Positions 1-64,000 of a DNA stretch of 64,000 bases are shown in pieces. Made by a program: the position numbers and the translations under genes. The DNA is from Microthyrium microscopicum. Its lineage: Eukaryota. Position 1 is the stretch's first letter, and every line of letters starts with the position of its first letter. Location of the stretch: positions 778,627 through 842,626 of the forward strand of contig MU004230.1 in NCBI GenBank assembly GCA_010405405.1, given 5' to 3'. The notes beneath the pieces were generated by a model that was not told the DNA's origin, did no database searches, and saw nothing but the letters and a program-made list of their open reading frames with translations.

Positions 1-1119
1 GATGGCTCAGATATTCCCCTGGATCCCCTGACATTCGATAACGACAATGAGGATGTGAACGATGATTCAGCATCCAATGGGCTACTACAGAATAGAATTG
101 GATTCAACAAGTACAAAGAACCGGGCGCTGTATCACCAGCACTCCAACTCTCGAATCAGATATCTTCCAAGGGCGTCGGTATTGGCTATGCTGCAGCAGT
201 ATTTGTGCAAATCCTCAGTATTGGTATCATCCTCCTTTACAACAAGTTCAGTACAGCGGCAACAACTCAGACTTGGCCAATGCGTACTGTGTTATTCATA
301 GTCGGTCTATGGTGGGCCTGCTTTACCTTTCCTACAGCATGGTGGCTCCATCGAAGACCTGGACCCCCATTACCAAGTCAAACAGTCTCTAGGAGTGGAA
401 TCCGGGGTGGCATTACTTACATTATTTTCGCCTGGTCCTCGCTCTGGCAAACCATGAAAATAGCAATGCAACTTCGACAGGTTGTTCTTTTTCTCATCGC
501 CTGGTTCGTGCTTTCGGATGGTATTGCAACAATATCTGGAACAGCTATTCTCTTCGCTCGCACCGAGCTGGACCTCGGCACTGCTGGTGTAGCTGTCCTT
601 TCTATCACTGCCACAGCTTCAGGCATTCTAGGAGCATTCTACTGGCCTAAGATTGGCAAGCGATATAACCTAAACTCAATATCTGTCGTGATAGCCTGTG
701 TCATCATATACGAGATTGTACCACTCTACGGACTTGCGGGCTTTCTACCATTCCTTCAGAATTTAGGAGTTGGTGGCCTTCAACAATGGTGGGAGCTCTA
801 CCCGCTCGGTTTTATACTAGGATTTGTTATGGGAGGAATTTCGTCTTATTGTCGTTCCATCTATGGCGCACTCATTCCACCTGGTATGGAGGCTTCTTTT
901 TATGCTCTGTATGCTGTCACGGACAAGGGAAGCTCAGTGATCGGCCCAGCTATTGTGGGGAGAATTATTGATGCGACTGGGTCTGTCAGAATGGGGTTCT
1001 GGTTCCTAGCTGTTGTAATGATATTACCAGCTCCGCTATTCTGGCTTGTTGACGTGGAGAAGGGGAGGATTGAAGGAATTGAAATGGCATCACGTAGAGG
1101 CAAGCGACGATTAGGATGA
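1..1119 (+). CDS. ATG22: Autophagy-related vacuolar efflux MFS transporter Atg22 (5' part outside window)
   Basis: Frame open from base 1. Multi-TM protein with Atg22 motifs ISSKGVGIGY, FLIAWFVLSDGIATISGTAILFA and FYALYAVTDKGSSVIGP. Confidence 0.9.
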   Translation, partial: DGSDIPLDPLTFDNDNEDVNDDSASNGLLQNRIGFNKYKEPGAVSPALQLSNQISSKGVGIGYAAAVFVQILSIGIILLYNKFSTAATTQTWPMRTVLFIVGLWWACFTFPTAWWLHRRPGPPLPSQTVSRSGIRGGITYIIFAWSSLWQTMKIAMQLRQVVLFLIAWFVLSDGIATISGTAILFARTELDLGTAGVAVLSITATASGILGAFYWPKIGKRYNLNSISVVIACVIIYEIVPLYGLAGFLPFLQNLGVGGLQQWWELYPLGFILGFVMGGISSYCRSIYGALIPPGMEASFYALYAVTDKGSSVIGPAIVGRIIDATGSVRMGFWFLAVVMILPAPLFWLVDVEKGRIEGIEMASRRGKRRLG

Positions 1120-1524
1120 CGAGTATGTATGTATGAATGAATTGATGGCATTTCCCATTCTCTTTTGAAGGAAACTGCATGTCCTCGTTATGATCGCCGG
1201 ATGTCCATTATGGTCCCATTGCTTACCATTGCCGCAGCCTATTGGCTCTGCAAAAAAGTATCACCATTGCAAGAGTATGAAGACAATGGGATGGAGTTGG
1301 GATCGTTATAAACTAGTACTAAACGAGCAGACATATACCGCTGAGGTAAACAATACTGCTCCAAGTCTGAGCGGACAGTTTAATTACGACCTAGCTACGA
1401 CTTGGCATGGTATAATTTTGGTAGTGGGTGCGGTGGTGGGGTCGAAATTGGTGCTTCAACCACAACTCGATCGTGAAATCTCCTGAATGACTTCGACTCA
1501 TTAAACCCTATCAACTCCTATAAA

Positions 1525-3421
1525 ATGTCTGCTCCACGTCAGGACCTGGCCAGTCTTCTGAAGCAGACCAATCTCAACGACCACAGCGAAATCTTGAAGG
1601 CCGCCAATGCATCGCTGAAGAAATCCAAGTCCGATATCACGGCCCACCACGCGCGCCTAATTGCCCTTTTACTCCTCGAGCGCTATGATGACGCCGCCAA
1701 GGTCGCACAAGATGATTCACCGAAGCTAAAGCAAAGCACCTGGGAATGGCTCTATGCTGGCTATCAAAAAGACGATCTTGACCATGCAACGTTAAAATCT
1801 CCACAAGACCAGCCCCGTGGTCTTCTTCACCTTCGCGCGCAAGCTGTATGTAAACATGCAGTACATGTTTCTTAAGTCAATAGCTAATCGATGTTTCTAG
1901 CTTTACAGAGCGGAAAAGTTTACAGAAGCTGCCGAGATTTACGACGAATTATCCAATGGCCCTGAAGCAGAAGCCGAAGAGTTCGACTTGAAAATAAATA
2001 AGGCTGCGGTGGAAGCACAGTTAGAATGGAGTTCTCCCGGAAATTCGACCCGAAAGCATTCGAGAGAAGATATGGACACTTTTGAAAGTGCTTTCAATGC
2101 CGCGTGTGGTTGTATCGCGCGGCGAGATTTCGTTCCGGCACAGATACTGTTGAAGAGAGCAGAGCGTCAGTGTTTATAGGGCTCAATTCAAGACACTTTG
2201 CTAATGAGCGCTCAGAATTATGCTCTAGCTCCGATGATCTTTCTGACGACATTAAAAAGACAGAGCTTCCCCCAATTCTCATTCAGCAAGCATATGTTCT
2301 CTCCACACTGGGAAAGCATGAAGAAGCCACTAAACTGTGCGAAAGTCTAGCTATCAACGAGTAAGTCTATGAAGATTCGTTACTCTACGATAAACTAACA
2401 CTGAAACAGTATATCAGACTTACCGACTCGCCATCTAGCATACGTCAACTATCTCTCGTCCAAGGAAACTAACCCCTATCTCGCCCACCGGGGCTTTTAT
2501 TCAACACCCGCTGCCTCGTCCAAAGATAGGCCTTTTCAATTCCAAAAGTCGATACTAGACTCCAATGCCGACACACTCAACTTCCAAACCCACAAAAGCT
2601 CAGCGATCACAGCTTCCTCCACCGATTCGCCGTCCACTATTCCTCAACTACTGCTCGCTGTCCAACTCGCCGTGATAGGGAAGAAATCAGCCCACGCAAC
2701 CACCCTAATTGAGAACTTCATCAAATCCGATACCGTTCCTGAATCCACGCGCCGTTCTCCAGGTCTTATCGCCGTGCTCACCGCCCTTTACAACTCCCAA
2801 TCTCGCAATTCGGAAGCTCGCTCAACCTTACTCTCCGCAGCCACCCATTCTGCTTCCAGCAGCACCCCCAACGCCTCCCTTCTACACGCCGCTGGCGCCG
2901 CCCTCCTCGCCACCGGCAACGACACTGATCTCCCTGCAGCTAAAAAGCTCTTTACCAAACTACTTGACCTCAATTCATCCGACAAGCGCGCCGCCGCCGG
3001 TCTCGTCGCCTGCGGATCTACCGACAAACACCTGTTGTCCGCGCTGACGCCCGCCTCACGTTTAATTTCGCAACTCGACGCCTCTGCCCTCGAAGATGCC
3101 GGCATCCCGCACACGAAACCACCCACAGCACCGACCAAGCGAGCCGCACCAGCTGGCCAGACGGGCGGACGAAAGCGCCGGCTGGCAAAGAGTCGCATGC
3201 CTAAGGATTATGTGGAGGGCAAGCAGATGGATCCAGAGCGCTGGCTGCCGCTGAAAGACCGCAACTCATGGCGGCCCAAGGGACGGAAGGGCAAGGCGAG
3301 ACAGGCGGGCTTGACGCAGGGAGGACCAGTCGAGGAGAAGGAGACAGCTGCGCCGCGAGCGGGTGCGGAGGTAGCAAAGGCGCCGCCAATGAAGAAGAAG
3401 AAAGGGAAGAGTAAAAAGTAG
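1525..3421 (+). CDS. SRP72: Signal recognition particle subunit SRP72
   Basis: Four exons (introns ~1846-1900, ~2166-2215, ~2361-2409) splice in frame. TPR-like N-terminus; C-terminal signature PKDYVEGKQMDPERWLPLKDRNSWRPKGRK. Confidence 0.93.
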
Positions 3422-4053
3422 AGATATCACAACTTTGTTCATGGCAACAGTTTGTGCAATACAAATGGCACCGTTGCATCAAATGTGCTGTCTACCATCT
3501 CCTACGCTCCATCATTACACAGTTTGTGTAAGGTCCTTTACTCTCCCTCATATACTCTGGCAGTTTGAAGTATCCTACAGTTCGTAAAGTGCGATGGGAG
3601 ACATCCTACTTGATGCGAGCGCGCCTTGTATTTGCCATTTTTGACATATCACGAATATGACGATGAACCAAAAATCACTGCTAATCCATAGCATTACTAT
3701 AATGTGACGCTTCGGCTATGAGCAGCCAAGGCTAATGGTACATAAAAGGCCATAAAGCCATTATAAATCTTTTGAATGTGTGCTTCTTGCACTACATTAC
3801 CCAACTCATTAAGAATGTGTAAACAAATTTGCAAAAACTCCTAGCCAATGCCTTGTCCGATAACTTTCCATGCATGCAATGGTATCAACCGAAAGTGTAA
3901 ATCGATCAGTAGCAAAAATCTTCCATCCGTGAAATATGCAAAATTGCTGCTCCTTTCTCAACATTAATACATGTCGTGTTGTGTCCTACACTGATACCTG
4001 TCATATTATGCCAACCTGTGGCAGGGGCCGCGACCTGTGGTGTGATGCCACTA

Positions 4054-6326
4054 TTAGTGGATAGTGGTCTTTTTGGTGGTTTTTGTGATGGTGGTCTTCG
4101 TCATGCCTGACGGCTTTGAGGCCGTGACGACTGTGACCTTGGTCTTGGTAGTGGTCTTCTTGGCCTTCGCTGCGACTCGACTGGCCTTTTGGGCCTCCTT
4201 CCACTTGTCGTCCCACTCTTCCTCGACAGAACGCCAACCTTTCCAGATACCACCCTTTACGGGGGCCTTTTTCTCGGATTTGACCTTCTTGTTGCCTTGA
4301 CTTGAGGGAGCGGGAGACTCACTGTCAAGTCCAGACTCATCGTCGGCTTTGCGCTTGTTGGAGCCCATCACTCGATTGATGAGACGGTGATCCATTATCC
4401 GAATCTCGCTATCATTATCGCCCTCACGTTGAGACTTGGGCCAGATGAATCCATAGAGTTTGCTATGGCGCTCACATCGTGGACATTCAATATGTGGCTC
4501 GTACGCGTTCTCTTGGATGAAATCCCCAGTGCAAGTAACACATTGGAGCTGCTTCGAATGAGGAGTTGCTAGCAAGGCCTTGGATGTGAGATAATCTCCA
4601 GGAACGCGTGCTCGGTGAGGCTGGTCGGCCTCCTGGATAGTGTGACGCTTGTTGCGCCGAGTTTGAGCCTTTACAGGTCGCGCGGACTCTCTCAAAGACT
4701 CGATGCTGCGACGAACTTGCTCCACAATCTCCGGATCATGTTCCATGTCCGAGAGAGACGACAAAGCATCTTCGTCTTCATCAAGTGTTACGGACGTGGT
4801 GACGGCTTGAGTCGTCTCCTCAACAATTTCAGTGGAGGGAACAATTGTCGCATCGCCGTCTTCGTGTGCATTCGGAGTCTCGTTGTCAGTGATCTCTGCG
4901 GCGAGAATGCTGTCCACTGTATTGAGCATGCTTTTCTGCACATGATCATGGTCGTCCGCGATTGAGCTCGCAGGGGTGGACTTGGGGGATAGGGGAGTTT
5001 GTATGGCCTGGAGTGGTCCCGAAGAGGCTGAGTCAGACTCATCAGATTTGTGGTCCAGAAAATCGGCGAGGCGCTGTAATTGCGACTTAGGCTTCGCGAT
5101 GGTTCGAGGAAATTGAGTGACTTCAGGCTTATCAAGCAGGTCCAAGGCTTGTGCAACGCTTCCGAATTCAGACTCTTCTTCCTTGACCAGTTCGGATGAT
5201 GCACCAGTGACAGTATTGAGCTCTGGTACGATACTTGCGCTCTTCGACGGCGTAAGTTTTAGACGTTTCTGCGGTACACTCATGCTTGATGAAATTGTGT
5301 GTTCAATTTTGCGCTTTGGAGAGGCGACCACGAATGCAGGAGTACTGCTTATACTACGATCAACAGAAGTCTTTCGACGCTTCGATGATTGTTCAGCACC
5401 AGGGGTAGCAGTGCCAGACGTACTCTTTCGCTGAGATTGGAATTTTTCAGAGGCTTTTGTAAGCTCGGCAGAAGAGGATTCTCGCGCGTTGGTTGTACCC
5501 TCAGGTGCCCAACCGTTGACCTGCTTCTTTTCGCAAGTTACGCAAAGACATTCGCAATTGTCCTCGCCAAAGTAGTCATCGCTGTACTTAACAGTGATCT
5601 CTTCACCAATTCTAATGGGGCGCTTGGCCACAACGTCCATTCTATGGCTGTCGTTCGAAACAAGCTCCGCATTGGCGTCACAATCGTGATTGGCGAACCG
5701 CGCAGGACCGAGGAAGAGAGACATTGTCTTTTTTCTATTAGAATGGACAATGCTGAAAGAGCGACGCTTCAAGTCCAGCTCTTTCTCCTCTTCAGGCGAC
5801 AGGGTGACCATAGTACCGCATAGATATTTGATCCGCTCCTTGTTCGCAATATTCTTACGCGCAGTGACAGACGCTTCCTTCTCGCAGATGGTATAGCGGT
5901 TGGTGGTTGTGACCTCGAAGGGCGACTCGGGAAGGTATATGCGGACATATTTTTCGAGATGTCGCTGGAAATTGGTGAGGTCGAAGTTGGAGCGCAATCT
6001 GGAAGTATATTTCTTGAATGCCGGGAGGTTTTGCAATTGCTGCATGGTGGCTTTCACATCGCTTCGAATGACAATGTTCTCTTTCAAGATCTTGATGATA
6101 TCGTTTTCTTTGAGTTGGCGTTCGGGCTTGTAGTAGCCATGGTTTTTCCGGATGGTGGTCCAGAAGAAGACCTAGCGCATGGTTAGTGTGATGCTCAAGG
6201 CAGGCGCAAAAGCAGAGATCAACTAACGTGATCCACCAGCGCGTCAGTTATAAAGTCGTCATTTTCCGCAAGCTGCTTGTACCGTAGAGTGGCTTTCTTG
6301 GACAAGGTATCTGGATTTGGTGCCAT
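4054..6326 (-). CDS. set9: Histone H4K20 methyltransferase Set9/KMT5
   Basis: ATG at 6326 (MAPNP...LAENDDFITDALVDH), intron ~6172-6227, then VFFWTTIRK. SET motif FLGPARFANHDCDAN, post-SET YFGEDNCECLCVTCE, C-terminal CPRCERHSKLYGFIWP. Confidence 0.93.
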
Positions 6327-7153
6327 GCTTGCTCTTCGATCGAAGATGAGATTAAGCGGTTGCAGTGGAGGTGCGGGAAGTGGTTGGGGGACGAGGGAAA
6401 GGGATTGTTGTGAAGAATGAATTGTCGGTTGAAGATATCATAAGGAACCAAAGCTGAAGCTAGCGCGTGGAGGTCGAGGCAGCTACGAGTCCAATGGTCA
6501 CTTCCAGAGTTAGAGGGGGGGTATCCAAGTTCAGCCTGTGTTTCTTCCTTTAATCGTGGTGGGAGAGGGCGAGTATCAACGCCATAACAACAGTTGGTGT
6601 GCAAGATCAAGAGGTGGACTCGCAGATTCGCAGACTCGCAAGTGAAGACAGAAGAGCGAGCGCAAGGTTGGGGAGTGCCAGATCAAATGCAGGGCTGTTA
6701 CGCCCCGGTTCCCGCTATTCCTCTTTGGGATGTGTTGATGTCGGAAGCGGGCCGCACTGATCACTTCCAGCCCCCGACCAGTCTTCCCGAGGTTCCAGGG
6801 CCAAACCATTCACCTTCAAATGTTTTTGGTGTTGAGGTGACTGTCTGGCTCAGCCTTGTAACGGTGTCTAATTCCGGCAATCAGGTCGTCTTGTGAAATT
6901 GATATATAACTTTGCAAAGTTCGCAACCTTTTTCTGACGGCCATAAGATCACTTCTCCGATTGCAAGTACGGAGTAGAATTTGGAAGATCGCGTGCGGCT
7001 AAGGTGTGAATTTTCGCCTCAGACCACAATACCTGAAGTCCAAGGCGTACAGACTGCAGCCTTATTAATATCAAACCCACCAGTCGACAACGTCAGGTTC
7101 GACCAGTCATTCATCCAATATCAACTGTTTGTATCCGAGTGAATCTTCGCGAA

Positions 7154-9070
7154 ATGGCCTCTATCACCCCGGAGATTGTTCAAAAGCCGCTATATGTTTT
7201 CCAACTGCCGGAGGAGCTCCTTCAAACTTTAGTCCGCAAGACAAACGGATCAGCAATCACTGAGGAGGCGGCACCATCCAAAGAGGTAGAATCTCAGCCG
7301 GAGCAATCGGAGATCGTCCAAGAATATGACAAAAAGGATGCAGCGCCTGCCAAAGCAACTTCATGCAATCTTTGTGGACTTTCTTTTCCCACTCTCCAGG
7401 AACAACGCAGTCATGTCAAGTCAGATCTCCACAATTACAACCTAAAGCAAAAGATAAAGGGATTCAAACCTGTGACTGAAGCAGAGTTTGACAAACTCAT
7501 TGGCGAGCTTGACGAAAGCATATCCGGCTCAGAATCGTCTAGTTCTGAGAGTGAAGCAGATGACAAGGCCCAGGACAGCACTCTTACAGCATTATTGAGA
7601 CGACAGGCCAAGATATCGAATCCAAATGATCAGCCGGAAGTTAAACAAGAAACTGTGGGTCAGCCGTTGATTTGGCTTGGATCTTCATCTCTACCACCAA
7701 ATATCTCCTTGGGCGTGTACCGAGTACTATTCTCCAAAGATGAGCTGGACGATGTGGTGCCCTTAATTCAACAAAAACAATTCGCTCCAATAGTTCAGGG
7801 CCGCAAGTTCGGAACAAATGTCGCTCCAGCAAATTCAAATACTCCAACATATTTTCTTTGCATGATAGGGGGTGGTCATTTCGCCGCCATGGTCGTATCC
7901 CTGGCTCCCAAACTTGTCACCACACACAAAGGCGCCCACGATCGCCAGGCCGTTGTTTTGGCTCACAAAACATTCCATCGCTATACCACCCGTCGAAAGC
8001 AAGGTGGTGCTCAATCAACCAGCGATGCGGCAAAAGGCGCTGCCCACTCAGCAGGCTCCAGTCTCCGACGTGCCAACGAAGCAGCCCTGGCCACTGAGAT
8101 TCGCGCACTCCTAGCCGAGTGGAAACAACTCATCAATGATTGTGAACTCGTATTCATCCGCGCCACAGGCAGTACGAACCGACGGACCCTCTTTGGTCCC
8201 TATGACGGCCAAGTCCTGCGCTCCAACGATCCACGCAACCGCGGCTTCCCCTTTACTACTCGACGAGCCACGCAATCAGAGCTAACACGCGCCTTTGTCG
8301 AGCTTACCCGAGTCAAAGTCAGTTATATCGACGAAAGTGCACTCAAACAAGTCGCAGCGCCAGCACCCGTCCCAGTCGACAAACCAGCTGCCCCTAAAAA
8401 GGTCAAACTATCCGCAGAAGAACAAGCAGCTCAACTACACACGACACAACTCGCAGCACTCATCAAACGCGCCAAAGTTCCAGCGCTCGTATCATACATC
8501 AGCACCAACAAGATCGATCTATCCACCTTCACATTCTCACCTGCCAACACACACACGCCTACGCCTTTACATCTGGCAGCCTCACTCAGTAGCGCGCCCG
8601 TAGTGACAGCTTTACTAACCCGCTGCAATGCCAATCCCACTACCATCAATGCAGAGTCCCATACCGCTATATCACTCACTCGTGACCGCGCCACCCGCGA
8701 CGCATTCCGTCTAGCTCGCCATACACTCGGTGAATCCGCCTGCGACTGGACAGCAGCTGGCGTCGGATCAGCACTCACGCCCGCCGAAGCTCAGGCACGC
8801 GACGCAGAGGAGAAGAGCGCGGCAGATGCAGAAGCAGCCAAGGAGACGATACGACGCAAAGCAGAGACAGATCGATTACGAAAAGCAGATGTGGACAAAG
8901 AAGACGCAGATCGCGAGAAGCGTGTGGGCAAGGGGCAGGTGCTGGGAGAGATGAGTGGCGCGGAGAAGAGAGAGGTACAGGCGAGAGGCATGACGCCGGA
9001 GATGAGGATGAAGTTGGAACGGGAGAGACGGGCGAGGGCGGCTGAGGAGCGGTTTAGAAGAGCTGGTTGA
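7154..9070 (+). CDS. VMS1: Vms1/ANKZF1 ribosome quality-control factor (C2H2 finger, VLRF1 domain, ankyrin repeat)
   Basis: Single ORF. CNLC...HVKSDLHNYNLK zinc finger, MIGGGHFAAM, HKTFHRYTTRRKQGGAQS, ankyrin TPLHLAA, C-terminal VIM-like RERRARAAEER. Confidence 0.93.
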   Translation: MASITPEIVQKPLYVFQLPEELLQTLVRKTNGSAITEEAAPSKEVESQPEQSEIVQEYDKKDAAPAKATSCNLCGLSFPTLQEQRSHVKSDLHNYNLKQKIKGFKPVTEAEFDKLIGELDESISGSESSSSESEADDKAQDSTLTALLRRQAKISNPNDQPEVKQETVGQPLIWLGSSSLPPNISLGVYRVLFSKDELDDVVPLIQQKQFAPIVQGRKFGTNVAPANSNTPTYFLCMIGGGHFAAMVVSLAPKLVTTHKGAHDRQAVVLAHKTFHRYTTRRKQGGAQSTSDAAKGAAHSAGSSLRRANEAALATEIRALLAEWKQLINDCELVFIRATGSTNRRTLFGPYDGQVLRSNDPRNRGFPFTTRRATQSELTRAFVELTRVKVSYIDESALKQVAAPAPVPVDKPAAPKKVKLSAEEQAAQLHTTQLAALIKRAKVPALVSYISTNKIDLSTFTFSPANTHTPTPLHLAASLSSAPVVTALLTRCNANPTTINAESHTAISLTRDRATRDAFRLARHTLGESACDWTAAGVGSALTPAEAQARDAEEKSAADAEAAKETIRRKAETDRLRKADVDKEDADREKRVGKGQVLGEMSGAEKREVQARGMTPEMRMKLERERRARAAEERFRRAG

Positions 9071-9221
9071 TTGAGTCACGTTATGAAATGAAGCACTATT
9101 GCACGACAGAAGATTGATTTGAGGGAAGAATGGTATTGATATTGATTGATGCTATGGATGAATATATGAATGGTAGGCTATGGATGATTGAAGCAATGGA
9201 GATGAATAAATCGATGGCGAA

Positions 9222-9422
9222 GAATGCGTAAAGATGAGGATGAATCCGTAAAAATGAGGTTGAATGCGTAAAGATGAGGATGATTGCGTAAAGATGAGGA
9301 TGAATGCGTAAAGATGAGGATGAATCCGTAAAGATGAGGATGAATGCGTAAAGATGAGGATGAATGCGTAAAGATGAGGATGAATTCCGTAAAGCTGAGG
9401 ATGAATGCGTAAAGATGAGGAT
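9222..9422. repeat. Minisatellite, 10 tandem copies of 20-bp GAATGCGTAAAGATGAGGAT
   Basis: Counted directly. Head-to-tail copies with 0-3 differences each and one 21-nt unit; degenerate GAATGAATCAATGA-type continuation to ~9490. Confidence 0.97.
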
Positions 9423-10399
9423 GAATGAATCAATGAAGAAGAATAAATCAATGAGGATGAATGTGTAATGATGCGGTTGAATGAATCAATGGGGAAGAAT
9501 GTGTAAAAATGCCAGTCCAGCGTCCAGTCCAAGTACCAGTTCCAGGATCCAGACCCAGTATCCAGGTCCAAAAGAGCAGTGCCACGAGCACTTTGGAGAC
9601 ACCACGAGGCCTCTGGCAGACACGAGCTGCGTCCCAAACGAAACCACCAATCCTCCAATCCAAACCTCATCACCCTTCTCGGCCATCGCAGCCATCGGAG
9701 TGGTCGTTGGGTGTCGAGTTCGGCATCGACCACCCAATTTGGGGTCAACCATTGAGCATTCGAACGTTAGCAGGCAACTTAGCAATCAGGAAAAGGGGAG
9801 GGGACTTACCAATCTTGGTGAATGAGCTTCACGGGCTGGGGATCACCGGGATCCAATCGAGGTACCTAAAAGCTAGAGAAGTTTTCACGTGAGCAAATGA
9901 ACAAAAGCACTAAAAACCTACCGTGGGAGGCAAAGTCAGTACCATCCAGACCAGTCAGACCAAGGGGCCGGGACCAGAAGGGACCAGAGACCAGAAACGA
10001 CACTGGCGATGCTGAAGTTGCCAACAAAAGGATACTGAGATAAGAGGATGAGAAAAGCACAACCGAACCAAACGAGTGTCCATGTTGATATCCTGTTTTT
10101 GGTGTGGATGCAGATATCCATCAGGAGGGGGCCACCCATCGCTGACTTCAATCCTCACCACGGTCCTGGAAATCTCGGCCTCCCAACCGAGAAGTTCCAG
10201 AGTTGAAAAAGTTTTGAACCATTTTTTTGGGGATATATGGATGCCTCGACTTATGCGAGGGGGGAATAAGGCGACTTGGGCCGGTAACGGATTAAAGGCG
10301 CGGAATAGGCCATGTCGTAAAGCGTTCCCTGGGTGTGACGGCCCAGGTGTAAGAAAGGGGAAAGTCGAGATGAAGAATGATTCGGTTTGTCGGACCGAA

Positions 10400-11782
10400 T
10401 CAAGGGAGGGGAAAGGCGAGATCCGTGAACGTCGATGCGTCCACTTCCATCCACGGTAGAGCCAGGGAGGGCGGTCTGGGGAAGAGAAAGGGGAAGTCGA
10501 AGGTGGCTATGTGTACCGGACACAAAAGCCGAGAGCCAGGGATGAAGGCCTGGGTTGAGGAAGAGGGAAAGGCGAAGTCCAAGGATTTTCCACGCGTCCG
10601 CTTGAATCCAAGGGTGGGTCCGGAGGGTGTCGGTCCAGATGAGATGAAAAGGAGGGCGAAGTGGCTTCTGTATATCCATAGTGCCAGAACCAGGGGGTGT
10701 CGGCCTGGGTGAGAAGGGTGACTGGAAGAGAGGCGTGCCTACTGAGAGAAAAGCGACCGAAAGGCGCGAGCACTGAGTGCCCAGGCGCTTCGAACGGCGC
10801 TTCCAATCGAGGAACCAATGGATGAGACGAAGCTGGCAACACTCCCGTTGTCGGACTCCCCATAGCTCGATGCTGATGAGGCTGGGCGAGAGTGTTGGCC
10901 GACGAATCGTTCCATTGGCGTGAGGCCGCGAGTGTAGGTGCCATCGTCGAAGGGTTGACAGGCTTCGATGGCAGCGTCGATCCTCGCTTCCAGCTCGGAA
11001 GGGACATCTTCCAAGAAGGTAATCCGGATGGCAAGCAAGGAGTTCAGGTACTGGCGGCAGAAGGCTTCGTCGCCAAGGCGACGACCTTGCCAGAGTCCAG
11101 CTTCGCTCAAGGCTGCTTCCGCATCCGGGATGATCGACCCAAACTCGAAGAAGATCCAATCCAAGTAGACAGACTAGGCCTCTTGGAAGGTATCGTTGAC
11201 AGGACGACGAGTTTCGGTGGGATTCGCAAATCCGACTTGGAATCTGGTGTGGAGTACCATGCCGGTAGCCCAAGTGCCTGAGATCCAGACCCTCAAAGGG
11301 AAATCACGCTCGTCCCAGGTGGCAGCGGAGCTTGGCTGCACAAGCAACCCAACCTCTTCAGATTGGAAGTGTCGCTCGTTGAGAAAGTCCACCTGGCGGG
11401 GAAGACGGAGAGAGCGGGGATCGAGAACCGGGAACTCGGAAGGAAGGCGATGATGAGATGCCACAGGGAGACGTGGTTCGCCATCAAGTTCGGGGCAGAG
11501 GTTGTGTTCCATGGCCGGCATGACATATGAGGGCTGAGATGGAGTGCGATAGTCGAGGTTCATTCGAGAAACATTTGAACCAAGACGACCGGAAGCATGT
11601 TGGGAGAACACAAGGCTTCTGGTAGAGGCGGCAGAGGCGGTAGAGGTGGCGGTGGACATGCGAGACTGATACTTGCTGGTGGCTGGCCGAGCAAGGCTTC
11701 TGCGCATGAGAGAGGAATGTCGTGCAGTGCTGGCCAATGACCTGGCACTTGATGCATACATCGAGGAAAATGATGAAGACAT
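10400..11782 (-). pseudogene. Orphan Ser/Arg/Pro-rich ORF interrupted by in-frame TAGs (gene, edited gene or pseudogene)
   Basis: Pyrimidine-rich leader then gcaATGtct at 11782. ORFs 11174-11782, 10739-11164 and 10400-10582 share one frame, broken only by TAG at 11174-76 and 10739-41. No family recognised. Confidence 0.5.
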
Positions 11783-13822
11783 TGCAAGTTTGTATGTGAC
11801 TGAAAACGGACTAGTGTGAAAATAGAATGTGGAATGGCTTGAAAACTTGTGAGGTTGAGGAGAAAGAGAAGAAGAAAACAGAAAATCAAAACAAACGGTC
11901 TGAAGAAAAGGGACGGTATCAAAAAAAAAGTCTGGGCGTTGAGCTACACCAATCGTGGCCTGATTGTCATCAGATTACCTTGATCAGGATCGTGAAAATG
12001 GCTGAGAAATAGGCTCTAGACTGAATCAGGCGATGCGTTGTATGATTGCATGTGATACTCTTGGCCAGATTGAAAGTTGTGAAAAGCCAAAGTGATGCAA
12101 ATGTGCTGGTTATAGACTCTAAAGATTGCTTGAATCATTCTCGTCAACTTTATATTAGGTTTCAAGTCAAGTTATCAAGGCGACGTTGAGTGTTGGGGGC
12201 GAGAAGGCAGGCTGAAATCACCCATTTTGAAGCCTTGATTTGGTGTTTACATTGCCATTGTCAAACAACCACGTTGTGCGGCAAGAAGAAACTCGTTGTA
12301 AAGCTTCAGATAGCTCCATGCAATGTTCGAGTGATGAACACTTGATGGAAAGTACGATGTAGGTGTGTGTGGGTAGAACTGGTCGTTCTTACCATTCTTG
12401 ACTGCACCATAGCGACACAGCACAAGACTGTTCCAACCCAAGAGTCATCTAGGGACGATTAGATGATGTCCAAGACTCCCTGAGGATTGTTTTTGGAGGC
12501 ATGGCACATGCAATCGAGCAGAAACCGCATCACATCGCGAAATCGTCCCAATACATCGAGCCACCAAGCACGGCGTCCTGCTAGCTCCGCCTCAATTCCC
12601 ATGCCAACTTTATCGGAATAATCTCTAGATTGATCGAGTCTTTTATCGCACTCCAAAAATGCTCGAATAGCGCTAGGGGTAAGCATTTGAGCAAACCTCC
12701 AGCTTTCACAGCCAACGAGCGAGCTCACACTGTCGAGTAGACCGATCCAGCCTTCATACCCAGTTCCCACGAACTTATAACTTGTTCGATATCATAGAGG
12801 GTCAAGGTTAGAGTATATACAGGGTCATTCGTGCTCGAATAGTAAGAAAATGACTCGAAAGCATCGCAGGCCATATATTCAGGGGTACCACAACCGCCTA
12901 CGATAATTGATGTATGGAAAGGCTAACATTATACGTACTAGAATATACACGAAAGTAAGATGACCTTTGACCGGAATTCATATTGTCTCGAGGGAGGCAT
13001 TAGCAGCTATAATATTGTCCCATCTCTCGCAAGGCTGGCGCAAGACAAACGACGAGTTGATTGGCTCATTGGCAGATTGATCAGCGAAATTTGGTTGAGT
13101 TTTGGCGCTAGGAGTCGCCTAAATAACCTTATTTCAACCTCCAGGCTTTGGCTCCGCTATTCAGCTCCCAGATCCAGGAAATTCACAACACTCCGTGCGA
13201 ACGGAAACGAGAACAACATGAGTCGCTCCAACACTGCACAAGTTAGGGAAGTCCATTTACAGGCAAATTTCAGTGGGCAAAGTGCTCCCCGGAGCAGTAT
13301 GCCAGGCATTTCCAGAGGCATGTTCTTCTAGAGCGATTTGGACCATAGTTTGCACAATCTCCAGGATATTATCTGCAAAACACAGCAATTGGGTTGAATG
13401 AGGCAGCCTGGAGATTGCACACATAGTAGGCATTGCGTATCTCAGCCTTCACAGACGCTCGGAATCAATACCCTACTCTGGGCAACCATTTCATGTGTGT
13501 CGATCTCAAACCCTTCGTAGCAAGGACTTCGGCGCTAAGCCCAATTGGGGTAGCAGCTCGTTGTTGCAAGGCTGCGCAGGTATCGACAGTATGCACCATG
13601 CGCCACAAGATTAACTCGCCATGCAGGAAGAGTACGAGAGCAATGAGGACCTTTAGGCGTATAAAAGGCTCGCGGAACGTCTTGGACTCCTCTTGCCAGT
13701 TCCATATCGCACTTTTACAATTTTCCCTCACACAACATAACCTACCATTATTTCAAAGCGTCCATCATACACAAAGAATTTCGCCTGTTTCTCTCTCTTC
13801 AGATCCTTTGAAGCCAAACCTA

Positions 13823-15259
13823 ATGGGAGGTGCACTTAAAGGCTTGCTGAACTCAGGTGTGGGGTTGGTTGCTGAGGCTATCTCTCATCATAGCCAAAAG
13901 AGCGGATCTCTGACACCAAACGATAATCGTATGACACACCTACATCGTTGAACTTGTTGGTGCTAACTTGGATCAGGCAGCTCTAGAGCGATATATGTCG
14001 ATGAGCCACCACCATATAGCCCTCTTTCGCATAGCATCGGCCGCAATACCTACAGCAACGAAAACTACGACGAGCAACGTTACCACATCCAAGAAGAACA
14101 GAATAGGCACTTTGATGAGCGGGAACGCCCACATCATTTTTCAGAGGAAGTGAAAGTGAACTTTTCTTATTCACCTGTTCGCCAGGCTCCAAGCTCATAC
14201 GAAGGACTCTCCAGCCCTGTCATCATTCCCCAACGACGTCCAAACACACAAGATCGAGGCTTTGCAATAGCATATTCGCCTTGCCTTAACTCCTGTGGCA
14301 TTGACCAAGCTACATTCCTTGACTTCATCTTTGCATTCAACAAGGCCAGCGAAACATCTCCAGTTCTAGATGTTGTCAACTTGGCCGCCTTTGCTTCTGG
14401 GTTTGCTCCTGGTATCGCACCCATGATCGTTTCCATGGCAGTTCCAGTAGCCACCAAGGTCGCCAAAAACGCCCAGACGAAAACGGGATCTGCGAATTAT
14501 CTCAGGAGAGCCAATGCAGAAATCTTTGAGCCACGGGGTCTGGTGGCTTTTGTGGCCACTTTCAAGCCAGGTCAGACTTCTCCGGTCCTCAGCATGGACA
14601 CTCAGACACACGATTTACAACACAACATCGCTTCTGGACTTGAACTACCTCCGTCGGCACCATTGGTTTTCTTCAACGAGAGTGCTGTTGTGTCGGATGA
14701 GTTGCAGAATCCATTCCAGAGAAGCACTCGTTTCGTTTCCGACTATATGGATAGAAGAAAGCAAGTGGAATATATGAATCAGCACCCAGAAATGAGCCAC
14801 CTGGGACCAAGACCTCAGTTCAGAAGCCCGCATTCTGACCCAGACAACCAGTCTGGAGGCTTGATTCCCAGAGCTCGACCACAACGACGCAGTGATGACG
14901 ATGAAGAGTGTTCCAGTGAAGACGACTACCGGTCGAAGAAACGATCTAGAAAGGACAAGAAAAAAGGTCGAAAACAAGATGGGTTGATCGGTGGCTTGCT
15001 GGGAGCTACTTCTGGGCAAAGAGGAAATCAGCGCCCAGGACTCATTGGTGGGCTCAGAGGAATGGCGTTTGGCGAGCAAGGTCTGGGAAACCCAAGCACT
15101 AGCCTTGTTGGTGGTATAAAAGGCAAAGCCCTGGGCAACGAGCGGCAGAATGGTGGCTTGATATCTGGTTTCAAAGGGAAATTGATGCAAGAAGAAAGCA
15201 TGTTCCTCGTTATTGCGAAGAAGAACACCAGCGTCTCATCCGCAATAGAGCTTCCATGA
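13823..15259 (+). CDS. Conserved fungal hypothetical protein (PVIIPQRRP...RGF..AY family) with C-terminal GLIGG repeats
   Basis: ATG 13823; intron 13929-13976 (GTATGA..GCTAAC..CAG) joins in frame to ORF 14150-15259. Motif PVIIPQRRPNTQDRGFAIAYSPCLNSCGIDQATFLDF recalls a widespread uncharacterised ascomycete family. Confidence 0.75.
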
Positions 15260-15643
15260 GCAGTTGGAATTGATGATCAGCCCTTTTCTTATATTAATAT
15301 ATCCTTCGACACACCAACTACTATCGTGAATCTTATCAATTGTTACAATCTCAGCTAAAGCGGTCAACCAGTCGATAGCCATGGTGGTGTATTGATCATT
15401 GAGGATAAGGCATTTAGAACTCGGCCTGATACTGGCATGTGAAGCTAGACTGTATTAAGACTAGTGCTGAAAGTGTGGGACTAAAGACATATCCCTGCTA
15501 GCTGCTCCCGCCTTGAGCTTAACCCCACTAAACTCCACCACTTTGGCCTCAGAAACTCACCACCACATCCAGCGCTTCAACTTCTTACTATTTCCACCTT
15601 CAACCAACAACAAGACTATCAACCTGTTTCTTCCTCGGATAGC

Positions 15644-16856
15644 ATGGCCGCCGACCTTGTGTATCCATCCACATCTGATACTAGCCCACACATCCTTCTA
15701 CATCCTCTAGCTCTGATTGCCATTGACGACCATGTTTCCAGATCGGGCATTCGACGTACTGGACCAATTGTTGGAGCCCTTCTAGGCCGTAACAATGGCA
15801 AAGAAATCATTGCCGAGCAAACTTTTGAGTGCGGAAGTAAGAAGTTGAATGGAGGGCAGATTGACCAAAGCTGGTTCTCGCGAATGGTCAAACTACGTAA
15901 GTTTCTCGACCTTTAAACAGTACCAACGACAAGCTAATCTCTTCAGAATCCGAGATTCATCCTGCCCTTAGCCTCATCGGATGGTATACAGTTGGATCCG
16001 AACCACAGCCTTGGCATACCGGCATCCAAGCGCAACTAAAAGACTCTTTCGAATGCGACTCTCCCATCTTTCTCCTCTATCAGCCCCAAGTGTTCAAAGA
16101 CAACGCTGTTAACGGTCGGTTACCTTTCTCCATGTACGAGGGTATCATAACACAGACACATGATGATGGTGACATGGACGTGGACTACAAGCAGGGATCT
16201 GTGCCACCAATGAAGTTCCGGTCCATCTCATACTCATTAGAGACCGCACCAGATGAGGCCATAGGTCTTGCAGATATCATGCAAGGTGCTAGCACAGCGA
16301 TTGCCATTGCAGGAACAAGTTCTTCGTCAAAAGAGACGGATAAATCAAAAGGCAAAGCAAAGGAACAGCCTAAGGAGATCTTCACACCGGAAGAAGACGA
16401 GCGTAAGTGACTTAGCACACTATGAAACTCACGTTACTAATAGAAACAGTGTTATCCTCAATTAAGACCAAGTACAACGCCGTAAAGATGCTCCAGTCCA
16501 GATTGGACCTTATCACTGCTTACCTCAAAGCTCAACCCGCGTCATACCTGACCGACGCTTCCTTATCACCCGCAGATTCTACAAGCCCAATCGACCACGA
16601 AGTCATTCGATCAATCGCAGCTCTAGCCGCTGAGCTACAACTTACATCCCCCGCCAAGCTAGTAGAGCTAACCAAGGAGACACAACAGGCAAAGACGGAT
16701 GGCAAAGTACTGCAGCTACTTGCACAACTGACGGAACACGCAAGCGATGTTAAGATGCTCGGACGGCGAGTTCACGTTGCGGAGCCTCGTCGACGCAAGG
16801 AAGCGGCAGGCCAACCCAGCATGCCGGGATTAGAAGGACTGAATGACTGGTCATAA
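15644..16856 (+). CDS. CSN6: COP9 signalosome subunit 6 (MPN- domain)
   Basis: LHPLALIAIDDHVSR, GPIVGALLGRNNGKEI, LIGWY, YSLETAPDEAIG and NAVKMLQSRL across three exons with ~50-nt introns. Confidence 0.85.
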
Positions 16857-17011
16857 GATGTAGAAATACTGATTCTGTTGAACTGTCTAGTCTCTATGCC
16901 CGCGCTCTGCCATCCAACAGGCGTTCTTTCTGCTAAAAATGCCAATTAGATAGATACCCAATGCAAGTAATTACTCATGTCACAAACTCCTCTCAAGTTG
17001 CTATTGAATGC

Positions 17012-18304
17012 TCAAGTTTCTCCGACCAAGCTCTGGTCGGCTTTCCTGCCAGCGTCTAATGATCCCTCCTCCTTCCAAGTCTCCACCAGCCCACTCTTGG
17101 GATCGTCTGGTCCATAACCACGACTTCGTCTCAACTTTTCCATCTCATCACGCAGTGTCTTGACCACGGCTATCCGTAACTCCTGCGCCTCCTGCCCATG
17201 CATCAACTCCTCCGTCATCTCCTCGCCCTCGCGACTCAATCCCGCACGTTCTCGCAGAGTCCGCCAGCGCTCACGAAATTGTGAAAATATACCCTCATCT
17301 ACGCGCGCGCCGAATGTAATACTGACGGACTTGAATATGCGCGGTAACCACTTCGGCGATGGCCGGTCTAGGGCCATTATGTCCTTGATGCCTTCGAGGA
17401 AGATAGGAACGACGTCTGGACAAGGCTCCGTTTCGAGAATGAGTCGTGCCACGCCCCATTTGAAGTAGCGCAGACGGTGCTCGGGGTGTTGGTGGACGCG
17501 GCCTTCGGGGAAAACGTGGAGCCATGCGTGTCTGCGCGTGCCGTAGGCTGTTGGCGCGGTGTAGGAATCGCTGCCGGTTGTAGAGTAGCTGTATACGGGC
17601 AGGTTGTCAGCGAAGGGATCGGTGAGGGGTGTATGTTCGTCGGCAGGCGGTGGTGGGTTTGCGCTGGGCGTGGGTGTGGGCCAGTATGGATGTGGTGGTG
17701 TGGGTGTTAGGAAGGGACCGGCGTTGAGGAGACGGATTGCTTGGGTCATGGTGGGCTGGAAGGGGCCGCCGTGGGGTGAGAACATGAGGCGGTGGGTAGG
17801 TAGCACTTGGCCGGAGGTAAAGAAGCGCGATTGGAGACTATTGGGCCCGTTTACGAAGCAGATGTCTTCGCTGCCGAGGGACCATCGCATGGTGTTGGGG
17901 GAGCATAATATGCGTGCGGGAAGGGCGCCCCATATAAAAGGATCATCGACTCTAGATGGCAGTTAGAGAAAGTCGCATAATCTGGATAGTGAGGATTTAT
18001 CATACACTGAGAGATGGTTCGAGTCTGGAGTCTTGTTAGTTTGAGGGTTCACTCGCAAGGCTTGGTAGCGCTAAGACTTACAGGTCAGTAGACCCTTCTT
18101 CCGTTTGCTCACATCTTTTCTTTCGTCGAGGAGTTTGACAAAGGCATCAAGTCCGTATATCCTCGTAGAATTCAGAAAGTTGAGTACAGATTTAGAGAAG
18201 AGGCCGATGGCGGCGATGGTCACACGCGACGCGGCGCGCCATTGCAGGCTGGGACGACTCAGGTCGTGGGTATCGTCACCAGGGTCCTTAGGGGGTTTGG
18301 GCAT
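17012..18304 (-). CDS. TAZ1: Tafazzin (cardiolipin transacylase)
   Basis: A 19-nt microexon (~18006-18024) completes the HxxxxD motif SNHLSVVDDPFIWG. Also RWSLGSEDICF, WLHVFPEGRVHQ and LRYFKWGVARLILE. Confidence 0.93.
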
Positions 18305-18706
18305 GTTTATAGGATGTAGGAATATAAGGAGGGATTAGAAATTATTGTAGGAGAATCGAGCGATAGACGCTGCTCAAGGGCAGAGACGCATTCTAGGAGG
18401 TGAAGAAAGGAAAAAGCAGAAATGAAGCGCATTTGTGTCTCGGCATATTCTTAGCTTGGTAGGCTCGAAGCTCGTGAACCTTCAGGGATTTTTCATCGCA
18501 CCTTCCCAGACTGAGCTGATCTTCAACTCCTCCTCAAAGGCTCAAAGTCCAGCTTCGGCCCGTCTTTGACATCTTGTGATCTCATATTCTCCCGCCTAGC
18601 ACGTGGCGCGGCGTGTGTCGCCGGAAAATTAATAACCTTCTCAGGCAATTCTCCACTTCGCTTCAACGACATCATACCGTACTTCTCCATCACCTGTTAC
18701 TACAAG

Positions 18707-19885
18707 ATGCCGCAATCACACAGCAAGTTCCATAGCTACTCCAACATTGGGCCCGTCATCTAACTATTCATACTAGGCAAACGCAATACCACTCTCGCCT
18801 TCTTCACCTCCTACGAGCGATCCCTCCTCAAGACAGCCTGGGGTACCCAGAAAGCCAAACTAAATCGCGACTCCTTCCTACCATTCGGAAGCTGTCAGCT
18901 ATGCCTTCTACCTAGCCGCGATCCTGTCGCATGCTCCAATGGCGATTTATTCTGTCGCGAGTGCATAATTGCCAACTTGCTTGCTCAGCGTAAAGAAATC
19001 ACTCGGCTAGAGAAAGATCTAGAACGGCGGGTTGAAGATGAGCAAGACCAGAAGTTGCTGCAGGAAGCCGAAGAGCAGGAGCGTGCTGTGCAAGATTTTG
19101 AGCGCGTACAGATGGGAGCAGAAAATCGTGGTCGAAAGCGTGCTGCAGAAGATGCAACAGCTGAAGAAGACCAACGTGCTACAAAAAAGAAGTTTGAACT
19201 CGTTGAGGAGGAGCTGTTGAAAGGAGTCAAAGATGAGAGAATACGGATGCGGACTGCAATTGATGCTGACAAGGTACATCACTATGCTCCAACCTGATAC
19301 TCTCATGCTGACGATTAACAGAAAGCTGCTGCGAAACATAACCCATCCTTCTGGATCCCTTCTGCACTGCCCACATCCGAGACAGTTTCGACCAAAGACT
19401 CAAAGCCACCAAAATTACAACCGCTATGTCCATGCTCCTCGGAGGAGAAGCCGCACAATATATCCCTAAAGACACTTACCGCCATTAAGTTTCGTACAGA
19501 GAAAGATGAGAACACAAAGCAGGAAAAACAAACTTGTCCGTCATGTCGAAAAGCGCTTTCAAATTCAACGAAAGCTGTACTAGCAGTTCCTTGTGGCCAT
19601 GTCTTATGTAAACCGTGCTGCGAAAAATTCATGAAACCAACATCAGCTCCAGATCCTCACAACCCAGACTTGGAGCATGGAATATTGCGCTGCTATGTAT
19701 GTGATGAAGATCTCACGTCACCATCACAAATCAAGAATGGCGAGAAAGAAAAATCCAAGAAGAAGAGCAAGAAGGATAAGACAGGAGTGAAACCAGGATT
19801 GGTCGAACTCAATTCTGACGGGACAGGCTTCGCTGGCGGTGGGAAGAGTGAAGTCGAGCGCAAAGGTGTAGCCTTTCAATGCTGA
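18707..19885 (+). CDS. NOSIP-like RING/U-box protein
   Basis: [41 protein letters not shown]...[18 protein letters not shown], and a second [14 protein letters not shown]...[10 protein letters not shown]. Introns 18723-18776 (GC-AG) and ~19273-19321. Confidence 0.85.
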
Positions 19886-20855
19886 TGAGAAAACGATTTG
19901 TTGACTTCATGATACCCCTGCATCAGTAATTTGAATTTACCATAAGCTAGAGAAACAATGAATGCTTTGGTGTATAAAGGATTAGAAGAAACGAGCAAGC
20001 TGTTGGATATGCGATGGTTTGTCATATCATGAAGTTAACAATGAGACCGATCACAAGACCAACTCTTGCTATAACACTACTAGCTATTCTAATGAGCAAT
20101 GGCTCAAGCCCCAGAATTTTAGCTCATTCTCGTATACTCATTGCCATCGGGAATACCTGATACGAGAGTTTCTGGGACTTTGAGGCTTCTTGCGTTGCAG
20201 TAAGGAATTTGCCGGCGCATTGCAGCATTTACTATCTCTACGAAGTTTTTGATCTGCTACTTCAGTGAGACATTTATAAGACGCTATGTACAATCAGACT
20301 ATCACAAAAGAAAGTGATTGTTGCAAGCGGCTGACGCAAGTGGAGCGGTGTCAAACGCCTCGACCTCCTTTCACGATTGCAACAATTTCTCTTCAACTCA
20401 ACCTCTTCATCATACTCTAACTCTTTGCCACCTCACGTTCCCCTCCTCAAACTACTTAAAAAGCCGTCAGCAGCATGAATCCAACTCAAAGACTCAACTC
20501 AAGTTTAGATCGCCTTTTATATTCAGGTTATTCTAGAAACGTCATATATCACCGTGTACCATCCATCCGGTCAGCCTTGATGTCACCATCGTGACCACAA
20601 CTTAGGCCAGGTTCTCCATATTTTTCGCGCGCTATCTCTACCCGGATAACATCAAGTAGCTTTCCGTTCTTTGCAGATAACGCTTCCATCGTTGACCTCC
20701 ACAATTTTGGAAAGAGCTCTCGCAAGAACAGAGCGCGAAAGGCGGGTACCAAGTCCAATACCAAGCAAGTGCAATCCGAATACCTTGGCCTCAACATTCT
20801 TCATTATATCAAACGACTCTTCTTACCTTCATCATTTGCTAGCAAAGGAAAAGTA

Positions 20856-22265
20856 ATGGATGTCGACAAAATCTCTTTCAATGGCACCGTCCTTGATATT
20901 CTAGAGGACATCTCCAAAGCCGACTTTGTTGCTATCGATTTCGAGTTCTCTGGTGTCACTCGCAACAAACCAACTTCTCTTGGACGCAACAAACAGACCC
21001 TCCAAGAACGTTACGAGCAAGTCAAAATCGCTGCCGAGAAATTCCATATTCCACAGGCTGGTCTCACCTGTGCTTTTCGCCCTGATTCTCACGATGGCAC
21101 CTGGCGTCTCCGGACCTACAATCTTCTCCTCTCGCCTATTCTAGACGAAGACTTGGACGTGGAGCGCGACTTTAGCTTCCAAAGCGGTGCCGTACAATTT
21201 CTCCAGCGTGTCGACTTTGCCTTGGAAACCTCACTATCTCATGGCATCCCTTACCTCTCTAGGCCAGAGCAAATCCAGGCCCACACCCAAGCCGCCATAC
21301 GTGCCGACACCTCTAGCATCGCCGACATCCAGCTTGATGCTACTGACGTTGAAGCTCTCGCTTTTGTCCAACGCGTACGTGACGCTGCTGTAATCTTCAA
21401 TAAGCGTAACCATACGCCGGGCGCTCAACTCGTCATAGACAGCCGAGCATTCGGCACGGATGACAGTACCACTACTGAGCTCAAACATGAGCTTACTGGC
21501 TTTGACAAGCGTCTCATACATCAATTGGTGCGCGCCGAGTTCACAGCGCTCAGGTCTTTCAGCAGATCGACGTCCATCATTGTGGAGCGCAGCGATGCAG
21601 CACGTGAGAAGAAGAAACGTGATGAGCGTTCTCGCCGAGCCGCATCGAGGATCACAGAGCATGTTGGTTTCCGATGGGTCGTCGAGGCACTCTTTCAAGG
21701 CGGAAGCATAAAAGATATGGATCTGCGCAGCACTGCCGTTAACAGGGAAGGTGCACCGCAAATATATGACTTCTATGATACGGTGGGCAGACACAAAAGA
21801 ATCATGAAGAAACTGGAAGCAGGCCGACCCGTGCTGGTAGGCCACAATTTGTTCACCGATCTGATGTATCTATACGCCAGCTTCATCGGCACATTACCAG
21901 ATACTGTCGAGGGGTTTGCTGCAGAGATGGGAGCCTCGTTTCCTCTTGTGGTGGATACAAAGTACATGGGAACTCACAACTGTGGCAGCATCAATCCAGC
22001 CAGCTCACTGGAACAATTGGACAAGTGGCTGTTGGACGAAATGCCCAAGCCAAAGATAGCACTGGATGAAGGATTCGAGAAGTACCTTACCCAGGCGAAC
22101 TACCATGAGGCAGGTTTCGATTCCTATCTCACTGCACGAGTTATGATCAGGCTAGCGGCTCGCTTGAATGAGGGTCAGGTAGCGGCATTTGACGAGGACT
22201 TTTGGAAAGAGTATGGAAGCCAGCTTCGCATATTTGGGACGTTTGAGGGCGCAATGAAGATATAA
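20856..22265 (+). CDS. CAF1-family poly(A)-specific ribonuclease (PARN-like)
   Basis: DEDD motifs FVAIDFEFSG, LVGHNLFTDL, VDTKYM and YHEAGFDSYLT; R3H-like GFDKRLIHQLV. Confidence 0.9.
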   Translation: MDVDKISFNGTVLDILEDISKADFVAIDFEFSGVTRNKPTSLGRNKQTLQERYEQVKIAAEKFHIPQAGLTCAFRPDSHDGTWRLRTYNLLLSPILDEDLDVERDFSFQSGAVQFLQRVDFALETSLSHGIPYLSRPEQIQAHTQAAIRADTSSIADIQLDATDVEALAFVQRVRDAAVIFNKRNHTPGAQLVIDSRAFGTDDSTTTELKHELTGFDKRLIHQLVRAEFTALRSFSRSTSIIVERSDAAREKKKRDERSRRAASRITEHVGFRWVVEALFQGGSIKDMDLRSTAVNREGAPQIYDFYDTVGRHKRIMKKLEAGRPVLVGHNLFTDLMYLYASFIGTLPDTVEGFAAEMGASFPLVVDTKYMGTHNCGSINPASSLEQLDKWLLDEMPKPKIALDEGFEKYLTQANYHEAGFDSYLTARVMIRLAARLNEGQVAAFDEDFWKEYGSQLRIFGTFEGAMKI

Positions 22266-22486
22266 TCATGATCAATACATTTACTTCACCCTTTCTATTC
22301 GCCACTCCTCTGAATGAGAAGCCATCATTATAATAGCTGCCTGAAATGAACGTTGAAGATTTATTATATTATTATGGATGCTCATATGCAAGAAATAGTT
22401 CTTAAAGACCCTCTCAGCATACAACCTACTCCGTGGTTATACGCTAATGCACAGAATACGCTCCAAATGGGATATAATTAATGCTT

Positions 22487-24463
22487 TTATAAGCCAGAAT
22501 CGTCCTTGACATAAATGGGCGAGTTATTATAATACGAATCCCATTGCGCGCATGTATTTGACCATGCGCTATTAGGTGCTGCCACTTTATCAGTGGCCTC
22601 TAGGAACTGAACACCCAGACCAGCAGCTGTAGGTGCATGTTAGCAAATTCCCAATTGACATGGTAGTGATGAACTTACAGATATGAGTGGCGATATGGCA
22701 ATGCATCAGCCATGCACCGGGGTTGTCAGTAGGGAACGTGATTACTACCCAACCACTTGCTGGGAGGAAGGTCACGTCTCTTCGTGGGGGATTGTTGAAA
22801 TTGAGGCTAGTGAGATTCGACTTGGTGTCAAATACACCGTCTCCACGGCCTAGGATCCAAAAGTCGTGGCCGTGGAGATGGAGTGGATGGGGAATTTGTA
22901 CGGGTGAATCTGGAGCTTGTTGGATGATCCAATATGTCCACTAGTATTTATTAGTATGATGCGGTTTTCAGCGACGGGTTGGGACTTACAATGCCTTCGG
23001 TTGGAAGAGACAGAACGTTGTATGTTGTAGGATAATCTGTGCTCTTGTTGCCGATATATGCCAGTGTTGGCTGTTCCCAGTCAATGTTGATGGCGGTGAG
23101 GTTGACGGTCCAGGCGACGATGTTCTGGTTGTTGGTTCCTACACCGGGAATGGCTAGGTCCACGGGCATAGAGCTTACTTGGCTTGCGAAGTCCGCGCTG
23201 GGGATGGTGGAAGGCCACCATGGAACAAGAGTCGTTGGCTCAACGCAAGTAGTTTCGAAAGTCACACCTGTTGAGGTTGGGTTGGCTAGTGTAGTGCCTG
23301 CGTACGTGAATATGGACTTTCCGCTGTGGCTTACAGCAGTAGCACAATCAGTCGCTGGCTCGGCTCGGAACCAGAAATTGCCAGTGGTTTGATTGGCGGT
23401 AATGATCACATCATATCGCTGGCCAATAGCCATGAGCAATTGGCTGGTGAAGAATGGCTTGATTGGGACGAAATCGTTGGTGATCACTTGGAAAGGATGT
23501 CCGTCAAGAGAAACTCGAATGGCCGCCTCGACAGATGTATTGATGATCCGTAGACGGTGCTTTTTACCGGGAGTAAGTGTGACCTGGCCATATTTTCCTC
23601 CTCCTTGGGCATTCACGTTGGTGCCATTGATCAAGATGTTGTCACCAGGAGGCGGTCCTTGTCCAGTCTGAAGACTCGAATTGGATATAGAGAGAAACTG
23701 AAACATGGTTTTGTTGGACATCCAGTCAGTAACGGGATATGGTCCTAGATCGATATCGTAATTTGCGGTAGCTGGGCCATTGATTTGCATGGTGCCTACA
23801 ACACCATCGCCGTATTGAACGGAGTAATGGCTATGGTACCAGGACGTGCCGTACTGGGTCGCTTTGAAGGTATAAGTTTTGGTTTGACCTGGCGCGAGCG
23901 GACATTCTGTAACACCAGGTACTCCATCTTCAGAATTGGAGCCAAGCTGACGGATTCCATGCCAATGGAAGCCTGTTCCGTTTGCTTGCATGCTGTTTTT
24001 AAGCGTTACTTGAATGGTATCGCCCCAGTCAGCCACGATCGTAGGACCAGGATATTGTCCATTGATGAGGAGGCATGTTCGACTGATTCCGTCAGGAGCA
24101 CATGTGGTATTTGTTATTTCCATGTTGTAAGATCGTACTTTGCCGGTGTCTGGCCATTTCTAGTTCGAGTTAGATTGTTATGTCATGGTGAACCTGAGAT
24201 GATCTTACCTCATCAAAATCTGTGCTAATACTAAAGCCATTGCCCCAACATGAACGAGTCAAGGGACCATTTGAGCATCCTCTGTCTGCGGTTTTCGAGG
24301 CGGAAGGTACAGGAGCAGCAGCCACTGAAGTTGCTACTTGTCGTTGTACGAGTGTTGATGGTGGTCCACCTGGGCCCCAGAGAATATGGTCTGCTGGTAA
24401 TCTTTTAGCCAAGGCGGTTGATGCTACGAAGAGTGCAGAATAGAATAGTTGAGAAATATGCAT
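22487..24463 (-). CDS. Secreted laccase (multicopper oxidase, ascomycete type)
   Basis: Signal peptide; Cu motifs HWHG, WYHSH, HPLHLHGH and HCHIATH; C-terminal DSGL-stop; three introns splice in frame. Confidence 0.95.
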
Positions 24464-27331
24464 CTTGGGTGGTATAGTTCCAGTCAGCGGAACAAGAGGA
24501 TGAAGAAATCAAGTCAGAAATTACAATTAGAACGATTGTGGGAGAGAACGAAAGTTACCCAAGCATAGATATCCCAGAACGAGAGTCGGTTACCTAGTGA
24601 AGGATTTAGTTGATATCGAATCGTGAAGCAAAGATGCAGTCTACTAGTTATATCTCCTTACGCAAAAGAAGGTCAGAACATGTCCGCAGTTGCAAGTACG
24701 TAAAGCTTTTCCCCTTTTCGTGGTTCAAACATCGTTACTTCGTATCTGCAGGTTCGACACAACCTCCAAGACATACAAGACCAATACATAGTGTGGTGGT
24801 GCAGCTGTATATTTGTGGCTGTAACTTTGTGCAAGCAAGAAATTTCCGGATTTTCACGGTAGGATGGAGATCCAACTGTAGGGGTCTTACCACAAACCAG
24901 GCAAAAATACCAAGATCCGTGGCGTTATGTCGGAAACAGCAAGAGAAGCACTAGGTAATGCGGTCCGTCATTGAGTGATGAATGCCAGATGTCTAGATCG
25001 TGAGATGAAGTCCATAAGTCTAGGCAGGAGTACATTTTGTTTGAAGGATGTTCCATGCACGATACCCCAGAAGCCATGAGGCTGTTGCTTCACTGGGCAA
25101 GTGAATGCTTCTGATGCATAGAAAAGGTTTAGAATAAAGGTGAGAAACGGCCGGCGGGTGTACATACTTTCGTTTCTTAAAACAAAACACATTTGTTTGG
25201 AAACAATTGACCCTTCCGGAAATTGATAGGAAACCCGCGGTGGCCATGCATGTAACAGACACAACAGACACTTTCAACCTAGCTTTTGGTGGTAAAGCTT
25301 GATCCTGCACTGCCGTGCGCTGCGGATCTTACCGATCTCTAAATGTGCTTGGATATGTAAACGCTTGGCTTCGCCATACGGTCCAGTGTTTGCTGTGCGG
25401 GCTCTCTACCCATGTGATGATCCTACTGGATTGTCTTGACTGCTTGAAGGGACCATGGGGGGCGTGTCGCTCAAACTAATGAGCATAGTCAGTCCTCTGG
25501 AAAGTAACTTAAAAGTCTCTCGATATCGGAAGGCAAGTTTAAACGCATTTCGAACTCATAAGCTAGGTATAGAGGCGAACTGCAAGGTGCAAAACTCATA
25601 GTGGAGGTCGCGTGAAGTAAAACCTGAAGGTTTGGTGGAAACGCCACGATCACAGTCAGCACCGCTAAATCTATAAATGGGGTTGCGCAGCCAATGACAT
25701 TGCCTCGCTAGCGCCTCATTGAACAGGGATCTAAAACGTGCCAGCTTTATCCCGACCTCAACCGGTCCAACCAACTCTGCAAACTGCGACTCCCGACTTC
25801 GTGTTCCTTTTAAAAAATCTCCGATTTGGTTGTACACTTCACTCCTTAGAACCACGGAGATTATACCTCCTATTTCACACTATCAGATCGACTTCTGCGC
25901 CCAGCTCTCAACAATAGAATGCCATCAGGACGTCTTGCGGCACCAAGACTAGAACCGATACCCATCTGCAGGGACACGGTACCTGCAGCAGTCAACGCGT
26001 TTCGTTCTTGTTTAGCCACAGCTTCAAACAATTCTGGCTTGTTTCAATCGATGTTGAAGCCTTAAGCCGCTGTTCACCAGAAAAAACGCCTTGGCTATAC
26101 TTGTAACTCGGTATCAGATCAATCACTGTCCCTGTCCCTGTACTAAACTAATAGTTTGATAACGCGGAGCTGTCGCCTGTCAAAAGAATAGGTGGTGTAA
26201 GCAGAAACCCCATGTTCAGTTCCCCATGCTAGCGTTGCGTTGTAGGTATCGTGCGCTTACACGTAAGCCACAATATTCAACACTAATTCATTGAGCTATT
26301 CTCAATATCAGAATTCCTCGATGTAACGGTAGGCCAATACCACTTTACCCCCATTGTTATCAATGGGCTTCTTGGGCGTCAAGATTGACAGTAAGTGCAA
26401 TCATGTTGATTCGTCTACTTGCAGGATCGAGGTATAGAGCACAGATTTTGAATCTGCGCCACACAAGATCTGGAGCATTAAGCTCTGCAGAATGAGAATC
26501 AAACAACCACTACAGCTGCACTTCAACACCTCCCTTGCATCTGGACAAGAATAGCTTTCAGTTTTATTCACCTTGTGGTAATAAGTCGCTTTAGCTTCGA
26601 GAGCTCCAATATTGCGTCAGATGTTTGTTCCCAAAATTAGTGCTTTATGCACCATCCCCTGGTTTTCTTTGATATAACTTTCTTCTTCGACAAGGGTAGA
26701 TACCTACCTCGTTACTCAATCCACAGTGTTGGATCCTCCCCACTTACCGAGTCCGGATTTACGAACCCATGCCAATTATCGTGCTGCTCATCGAACTAAT
26801 GTAGTTTGCACTCGTCTCACAGCCAACCAGGACTGCAGACATATACTCAACCCTATCAGTCACAGCCTCAGTTTCGGTTTACACAGTCACTACCAGCTAG
26901 ATGCTCCAACTCATCGGGTGCCATTACCGACATCATGCTTCCTGCACAACATGCAGACCTGGGCAGCTAACGATGGAGACAATGCGTTCTTCCAGCCTGT
27001 GCAAGCCGCTCACTCCTAGTCTCATCGTCAGGCCTCCTTATGTTGTCACTTGGCTCCGGATCGTCAACTCAGCCTCCTGTTTCGACTGGTTCTTGTGGAA
27101 ACATCTTGACATCTCCTTAGCTGGCTTGCGGAAATTAGCTAGGATACCTAGCACCAGTTTTCTACATACGGGTACTTTGACTGCTTGCTTATGCATGCGA
27201 TGATGGGATAGCTTTTCTGATATATTAAGAGTCCCCTCACATACTCTAATCCGCACCACCTCTAGCATCAAGTCATTCGCTCGTCAAGTCCTTCGTTCAC
27301 ATCACAATACCCAAGTGTTTCATATCTTATA

Positions 27332-28737
27332 ATGTTTCTATCACTACTAGGCCAAATAGGCCTTCTTGCCTTCGCTCAGCTCAGTACCGCTCAATCTTGC
27401 TCTTCCTTTGGTGTGGATTTCCAAGATGGCGAGAGCTACTTCCAAAACTCGTTATCAACAGACAATTTTACCTTCGTACAAGAATTTACAGGATGCTCTG
27501 CAGATAATTCTCAGAACATCCTCGTTGAGCCAAGCGGAGACCAAGTTCAATGCTCTGATACGCCATTACAACCTGACAGTACTCCAGAAATGTCGACCTG
27601 GTAAGTTCGAAGAGCTTGAGCTAAGATCTACTTTACATACTCACATCTTTACAGCCCAATAGAAAAGAAGGATCTCAAGTCTGGCGACTGGTCCATAATT
27701 ATCATTTCCAACAATGGTGCCGCAGACCCCATTGCATATCAAAGAGACTTTGTTCTTTCGGTTGCTCCACAAGCCACAGTCACATTTACTCCAACGGTCA
27801 TCTTAAATGTGACTTCGACACCTATTGTAAGATCCGGCATCTATCTGAGAGTATGAGTTGTGCTAATGTACGACAGCTCAACGTCACACAAACTACTACA
27901 TACACTAATTTCACCACACTTGTTCCTGCCACAATCACAGTACCCTCGATCACAGTGACCCCGACAATTACAGTAACACCTACGCCAATTACTGTAACCA
28001 GCACCAAGGTTTTGCAAACGATCCACAAGACGGTACCGCAAGTCACCGTTTCCAAGGTCTTCAAAACTGTTACTCCTACCTGCACGGTCCCTCCTCACCA
28101 AGCAACACCAGACAAGAAGGCTCTCATCAAGCCTACTGTTGCGGGAGTCAGTTCTCAGGTCGTTGCATCCGCATTCGCAGCTGCCAGTTCCACTGCTCCC
28201 AAGATCAAGGGGCGTGCGATTGACATTAGGGATCTTGACGATATTCCGCGATTTATTGCAGAGCGAAGAAACCGCCTCGCCGCCCGCGGAGAAGTCGTAA
28301 GACGTGCTCCAGATCTACCTACCTCTACTCTCACAGACACAAACACCGCCAACTGGCCCACGGCTACGTCAACTGTGTTTGTGCCTACTTCGACTTTATC
28401 TATCATCGTCACCAATTCTATAACCAGCACAGTTACACCGACACCAGTCACTCTCATCAATGGACAGGCTACTGCGCCGGTCATAACCACTACGCTTCCA
28501 ACCTCTACCCGCACTGTCAACAAGTATACCGTCTCCTGGGATATCCAGACCAAACTGTATACTTTCACGTATGTTGCACTACTTCTAATTTCAAGCCATT
28601 GCTAATTATGTCCCAGCCAAACCATCACCACCACTGTTTCCCCTGCAGCATCCGTCACTGCCTGCAGACAAATTGGTGGCTGGTTCAATCCTGGAACTGG
28701 TCCTTGGGGTCCAGCACCATGGCAACCAGCCTGGTGA
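27332..28737 (+). CDS. Secreted Thr-rich hypothetical protein with Cys-containing N-terminal domain
   Basis: Signal peptide MFLSLLGQIGLLAFAQLSTA, globular domain CSSFGVDFQDG..., T/V/P-rich stretches, three canonical introns, ends ...WQPAW-TGA. Confidence 0.8.
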
Positions 28738-29673
28738 TTGCCCGAAAACTAATCTTTAATGTGTAAAACTATAGCCATAGCATGGGGCGTTTTTTGCTTC
28801 ATCGACTGGATGCATTGGGCTGGAGGGATACTATAATATTTTCTTTTCAGCGTATGGTCTTGGAACTCTCGGTGTCATGTCTGAAGACTAGGTGTGATAT
28901 TAGACATACATCGTAAGTCCAGGTATCGTTATAGCCACTTGATGTTCCGCCACGGTCCTCTATGTTCTAGATATTCTAGAGTAATACTCAATAATGCAAA
29001 ATTATAATAATGAACTGGTATCCATTTTTATCATGTACTCTTAACCATCTGGAAGAGGTACATGCCGGTATTAATACGTCTACTCTTCGCTACTGGTGCT
29101 GGAAGGAGTCGAGGCGACAATCAGAATGACAAAATATCTACTACTGAGGCTTGTAGACACCAGACTCGGAAGCCAGACACAAGAATGGACCAACCGAGGC
29201 TCAGGGTTCAATTCTTTAGAGATCTGGATCGGATATGCTGCAGGTTGCTGTAGGGTTGCTTACAGAATTATTTTCTCGAGGATTAGTACTCCCCCGGAAG
29301 CAGTTCCGCCACCATGCGTGATATCTACGATCAAAAGTGAAATAAGAGTTGCTGTCATCCACACTCTCTGATCGGATTCAATCCTCATGAAAATTATCCA
29401 CCCCGCTGCTCGGTCGAAATCTCAACTATCTCGCCCATCTCTCTCGTCCGATTGAGTTTTACAAAGCATCGGCCCGCGCCCCTCTTGTTTTTCATCCGCG
29501 GTTACCGGTAAGGGTCACAAGTTTACCATAACTATTCCGGTGTCGCCGCCAACAAAATTATCAGTCCTTCACCAGGGTGGCAGGGAGACTTGGACATTTC
29601 GTGTATTACAGCTACAACCCATCTTTAAAGTTTCCAACCCTACCAAAGGACGTCTCATATGCATCTTGCGAAC

Positions 29674-30448
29674 ATGTCGCCGGCACATCAAGAAATAAAC
29701 GGCGCCAATGGGCATAGCAATGGCGGATTACAGTTCGACACAATTGAAGACAGCGTTAATGCCTTCGGTATGCGCCATCAAACTTTGCGATACAACACTC
29801 AAACTGACAAGATGTTCTCCAGCTCGCGGCGAGTTCGTGATTGTCCTCGATGATGCATCCCGCGAAAACGAAGGCGACCTCATCTGTGCCGCCGAAGACT
29901 GCACACCCGAAATGATGGGCTTCATGCTGCGCTACACCTCCGGCTACGTCTGCGTGCCCATGACTGACGAGCGCGCCGACCAACTCGAACTACCCCACAT
30001 GGTGACGAAAAACCGCGATCCGCACCTTACCGCATACACCGTGACCGTCGATGGTCTCGGGCCCTCCACTACTACAGGCATTTCGGCGTTTGACCGATCC
30101 TGCACTGTGAATATGCTCGCGGATCCAACCGTGACGCCTTCCAAATTACGACGGCCAGGCCATGTGCTGCCGCTGCGCGCAAAGCCGGGCTTGACACGCG
30201 AACGACGTGGACATACAGAGGCGGCGGTTGAATTGTGCAGGCTAGCGGGCAAGCAGCAAGTGGGAGTGATTTGTGAGGTCGTTATACATGGAGAGCCTGT
30301 GCCAGGAAGAGCAGAGCTTAGTGGATCACGTATGGCTAGACGGGATGACTGCTTAGCGCTTGGCAAGCAGTTTGGAGTGAAGGTTTGCACGATCGAAGAT
30401 ATGACGAAGTATGTGGAAGAGCGCGAGGGCAAGCTGCAGAATCAGTAG
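29674..30448 (+). CDS. RIB3: 3,4-dihydroxy-2-butanone-4-phosphate synthase
   Basis: FDTIEDSVNAF, intron, then GEFVIVLDDASRENEGDLI, TTTGISAFDR, RRPGHVLPL and RRGHTEAAV. Alternative in-frame ATG at 29659. Confidence 0.95.
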
Positions 30449-31404
30449 ACTGGCCCTCATGTTACGATAGACATGAGTCTGCCTCACGGCAAAGTGATGA
30501 TTTTTGGGGCACATGGCGTTTGGGACGAATGTTGCTCTGTTGGACATGTTCAATGTTTATTGGCAGGTGTCACCAAAATTCGCATCTCGTGGGCGTTCGA
30601 TCAATTAAATCGCGGGTACGAGGAGGCATTGGGCGCTGTACTCTGTACTAGTACGAAGTTCGCCATCACATAACATTTATACTTTATAGTTAACTAGTAC
30701 CTTTATCATACCTCGGTGATTTTAGCTTTGGGATCGATCGTGGCATGAAATGGAGAAGCAAAATAAAGGAGGATGTCCACTTCTCGTAATATCAGCAGTA
30801 GACAATCGCAGCAGTAGACAATCGCGCTCCCATACTGTTTGAATTGCTGCTTTGACCTCAGAATACAGAGATGTTTGCTTGCTTATGATATTGATGAAGT
30901 CATTCACTCTACCACATGCAATCACTGAATGAAGAATAACATATAGCCGGCGCAGTCTCCAGACTCCAGAGCGACGTGAACGAGAAATTTACAGATCTTG
31001 CGATGCTATAATTGGGACAGAAAGACACTTGGCCTAAAGAGGTCGTAGGGCAGGTTAGTAGCTCCTGTTTGGGCATAGCAGAACCAGGGGAAACTGCCAC
31101 CAACAGGACGCTATTGCTGAGCTGGGGCTAGACCTGTCACCTGTGAGAGCCCAAGAGCGTCCACATCTGGAGACTGTACCACCAACTCTTCGCGTAACCA
31201 ACTCATGTTTCCAGCCGGCCAACTTGCCAGATCAACGTCGTACTACGCAGTCTGTCCTCCAGCATGACATGCAACATACATTCAACTCTTCTCCAACCTC
31301 CGTGTCTCCCTTCCTTTATCTAGCGGGCTTCATCCCCGCGCTCGTCGTCTCCTGAACTTCCGCCCGCCAGCATCCATCCCCCTGCTTTACATACAATTCC
31401 AGCA

Positions 31405-32685
31405 ATGGCGACGGAAAACTCAAAACCCACCTTGTTGGGTATGCCACTTAGTCTGGTGTCTTTGGCAACAGTGTGTGATTTGGCTCTGGTATCATGTCCT
31501 TGGCTAACCTGGTGTAGCTCGCTGTACAAAATGCCGTTCTTATTCTTGTAGGTCAAAGGCAAGCTGAATCACTAATACTGAGCTAATAGTATATTTGATA
31601 GGTTATGCATTACTCGAGAATTATGCCCCCCGTAAATGGACAGCGATACTTTACTTCTACCGCCGTCTTCCTAAACGAAGTTCTTAAATTAATAATCGCC
31701 CTGGCCATCGCATTTCGCGACACATCGCGCAACCTTCAAGGCGCTCCCTTCTCTACCGTCTGTCGTACCCTCCAAAACCAAGCCTTTTCTAGTGACAGTT
31801 GGAAGCTGGCTATTCCCGCTGCCCTGTACACCTTCCAGAATTCGTTGCAATACATAGCAGTTAGCAACTTGGATGCTGCAACGTTTCAGGTCACCTATCA
31901 GTTGAAGATCCTCACCACCGCCATATTCAGTGTCACCATGCTTCGGAGGAAACTGGCTTTCAAACAATGGGTGGCCCTGGTTCTACTTATGGCCGGCGTA
32001 GCTATCGTCTCCGTCATGCCATCCATGGGAGGAGGAGGGGACTCAAAGAAACACCCTAAGCGAGATGGCATTCACGCCGATCATGGTGCTATGAGCAACA
32101 GTATAGGCCTCTTTGCCGTCATCACGGCTTGTGCAACATCTGGCTTAGCTGGCGTCTATTTCGAAAAAGTGCTCAAAAACAGTGCCAAGGTCACACTATG
32201 GGTCCGAAACGTACAATTATCATTCTACTCCCTATTTCCCGCTCTTTTCATTGGAGTCATTTTCAAGGATGGTCGGGCAATTCAGCAAGCAGGTTTTTTT
32301 GCTGGCTACAACAACGTTGTATGGGCAGCCATCACATGCCAGGCTGTTGGAGGCTTGCTTGTCGCTATGGTCGTCAACTACGCCGACAATATTGCCAAAA
32401 ACTTTGCCACAAGCATCAGCATTATTCTGAGTTTCATTGCAAGCGTTTGGTTGTTTGATTTCGAGATTACCATTAATGTGAGTTTTCTATTTTACCGATT
32501 GACTGGTCACTACATATCCTAACACGGTTCAGTTTATCGTTGGCATGGGCTTTGTTCTCTACGCGACCTACCTGTATAGTGCTCCATCACGGCCGCCACA
32601 GACAGGAGAGCCTCAATCAGAATACAAATTGCCGAATTCCGAGGACGAAAAGGAAAGCGATCCTGCACTCTCGCAAAAGAGCTAG
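31405..32685 (+). CDS. Golgi UDP-galactose / nucleotide-sugar transporter (Gms1/SLC35A-like)
   Basis: YFTSTAVFLNEVLKL, KLAIPAALYTFQNSLQY, FQVTYQLKILTTA, GLAGVYFEKVLK and YADNIAKNFATS. Includes a ~30-nt exon near 31518-31547. Confidence 0.92.
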
Positions 32686-33243
32686 CGGTATCTTGGAATA
32701 CCAATGTCACATTGTTCGCTCTTCTTGATCTTATGAGGAACTGGGAAAACGGTAGTGTTTGAGTTATAGGTCTTTGTAGCTGGCGTTTTGTGGGTGGTCA
32801 AGGAAACTGCATATCCTAGAGCGTTTTGTCTTTGAGGTGAAGCTGGCTGACGCCGCTTGTTTCGAACGATCTAATTATTGTAGCATACGGTACGCATTGC
32901 GACCATTATTTGACAGAAATGTCAAAGTAGAAATCAATTTCTACTCGCAACAACATTTGGAGCTACACAGTTTTGAAGGGCAACTGCGTGTTGACTTGGC
33001 AGATATACCTTTCTTCTGGATTTTTTGGACAACTTTTCCACAGAAGTCGTGAGCAGTTAGCTATTCTAGGATAGGTAGGTTCGTACATCAACGTGCCTTC
33101 CTCAGGCGGAACATTACCATCTCAACTCCAACGAGCCTTCCCAAACGGTTTAGTACCTGGATCCTTATCTTAACCTCATTGCTTCCCAACTTAGACCCAT
33201 ACTTCTTCTTTTCGGAAATGGAACTTTGATACAACCCAAAGCC

Positions 33244-36200
33244 ATGGAGGACGATATCTTTGGTATGTTAGATAACCTTAATCGCACCACAGACAATGAT
33301 TACCCAGATGTTACTGCATCGCCGCACTTTGGGAAGGCCCAGCATGGCAGCCATCACAGCTACGATCAATACGACGGCAGTCATGTTCTTGTGCCCTCTA
33401 CAGCCCCGGTAGCACCAAGATCTATAGGTAAGTGCATTCTTTGTGAGTTTGATCTAGGCTTGACTAACTCTTTCTAGAGGACTACGCCTATCAACCAGAA
33501 GCAGCACATCATCCATCACTGACGCAACCTCAACGCCGAGATGGGAGACAAAGCCTTCAGAGCCAACCTGACCAGCCACTTGTCCAAGGCATCAGACTGG
33601 TTTCTACGCGGGAGCTGCCCGACAAGTTGCGAGCCATCTTCCCCTTTCCAAACTTCAATGCTGTGCAGTCCAAGTCTTTTTCGGCAGCTTGGGGATGCAA
33701 CGACAACCTTGTACTGTCTTCACCTACTGGCAGCGGCAAGACAGCGATTCTTGAGCTTGCCATATGCCGTCTAATCAACAGCAAGCCCCGTGGAGACTAC
33801 AAGATTGTGTATCAGGCACCAACTAAGTCCCTCTGCTCTGAGAGACATCGGGACTGGCAACGCAAATTTGAGCCCATGGGCCTTACTTGCACCGAAGTAA
33901 CTGGTGATACGGAGCAATCGCAGCTGACGCAGGTCAGAGATGCCAGCATTATCATCACAACTCCTGAGAAATGGGATAGCATGACTCGTCGTTGGACAGA
34001 TCATGCTAAACTCATGCGTATGGTCAAACTATTCCTTATCGATGAGGTCCATATGCTCAAGGATGACCGTGGTGCTACACTGGAAGCCGTCGTGTCGCGC
34101 ATGAAGTCGATCGACGCTGACGTCCGGTTCCTTGCTCTGTCTGCCACTATCCCAAACGCCGAAGACATTGCTCTTTGGCTTGGAAAGAACTCTCACAAAC
34201 AGGAACAACCAGCCATTCTCGAGCGCTTTGGTCAGGAATTCCGACCTGTCAGACTGCAAAAAGTCGTTTGTGGCTATCGTTCTACTACCACGAATATGTT
34301 TGCATTTGACAAAATGCTGGCGTCAAAGTATGTTATTATTTCGATATAAAGTTACCATTACTAATCATTCATTGTAGGCTTCAAGAAGTGATCCAAAAAC
34401 ACTCTCGCAAGAAGCCGATCATGGTATTCTGCAGTACTCGAAAGAACGCTGAAGCCACAGCAAAGCAACTTGCCCAGTGGTGGAAAAACACCAACTCTCC
34501 GCAGAGATTTTGGACCGGTCCACGATCTCCGATTCCAACTCGTGACAAATCTCTGCAAGGTATTCAAGTCTCCGTTGTTTGCGGCTTCATCTACTAACAC
34601 TAAGCAGAATGCGTTCAGGCCGGCGTAGCTTTTCACCATGCTGGTCTTGATGTTTCCGATCGAACCAGCGTAGAGCAAAATTATCTTGCGGGAGAAATCA
34701 ATGTCATCTGCTGCACTTCCACACTGGCAGTTGGGGTCAATCTTCCATGCCATTTTGTGATCATCAAGGGCACTACCACCTACACCGCAAACACCGCGAG
34801 AGAAATATCTGACTTGGAGGCATTGCAGATGCTTGGTCGAGCTGGAAGACCGCAGTTCGACACGAGTGCGATTGCTGTCATAATGACTCGCGAAGAGAAG
34901 CGACGACAATGGGAGAAGTTAGTATCTGGCGATGAGATCCTGGAGAGCTGGTAACTTTTGGCTTCTAGTTTGCGGAGTCGTCGCGGGCTAACGCATCTAG
35001 TTTACATTTGAACTTGACTGAGCATATGGTTGGTCATTACCTTCGGCTTACATTGAATCTACTAACAATAACAGAACGCTGAAGTTGTGCTTGGCACTAT
35101 TACCAATCTGAAGACTGCAAAGCAATGGCTGAAAGGCACTTTTCTGTTTGTACGAATGCAGAAGAATCCAAAGCATTACCGCCTCGGAGAGCTGGAAACC
35201 GGGATGGACGCCGATGCCCTGCTTGCTCGAATCTGTACTGAGCATATCCAAGGGCTTCAAGAATATGACTGCGTTACTGAAACTGAGCCTTTCAAGTCAA
35301 CTGCATATGGAGAAGCTATGGCACAGTACTACATTTTGTTTGAAACTATCAAGAAGTTTTTGAGTCTGCCAGCGAGAGCCAAGATCTCAGAGATTGTAGG
35401 ACATCACCATGATACATTTGTGAGTCGATAGTAACCGGTGAATAGTTGTCCGCCATGTCTCAAGCAGATGAATTCAAGGACTTTCGATTTCGAGCAGGAG
35501 AAAAGCCACTATACAAAGAACTCAACAAGCTGCCTGGCATCCGCTTTCAGATACCACAAAATCTAGAAACTCCTCCACACAAGGTTTCCCTGATTATCCA
35601 GTCCGCTCTAGGTGGAGTGGATTTGCCCACAAAAGAAGAGGGTAATCATACAAATCAGTACCTTATGGAACGCTCAACCATTATGCAGCAAGTAAAACGT
35701 CTCGCGCGTTGCATTGCGGATTTGCAGATTCATCGTGGAGATGCTATAGCGCTACGAAATACTCTGATGGTATGCCGAAGTGTGTCAGCGCAAGGCTGGG
35801 ATGATCGACCGGTACAAATGAAGCAAGTTGATCAAATCGGGATCGTCTCGGTTCGAAAATTGGTCGCGGCTGGTATCAAATCACTTGAGGAATTGGAGGA
35901 AGCTGAAGATCACAAAATCGAGTCGGCCTTGAGTCGAGCGCCACCTTTCGGGAAGAAAATCCACGACTTCGTCAAAGATTTACCCAAGCTTCGAATCTCA
36001 CTGAAGCATGTCGGCCGCTATGTATGAAGATTGAACTTCTTGTCATGACATTGCTAACATCTTGAATAGCTCCCCAAATCCGACGCTGTTGTCATAAAGC
36101 TTGAAGCTGAGGTTGGGTTTTTGAATGACAAACCCGCTCTGTACTTCAGGAAGGAGATGGTGCATGTCATTGTCTTGATTGAATTGTCTGATGGTACTCT

Positions 36201-37857
36201 AGCATATTTCGAGAGACTGAGGTATGATAGCTATCTTGTGTTCGGCGATCACGCTTTGCTGACTAGCAACTACAGCGCCAAAAAACTCGGGACTAATCGA
36301 ACCTTCCTGTTCGAAGTGCAATTGACAAGTGCAACTCAGTCAGTCCACGGACATGTAATGTGTGCAGATATTGGTAGGAAATCTTCCTTGTGGACGAAGA
36401 AATGTTCCTGCGCTAACATACCCCATTTAGCTGGGACTTTGAGGTCTGCAACATGCAAGCCAACAATTCCAGCTGCTGCATTTCCAAAACCTGTTCCACA
36501 AGTCGAAGTGTCCCAAAAACCTCAAAATGCCAGTACTGCGGGTGGTGAGCAAGTGCAAGAGCCAGCGGCCAAGCCTCGTAGCATATGGGACGTGCCAACC
36601 TCTTCGACAGCTGACGATGAATATGGCAATGCAGAGGATGATGCCGCACTGCTCAAAATTGCAGAGCGGCCAGACAGCAACACATTCGAAGATATCGACG
36701 ATATCATGAGGGACACTACCACTCGCGCGGAAACACAAGCAAAGCCGACCAAAAGTCTGCTAAAGCACAAAACAAGCGACTCAGAGTTTGCTAAGCTGCC
36801 TAACGGGAAATATGCGTGTATTCATCTTTGCAAGGACAAGGCAAACTGTCGACACGTGTGTTGCCGCGAGGGGCTTGACAAGCCTACTAAAGCGATGATC
36901 AAGAAGGCCGAGTCAGCACGGAAGGACACTCCAATATCACTGCAAGTTACCAAGAAGCAAGATCCCAAGAATGATCTCAGTCGAAAGCTTTCCAAGGGAG
37001 CCAGTGGTCTAGCTCAACTGGATTTGACTTCTGAGCCCCGCGAGTCTATTCGTAAGCCAAGCAAGCCGCTGGCGAGACAAGCCCTGGATCAACTTCATGC
37101 AAAGGTACAGAAGGATCGAGCGGAACCTTTGGCAAACTTGCCAAAACCTCATCAACCGAACACACATCTATCATTTCTCAAAACAACCCCAAGAGACGAA
37201 GTAGATGATGAAATCGTCAGCACACAAGATGGTCTCGTTCCGCTTCCCAAATCAGCGCAAAAGGCGAAGCGCAGCACTGGTCACGTCTCCAAAGAGCATT
37301 CCGTTTTTGAGGACGATGAGGCTGAAAACCATGCCGAAGAGGAGCCGAAAGAGATATCACCCAAGAGACCTGAACCATTGAGCAGACCGGCTTTTAAGGA
37401 GAGTTCAGATCTTGGCTTCGACGAATTCGAAGAGTACGTCGATTGGGACAAGCTGGGCTCCGACCTTGCTATTGGTGACCTCCAGCAAGCTGCTAAAGTT
37501 TCTCTGGACACTCCTTCACAAACGATGAAGCGCGACAAGACGCCGCCTCGACCACGATCCAGAGACAGTCTCTTCGACTCGTCACCACCACGCGGCACGA
37601 AGCGACCGGCACCAGCGATAGACACGAGCCCAGGCCTTGTCCCCGCTTCGTCGGTCGGTGAATATGCGCCACCAAAGCTGCATACTCCGAAGCGAATTAA
37701 AATACAGCCTTATGGTGAAGAAATGGAGTGGCAAGCTGACAAGGAGAATCGCGTTCCAGAAAGCCCACCACAGTTTGACAGTGAGGCGGATCAGATGCAG
37801 CAAGCAGAGGAGTGGTTTCTGCGCGAGTATGGACATTGTGTGGAACTCATTGATTGA
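33244..37857 (+). CDS. MER3: Meiotic crossover DNA helicase Mer3/HFM1 (Ski2-like, Sec63 domain)
   Basis: SPTGSGKT, TPEKWDS, DEVH, SAT, HHAG, TLAVGVNLP and QMLGRAGRPQFD; Sec63 region; C-terminal CxHxCKDKxxCxHxCC. Multiple short introns, no frame break found. Confidence 0.92.
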
Positions 37858-38183
37858 TTTGAGTGCTTAAAACGTGGAAGTGTTAATTTGTGGTGTGATC
37901 CATGTGATATTGTCAGAGATACAGTATATATTGCTATTCGAGACGTGGCCAGAACCACCAAACGATGAACACTCCATGATGAGAATGTACGAGGAGTTAA
38001 TAATGTCACATGGAAATCAAAGGAAAATAAGTGTCACAAAAGGACTGCACATAACAGTCGATTTGTCGATTTCATTCAGCTCGTATAACACCAGAGGTAT
38101 AGAGACCTCATGCCCATTTTGATGAAAACGCCCGTAGACTCGAGCAAGCCGCAAAGACCAAGCACGCCAAACCCTTGCACCAT

Positions 38184-39142
38184 TTAGCGGTAACGCCAGA
38201 GGGAGAGGGTGTTGTTGCGCTTCCAGGTCTTTCTCCGTCCACCACGGGTCTTGTTGTAACGATGACCCTTGTTGATACCACGAGACTTCTTTCCGGTGGC
38301 AGTAAGACCACGTGCTTCGCGGTGCTAGATAATTTGATGAGTATGTGTTTCCCGAGCAAATATAGGCACAACATACCTTGTGGACTGGGTTGACGATCCA
38401 GTTGATTCGGGGATCGCGGCGGATGGCCTTGTGTTGAGGATCAACGAGAATGATCTCATAGTACTTGAATGTGGAATCTTGGTTGACCCAGTACGAGTTG
38501 AGAACACGGAGATTGGCGCAACGGCGACCGACACGCTCTTCGGCGGTAGCACGGAGAGAACGTTGGTACTTGAGCTGGTTGATACCCTGGTTGGTAGGTT
38601 TGCCTAGATCACTCATCAGAAACTGTTCTTTTCTTTCCCACATTCCATTATAGAACCGTACCGTATGTGGCACCCTTTGGTGCGGGCCGCTTGCGACCAC
38701 CACGTCTCACGCGGATGCGGTAGACGACATAGCCTTGCTTGGCCTTGTAACCGAGGCGGCGGGCCTTATCGGGACGAGAGGGGCGGGATGCGCGGTGGAT
38801 AACGTGAAGTTGGCGATACTAGCAATTGGGCACTCTCAGCAAAGTTCAACGAGTGACACCAAGTTTGGTGGACAAGACAGACAGCTCCGCCGACTCCAGT
38901 TGTTTGCTCAACGAAGAGAACAAAGGAGTCGGCGTGGGTCTTGTATGGCTAGCGGATTGTACTCACTTCCCAGCAGCGGACGCGAAGCAGGAAGCGCAGG
39001 ACGTCGGACTGCTTGCGCTTCTGGAGCTCTTCGACGTATTTGAGGGCACCCTAATGGATAGTCAGCGAAAGCCGGAAGTATAAATCGGTAGGACGGTAGC
39101 AAAAAGGTATCATTGTGATATTCGAGGAGATTCACGCACCAT
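38184..39142 (-). CDS. RPL15: 60S ribosomal protein L15 (eL15)
   Basis: ATG-G, intron, then [72 protein letters not shown]; ends LWRYR-TAA. Confidence 0.97.
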
Positions 39143-39384
39143 TTTGACGGATTTGGGTGGTTGATGGTCGTTGGAGATGGATGTAAAAGATTCAATGGGG
39201 TTGCGATGAACAATTTGGTGGTTGTGGGAAATTCTTGGTGGAGGCTTAGTCATGCAAACTGGCGCTAAATTTCTCCACCCCCATCTTTTCTTGAGAGCCC
39301 CATGGCTCCAAAATAACTACCACCATGAGCTAGACACGTAGATAATCTTCGCAGGACTGATTGAGAGCAATCGACAGTTTCGTC

Positions 39385-40919
39385 ATGTCGTCTGTATCAG
39401 CTTCTCGTCTGCTGGAGTGGTTCAAAAAGAACGGCGGTTCCGTCCACGAAAATCTCGCTTTAACATTCAGCTCAGAATATGGCTATCTGTTTACGGCAGA
39501 CAAGAGCTTGGAAAAAGAGGCTACGGCATGTGTTTGTCCCTTTTCATTAACGCTGTCTTATCTGAATTGTCTGCCTTCACCACCAACGGGGATTGAAAGT
39601 CATGCAGAGTCTAGCGTTTGTAGCAGCTTGATAGGAAAGCTGAAGCCTAACGCCGTTGGAACATTTCTCCTGGCCGAACAACGTACGAAAGGCGCAGAGA
39701 GCTTCTGGTTTCCGTACATCGATGCTCTACCTCGGGAAGAGGTATTGACTACTCCGTTGTGGTTTCATCCGGAGGACTTGGTCTGGCTCTGGGGAACAAA
39801 TCTCTATTCAAAAACTGTGCCTTCCGAGCAGACTGCTGTAGAACTTCGGCGGGCGATGTACAAAGAAGCTTGGCAATCTGGAATAACTGTGTTACAAGAG
39901 AAAGGTGTGGATGCTACGAAATTTACTTGGTGAGTCTTATCAAATCTGTCGGAGCATTATAGACGGCATCCAAGGCAGGTGAATTTGCACACGTGTACAT
40001 ATTTTTAGGTTAGTCTGAAAACAGGCTGTTATTCAAAACCAGTTCCTTGAACGACAAGTACTGATTCTCTGCGCCCAGGGAACTATGTCTATGGGCCGCT
40101 ACCATCTTTTCGTCGCGGAGCTTTACGTCTAACATTGCCACCCAAAATGCCGATGAATCTTTTCCTTTACTATACCCTGTCATTGATATATTCAATCATA
40201 GATTCGGCGAAAAGGTATTCTGGAATATGGAGAAAGGTACCTTTAGACTTGAGCTCCCGGAAGGAGCCCCAACAGGAGAACAAGTTTTCAACAACTACGC
40301 CCCCAAAGGAAATGAAGAATGTAAGCACAGGATCATACAGTACAGTTTTCGAGATATACGCTAACATAATACAGTGCTAATGGGCTATGGCTTCTGTATC
40401 GAAAACAATCCATGCGATCAACTGGTGCTACGACTAGCCAAGCCGCCAGGCGTGGTCCATCTGGGCCTCAAGTCTTCCATGCCTTCACACTTCAAATCCG
40501 AAACATGGAGCGTGGAAGAGTCCGGATTCTACGTTAGAGGACGCAACCACTATGCCGGTGCCTATGCAAACCAATCCGGCCTAGAGTGCCTCCGCGGCGT
40601 TCAACCCGAACTCGTAAGCGCTCTTAGAATCATGGTAGCCTTCTCCTTCGAATCCAGCTACACCGACCCAAAACACCAGCAAGCCGAGCTCTGGTGGGCC
40701 ACTCTAGATGCTCTTTCGATGCGTCTCCAGCAAAAACGCGACGCCATCACCCAATGGGACGGCATGCTCCCGGCAACTCCACAGAACCGCCGCCAGGCAT
40801 TCGCCAAAATATACCGCGATAGCCAACTCCGCATACTAAACGAAGTCATCGAAGAACTCGACACGGTACTGGGCCCATTAGACCGCGAAGAGACCACGAT
40901 ATTCGACGTGTTTCTTTAG
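39385..40919 (+). CDS. Rubisco-LSMT-type SET-domain protein lysine methyltransferase (Rkm/Efm1-like)
   Basis: LLEWFKKNGG, SFWFPYIDALP, TPLWF, WAATIFSSRSF, LYPVIDIFNH and FNNYAPKGNEELLMGYGF. Introns 39930-40078 and ~40321-40374. Confidence 0.85.
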
Positions 40920-41110
40920 CAAAAGTAGTAGCGTTAGCCTTTATATTAGCGTCAGCAGACATTACAGAATGTACAAAGCGTTCCCATCCGTTATATATAA
41001 TACAGCCATAACACATCAAAATCCCTTGTATCCGTACCAAATCTAGATTCCCAAAGCTCGATTTCCGTAAGCGTATCGCAAAATTGATTAAGAGTGAACA
41101 TAGCGCTTCA

Positions 41111-44100
41111 CTACTCTACTCGTGCTGCTTCCGCCTTGCCTGCCTCACGCTCTGTGCCACCAGGCGTCCATCCACGGTCAAATTTCTTCATTACGATGCC
41201 AACGTCTTCGCCTTCGACGCTGTCGTCGCTGCCGAAAAACTCGGCGACTTCGGCGGGGTCGAGATTGTCGACTACATCGTCGTCGTCGTCATCTTCGTCT
41301 TCGTCTACTAGCCGCTCAACGTCTTCGATTGAATCAGGGGACTCGTCGAAAGTGCCGTGGGACGGATTGGATGCGGCGGCAGCTTCTTGCTCTAGACGGC
41401 GCTGGGCCATGCGAGCGGCAAACTTGCTGCGTGCACGAGTGGGTGGTTGCAGAGGCGGTGGTATGGGTGCTTCACCACTAGCAGTCTGGGAGGTGATTAG
41501 TTTGAGGTCGGTGGGAGCGGACAAGGGACGAGCCGAACATAGGACAGGAGGATAGGATAGCGAGAGGATAGAGAGGAATAGGAGGCAACATGGTTAGGAG
41601 GATGGTAGGAGAAGGCGGATCCAACACAAGGCAAAAGGCATGGAAAAGGACAAAGTGGGAACTTGTTCGATTCCGCTGCTCTATTGCTGTGTACAAGTAC
41701 ATGAATGCGATGCCAGATGGCACCGGTAGTCTGATGGACGGAATGATGAATATATGCAAACTCCCCAAGAAAAACAGGTCTCAACTCTGCGATATTCGTG
41801 TTCTGAATCGCCCATGAGTTGCATTGCAAGTTTCTTCCCCTATCATCCGCGTCCAAAACCGCCGTGGTTAAAAATGTGAGTAATACAACAATGAAGCGAA
41901 GAAAAAATATGGCTCTTCAGTTCTCCAGCGATTAGTATGGGCAGGGGAGGGAATCGAAGGGGGCAGGCCAGTGTCACTACAGATCGGACTCGTTAATGGA
42001 AAGTTCACCCACTTGATCATTCTCGTCAATGAAGCTTGGCGTCCTGCGTTCGCTTTCCTCTTCCATGTCTTCGTCTTCTTCATCACTACTGCCGTGACTG
42101 AAGCCACTGATAAGAGATCCTCCACTAAACAGATAGCCTTGGCCAGATCGATTGTTGTCGCTTTCAGTAGTGGCACTACCATTGTCGAGAGTGAGGGGTG
42201 CGGTGTTTGTGAGATTAGCCAGCGCACTAATGCTTCCAAAGCCACCCTGAGCAGCATTGACTGCATTTAACACTGCTTGTCGTGGACCGAGATTCGCATC
42301 TGGTCTTACACCACCAAGAATGGCATTGTCTCGTTCCCGGGTCTCGGCCAAGGTGTGCTCCACATAGTGGATCCATTCAGGCGAGCTGACCTTGTCAAGA
42401 ACGAGCTGGGATAGCGACTCTGGAGAGATGCGTTCGGTGAACTTGACAACTTCCTCTGCTATGAGAGTCAAATGTCCCATGTAGCCTAGACGCATTTTGG
42501 ACTCCTTCTGAGCCTTGTCGCTAGCTACTTGACCTTCCATGATCCGTTCGGTAATCCGTCCGGTGTCGAAGACGTCACAAGCGAGGCTTCTGTTATAGCC
42601 ACGTTCCATTTGGCCATTGAACACTTGTTGTACAACATCATACACGACGTTATGAAGGAAGTTGTTCCAGGGAAAGCGGAAAAAGAAGTCCTGTTGTAAT
42701 TAGCTCAGATCAAAGAATAGAGTCACAAACATACAAGAATTGTTGGGACCACACGATGCTCGACAAACATCATCTTCAAAAGATCCCCGACAACCGGCTT
42801 GCTATCAACATCAGGCTGATAAGGGAAGTCATTGGCCTCTTTCTCTTCATCGATTTGAGCTGGCTCGCTCTCTATTGACTCAGCTGGTTTCTCCTCAGAT
42901 GGTTCTGCATCAGCTGCTCGTGGTTTTTTGGAGAATAACGGCGCTGGGGTGTCTTCTGGATGAGGAGACATCTTGGTGTCATCTTTGCCTAAGGATCTAA
43001 GTCAGCGACTTGCATCGGATAATGTATCACGTTCTATTACCTTTCTGACCCAATCGGAGAGGAGCAGGTACAGGTGGTGGAGGAGCATCGTGTAGTGGTG
43101 CATCTGGGGCAGATGGAGCATCTATCACGGTCATAGCCTCTAGCTGGGCGGATAAATCTGCTGCTGCATCGGCAGCTGACTGTTCAGCCGGCTCTTCCTG
43201 GGGTTCAGACTTTTCTGTATCTTTGCTATCCTTAGTTGTTGCCTTGCTATCAGAAGGCACCGTTATATCAGGAGTGTCTTTCTCATCAAAGTCATCTTTG
43301 ACCTCGACAAGAGTCTCTGGTGCTGCGACATCTTCAAAGTCTTCTTCAGTACTGTTGGATACCTCGAGACGCTTGATCTCTTCAGGTGAGTCGCCAAATG
43401 ATGGTGCTCGTGCGTGATGAAATCCTGAACTGTCTACACTAGTACCAAATTCATGGGTGGAAGACTCGTTGTAAGCCCCTAATTTGCCTTCGGCTTTGAG
43501 TTTGCATCGTTCGGCGTCTCTTGCCATCACTTCACTCTCGCTACCTGGTTGATTGAGTAAAATCATGTTCGAGCAATGAAGCAGTTCAGCCATAAGTTCG
43601 CAGGTCTTGAACCGATCGAAGCCTAGTGGCTCAATTTTCTGGCCAAAGGCAGTGTTGAGCTCCTTCTTTCCTGTGCCGACTGACTTTATCATAATCATGA
43701 ATTTGGGGATGTGCTCGGCAAATTGTCGTAACAGGGTTCCAAGGTATATAGGATCTGATGATTTGGGGATTGGGCCAATTTGGTTGTCTAGATCATAATC
43801 GGAATTGTTCTTTCTTATCACTTCAATGATAATACCAACACCAACAGTCAAAGGATTTCCTCCGCGCAACATGTCTGTGATCAACATCTTTACACATTCT
43901 TCTGACACCAATTGTCTGGTCAACTCATTGGGTCCTATGACGTTACTGTCTTGGGCTGTCGCATTCGCGGAGATGGTAATAATGGCCTTTAGGAAGTCTC
44001 CTGCTGACGTTTGTGTTGCGGCATCCTTATCGGCGGAGAGATTTGCGAGTAGAAGTGGGATGAGATCTTGGGATTGGAGCCACTATAAAGACGATTAGCA

Positions 44101-44828
44101 AACAAAGATATCTTGGCTAAACTCATGACCAATCTCACATCTATAGTTCCATGACCGCCTTCGCTGCGCTCAAGACTGATTATCTTTAAGAGTAGGTCCA
44201 TTATCACTGGACAGTCGACATGTCGTAGCATGTCCGCGACTACGCCGTCAACTGATTTGAAAAAGTCTAGCATCTCCTCTGTCTTTTTATCCAAAAGTGA
44301 CTCGTTGACTTTGGTGAAGTAGCTTGCTTGGATGCCGTCGAGGGGAGCATCGCGTTTGATGTAGTGCCAAAAACGGCGCAAGCTTTCTCTGTTCTCCAGA
44401 AGGGCCTCTGCTATTGACCATACATCAGAGGATAGAACTTCACAGGCAACGTATGCGTATTTTAGTCGTTGTCGTTCTTCCTTGCTTTCATCCTCCGCGT
44501 CTTTCAGAGATTTGGATTGTGACCTCCGCTTGTTCTTGCCGAAGAGACTATTGAGTGGGTTTGAGCTTCCATTATCTTCCTCGTCTAGCTCTTCTTCGGC
44601 GTTTTCGGGGGATAATTCATCCTCGGGTAGTTTGGGTAGAATTACATATTGGAGAAGGCGGTCAAGGACAGTTTCCTCTCTGAGAAACTCGAGCAGTTTC
44701 GAGTTTTGCGATTTCAGCTCTTGAATCAGGTCAGCCTCCTCGAGAAGCTCTTCAACGGTGACATCGGGCTTCTCCAAGAGCGAGTCGATGGTTGATATGT
44801 TGGCATAACCGCCGAACCGCCAAAACAT
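41111..44828 (-). CDS. SIT4 phosphatase-associated protein (SAPS family, Sap185/190/Ekc1-like)
   Basis: MFWRFGGYANISTIDSLL, EPLGFDRFKTCELMAELLHCSN, FFFRFPWNNFLHNVVYD and RLGYMGHLTLIAEE. Last exon 41111-41485 is joined via a 527-nt intron. Confidence 0.92.
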
Positions 44829-45666
44829 GGTTGCGACCTCGAGTCCAGCGCAGGTCGGTCAGCCGGAGGGTTTTGAAGGCAAGTTAGGGGCTCGATGATC
44901 ACGCAGGCATGAAGCAGGATTGGTTGGTATCGCGATGGGATGATCAGCGAAGTGGTGAACTTCTCATTGGACCAAGGGGTAGAATTATTTGCCGTGTGAA
45001 GGTGGGAGCCGCGGAAGCGCTGGGTCAACAGCGAACAGTGAGGACGGTGTAGGATGTGGTTAGGGGAGGCCTGTGATGTGAGTAGATAGGCGATGCGGGA
45101 TCGGGACTCGGCAGCAATGGGAGCTCTTCTGGGAAGATGAGAGAGAAGAGAGAATGGAAGAGAATTTATTGAGAGATGTTGGGCGCAAGTTGGTTGTAGA
45201 TGCTTGTATGTAGACAGGATGGGTTGAAATGGCACTGGGCAGCTTGCCAGGTCAGTCTGCACTCTTTTCTCAGTTGGTCGCTCTTTCTGATCTGGCTCAG
45301 GTTGGGGCGCACCTGCCACTTGCCATGCGATAGGCCCCAGAAAGGGTAGCCACAGCCCACAGCTCACAGGCTGCACCTTCCCCTACCCAATTCTCCAGAT
45401 CTGTCACGTGGCACTCCCCAACCACATGCCTCATCGACATCGAGGTTGTCATGCCTGAGCGCTTTGTGACAGCTATTACAGAACAAACTTCACGCCTTTC
45501 TTGCCAAACTCATCACCCTGTACCCTCTCATATTCCGATCCTGCCATAATAATCCGTTCTCTCACTCTCTCAAAGATTCGACTGTATACCTACTTCTTGC
45601 TTTCTACAGGCGTCTGAAGCTCACCAACTGAGCATCTCGGGCAGCACTTCACATTAAGCAAACATC

Positions 45667-46353
45667 ATGAATCGACTTTTCGGGGCTAAAGATACGAAGG
45701 AGAAACCATCGCTGGACACTGCTTCTACCAAGGTATGACAAATGACATCTTGCAGCGCTTTGACAGCTAACACGTTCAAGCTAAGCGCACAGATCGCCAG
45801 ACTCGATGGAGAAGTCGAAGTGGCCACGCGAGAACTTACTACCATCCTCCTAAAGCTCAAACAAAAAGGACCAAGGGCTCCACCATCTCTCAGAGCTCAA
45901 GCAAAAAAAGCATTGGAAAAGCAAAAGCGGAAACAGGCTATGCGAGACCAGCTAGATGACCAGTTGACCAACTTGCAGCAAGCTGGAATGTTGCAGGACA
46001 ATCTCCGAAATACAGCGATAACCGTAGAGGCCATGAAAACGACTACTAAAGAGCTAAAGAAACAATATGGCAAGATCAACATTGATCAAATCGATAGGCT
46101 ACAAGACGAGATGGCTGATCTCATAGAAATGGGCAACGAGATTCAGGATAGCATCAGCAGATCCTATGACGTCCCGGAAGATATTGACGAGGATGAGCTC
46201 GATGCTGAACTTGAGATGCTGGGAGAAGAGGTGGAGATGGACGCTTTGAATGATGCACAAGGCCTGCCAAGTTTCATGGCTGATGAGGCTAATCTACCTT
46301 CCTTCATTGATAATCCCCCGGAAACATCAAAAGTCAAGGAGGCCGCCGGCTAA
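45667..46353 (+). CDS. VPS60: ESCRT-III Snf7-family protein Vps60/CHMP5
   Basis: MNRLFGAK start; KQYGKINIDQIDRLQDEMADL and ISRSYDVPEDIDEDELDAELE. One intron ~45733-45780 with probable AAG acceptor. Confidence 0.9.
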
Positions 46354-46518
46354 TGGGTTGCTCTTTGATGTCGCGCAGTCGTTTGCTTAAGAGCATATAT
46401 GCTTACGTTTTGTTGTTACCAGCGCTTGAATACGCTACACAACCGTATTCGCAGTTACATCGTCGCTATTGTTTACGCCAGTCATCAGCTAACGCAAGCT
46501 CTATTTCTAATTTAGTTT

Positions 46519-48798
46519 TCATATGATGATTATCTGTTGATGTGGGAGCCCCCAACCTAGATCGTCCTTGCTCAAATCGCAATTCAAGCCTAGGAGAGAT
46601 CCTGAACTCTTGGTGGCTCTCAGGGTCAAGAGGCCAACTCTTCTGAACGTGTTTTCGCTTCTCTCCATGGGGTACAAGAGTAAGCCAATAAATTCAGGCC
46701 CCATACGATCGTGGGACTTGACCGATAGGTCGTTATTTACTTTCCACTGGGCGTCATGGTGAAGCAATGGTAGGACGACAACTTTGGACCGGTATTCGTC
46801 TATCGTCATCCCTCCATCCTCTGTGAAAATGTCAAAGGTGATCGAAGCAACACTACCCGGATCGCTGAACAACAAATCCGATGAGATTTTTGGGAGCGGC
46901 CTTATCATTCCGATGACTTTGACCCAACCGGCGATGATTTCACCCGTGACATCTCTCGACCGCGGTAAAACCACAACTTCTATTATCCGCAGTAGAGGAA
47001 CCGGATCGATGAGCCTTGGATAAATCACTCTTCCCTTGATATTGGCCCACGACTATGATGGAGCTATAATTCGATCAGCAACTCGCCATAGACAATGAAA
47101 CACAGGCTTACCTAGATACGAATCATATTCTTCTGCTGGCTTCCTGTCAGGTTGTTGGTGATGTACTGGAACTCGCCACGCCAGCTCGTTGATCATATCT
47201 TCACGCCATAATCCCGCAACATAGTCGTCGTCCATAACAGTCTGAAACTCCTTGGCTAATCCAGATATGGCAACGAGCTTATCTCTTCCTTTGGTCAACT
47301 TACGGCAACTATAATCATTAACGATACTTCTCCAGATCTTGTACCCAGACTCGGGTTTAGCTTTGATGTCGTCCAACCATGACTTATTCTGAAGTTGGTA
47401 AGGATAGTACATCCCATCACCTGAAGTATCCGTAGTCTCGGTTCCAGCCGGAAAACCTATCGGAAACGATTCGCTCGCCTCCAACTCTTTACATTCCCAG
47501 AACAACTGGGCGCCGAAATGTATAGTTCGAGGACTCAACAATCTCTCTTGACACACCCAGCCTCTTCGGTTCAACGAAGCTTTGATGAGACCTTCGTGTC
47601 GTACGGATGTCTTGAAGCCTACATAGCGCTGCTGGTCCTGTTCTCGGGCAATATCGATTACAAAAGGTGAATTCGCAATAGGCTCGCGATGGCAGAAAAG
47701 ACCTCCAGGTCCGTTAGAAGCTGCCGTAGCGGCGATGTTGTAAAGTGCTTGTTTATAAACCTTGCCCATCAAAGCGGCTTCTTTTGCCCAATCGATCTCA
47801 CAGTCTTGCATGATGCAGAGCGAGTCAATCCAGAGGTATCGGAATCCAAGCTTTCGAGTAACGATGATAGACTCCTGGAACGTCTGCGAAAGGCTGCTCC
47901 AGTCAATTCGGTCTTTCAGATCGTTGAGGTTTTCTTTGAGAAGTCTTAAAGGTATCTTAGAGCCCCTAGAGCGTGGTCAACGACTGACCTGTGGTATTGA
48001 ATGAGCTTACTCACCAAGAGTGACTCAGTGTCACATACTCAATTCGCTGCTGTCGATGCTCCAGCTCTCCTGAGATTACCAATCGAACACAAGGGGCATC
48101 GCTCGCGCCAACGTCAATGAGTCTGGTCGGCAAAGCACCAGAGCGCTCAAGGCCACACTTCTTATGCGTGTTTAGACATCTGGTGGTCCATTCTTTGACA
48201 CATGCCCAAGCTCTGTCAGATGATGTGTTTGCAGACATAGGCTGAATCATATGTGGAAACGTAATTGCTAAATCACATCACGTTCAGCTTGGCAACTATC
48301 TCATTTGAAGCGATATATTGTACCTTTGACTGGAATGAGTGTCCAATCGCCACCCGCTAGATATATCTCACTAAACAACTGCGTACCAGAGTCGAATACC
48401 AAAGTCGTTGAGGTGCTTGATAGAAGGCGCCGGCGCAATTGTTCTCTTGTTAAGTTCTTAAGGTTGGGTGGTGTCTGGTAAGTATTTCGATGAACTGACC
48501 ATAACGTCTCTAAATCGACAGTCGCCCATGTAATTTGGCAAAGTCTACATTGCTGGAGAACGGACCTTGCTAAGTCCACGATATTGTCGATCTCGAGGCG
48601 TTCACTCTTCTCGAACCACCAGTCATTTGGCTGCCAGAAGAAGTTTCGACACGTCGAGCATATGGTTGAAGCTGCTGTCTCATTTTCCGGGGATTCGTTG
48701 TTGTATGACTTGGTCGGACTCTGCAGGTATACTTGAGTCGATTCGTTCAAATTGAGCTCTACAGTTCCATGATCTAATTGTGTATACGCTGGTAGCAT
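46519..48798 (-). pseudogene. HET-domain protein gene carrying one in-frame premature TAG (47053-47055)
   Basis: N-terminal CxxC..CxxC; LPTRLIDV, YVTLSHSWG, RYLWIDSLCIMQD, MGKVY, LNRRGWVCQERLLSPR, DKLVAISGLA and YVAGLW; then YLAPS*SWA and an open C-terminal 170+ codons (FRRVGL). Confidence 0.85.
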
Positions 48799-49711
48799 CT
48801 GGGAGTTCTTAGTACAAGACACACGCTGAAAATAACATATAGTTCAACCTCACCAAGTCTCCAACAACTCTGCTAGTAGCCACAGCACTCTATGGAGACC
48901 ATAAGATGCTGTAACAAGATTCACATTTGGCTTGATAGTTGGTAAAAGTATCTTGTAGAAACGAATACTTACCGCTTTGGTGGATGTATTCCTGAAATTT
49001 ACCCGATATAAATGTCGATATGTCCGTTGGAATGAAGCCAGTTCGCAGCCTTCTTAGAACATACATAACGAGCAAGATAACATACTCCAAGTATGCTATA
49101 ACCCCTGATAGAGGCCGCATATTTCATTCGCTAACGTATCCTGCACAACGAAGCATGAGGCACAGTACTCAAGCCGCCAATCAATTACCTAGCCGCCAGG
49201 ATGTGCATCGCCGCACTGTACACCTTAACAAAACAAATCCATGGAGAGGATATGCAACTGCCAGCAAGTCCTATCCAATAGACAAGCGACTCGTGGCGTT
49301 GAGGGTCTCTCATCGCGCAGTGAGAGTCGGCCGATGGACAAAATAGTAACGAACTCCCATCAGCTTCGCTTGCTCCCACAAACGCTCTTAAACAAAAGGT
49401 GCTATACAACTAAACTTATATCCGATAAAGTAAGCACCTTTGAACGCCCTGTATAGTAATTAAAACACTAGGTACCTAGGCATTGTGCCCGAAGCCGGAG
49501 TCTTGAAATCCTTCATAATACTCGTGGTGTTTTCCGGATATATCTCTTGTTCTACGAGCACTTTATCTAAATCCTTCCGGTTTGTCGAGAACAGCGATAA
49601 TGGTCTTCTTCCAGTGGGAATATACTTGTGACGAAATTTGGGTGAACATACTACCCTTTCCATCTTGTTCCAGATCATTTCGATATTGTGTTTACTAATT
49701 GACCAGGCTAG

Positions 49712-52700
49712 AACTCTGCCACCGCTTCCTTCAATAGTTGTGCAACTCAATATCTTCCTGTCATTCCCTTGACCGTTGTTTGCATTATTTCTGTGCTGGC
49801 AGTAAAGAATGTAATCAGGCGAACTCATGAGGCAACATGCCCGCAGAAGAGGTCTGAACGGAGTCCCGAAGATGTTTTGAGGCTCTACCAATGGCTTACA
49901 TATAGCTGGGTTTGGCCGCTTCTGAGAATTGGGCAAACAAGACAATTGCAGAAGAGCGATCTATGGGATCTACCATATGCTATCCAGACTCGCCACTTAG
50001 CCGAGTCAATCCAAAAAATCCATAGATCAACTACATTCAGAAGAATTCTGAAAGCAAATCTCTCGGATTGTTACATTCTGCTACCGGTTTATATTGGCGC
50101 TTTGGTTTGCGGTATGTATGATCGATATATTGGCCGTGGCTACTTTCTAATGCTGATATCAGAACTTGCTCCACCTGTTCTACTTCGACAGCTTCTTATA
50201 AGCATGGAAGAGCCTGATCGTGGAAATAGCATGCCTGTTTTGTACGCTGTTCTACTCTGCGCGAGTGCATTGGTTTATGCTCAGCTCGTAGTGCTGGAAA
50301 TGTGTTTTGCATGGCGTTGTTATGAACGTGCTCATGGCCAGCTCACGATGCTGATATTTGAAAAGACATTGTCCAAGAAAATGATTATCAAGACTGAGGA
50401 ATCGAGTTCAACAAACCAGCCGTCCCAGCTCCACGGAGGTCAAATTTACAGCTTAAACGCTCACGATGAAAAGAAGCAGGCGAAGGGATCTAAAATCAAA
50501 GGCTTACTCACCAAGAAGCTGCATTTATTGAGGGAGCTTTTTTGGACCTTTAGTCAACCAAATGCACAAGCGGCTGGTTCAGCCTCTGCTGGAAAAATTC
50601 TCAATCTCCTACGGTCTGATACACCTACGGTAGCAGCATCCTTTCGCAGAGGTCGAAGCCTGGTTAGAACACCATTCAAGCCAGTCATCTTAATTTGGTT
50701 AATCTGGAAACTGCTGGGTCCCTCATGCTTCCTCGGGCTTTTCATTGTTGCTGGAGCACAAATAAGTAACATGTTCCTGGCAAAGCTGTTGATTAAATGG
50801 AAACGCAACGAGAAGAAAGCCAAAGATCTACGAATACAGATTTGCTCGCAGTACTTAGATGTGATTCAGCATCTACGTTGGTACGCCTGGCAGGACACTT
50901 GGCTTGGAAAGGTTATGAAGATTCGTCAAGATGAACTTAACGTGCGACTCGTGAGATCCTGCCTCAGCCTCGTATCATCTTTTGTTGCGATCTGTGGTGG
51001 CCAACTCTTTCCGGTTGCTGCCTTCATCTCCTACACCTATCTTTCTGGACAGAAGTTGAGCGTCAGCTTAATTTTCCCTGCTTTACAGCTTTTTGGGCTT
51101 TTGAAAAGGTCACTAGAGAGTATTCCAGCTTGGATTAACAATCTATCGAATGCCTATATTGCAGTAGAAAGAATCGAAAGCTTCATGCAAGAGCCTGATC
51201 TGGAACGATTAGCCCCAATCGAGTCCGAGGTGACCGATCCGGCAACTTTGGCACTAGAGAATTGCGACTTTGCTTGGCCAGGGCAGACCAAGCCAGTATT
51301 GAAAGGAATCAATCTGGTTATTCCTTTTGGCTTGACGATCGTGTACGGGCATATCGGGGCCGGGAAATCCGCGCTACTCAAGGCTCTGGTTGGTGAAATG
51401 GATCAACTAAGTGGTCACTTTAATTCTGCTTATCTTCATCAACCCATTGGCTTCTGCTTTCAAAGTCCTTGGCTACAGAGCATGAGTATACGCGACAATA
51501 TTCTCTTCGGGACACCACTCGATGAAGCGCGATATCAAACGGTAACAAACTCATGTGCACTATTGCCTGACTTTGAAACATTTCCAGATGGTGACTTATC
51601 GTTGATTGGAGAAAAGTAAGTTGTGATCTTCCCCAAGTGGGTCTGTAATTGACGTGAGAGCAGTGGCATTGGACTTTCTGGAGGACAACGAGCAAGAGTT
51701 TCCTTGGCAAGAGCACTGTACAGTCGCTCGAGAATACTACTCTTGGACGACCCAATTTCGGCTTTGGATTACAAGACAGCACGGAAGATAGTTGCAGTTT
51801 GCTTCTCTCCAACAAACGAACTTGCAAAAGGGCGAAAGATCGTATTGGTAACACATCGAATTGACTTAGTTGGGACTTTGGCAGAGCAATTTGTTGAAGT
51901 GAAAGACGGAGTGGTCGAGGTTCAAGGCCAAAGTCCGTTGGATTCTGACTTCGCCCTATCTAGTCAGCAATCTGGGATGAAAGATACAGAACTTCCCAAT
52001 AAGGAGACTGATCATCGGATGAAGCCTACAGAGCAAAGTTCACCAAGAAAGTTCGTTGAAGACGAGAAGAGAAAAACTGAAGGTGTCGAACCGAAGGTTT
52101 TTCTGACCTTTGTATCCGCAGGTCAATTCTGGTGGATTTTCTTGTTAGTCATGCTTGCCATATCCAGAGCTTTTGCAATCGCTGAGCAATGGACGTACAA
52201 GGCTTGGGGCGAAGCTTATGATAAGGACATCGAAATTTCGCAGATCAAAAGGAACCAAGACCATCCAGTATGGCGTCGCTTCTCACCATCGAATGCGATC
52301 GTGTCCTTCCCTTCTCCAAACGAGGATCTTCGACCTTGGATGATTCTCCTTTTGGCGATCAGCATAACCAACTGCATCGCTTTCACAGTCTACAATCTAA
52401 GCCAATTTATCGCCATTTACGCGACTACCAAATTCTACTTTGCAAAGGCTTTGAAGCGTATCACCAATGCCACATTCAGGTTTTACGATACCACTCCATC
52501 CGGCAGATTGCTAAACAGGATAACATCTGATGTTGATGTACTTGATACCGCTCTCAATCACCTAGGTAGTACATTCTACTCCATTGGAATATTCGCTACC
52601 TCGACCGCAGTCATTGCGTCAATCTCTCCCCTCTCTTTCATATCTGCTTTCGCACTAATGGCTCTTTACTTCTTCATATTCCAGCTGTATCTTCCTGCAA

Positions 52701-53879
52701 CTCGAGATCTCTGTCGTCTTGAAGCCGCTTCCCTGAGCCCATTCTACACAATATTCGGCGAACTATTGCAAAATCAAGGCGCTGGTTTGACAACTGTACG
52801 TGCTCTAAATGGCAGGGAAATGTTATATAATCGAATTATCTCCATTGTGGACACATATCGGACCTACGTTCACTTTGACCACGCCCTTCAGCTCTGGCTC
52901 ATGTTGAGATACGACTGTATCTCCGCTATAACAGCATTTCTCCTCACTATTCTTGCGTTAACGACGAATCTTTCGTCAGGAATGACGGCATTCCTTCTCC
53001 TCAACTCCAATTTATTCGTCACCGCAACTCGTTCTCTTTGTACAAGCATGTCGCGTTTGCAGAAAGAGCTTGTGTCGGTCGAAAGGATTGCCGAACTGCT
53101 TGAAACTGAGCAAGAACCCAAGGGAAGTATGAAACCGCCAGCTTCATGGCCGAAATTTGGAAGTGAAATCAGATTGGACAAGGTCACGATTAAATATGCA
53201 GAGGACCTTGAACCAGTTTTGCACAATATTTCTCTGCGGATCCCGGCTGGATGGTATGTCTCGACCAACATACATATTGAAACAGTTTGGAACTAATGTC
53301 TCGGCTAGCATAACGGCCATCATTGGTCGAACAGGAAGCGGGAAATCTACCCTCGCCACGGCTTTGCTCAATATCGTGAAGCCTGAAACAGGTGGTGTGA
53401 TTACAATCGACAATGTTTCTTTAGACGATATTGATGTTACAACCCTTCGACAGAGAGTAACTTATATCCCCCAGGACCCAGTACTTTTTGCTGGAACAAT
53501 AAGGGGAAACCTTGACCCAATCAATGCTTATTCGGATGTCGAGTGCGAAGCCGTATTGGCACGCGTTGTTGCGTGTATTGGTCATTCCATAAACTGGACG
53601 ATAGATTCGACAGTGGAATCTAGGGGCCATAACTTTTCTCAAGGTCAGAGACAGGCCATCAGGATAGCTCGTGCGATCCTTAGGCGGAGTGCGGTTGTGA
53701 TTATGGACGAAGCCATGTCAAGTATCGACGAAGAGACGGCCTCGAAGCTACAGCAGGTAATCAGGGAGCAACTCAGTGGAGCTACGATCGTTATGATAGC
53801 CCATAGAATGAATGCTGAAGGGACATCAGGAGCAGATCATCAGATTTTGCTTGAAGGCGGTAGAGTCATTAACAGTTGA
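49712..53879 (+). CDS. ABCC/MRP-type ABC transporter (true start upstream, unresolved)
   Basis: Lasso-like SPED..WLTYSWVWPLL..DLWDLP. NBD1: GHIGAGKS, LSGGQRARV, ILLLDDP. NBD2: GRTGSGKS, FSQGQRQ, VIMDEA, AHR. Introns ~50112-50162, ~51616-51663, ~53254-53308. Confidence 0.9.
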
Positions 53880-54139
53880 GTACAAAATCATCTTCAAGTG
53901 CTTAAGCCGGATCTCTCTATATCAGACTTGTTGTGATCGTAGAGAAAGCAGAAATGAAATTCAAGAGCAGTTTTTCAGGACAAACTCTGAGAACTATGGC
54001 ACTGAGAGATGGCTCATGATGAAGTTCAATGCGAGTACTGATGTCTCTATGTTGTGGGAAACTTTGTGGTGGAAACCACTGGAGCGTTGTAAGGATATTC
54101 TGCAAGGTATTTAGTCATACATAAAATGTCATTATTCGA

Positions 54140-55207
54140 TCATTGCTGCCCATCATCATTATCGTTATTATCGTCATCGTCGTCCTGGTCACCATCATCT
54201 TCATCCTTCAAATATCTCTTAACATCTTTCAGATCATGATGTCCACGATATTGGCCCATTTTCTGCGCCTTGGCCCTCTCAATTCTCTTCTTATGTCGCT
54301 CTTCAGACCTCTCACAGACTTCAGCGTGCTCATGCTTCGCCTCCCTATACTCTTTGATTTCATCGTACGCACTCTTGATCCAGATTGCTGCAATGCCTAC
54401 ATCCGCTGCAGTTCTCCACGTGGCGTTTTTCTTCTTCTTGTCCGCCTGACCTTCCGTGATCTCGCCTTCTGCTTCCTCCTTATGCCGTAGTTTCGTCTTC
54501 TCCATTGTTTCATGAGCTCCGTGGACAGCGTGGATGGTTGCGACGCCGGCGAGACCGATGGCGCCCCATTTCTTCCATTTGGCTTTCTTTTTAATCTTTT
54601 CGTCATCGTCAGTACAGCCAAGATCTGACGAAGAATCCGAGGAGGATGAATTGTTGCCGTTTTGTTGGCCACTTCGTTGGCCATTCTGTTTCGACTGTTG
54701 GCGCCGCTGGCCTTGATCTTGGTTGCCTTGCGCTTGTCTTCGAGAACGAGGAGGAACGGAGCCTTCGCTGTCATAATCATCTTCGCGATTTCTAGGGACA
54801 CGCCTTCTTATTATTCGTCTTGGAGGCAATGGCTCGTCGTTGTATTGACCTTGGAGGTATGGCTGTTCTCTCCTTTGTGCGCGCCTGATCGGCGCTGGCC
54901 CTTCGCTATCGTAGTCATCTTGTTGAAATCGATCACCTCTTCGGACTCGTCTTCTGGTTGGCGGCGCTCTGCTGCGATAAGGTATCGGAAAGGAGTCTTG
55001 GTCTAATGAGCTTGTTCGGCGAATATATCCTGGTCGTGATAATGGTATCAGGGGAAGATCAGGGTCTTTAGGCTTCTCTAAAAATTCGAGAGGTAAATCT
55101 GTCGGTAGATCACTGGGCGCCGGTCCTAGAATTCGGTCACCAGGCTGAATATCGGACACTTTGACCTTAAGAAGTGTCGTAGTAGTGGGTCTCGAACTTC
55201 GCGACAT
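54140..55207 (-). CDS. DUF3824-family-like hypothetical protein
   Basis: Single ORF. Disordered Arg-rich N-terminus; C-terminal SSSDLGC..GLAGVATIHAVHG...EGEI...VGIAAIWIKSAYDE typical of this fungal family (from memory, not a search). Confidence 0.65.
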   Translation of the reverse strand: MSRSSRPTTTTLLKVKVSDIQPGDRILGPAPSDLPTDLPLEFLEKPKDPDLPLIPLSRPGYIRRTSSLDQDSFPIPYRSRAPPTRRRVRRGDRFQQDDYDSEGPAPIRRAQRREQPYLQGQYNDEPLPPRRIIRRRVPRNREDDYDSEGSVPPRSRRQAQGNQDQGQRRQQSKQNGQRSGQQNGNNSSSSDSSSDLGCTDDDEKIKKKAKWKKWGAIGLAGVATIHAVHGAHETMEKTKLRHKEEAEGEITEGQADKKKKNATWRTAADVGIAAIWIKSAYDEIKEYREAKHEHAEVCERSEERHKKRIERAKAQKMGQYRGHHDLKDVKRYLKDEDDGDQDDDDDNNDNDDGQQ

Positions 55208-55693
55208 TGGATTGGATCTTCAAAAGTAGTCTACAAAGGTACCAGTGAGGTTTTAATTGCTTGGCTGTCTTGGCTTTTCAAGAACAGCATTGAGCGTTGA
55301 GCAGATCGTTTGCTAAAGGGATGAAAGTGGGTCGATCGACATATGACGTCGGATACCCTAGTTTATCAGGCTGAGATAACAAAGTTGGAAGTGGATGTTT
55401 CACCGCCGGTTATGGCACTAAACCTGCAGGAGATTAAGCACAAAACATAAACCTCGTATAGAAAATAGGCTAGTTTATAGTACAATTTAACGTTATGTTT
55501 TGAAACAACTTCATTATACTCCTCATAGGAACACTATTTGTGCGAACTCTCCTCCGCCTCGCTGCGGTAGTTCGTACATGTAGTATTCATTCCTCACCAC
55601 TATATTGGTGTTGCTCGTATTTTGCTTTAGTATAACAATTACTGGAGCTACTTGGGCAGTCTTTATGGCGACAGACGTAATAGGTTAGTAGCC

Positions 55694-57547
55694 TCATGCC
55701 GATGAGAGAACCTCGTCGTCACCAACACATTTGGTATCACAGTTACTAGCAAGAGCGTCACATCCAGGAAGTACGGGCAACTGCTCTTGGTCATCGAAAT
55801 CATCTCCTGAACGAGAATGCTCCCAAAGGGCGATGAAGCCAGTGCCAGTCATTGCCAAAGTGCCATGTGACGTATCCAGACCAAGATGAGCTTCATATCT
55901 GAGATGCTCTGTTTTAGCATTGACAAGTCGATCGGCCCAAGGCGATGGCTGTATGTTAGAAAGTGCAGCTCTCAGCATCGCATCTGCTTTTTCCGCCTCT
56001 GTAGAGGACGAATCTTGCAACTTCCAAGCCAAGGTGATATTGTCAAGAGGAAAGCCGGTATACAGTCCTTCTAGTTCCCCAGAATTTTCGTGGAAGAGGA
56101 GAGCAATATCGGGCCTCATGCACAACAGGCGGAAAACGGGATGTTTAGGCGTCGTTGAGCCTCCAGAGATCGGTCCTTCATGGCGTGTTCTGAGTTTGTA
56201 ACCTGTCGGCAGGTAACGGCGCAACGAATAGCTAATCAAAGGGCCGTAACGAATGTCGTGATACCAGTTCACTTCATTGTATAATAGGCTGATCTGATTT
56301 CTTTCATCTGGGTTGCAAGACAAATGATGTAGATCGGAACTGCTGAGTCTGAGGACCTTGGTCAATACAGAGGCCGCGCTGAATATTGACTGTTCATAAA
56401 TGTCACTGAAATATTGCAATGCAGTCTCGAAAAGCCATTTTTTGTCCTTTTGATAGTCGATAGGAAAAGATAATCCATTGCGCACCAATCCCAGCAGGCC
56501 GTAAAGCCTGTCACGGTCATCTGCACATTTGGCCGATTGGAACTTGATACTGAGCTCCCAGAGAAATCGTTTGTCATTCAACGTTGTGTTGTCAAAATCT
56601 GTGAGCTTCATGGCGTGATGTGTCTTGAGAGTTGTATGCGCTTGAGCCAGCCTCAGTGCAGGACTTGCCGCAAGGGCCTCAATTGTCTTCTTCAGCTGCT
56701 GAATGCTGTCTTCACGATCGTGGTAGGCAATCTGTTCCAACTCGCAATATGCAAAGCAATACAAAATGTCGAAATTCAGCTCAACGTCTCTCAACCAGAT
56801 CAGGGTGCGCTTGGCTAAAAGCACTTCTTGAACGATCCAAAGCCGCTCAAAGTATGGAGCTTGACATAAAAACAGCAGTTGCTTCCAAAAAAGAACATAT
56901 TCCTTATCACCAATGGGCTGATCTAACCACGGCCATCCTCGCTTTTTGTGGTGCCAGTTTCTTGGATCTCTCAAAATCCTCTTATGCGGAAAATTCTGCA
57001 GCTGCTGGTAGGCGTAGGTCTCACGAGACCAGCGATCATCGAGCCATATGATGACTTGCTGCGCATGTAGATAAATTTGATCCATCATGCGCACTTGGCT
57101 GCTTTTCTCACTATCGTCTGACTGATTGATCGAAATGGCATCTATCCAGTAAGATTGAGAAACATCCTTTTTTCGAGCTGTGTCTAGGAATCTCCAGAGA
57201 TTCTTTCGGACCAAGAACTGCTCACCATTGATCTCAATAGGATGATCCGCATTGGCAGTCCCCCAGGTGTATGACAGGGCATTGTATTCGGCATTGGTAT
57301 TGCAATGACTGAGAGTGCATCTGATGCCGTCGTTATCTGCGCCCGGCAGGATTTTCAAAAGCCGGATGGGGTTACTCTCATCTTTGTTGATTGGAGTATA
57401 TGTAAAGGTATCCTGTTGGCAGGGAGCTGCATTGGACGTCTCCTTCCTTCCAGATCGCGGTGCTCTTTTTGAAAGTTTGCTTTGGGGGACCTGAAATGGG
57501 CTGGAAGGTTCGTTCAAACTTCCACGAGCTGTATTATGACTCTCCAT
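55694..57547 (-). CDS. HET-domain protein (HET-6-like)
   Basis: Intronless 617 aa. IRLLKILPG, YNALSYTWG, YWIDAISINQSDDSEKSSQVRMMDQIY, YFERLWIVQEV and CADDRDRLYGLLGL. Confidence 0.92.
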   Translation of the reverse strand: MESHNTARGSLNEPSSPFQVPQSKLSKRAPRSGRKETSNAAPCQQDTFTYTPINKDESNPIRLLKILPGADNDGIRCTLSHCNTNAEYNALSYTWGTANADHPIEINGEQFLVRKNLWRFLDTARKKDVSQSYWIDAISINQSDDSEKSSQVRMMDQIYLHAQQVIIWLDDRWSRETYAYQQLQNFPHKRILRDPRNWHHKKRGWPWLDQPIGDKEYVLFWKQLLFLCQAPYFERLWIVQEVLLAKRTLIWLRDVELNFDILYCFAYCELEQIAYHDREDSIQQLKKTIEALAASPALRLAQAHTTLKTHHAMKLTDFDNTTLNDKRFLWELSIKFQSAKCADDRDRLYGLLGLVRNGLSFPIDYQKDKKWLFETALQYFSDIYEQSIFSAASVLTKVLRLSSSDLHHLSCNPDERNQISLLYNEVNWYHDIRYGPLISYSLRRYLPTGYKLRTRHEGPISGGSTTPKHPVFRLLCMRPDIALLFHENSGELEGLYTGFPLDNITLAWKLQDSSSTEAEKADAMLRAALSNIQPSPWADRLVNAKTEHLRYEAHLGLDTSHGTLAMTGTGFIALWEHSRSGDDFDDQEQLPVLPGCDALASNCDTKCVGDDEVLSSA

Positions 57548-59375
57548 GTCGACCGAGTGCGTTCACTGGTCCGAGGATGGTATTCTAAAATGCAATGAGA
57601 GAGAGATACTGTACATAGCACATCGACAGTGAAGAGGTTAATGTCTCCAACGTTCGAGCTAGAATTATCTAGGAAGCATTACTCGCTTTCAGCCTGCTGC
57701 AAATCCGCCACTTAGAGGCAGACTAGAGATGTGGCGGTCACCCGAAAGAAAGTTCTGAATAGGTCCAGAGGCCAAGTTTTGGTGTTCTGCAAGAACTCAC
57801 CATGGAAAGGTGCGCATTTGCTGGTTCACGCAGGTAGACGTTTGCAATCAGTCAAACCGTGAAAGGTGAAGTCCACCAGACTCGAGATGCGCTTTACCAC
57901 ATCCGGATACGGCATCGGAAATCCACAATCCGCGGCTCTGCGTCAAACGCCACAAAACTGGTCCCGATATCCCCGGGCGGATGGGGTCTGACCTAAACGC
58001 CATTTTGATGTTCACGTGCCGACGAATGTGGAAATACCGCAGATGAAAGCCAACGAATGAGCGAAACGAGATTCGAATGCGCCAACCTGAGAGGACAGAT
58101 TTGAAGAGATCCAAGGCGAGAGGTTGGCGTGGGGTAGCAGATTTTACGATTAGATCAGAGAAAAATACCATTTTCTGAAGATGACAGATGTATATTCGAG
58201 GAATTGGTCCCGAAAGAAAACAATTCGGGTTGTCTGAAGTCGCGTAGACAAGGCTGAGAAAAAGCCACGGAGAAGCTAGAATTTCGCAAGTGGATAGAGT
58301 TCGATGGTTTTGGTAACCAATGAAACTGCCAAAACAGACACGATGGTTTCTCAAAAAATCGAGATTATATGCCATCGATTTTGAATTTTGTACTTTGCTG
58401 CAGTGGGCCATGTCGTGCCATCAGGGTTGAACGGCATGATTGTTCCTTGCTTCAACGTAGTGGCCTCGGTGAGCTCCCTGTGAATGCATAGGGCGGTGAA
58501 CAGGTCGCGCAAAATGTAGTAGCACGATGAGGGGTTCTGATATCTAGAGCTTCCGGGCGATGGCAGGCGATGGCAAGCGATGGCAGTTGAGATGTATGTG
58601 TCCGTCCAGTGGACTGTTGTGGCCTGCAAGCGTGGGCACCAGTCTGGTAGCAGCATAAAGGTCACATTGCCAGGACGAGCCACTGATCAAGGGGAATCCA
58701 AGGTTCAATGCGCCCGGGACGAGAGCCGCGGTATGGAATTGGATACTGGGAGAAGTGTTATTAGTCACTGGGCGTCGTCAATGGATGTGCAATAAGGCGG
58801 TCAGATATTGCGTATCAGAATTGGCCTGGTGGTCGACAAATTTAGTTGTGGCTGTGGTTGTCTTGTGCCGTGCAAGAAGCTAGATACCGGAGTACCTACG
58901 ACAGAGTGAAGTACATAGGGAGTAAGTAAGAACAGAGGGCACACCTTAATGATTGCAATGCTAGGCAGATCATTCTATGTGGACGGAGATGACCATGGTG
59001 GCATTGTGTTTAGCAGAAGGCGAATTGGCAATAACTGTCGCGAGAGTGGTAGTAACTTGATCTCGATAACTGTCAGCCGCGCCTAGTACTCAGTTTCAGT
59101 GCCTGACAGGGTCGCATTGAAATTTGGCAGTACCGAGTAGTACGAAGTAGTATCGTTGTATCAGCAGGCGCAAGCTATGGATCTTCGAAAATGTTATTAC
59201 AGCGACGTTACAATCTGCGATCTGGAAATTAACTACTTGTGCATACTTTGGGTCTATTATTATACTGGCGCGCCTTCTAATAACCGGTTCGTTGTAACTA
59301 TTTTGTAGTATTATATTTGCAGGACTAAAGAAACCATGTGCAGTGCTCTCACTGCTCTGGGAACAAGCTTGAGTG

Positions 59376-59399
59376 GGAAGGAAGGAAGGAAGGAAGGAA
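59376..59399. repeat. (GGAA)6 microsatellite upstream of MPG1
   Basis: Six perfect GGAA copies ~290 nt upstream of the ATG. Confidence 0.9.
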
Positions 59400-59687
59400 C
59401 CACCACATGAGGCGCCTTCCGCATTTTAGCACAAGTAGCTTCCTTTTGTGACCCACGAATTACTGGCCAGACCCTGAACTGTGAACAACCCTTTCCAGTT
59501 TTCAACACGACTTAAAAGCCAACTGCCACGCGGCTACATTTCTCCTTCTTTTCTCTCTGAATCCTCTCACCAACTTCAATTCTCCCAATTGCTTCAATTG
59601 CTCCATCTATTCATCCACACACTTGCTCTTCATATCCCAAATACTCCAACCCCTATCTCGACATCACACTCTACACACACCAACATC

Positions 59688-60996
59688 ATGAAGGGTACCT
59701 GCAGCTTATCCACCCAAAAGGACACCACGATGTTAACCGTTTCATAGCTCTTATTCTCGTCGGCGGCTTTGGCACGCGCCTGCGGCCTTTGGTACCAATG
59801 CCTTGCTCCAGTCTTGCGATTCCTTGTCTGACAGCATATAGACCCTCACCCTCCCAAAACCCCTAGTCGAGTTTGGAAACAAGCCCATGATAGAACACCA
59901 AATTGCTGCTCTCGCAGAAGCTGGTGTCACCGATATTGTTCTCGCCGTCAACTATCGCCCAGAGATTATGACAAAAGAACTGGAGAAGGTAAAGAATCTA
60001 GGCCCCCTTGAGCCCCTCCAAGGTCTGATTAAATTCGCAGTTTGAGGAACAATTCGGCGTAAACATTGAATTTTCCTTAGAGCCAGAACCACTTGGCACT
60101 GCCGGTCCTCTCAAACTCGCCGAGAAAACTCTGCGCAAAGACAATTCTCCCATCCTAGTCCTCAACAGCGACGTTATCTGCGATTATCCCTTCAAGAAGT
60201 TGATTGAGTTCCATAAATCACATGGCGGCGAGGGTACAATTATAGTTACAAAGGTCGAGGAACCCTCAAAATACGGTGTCGTGGTTCACAAAGCTGGCCA
60301 CTCATCATGCATCGACCGATTCGTTGAGAAACCTGTTGAGTTCGTCGGCAACCGTATCAATGCCGGCATTTACATCCTCAATCCAAGCGTGATTGATCGC
60401 ATTGAGCTGCGACCAACCAGCATTGAGACCGAGGTCTTCCCAGCCATGTGCAATGATGAGCAATTACACTCTTTCGATTTGGAAGGATACTGGATGGATG
60501 TCGGTCAACCCAAGGATTTCCTTTCAGGCACTTGTCTCTACCTGCAAAGCCTGAACAAGAAAAATCCCAAACTTCTCGTCCCATCAACAGAGCCATTTGT
60601 GTATGGAGGCAATGTCATGGTGCACCCAACCGCTAAGATTGGCAACAACTGCCGGATCGGCCCAAATGTTACTATCGGTCCCAATGTGGTGGTTGGTGAT
60701 GGTGTGCGCATACAGCGCAGTGTCGTTCTCAAGGGTAGCAAGATCAAGGATCATGCTTGGGTGAAAAGCACCATTGTTGGCTGGAATAGCACCATCGGCC
60801 GCTGGGCTCGCCTAGAAAATGTCACAGTGCTTGGTGACGATGTTACCATTCGCGACGAAATCTACGTCAATGGCGGTTCCATTCTGCCACACAAGGAGAT
60901 CAAGGCTAACATTGACTGTAAGTTCAAATTATCTAGAACAAGCCCCCAAAGAAAATCCCGTGCTAATGTACAATAGCTCCTTCCATCATCATGTAA
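59688..60996 (+). CDS. MPG1: Mannose-1-phosphate guanylyltransferase (GDP-mannose pyrophosphorylase)
   Basis: [55 protein letters not shown] and hexapeptide repeats; four introns. Confidence 0.97.
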
Positions 60997-63336
60997 ATTC
61001 TCGCTCGCAGGCTTATGATCTAGAGTCTATCAAAGCTCTATCCTGCACGTCTGGCGTCTTGCAAACAACCCTGACGATCTCATAAATATTTAATATTGCG
61101 GTACTGAGCCATTAATACACCATTGCAGTTCTCGAAAAAGATCTCGAGGACGCACTCATCTCATCTCCAGCGTTTTTCCTGCTTCCAATCAACGAGCGGC
61201 TGAACCGTGACTATTACCTCCATTGCATTGTGCCTGGCGTTTCAAGGCTTGGAAAAGCGATCGAAGACGCATCGAGGGAATGACTGCTGGTAACTGCAAC
61301 AGGCCCACGGAAAACACTTTGACAGTATGTCTTGCGATTTTTGGTGTGCCTGTTTCATGGGAATGCGGCATATAACAGCCAGATTAGAGCAATTGGAATC
61401 CATTTCAAGATTTTGACACTGGCACCTATATGATTGCAGTGTCACTCCTCATGTTCGATTAACGCACTGGAGTTTTCGATTATACCAACAGTATGTAAAA
61501 CCATCTTTGAGCTCCGCTGTCATGATACTCAAACGTACAGTCATGGCAGCATATATAAGTTACCGAAAAGTGCTAGACAAAACCCCGATCCACCTGATGC
61601 GATCCTTCATATCGCTCACAGCATAGTCCAATCCATCAACCATTGCATTTCGGGTTTCCACAATTGACCTTGTGGGAGAAAGTATGGCTTCTTCCCCACA
61701 TGTCGGTAGTGGTGACTGTCTCGGTCCAGCAGCTGCTCACGAACTTAGCAACAAAGGACGCGAATGAGAACGTGATCATATATACCTGTCAATCGGGGGG
61801 AAGACTATTCCTTCCATAATGGGAAAAATATTGAAAGCCTATGATGCGCCGTACAACTTTTCGCTTGTAAAGGGGATTTCTTTGTGATGTTAAGATGGTT
61901 GGTCGAACAGCATGGCATTGGGGGCATCGGGGGCAAAGGCATATCTTTATAGCCACGAGCCAGGTAATATAGGCACTTGTTTGGTGGAAAAGTGAAGCGA
62001 AAGATAAGGCGAGCTGGCTCAGGGATTACTCTCATGTATACCTGGTTTCTCGGCCAGAGCGCCAATATCTCTCGTATTCCTGCGGCCTGGGGATGCACAA
62101 GCGTGGTCCGCATAGGTTGTTGAGGGTCTGCGCGATATAGAAGCCATACAATAGTGTTCGTTCTACTTAGTACCTATCATAAAGAGCATAGATCGACCAG
62201 CCTCACCAAACTTACAACGGTTGACAAAGTTGACCGGTACATAACAGCCAGGGTTAGGATCATCACAAGGCATGAAGTTGGATCATGAAATACTGAAGAT
62301 GTAAACGAGATGATAGGCATAGGTGGGTATCTTTTAGGTTCTCGTGCTAGAGTCAAAAGACGCGAGCGACTCGATGGTGCCTGCCATATCACCTTTGAGC
62401 GAAAGATGGGTAAGTTTGCAGCGTTTTCAATCGTCTCTTACACTGAACGTACTTAGTAGCAAGGGATGAACTCAACGAGATACAGATGCTGCACTCGATA
62501 AGAGCACGAATCTCATTCGATGAGTATGCAGGCTTCATATATCGCCCTAGAAATGCAACTTAAGATTCCCTCACCATACTCGTCGTGTTCCAATGCTTCA
62601 ATGCGGGGAGCGAATAAATGCCAGCCGTTCGGTGTGCTCCCTGTAGGAGAACGTGGTCTTTTCTCCTGATTCACAGGAGCAGCTCACTATTTGAGTGAAC
62701 GATACTCAAGACAAATAATAACCTCCAGTTCTATGAGAGAAAATAGGCGTACATATCAAAGCTCCTCAACCAAGAACGATTCGTGCTCACAGAAGTGCGT
62801 GGCCGGCAGGTTTGATCATACGACACGATCATCATGAGAAGGTTGTTTTCATCTAGGATCAATGGGCCCTGATATGCACATAAAGACTCGGACTTTCGGC
62901 TTGATTCCCTTGTTGAGCATGATGAGAAAGTCTACTCTACTTGATAGGTCGCTTCACTTGAGAAGGTAGAGTAGGCAGGGAGACTGTACTGGAGTCGCCA
63001 TGCTCGCGGATCCTGCTTTTGGATTACCAAGCCATGCGACAGGCACTAAGTCACCAGTCCATTCATCAAGCTGATTCCGTGATATTCCATTTCCAGGGGG
63101 GCAGGGCGAAGTGTTGGTGGTAGTTAGTGTTTGGAGGTTGTTCAGTGGTTGTCAATATGAGCTAGCTTCATGAGGCTAGCCCAGTCTGGTGCCACATCGG
63201 AGCGGATTATCATCCCCCCGCCCACTCTGCTTCCACTTTGCAACCACCAGAAATTATCACCAGCTCGAAACTTTCCCTCAAGTCAACAATTCCATATCCC
63301 TCCCACCCGCCGGCCTTCGATAAACCGTTCGAAAAA

Positions 63337-64000
63337 ATGGTAAGCCTTCTCCGATGATGGCTTAGTCGACGACATCCTTCATCTTCATGCTCGGTCAATT
63401 GGTGTCTACCACCAATCTACACTACAATGCCTCAATGCGTCTGATCCATGAAAGTGGTGTGCGCGAGGTAGCTTTGAGCAATGGCTTGAGTTGTAGTCTG
63501 TCACCATGCAGACTGCACTCTTTATAGAGTTGAAGTGGAGATGAGCGTTCGACGATGCTCCTGTTCCCCCTTCTCTCAATGATAGCCGTTTTGGAATTGG
63601 TTAGTAACTTGGTGTTATTATAGGCACCAAAGGGACGAAAGCCCGCTGCGGCGCCCTTCTCATCGGGCAAGTCTTCTTCTAAGAAGGCACCCAAGGTCTG
63701 TTATGATACTCCTGTCCTATCGCATCCTTCGTTGACAATATGCAGAATCCTCTCATCGAGAAGCGTCCTCGTAACTTCGGTATCGGCCAGGACATTCAAC
63801 CAAAGCGCAACCTCTCCCGTATGGTGAGATGGCCCGCTTATGTCCGTCTTCAACGCCAGCGCAAGATTCTGCACATGTCAGTACTTTCTCGTTCCTCTTT
63901 TGTGCGCCCCTAACACGAATATGCAGGCGTCTCAAGGTTCCACCAGCACTCTCACAATTCCAACACGTCCTCGATCGCAACCAGGCTACTCAAACATTCA
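63337..64000 (+). CDS. RPL8: 60S ribosomal protein L8/L7a (eL8), 3' part outside window
   Basis: ATG-only first exon, intron 63340-63623, then [12 protein letters not shown]..., [42 protein letters not shown] and [11 protein letters not shown]. Confidence 0.95.

Follow-up and report, generated by a model that had tools for sequence, protein, structure and literature searches.

A HET-domain gene that is open from end to end except for a single TAG raises a simple question: is the stop corrected in the message, or has the gene been broken by mutation? The locus lies on the minus strand of a 64-kb window (the whole stretch of DNA analysed, 64,000 nucleotides). The initial annotation had proposed A-to-I correction of this stop, while giving no lower odds to a nonsense allele of recent origin and pointing to a mutational context typical of RIP.

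Gene model and the TAG in public sequencing runs

Positions 46519-48798 (minus strand) hold a four-exon HET-domain gene. It spans 708 codons, is interrupted by a single internal stop and is free of frameshifts, as established by direct reading and by script. Its parts, together with the intron just upstream of the start codon, are as follows.

48853-48799, minus strand: 5'-UTR intron, 55 nt, ending right before the ATG; a contig of sequencing run X5 joins 48798 to 48854
48798-48324, minus strand: exon 1, start codon at 48798; Cys-rich N-terminal region with no Pfam family
48323-48268, minus strand: intron 1, 56 nt
48267-48015, minus strand: exon 2, carrying an N-terminal block (PTRLIDVG..) homologous in relatives
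48014-47966, minus strand: intron 2, 49 nt; its excision restores the conserved YVTLSHSWG block (aligned with P0004 and P0005)
47965-47112, minus strand: exon 3, HET core up to the Tyr-Leu preceding the APSWSW motif
47111-47064, minus strand: intron 3, 48 nt, GTAAGC..CTGAT (branch-like)..ATAG, phase 1, stop-free
47063-46519, minus strand: exon 4, TAG at 47055-47053, then 177 open codons to 46522 and a TGA at 46521-46519
47052-46522, minus strand: the 177 codons past the TAG, a predicted C-terminal domain rich in beta strands, named HAD-like after the domain described in PMC10890737

Introns 1 to 3 all run GT..AG, and retention of intron 2 leads immediately to TGG TGA. An in-frame stop lies 5' of the ATG (48892-48890, minus strand). 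The HET family of Pfam (PF06985) matches residues 17-140 of P0001 with an E-value of 3.5e-24 and 86.2 bits, against a gathering cut-off of 22.5. The closest database protein, P0002, is 99% identical, is listed by its source as a HET-domain-containing protein from the Dothideomycete Microthyrium microscopicum, and shares its first residues with the start of exon 1. This public model of 505 residues terminates at the very same TAG; some of its splice sites must be wrong, since the conserved block YVTLSHSWG is missing from it.

The TAG is codon 531, with its A at 47054, and takes the place of the first Trp of the APSWSW motif; the spliced frame around it reads Y L A P S stop S W A N I. The initial annotation had described the GTAAGC..ATAG intron, the A-P-S-stop-S-W-A reading behind it and about 177 open codons running on to 46519 with no other lesion, and our direct reading and script agree with it on each of these points. 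Its remaining structural claim, that APSWSWA is conserved C-terminal to HET domains, holds as well: in a MAFFT alignment with the window's protein the stop column is W in 91/91 full-length homologs, across which A-P-S/T-W-S-W-A is near-invariant, and in alignment A2 (71 rows) A301, P302, W304, S305 and W306 are invariant. A feature that had gone unremarked is that intron 3 is stop-free and has a length divisible by three, which keeps the TAG in frame in the spliced and the retained form alike.

Contigs from four public runs (X1, X3, X5 and X6) were aligned over 46300-49000; the public runs retrieved with the gene included no sexual-stage RNA. None of the four differs from the window by a single letter, and the TAG is present in all four. 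X1 and X3, possibly the data from which the assembly was built, do not count as independent, and X6 (share 0.28) contributes four short, window-identical contigs of depth 2-3 that are not countable as an independent isolate. X5 comes from another sample and another study; it is RNA-like (its RNA nature being a guess), and the material was probably vegetative. The TAG seen in the initial annotation thus recurs in contigs of a sample other than the assembly's likely own. An assembly error behind it is very unlikely: that the true codon is TGG and the TAG a sequencing or assembly artefact has a probability close to nil, the contigs of four runs, X5 among them, being identical to the window at the site.

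X5 also bears on transcription. The segment skipped by its contig between 48798 and 48854 has the ends CT..AC on the plus strand, that is, GT..AG on the minus strand, and this joint suggests that X5 holds spliced RNA. Its contigs break off at 48324 and 48269, the two borders of intron 1, which is left uncovered. The X5 contig that spans the TAG (46300-48269) keeps introns 2 and 3 and continues into the neighbouring Snf7-family gene; it may represent unspliced or antisense RNA, or DNA carry-over. At 47054 this contig reads A, in an unspliced form and from probably vegetative material; contigs drop rare variants, and this one is little guide to mature mRNA and none to fruiting bodies.

The codon in relatives and the tract behind it

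A scan of metagenome contigs yielded 80 HET loci, in 72 of which the codon corresponding to the window's stop is readable. It encodes Trp in 71 of the 72. A strict motif search covered 58 loci, all with TGG; a looser motif retrieved TGG in L020, L041, L042, L058, L077, L069 and L080, and alignment or translation gave Trp in L007, L026, L076, L023, L037 and L039. Eight loci (L005, L030, L035, L048, L052, L056, L060 and L063), at contig ends or with no motif found, were left unjudged. The sole other TAG is that of L051, which carries nine in-frame stops (eight TAG, one TAA) in a frame that is otherwise kept and looks, from its sequence, like a RIP-type wreck. The nearest relative for which DNA is available, L001 (53% identity to exon 3 across 234 residues), has an intron at the same place and TGG at the codon, and is itself frameshifted. 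A conserved TAG, which the initial annotation had suggested looking for in other isolates and sister species, was not seen in these relatives: Trp prevails in all readable metagenome loci except the nine-stop L051.

In many of the nearest database proteins the homologous part breaks off at YR(G/C) and unrelated residues follow, which suggested a stop conserved across a sub-branch. We rejected this idea: such ends are compatible with open frames that read on into the intron shared by these genes, and the existence of near relatives of full length with the intact motif speaks against it too. The open frames of relatives that end just past the matching YR(G/C) fit, at the level of sequence, a shared position of intron 3. 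Searching with one such truncated model, P0048 of Fusarium oxysporum, returned 81 new proteins, of which 36 hold the motif and 45 end earlier. Close full-length relatives of P0048 with an intact motif include P0046 (71% identity), P0123, P0137, P0141 (a protein of Tothia fuscella), P0144, P0145 and P0164. The tails of P0008, P0015, P0127 and P0130 resemble a shifted-frame reading of the motif, which cannot distinguish TAG from TGG.

How often are HET genes interrupted in this manner? In a lesion survey by tblastn of the 80 loci, each with its best full-length query, in-frame stops within well-aligned conserved blocks were found in nine (L005, L025, L038, L041, L051, L062, L069, L070 and L080). 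L021 was doubtful in this survey, and L001 showed its frameshifts. Stops replace Trp in L025, in L069, twice in L080 and three times in L051. In L069, otherwise an open gene, a lone TGA replaces the second Trp of APSWSW, and L080 also has a stop at that second Trp; across the survey, stops elsewhere were equally frequent. In L038 a TGA stands in place of the CGA of L028, L029 and L031, which are near-identical to it; on this sequence comparison it is a nonsense allele still segregating. Since a single transition turns a Trp codon into either of two stop codons, no special explanation is required when a HET gene has a stop in place of a Trp. Our literature search for HET pseudogenisation found no relevant report.

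The tract behind the TAG shows little sign of age. Among 5000 dinucleotide-preserving shuffles of its 531 nt, only 3 were free of stops, and the remaining two frames contain 15 and 6 stops. Among family pairs that are about equally similar in their HET parts, C-terminal identity divided by N-terminal identity comes to 0.513 for the window's protein, against 0.506 for the others (rank 45 of 92); divergence past the TAG is thus not elevated. Relaxed constraint downstream of the stop, which the initial annotation had considered, is accordingly not visible in this measure, the C-terminal part being no more diverged than in intact relatives.

Exon 3, intron 3 and exon 4 were modelled with AlphaFold2, with Trp at the TAG and 70 homologs as alignment. 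The model has a mean pLDDT of 82.6 and a pTM of 0.85, and two stretches fall below a pLDDT of 50, one of which (282-297) coincides with the 16 residues coded by intron 3 (285-300 of P0001). The HET core and the C-terminal domain are predicted to form one compact body, as the pTM indicates, and residues 326-480 contain seven confident strands. A beta-rich "HET-associated domain" is described for Podospora BH in the available text of PMC10890737, and the modelled seven-strand part fits such a domain. In the model, the TAG is a cut at the entrance of this folded domain that also takes out the invariant motif. Solved structures gave no sequence match, and Foldseek found none to the model at E <= 0.001; with the C-terminal 177 residues as query, no match was obtained among proteins of 97-310 residues. 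The kinship of HET to TIR is taken from the literature alone.

Origin and fate of the stop codon

We conclude that the TAG most likely marks a young nonsense allele created by an ordinary loss-of-function mutation. The gene is one member of the large, fast-turnover HET family of filamentous ascomycetes, encoding HET, a TIR-related cell-death/allorecognition domain, followed by a beta-rich associated domain. A single G-to-A transition in this lineage would have changed the invariant TGG (Trp) to TAG. The message would still be produced, with translation stopping at codon 531, and the product would keep the N-terminal region and the HET core while losing the 177-residue C-terminal domain. Without the invariant motif this product is probably inactive, and we infer both a loss of function and an absence of rescue by editing or readthrough. 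By indirect measures the mutation would be young: the gene has no other lesion, and the tract past the stop is not over-diverged relative to intact relatives. The outcome would be a null allele, or a gene on its way to becoming a pseudogene, and no recoding would be involved. Of the options put forward in the initial annotation, it is thus the recent nonsense allele that gains support: the TAG is private, the rest of the gene is undecayed, and single nonsense codons are frequent in HET relatives.

How the transition arose is a separate matter. The window contains the following neighbours.

45739-46353, plus strand: Snf7-family gene
SAPS gene, also a neighbour
49712-53879, plus strand: ABC transporter
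55697-57562, minus strand: second HET gene, of a different type

The change from TGG to TAG is a TpG to TpA change; read on the opposite strand it is CpA to TpA, the context that RIP favours. RIP acting on a duplicated HET gene could thus have made the stop, a rival explanation for the origin of the mutation only, and the nine stops of L051 show what a RIP-like wreck of a HET gene looks like. We nevertheless hold this origin to be highly improbable here. There is a single lesion, and the gene's indices (TpA/ApT 0.68, (CpA+TpG)/(ApC+GpT) 1.18) resemble the background of the whole window (0.68 and 1.31) and lie far from the usual RIP thresholds. No duplicate of the gene exists within the 64-kb window, the second HET gene there differing in architecture. 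In the RIP suggestion of the initial annotation, the dinucleotide context was right; the indices at background level and the lack of a duplicate within the window count against the remainder.

The truncated protein itself might be what selection maintains. A 530-residue HET-core product could be functional (for example constitutive or dominant-negative), possibly with rare readthrough, and the public annotation P0002 does already end at the TAG. The locus lies on RNA-like contigs, and NLR-type het genes have HET without the associated beta domain, according to the available text of PMC10890737. We regard this alternative as unlikely. The stop removes an invariant motif together with a confidently predicted folded domain, and 177 intact codons would be unexpected had the tail long been dispensable. 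Readthrough fares no better: the context is UAG-UCG-UGG and not the leaky UAG-CAR-YYA type, near-cognate decoding of UAG gives Gln, Tyr or Lys and would not yield Trp, and the stop is not conserved.

The editing proposal requires some background. According to the available text of PMC10776026, PMC11156358 and PMC11087585, A-to-I mRNA editing at the sexual stage is known from Sordariomycetes and Pyronema, and none was found in Aspergillus nidulans cleistothecia or Botrytis apothecia. Its preferred sites have U at -1 and lie in hairpin loops; in Fusarium graminearum about 71 genes have a premature UAG that it corrects, as far as the accessible parts of these sources describe it. A second system consists of the OLD deaminases (OTT_1508-like), which correct UAG in the adjacent zao gene upon virus infection (Honda et al. 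2025, as described in the commentary PMC12754623); this type of stop correction is reported there beyond Sordariomycetes, in Eurotiomycetes and one Basidiomycete, and the OTT_1508-like family is said to be ancestral in fungi (PMC3239186, available portion). The literature, in its accessible parts, places the sexual-stage machinery in Sordariomycetes and Pezizomycetes, and a Dothideomycete host does lie outside the known editing lineages, a circumstance the initial annotation had raised.

Under restorative editing the UAG would become UIG, which is decoded as Trp, in some specific state of the fungus, and the full-length cell-death protein would be made only then, either through a Tad2-Tad3-Ame1-like activity during ascoma development or through an OLD-type (OTT_1508-like) deaminase. 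Several properties of the locus are in keeping with this. The UAG stands at an invariant Trp within an otherwise intact 708-codon frame, TAG is the codon most often corrected by fungal editing, the tract past the stop is open and not over-diverged, and the gene lies on RNA-like contigs. The base at -1 is U, and the predicted local fold, CCAU[CAUAGUC]GUGG, places the A in a 7-nt loop (-4.8 kcal/mol), which fits the preference of both fungal systems as given in the available text of PMC11156358 and PMC12754623. Holding back a harmful protein behind a stop that editing can remove is, moreover, the logic described, in those parts of the literature, for zao and for the stop-corrected genes of Fusarium. 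The hairpin, however, is a by-product of the motif's own codons: its stem is made of the Pro codon and the second Trp codon, and the same base falls in a predicted hairpin loop in 36/61 motif instances of relatives. The motif codons alone thus form the hairpin, and the fit to the substrate is no evidence of adaptation.

The edited base appears in none of the four runs, and the only RNA-like contig over the site, unspliced and probably vegetative, reads A. The stop is not conserved, 71/72 relatives having Trp, and the Ame1-Tad3 interaction is reported, in the accessible literature, to have originated in Sordariomycetes. A Pfam scan of the 141 stop-to-stop frames of at least 100 codons in the 64-kb window, in which frames split by introns into shorter pieces could escape, detected no deaminase domain. 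Tables S1-S6 of PMC10776026, which cover the 71 stop-corrected genes of Fusarium graminearum, contain none of the terms "HET", "heterokaryon" and "incompatibility", and in our search of the literature for A-to-I editing together with HET or heterokaryon incompatibility, no HET gene was reported as edited. We therefore give restorative editing little chance, and the editing suggestion of the initial annotation gains no positive evidence: the stop is unconserved, the RNA-like contig has A, and the U at -1 and the loop are inherent to the codon and the motif.

It is equally improbable, in our judgement, that a TIR-like cell-death protein of a Dothideomycete is held harmless by a UAG and becomes full-length only once a deaminase edits the message. 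The deaminase of such a gated HET protein would be of the sexual-stage Tad2/3 type or of the stress- or virus-induced OLD type, encoded elsewhere in the genome, and as part of that reading it carries the same slim probability. The hairpin formed by the motif codons would make the site a ready substrate, and this could explain the stops at motif Trp codons in L069 and L080.

Comparison with known systems

What would each reading mean? If the stop were edited, restorative A-to-I mRNA editing would extend to a fungal class without prior report, and editing would be linked to the HET/TIR-like cell-death machinery, with an immune-type effector gated at the RNA level. The tendency of APSWSW codons to fold the Trp codon into a hairpin loop may make HET codons worth inspecting in species that edit. 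Taken as a nonsense allele, the reading we prefer, the gene is one more broken member of a family with rapid gain and loss, and matters little.

Among characterised proteins, the closest in kind are those that combine HET with a beta domain (for example Bh/Pa_3_2660 of Podospora anserina, and tol, het-6 and pin-c of Neurospora). The window's gene has in common with this class the PF06985 match, the blocks YxTLSHxWG, YLWIDSLCI, NRRGWVxQERLLSPR and FWEC, and APSWSW followed by a beta-rich domain, here a predicted one. Unlike them, it has a nonsense codon at the invariant Trp and a Cys-rich N-terminal extension of ~230 residues that belongs to no Pfam family. Most HET genes are not het loci, according to the available text of PMC10890737.

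Premature-stop-corrected (PSC) genes such as PUK1, AMD1 and FgAMA1, known from Fusarium graminearum and Neurospora, likewise have a single UAG in place of an ancestral sense codon, and share with the window's gene an otherwise intact frame, U at -1 and a loop position. They differ in that no editing was observed here, the host is a Dothideomycete, the stop is unconserved in relatives, and the published Fusarium list, as searched, includes no HET gene. In the OLD-ZAO antiviral module of Neurospora crassa (PMC12754623, available portion), too, a harmful defence-type protein stands behind a UAG that a deaminase can correct. Its target, as that portion describes it, is a zinc-finger transcription factor adjoining its deaminase gene, whereas here the interrupted protein is a HET protein and the 141 scanned frames of the 64-kb window yielded no deaminase domain.

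Ordinary HET nonsense alleles and pseudogenes carry a lesion of this very type, a Trp codon hit by one transition, as in L025, L069 and L080, with the segregating L038 beside them. It is with these that the window's gene is to be classed: it does not differ from them.

N-terminal region and transcript of the main HET gene

Two features lie at the 5' side of the main HET gene, the HET-domain gene that carries one in-frame TAG:

48324-48798 and 48015-48267, minus strand: N-terminal region, ~240 residues (sequence reading and Pfam scan)
48799-48853, minus strand: 5'-UTR intron, 55 nt (joint in an X5 contig)

The Pfam scan of the N-terminal region matched no family. Its Cys-rich stretches (C..C .. 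C.IC) are common to the homologous proteins P0008 and P0017, and because they are shared the region may, judging from sequence, form a zinc-binding module. The deposited protein model, P0002, lacks the conserved YVTLSHSWG block as well as ten residues of exon 1, and two of its splice sites therefore look wrong.

Contigs of X5, an RNA-like public run from another sample and study, bear on the transcript. The joint in one of them places the last base of the 5'-UTR intron directly against the start codon. The contig covering 46300-48269 still holds introns 2 and 3 and extends past the gene into a convergent Snf7-family gene; it may derive from RNA that had not been spliced, from readthrough on the antisense side or from carried-over DNA.

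Neighboring features of the window

A second HET-domain gene and a repeat were found in the window:

55697-57562, minus strand: second HET-domain gene (Pfam HET, E 9.3e-27)
9159-9500: tandem array of ~15 copies of a 20-nt unit (GATGAGGATGAATGCGTAAA-like)

The second gene consists of one open frame, 622 codons long, and is located 7 kb upstream of where the main gene starts. Its architecture differs from that of the main gene, and the APSWSW motif is absent from it. Further long open frames with one TAG each occur at 10507-11176 (minus strand) and 5821-5823 (plus strand), in a stretch richer in G+C; these are probably overlapping frames or introns belonging to a single gene that matches no Pfam family.

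Stop codons in related HET loci

In-frame stops also occur among HET loci from metagenome contigs, three of which are listed here:

L069, 1289-1303: one TGA, replacing the second Trp of APSWSW
L051, 2357-3731: in-frame stops at nine codons, eight of them TAG and one TAA
L038, 3490-3492: TGA, the codon being CGA in L028, L029 and L031

In L069 the frame is otherwise open and reaches a typical C-terminus. L038 and the three loci with CGA are near-identical, the TGA being present in one of the four: a nonsense allele of a HET gene that is segregating. Among the stops of L051 are ones at both Trp codons of the motif, with no frameshift in the gene, which is a wreck of the RIP-like kind.
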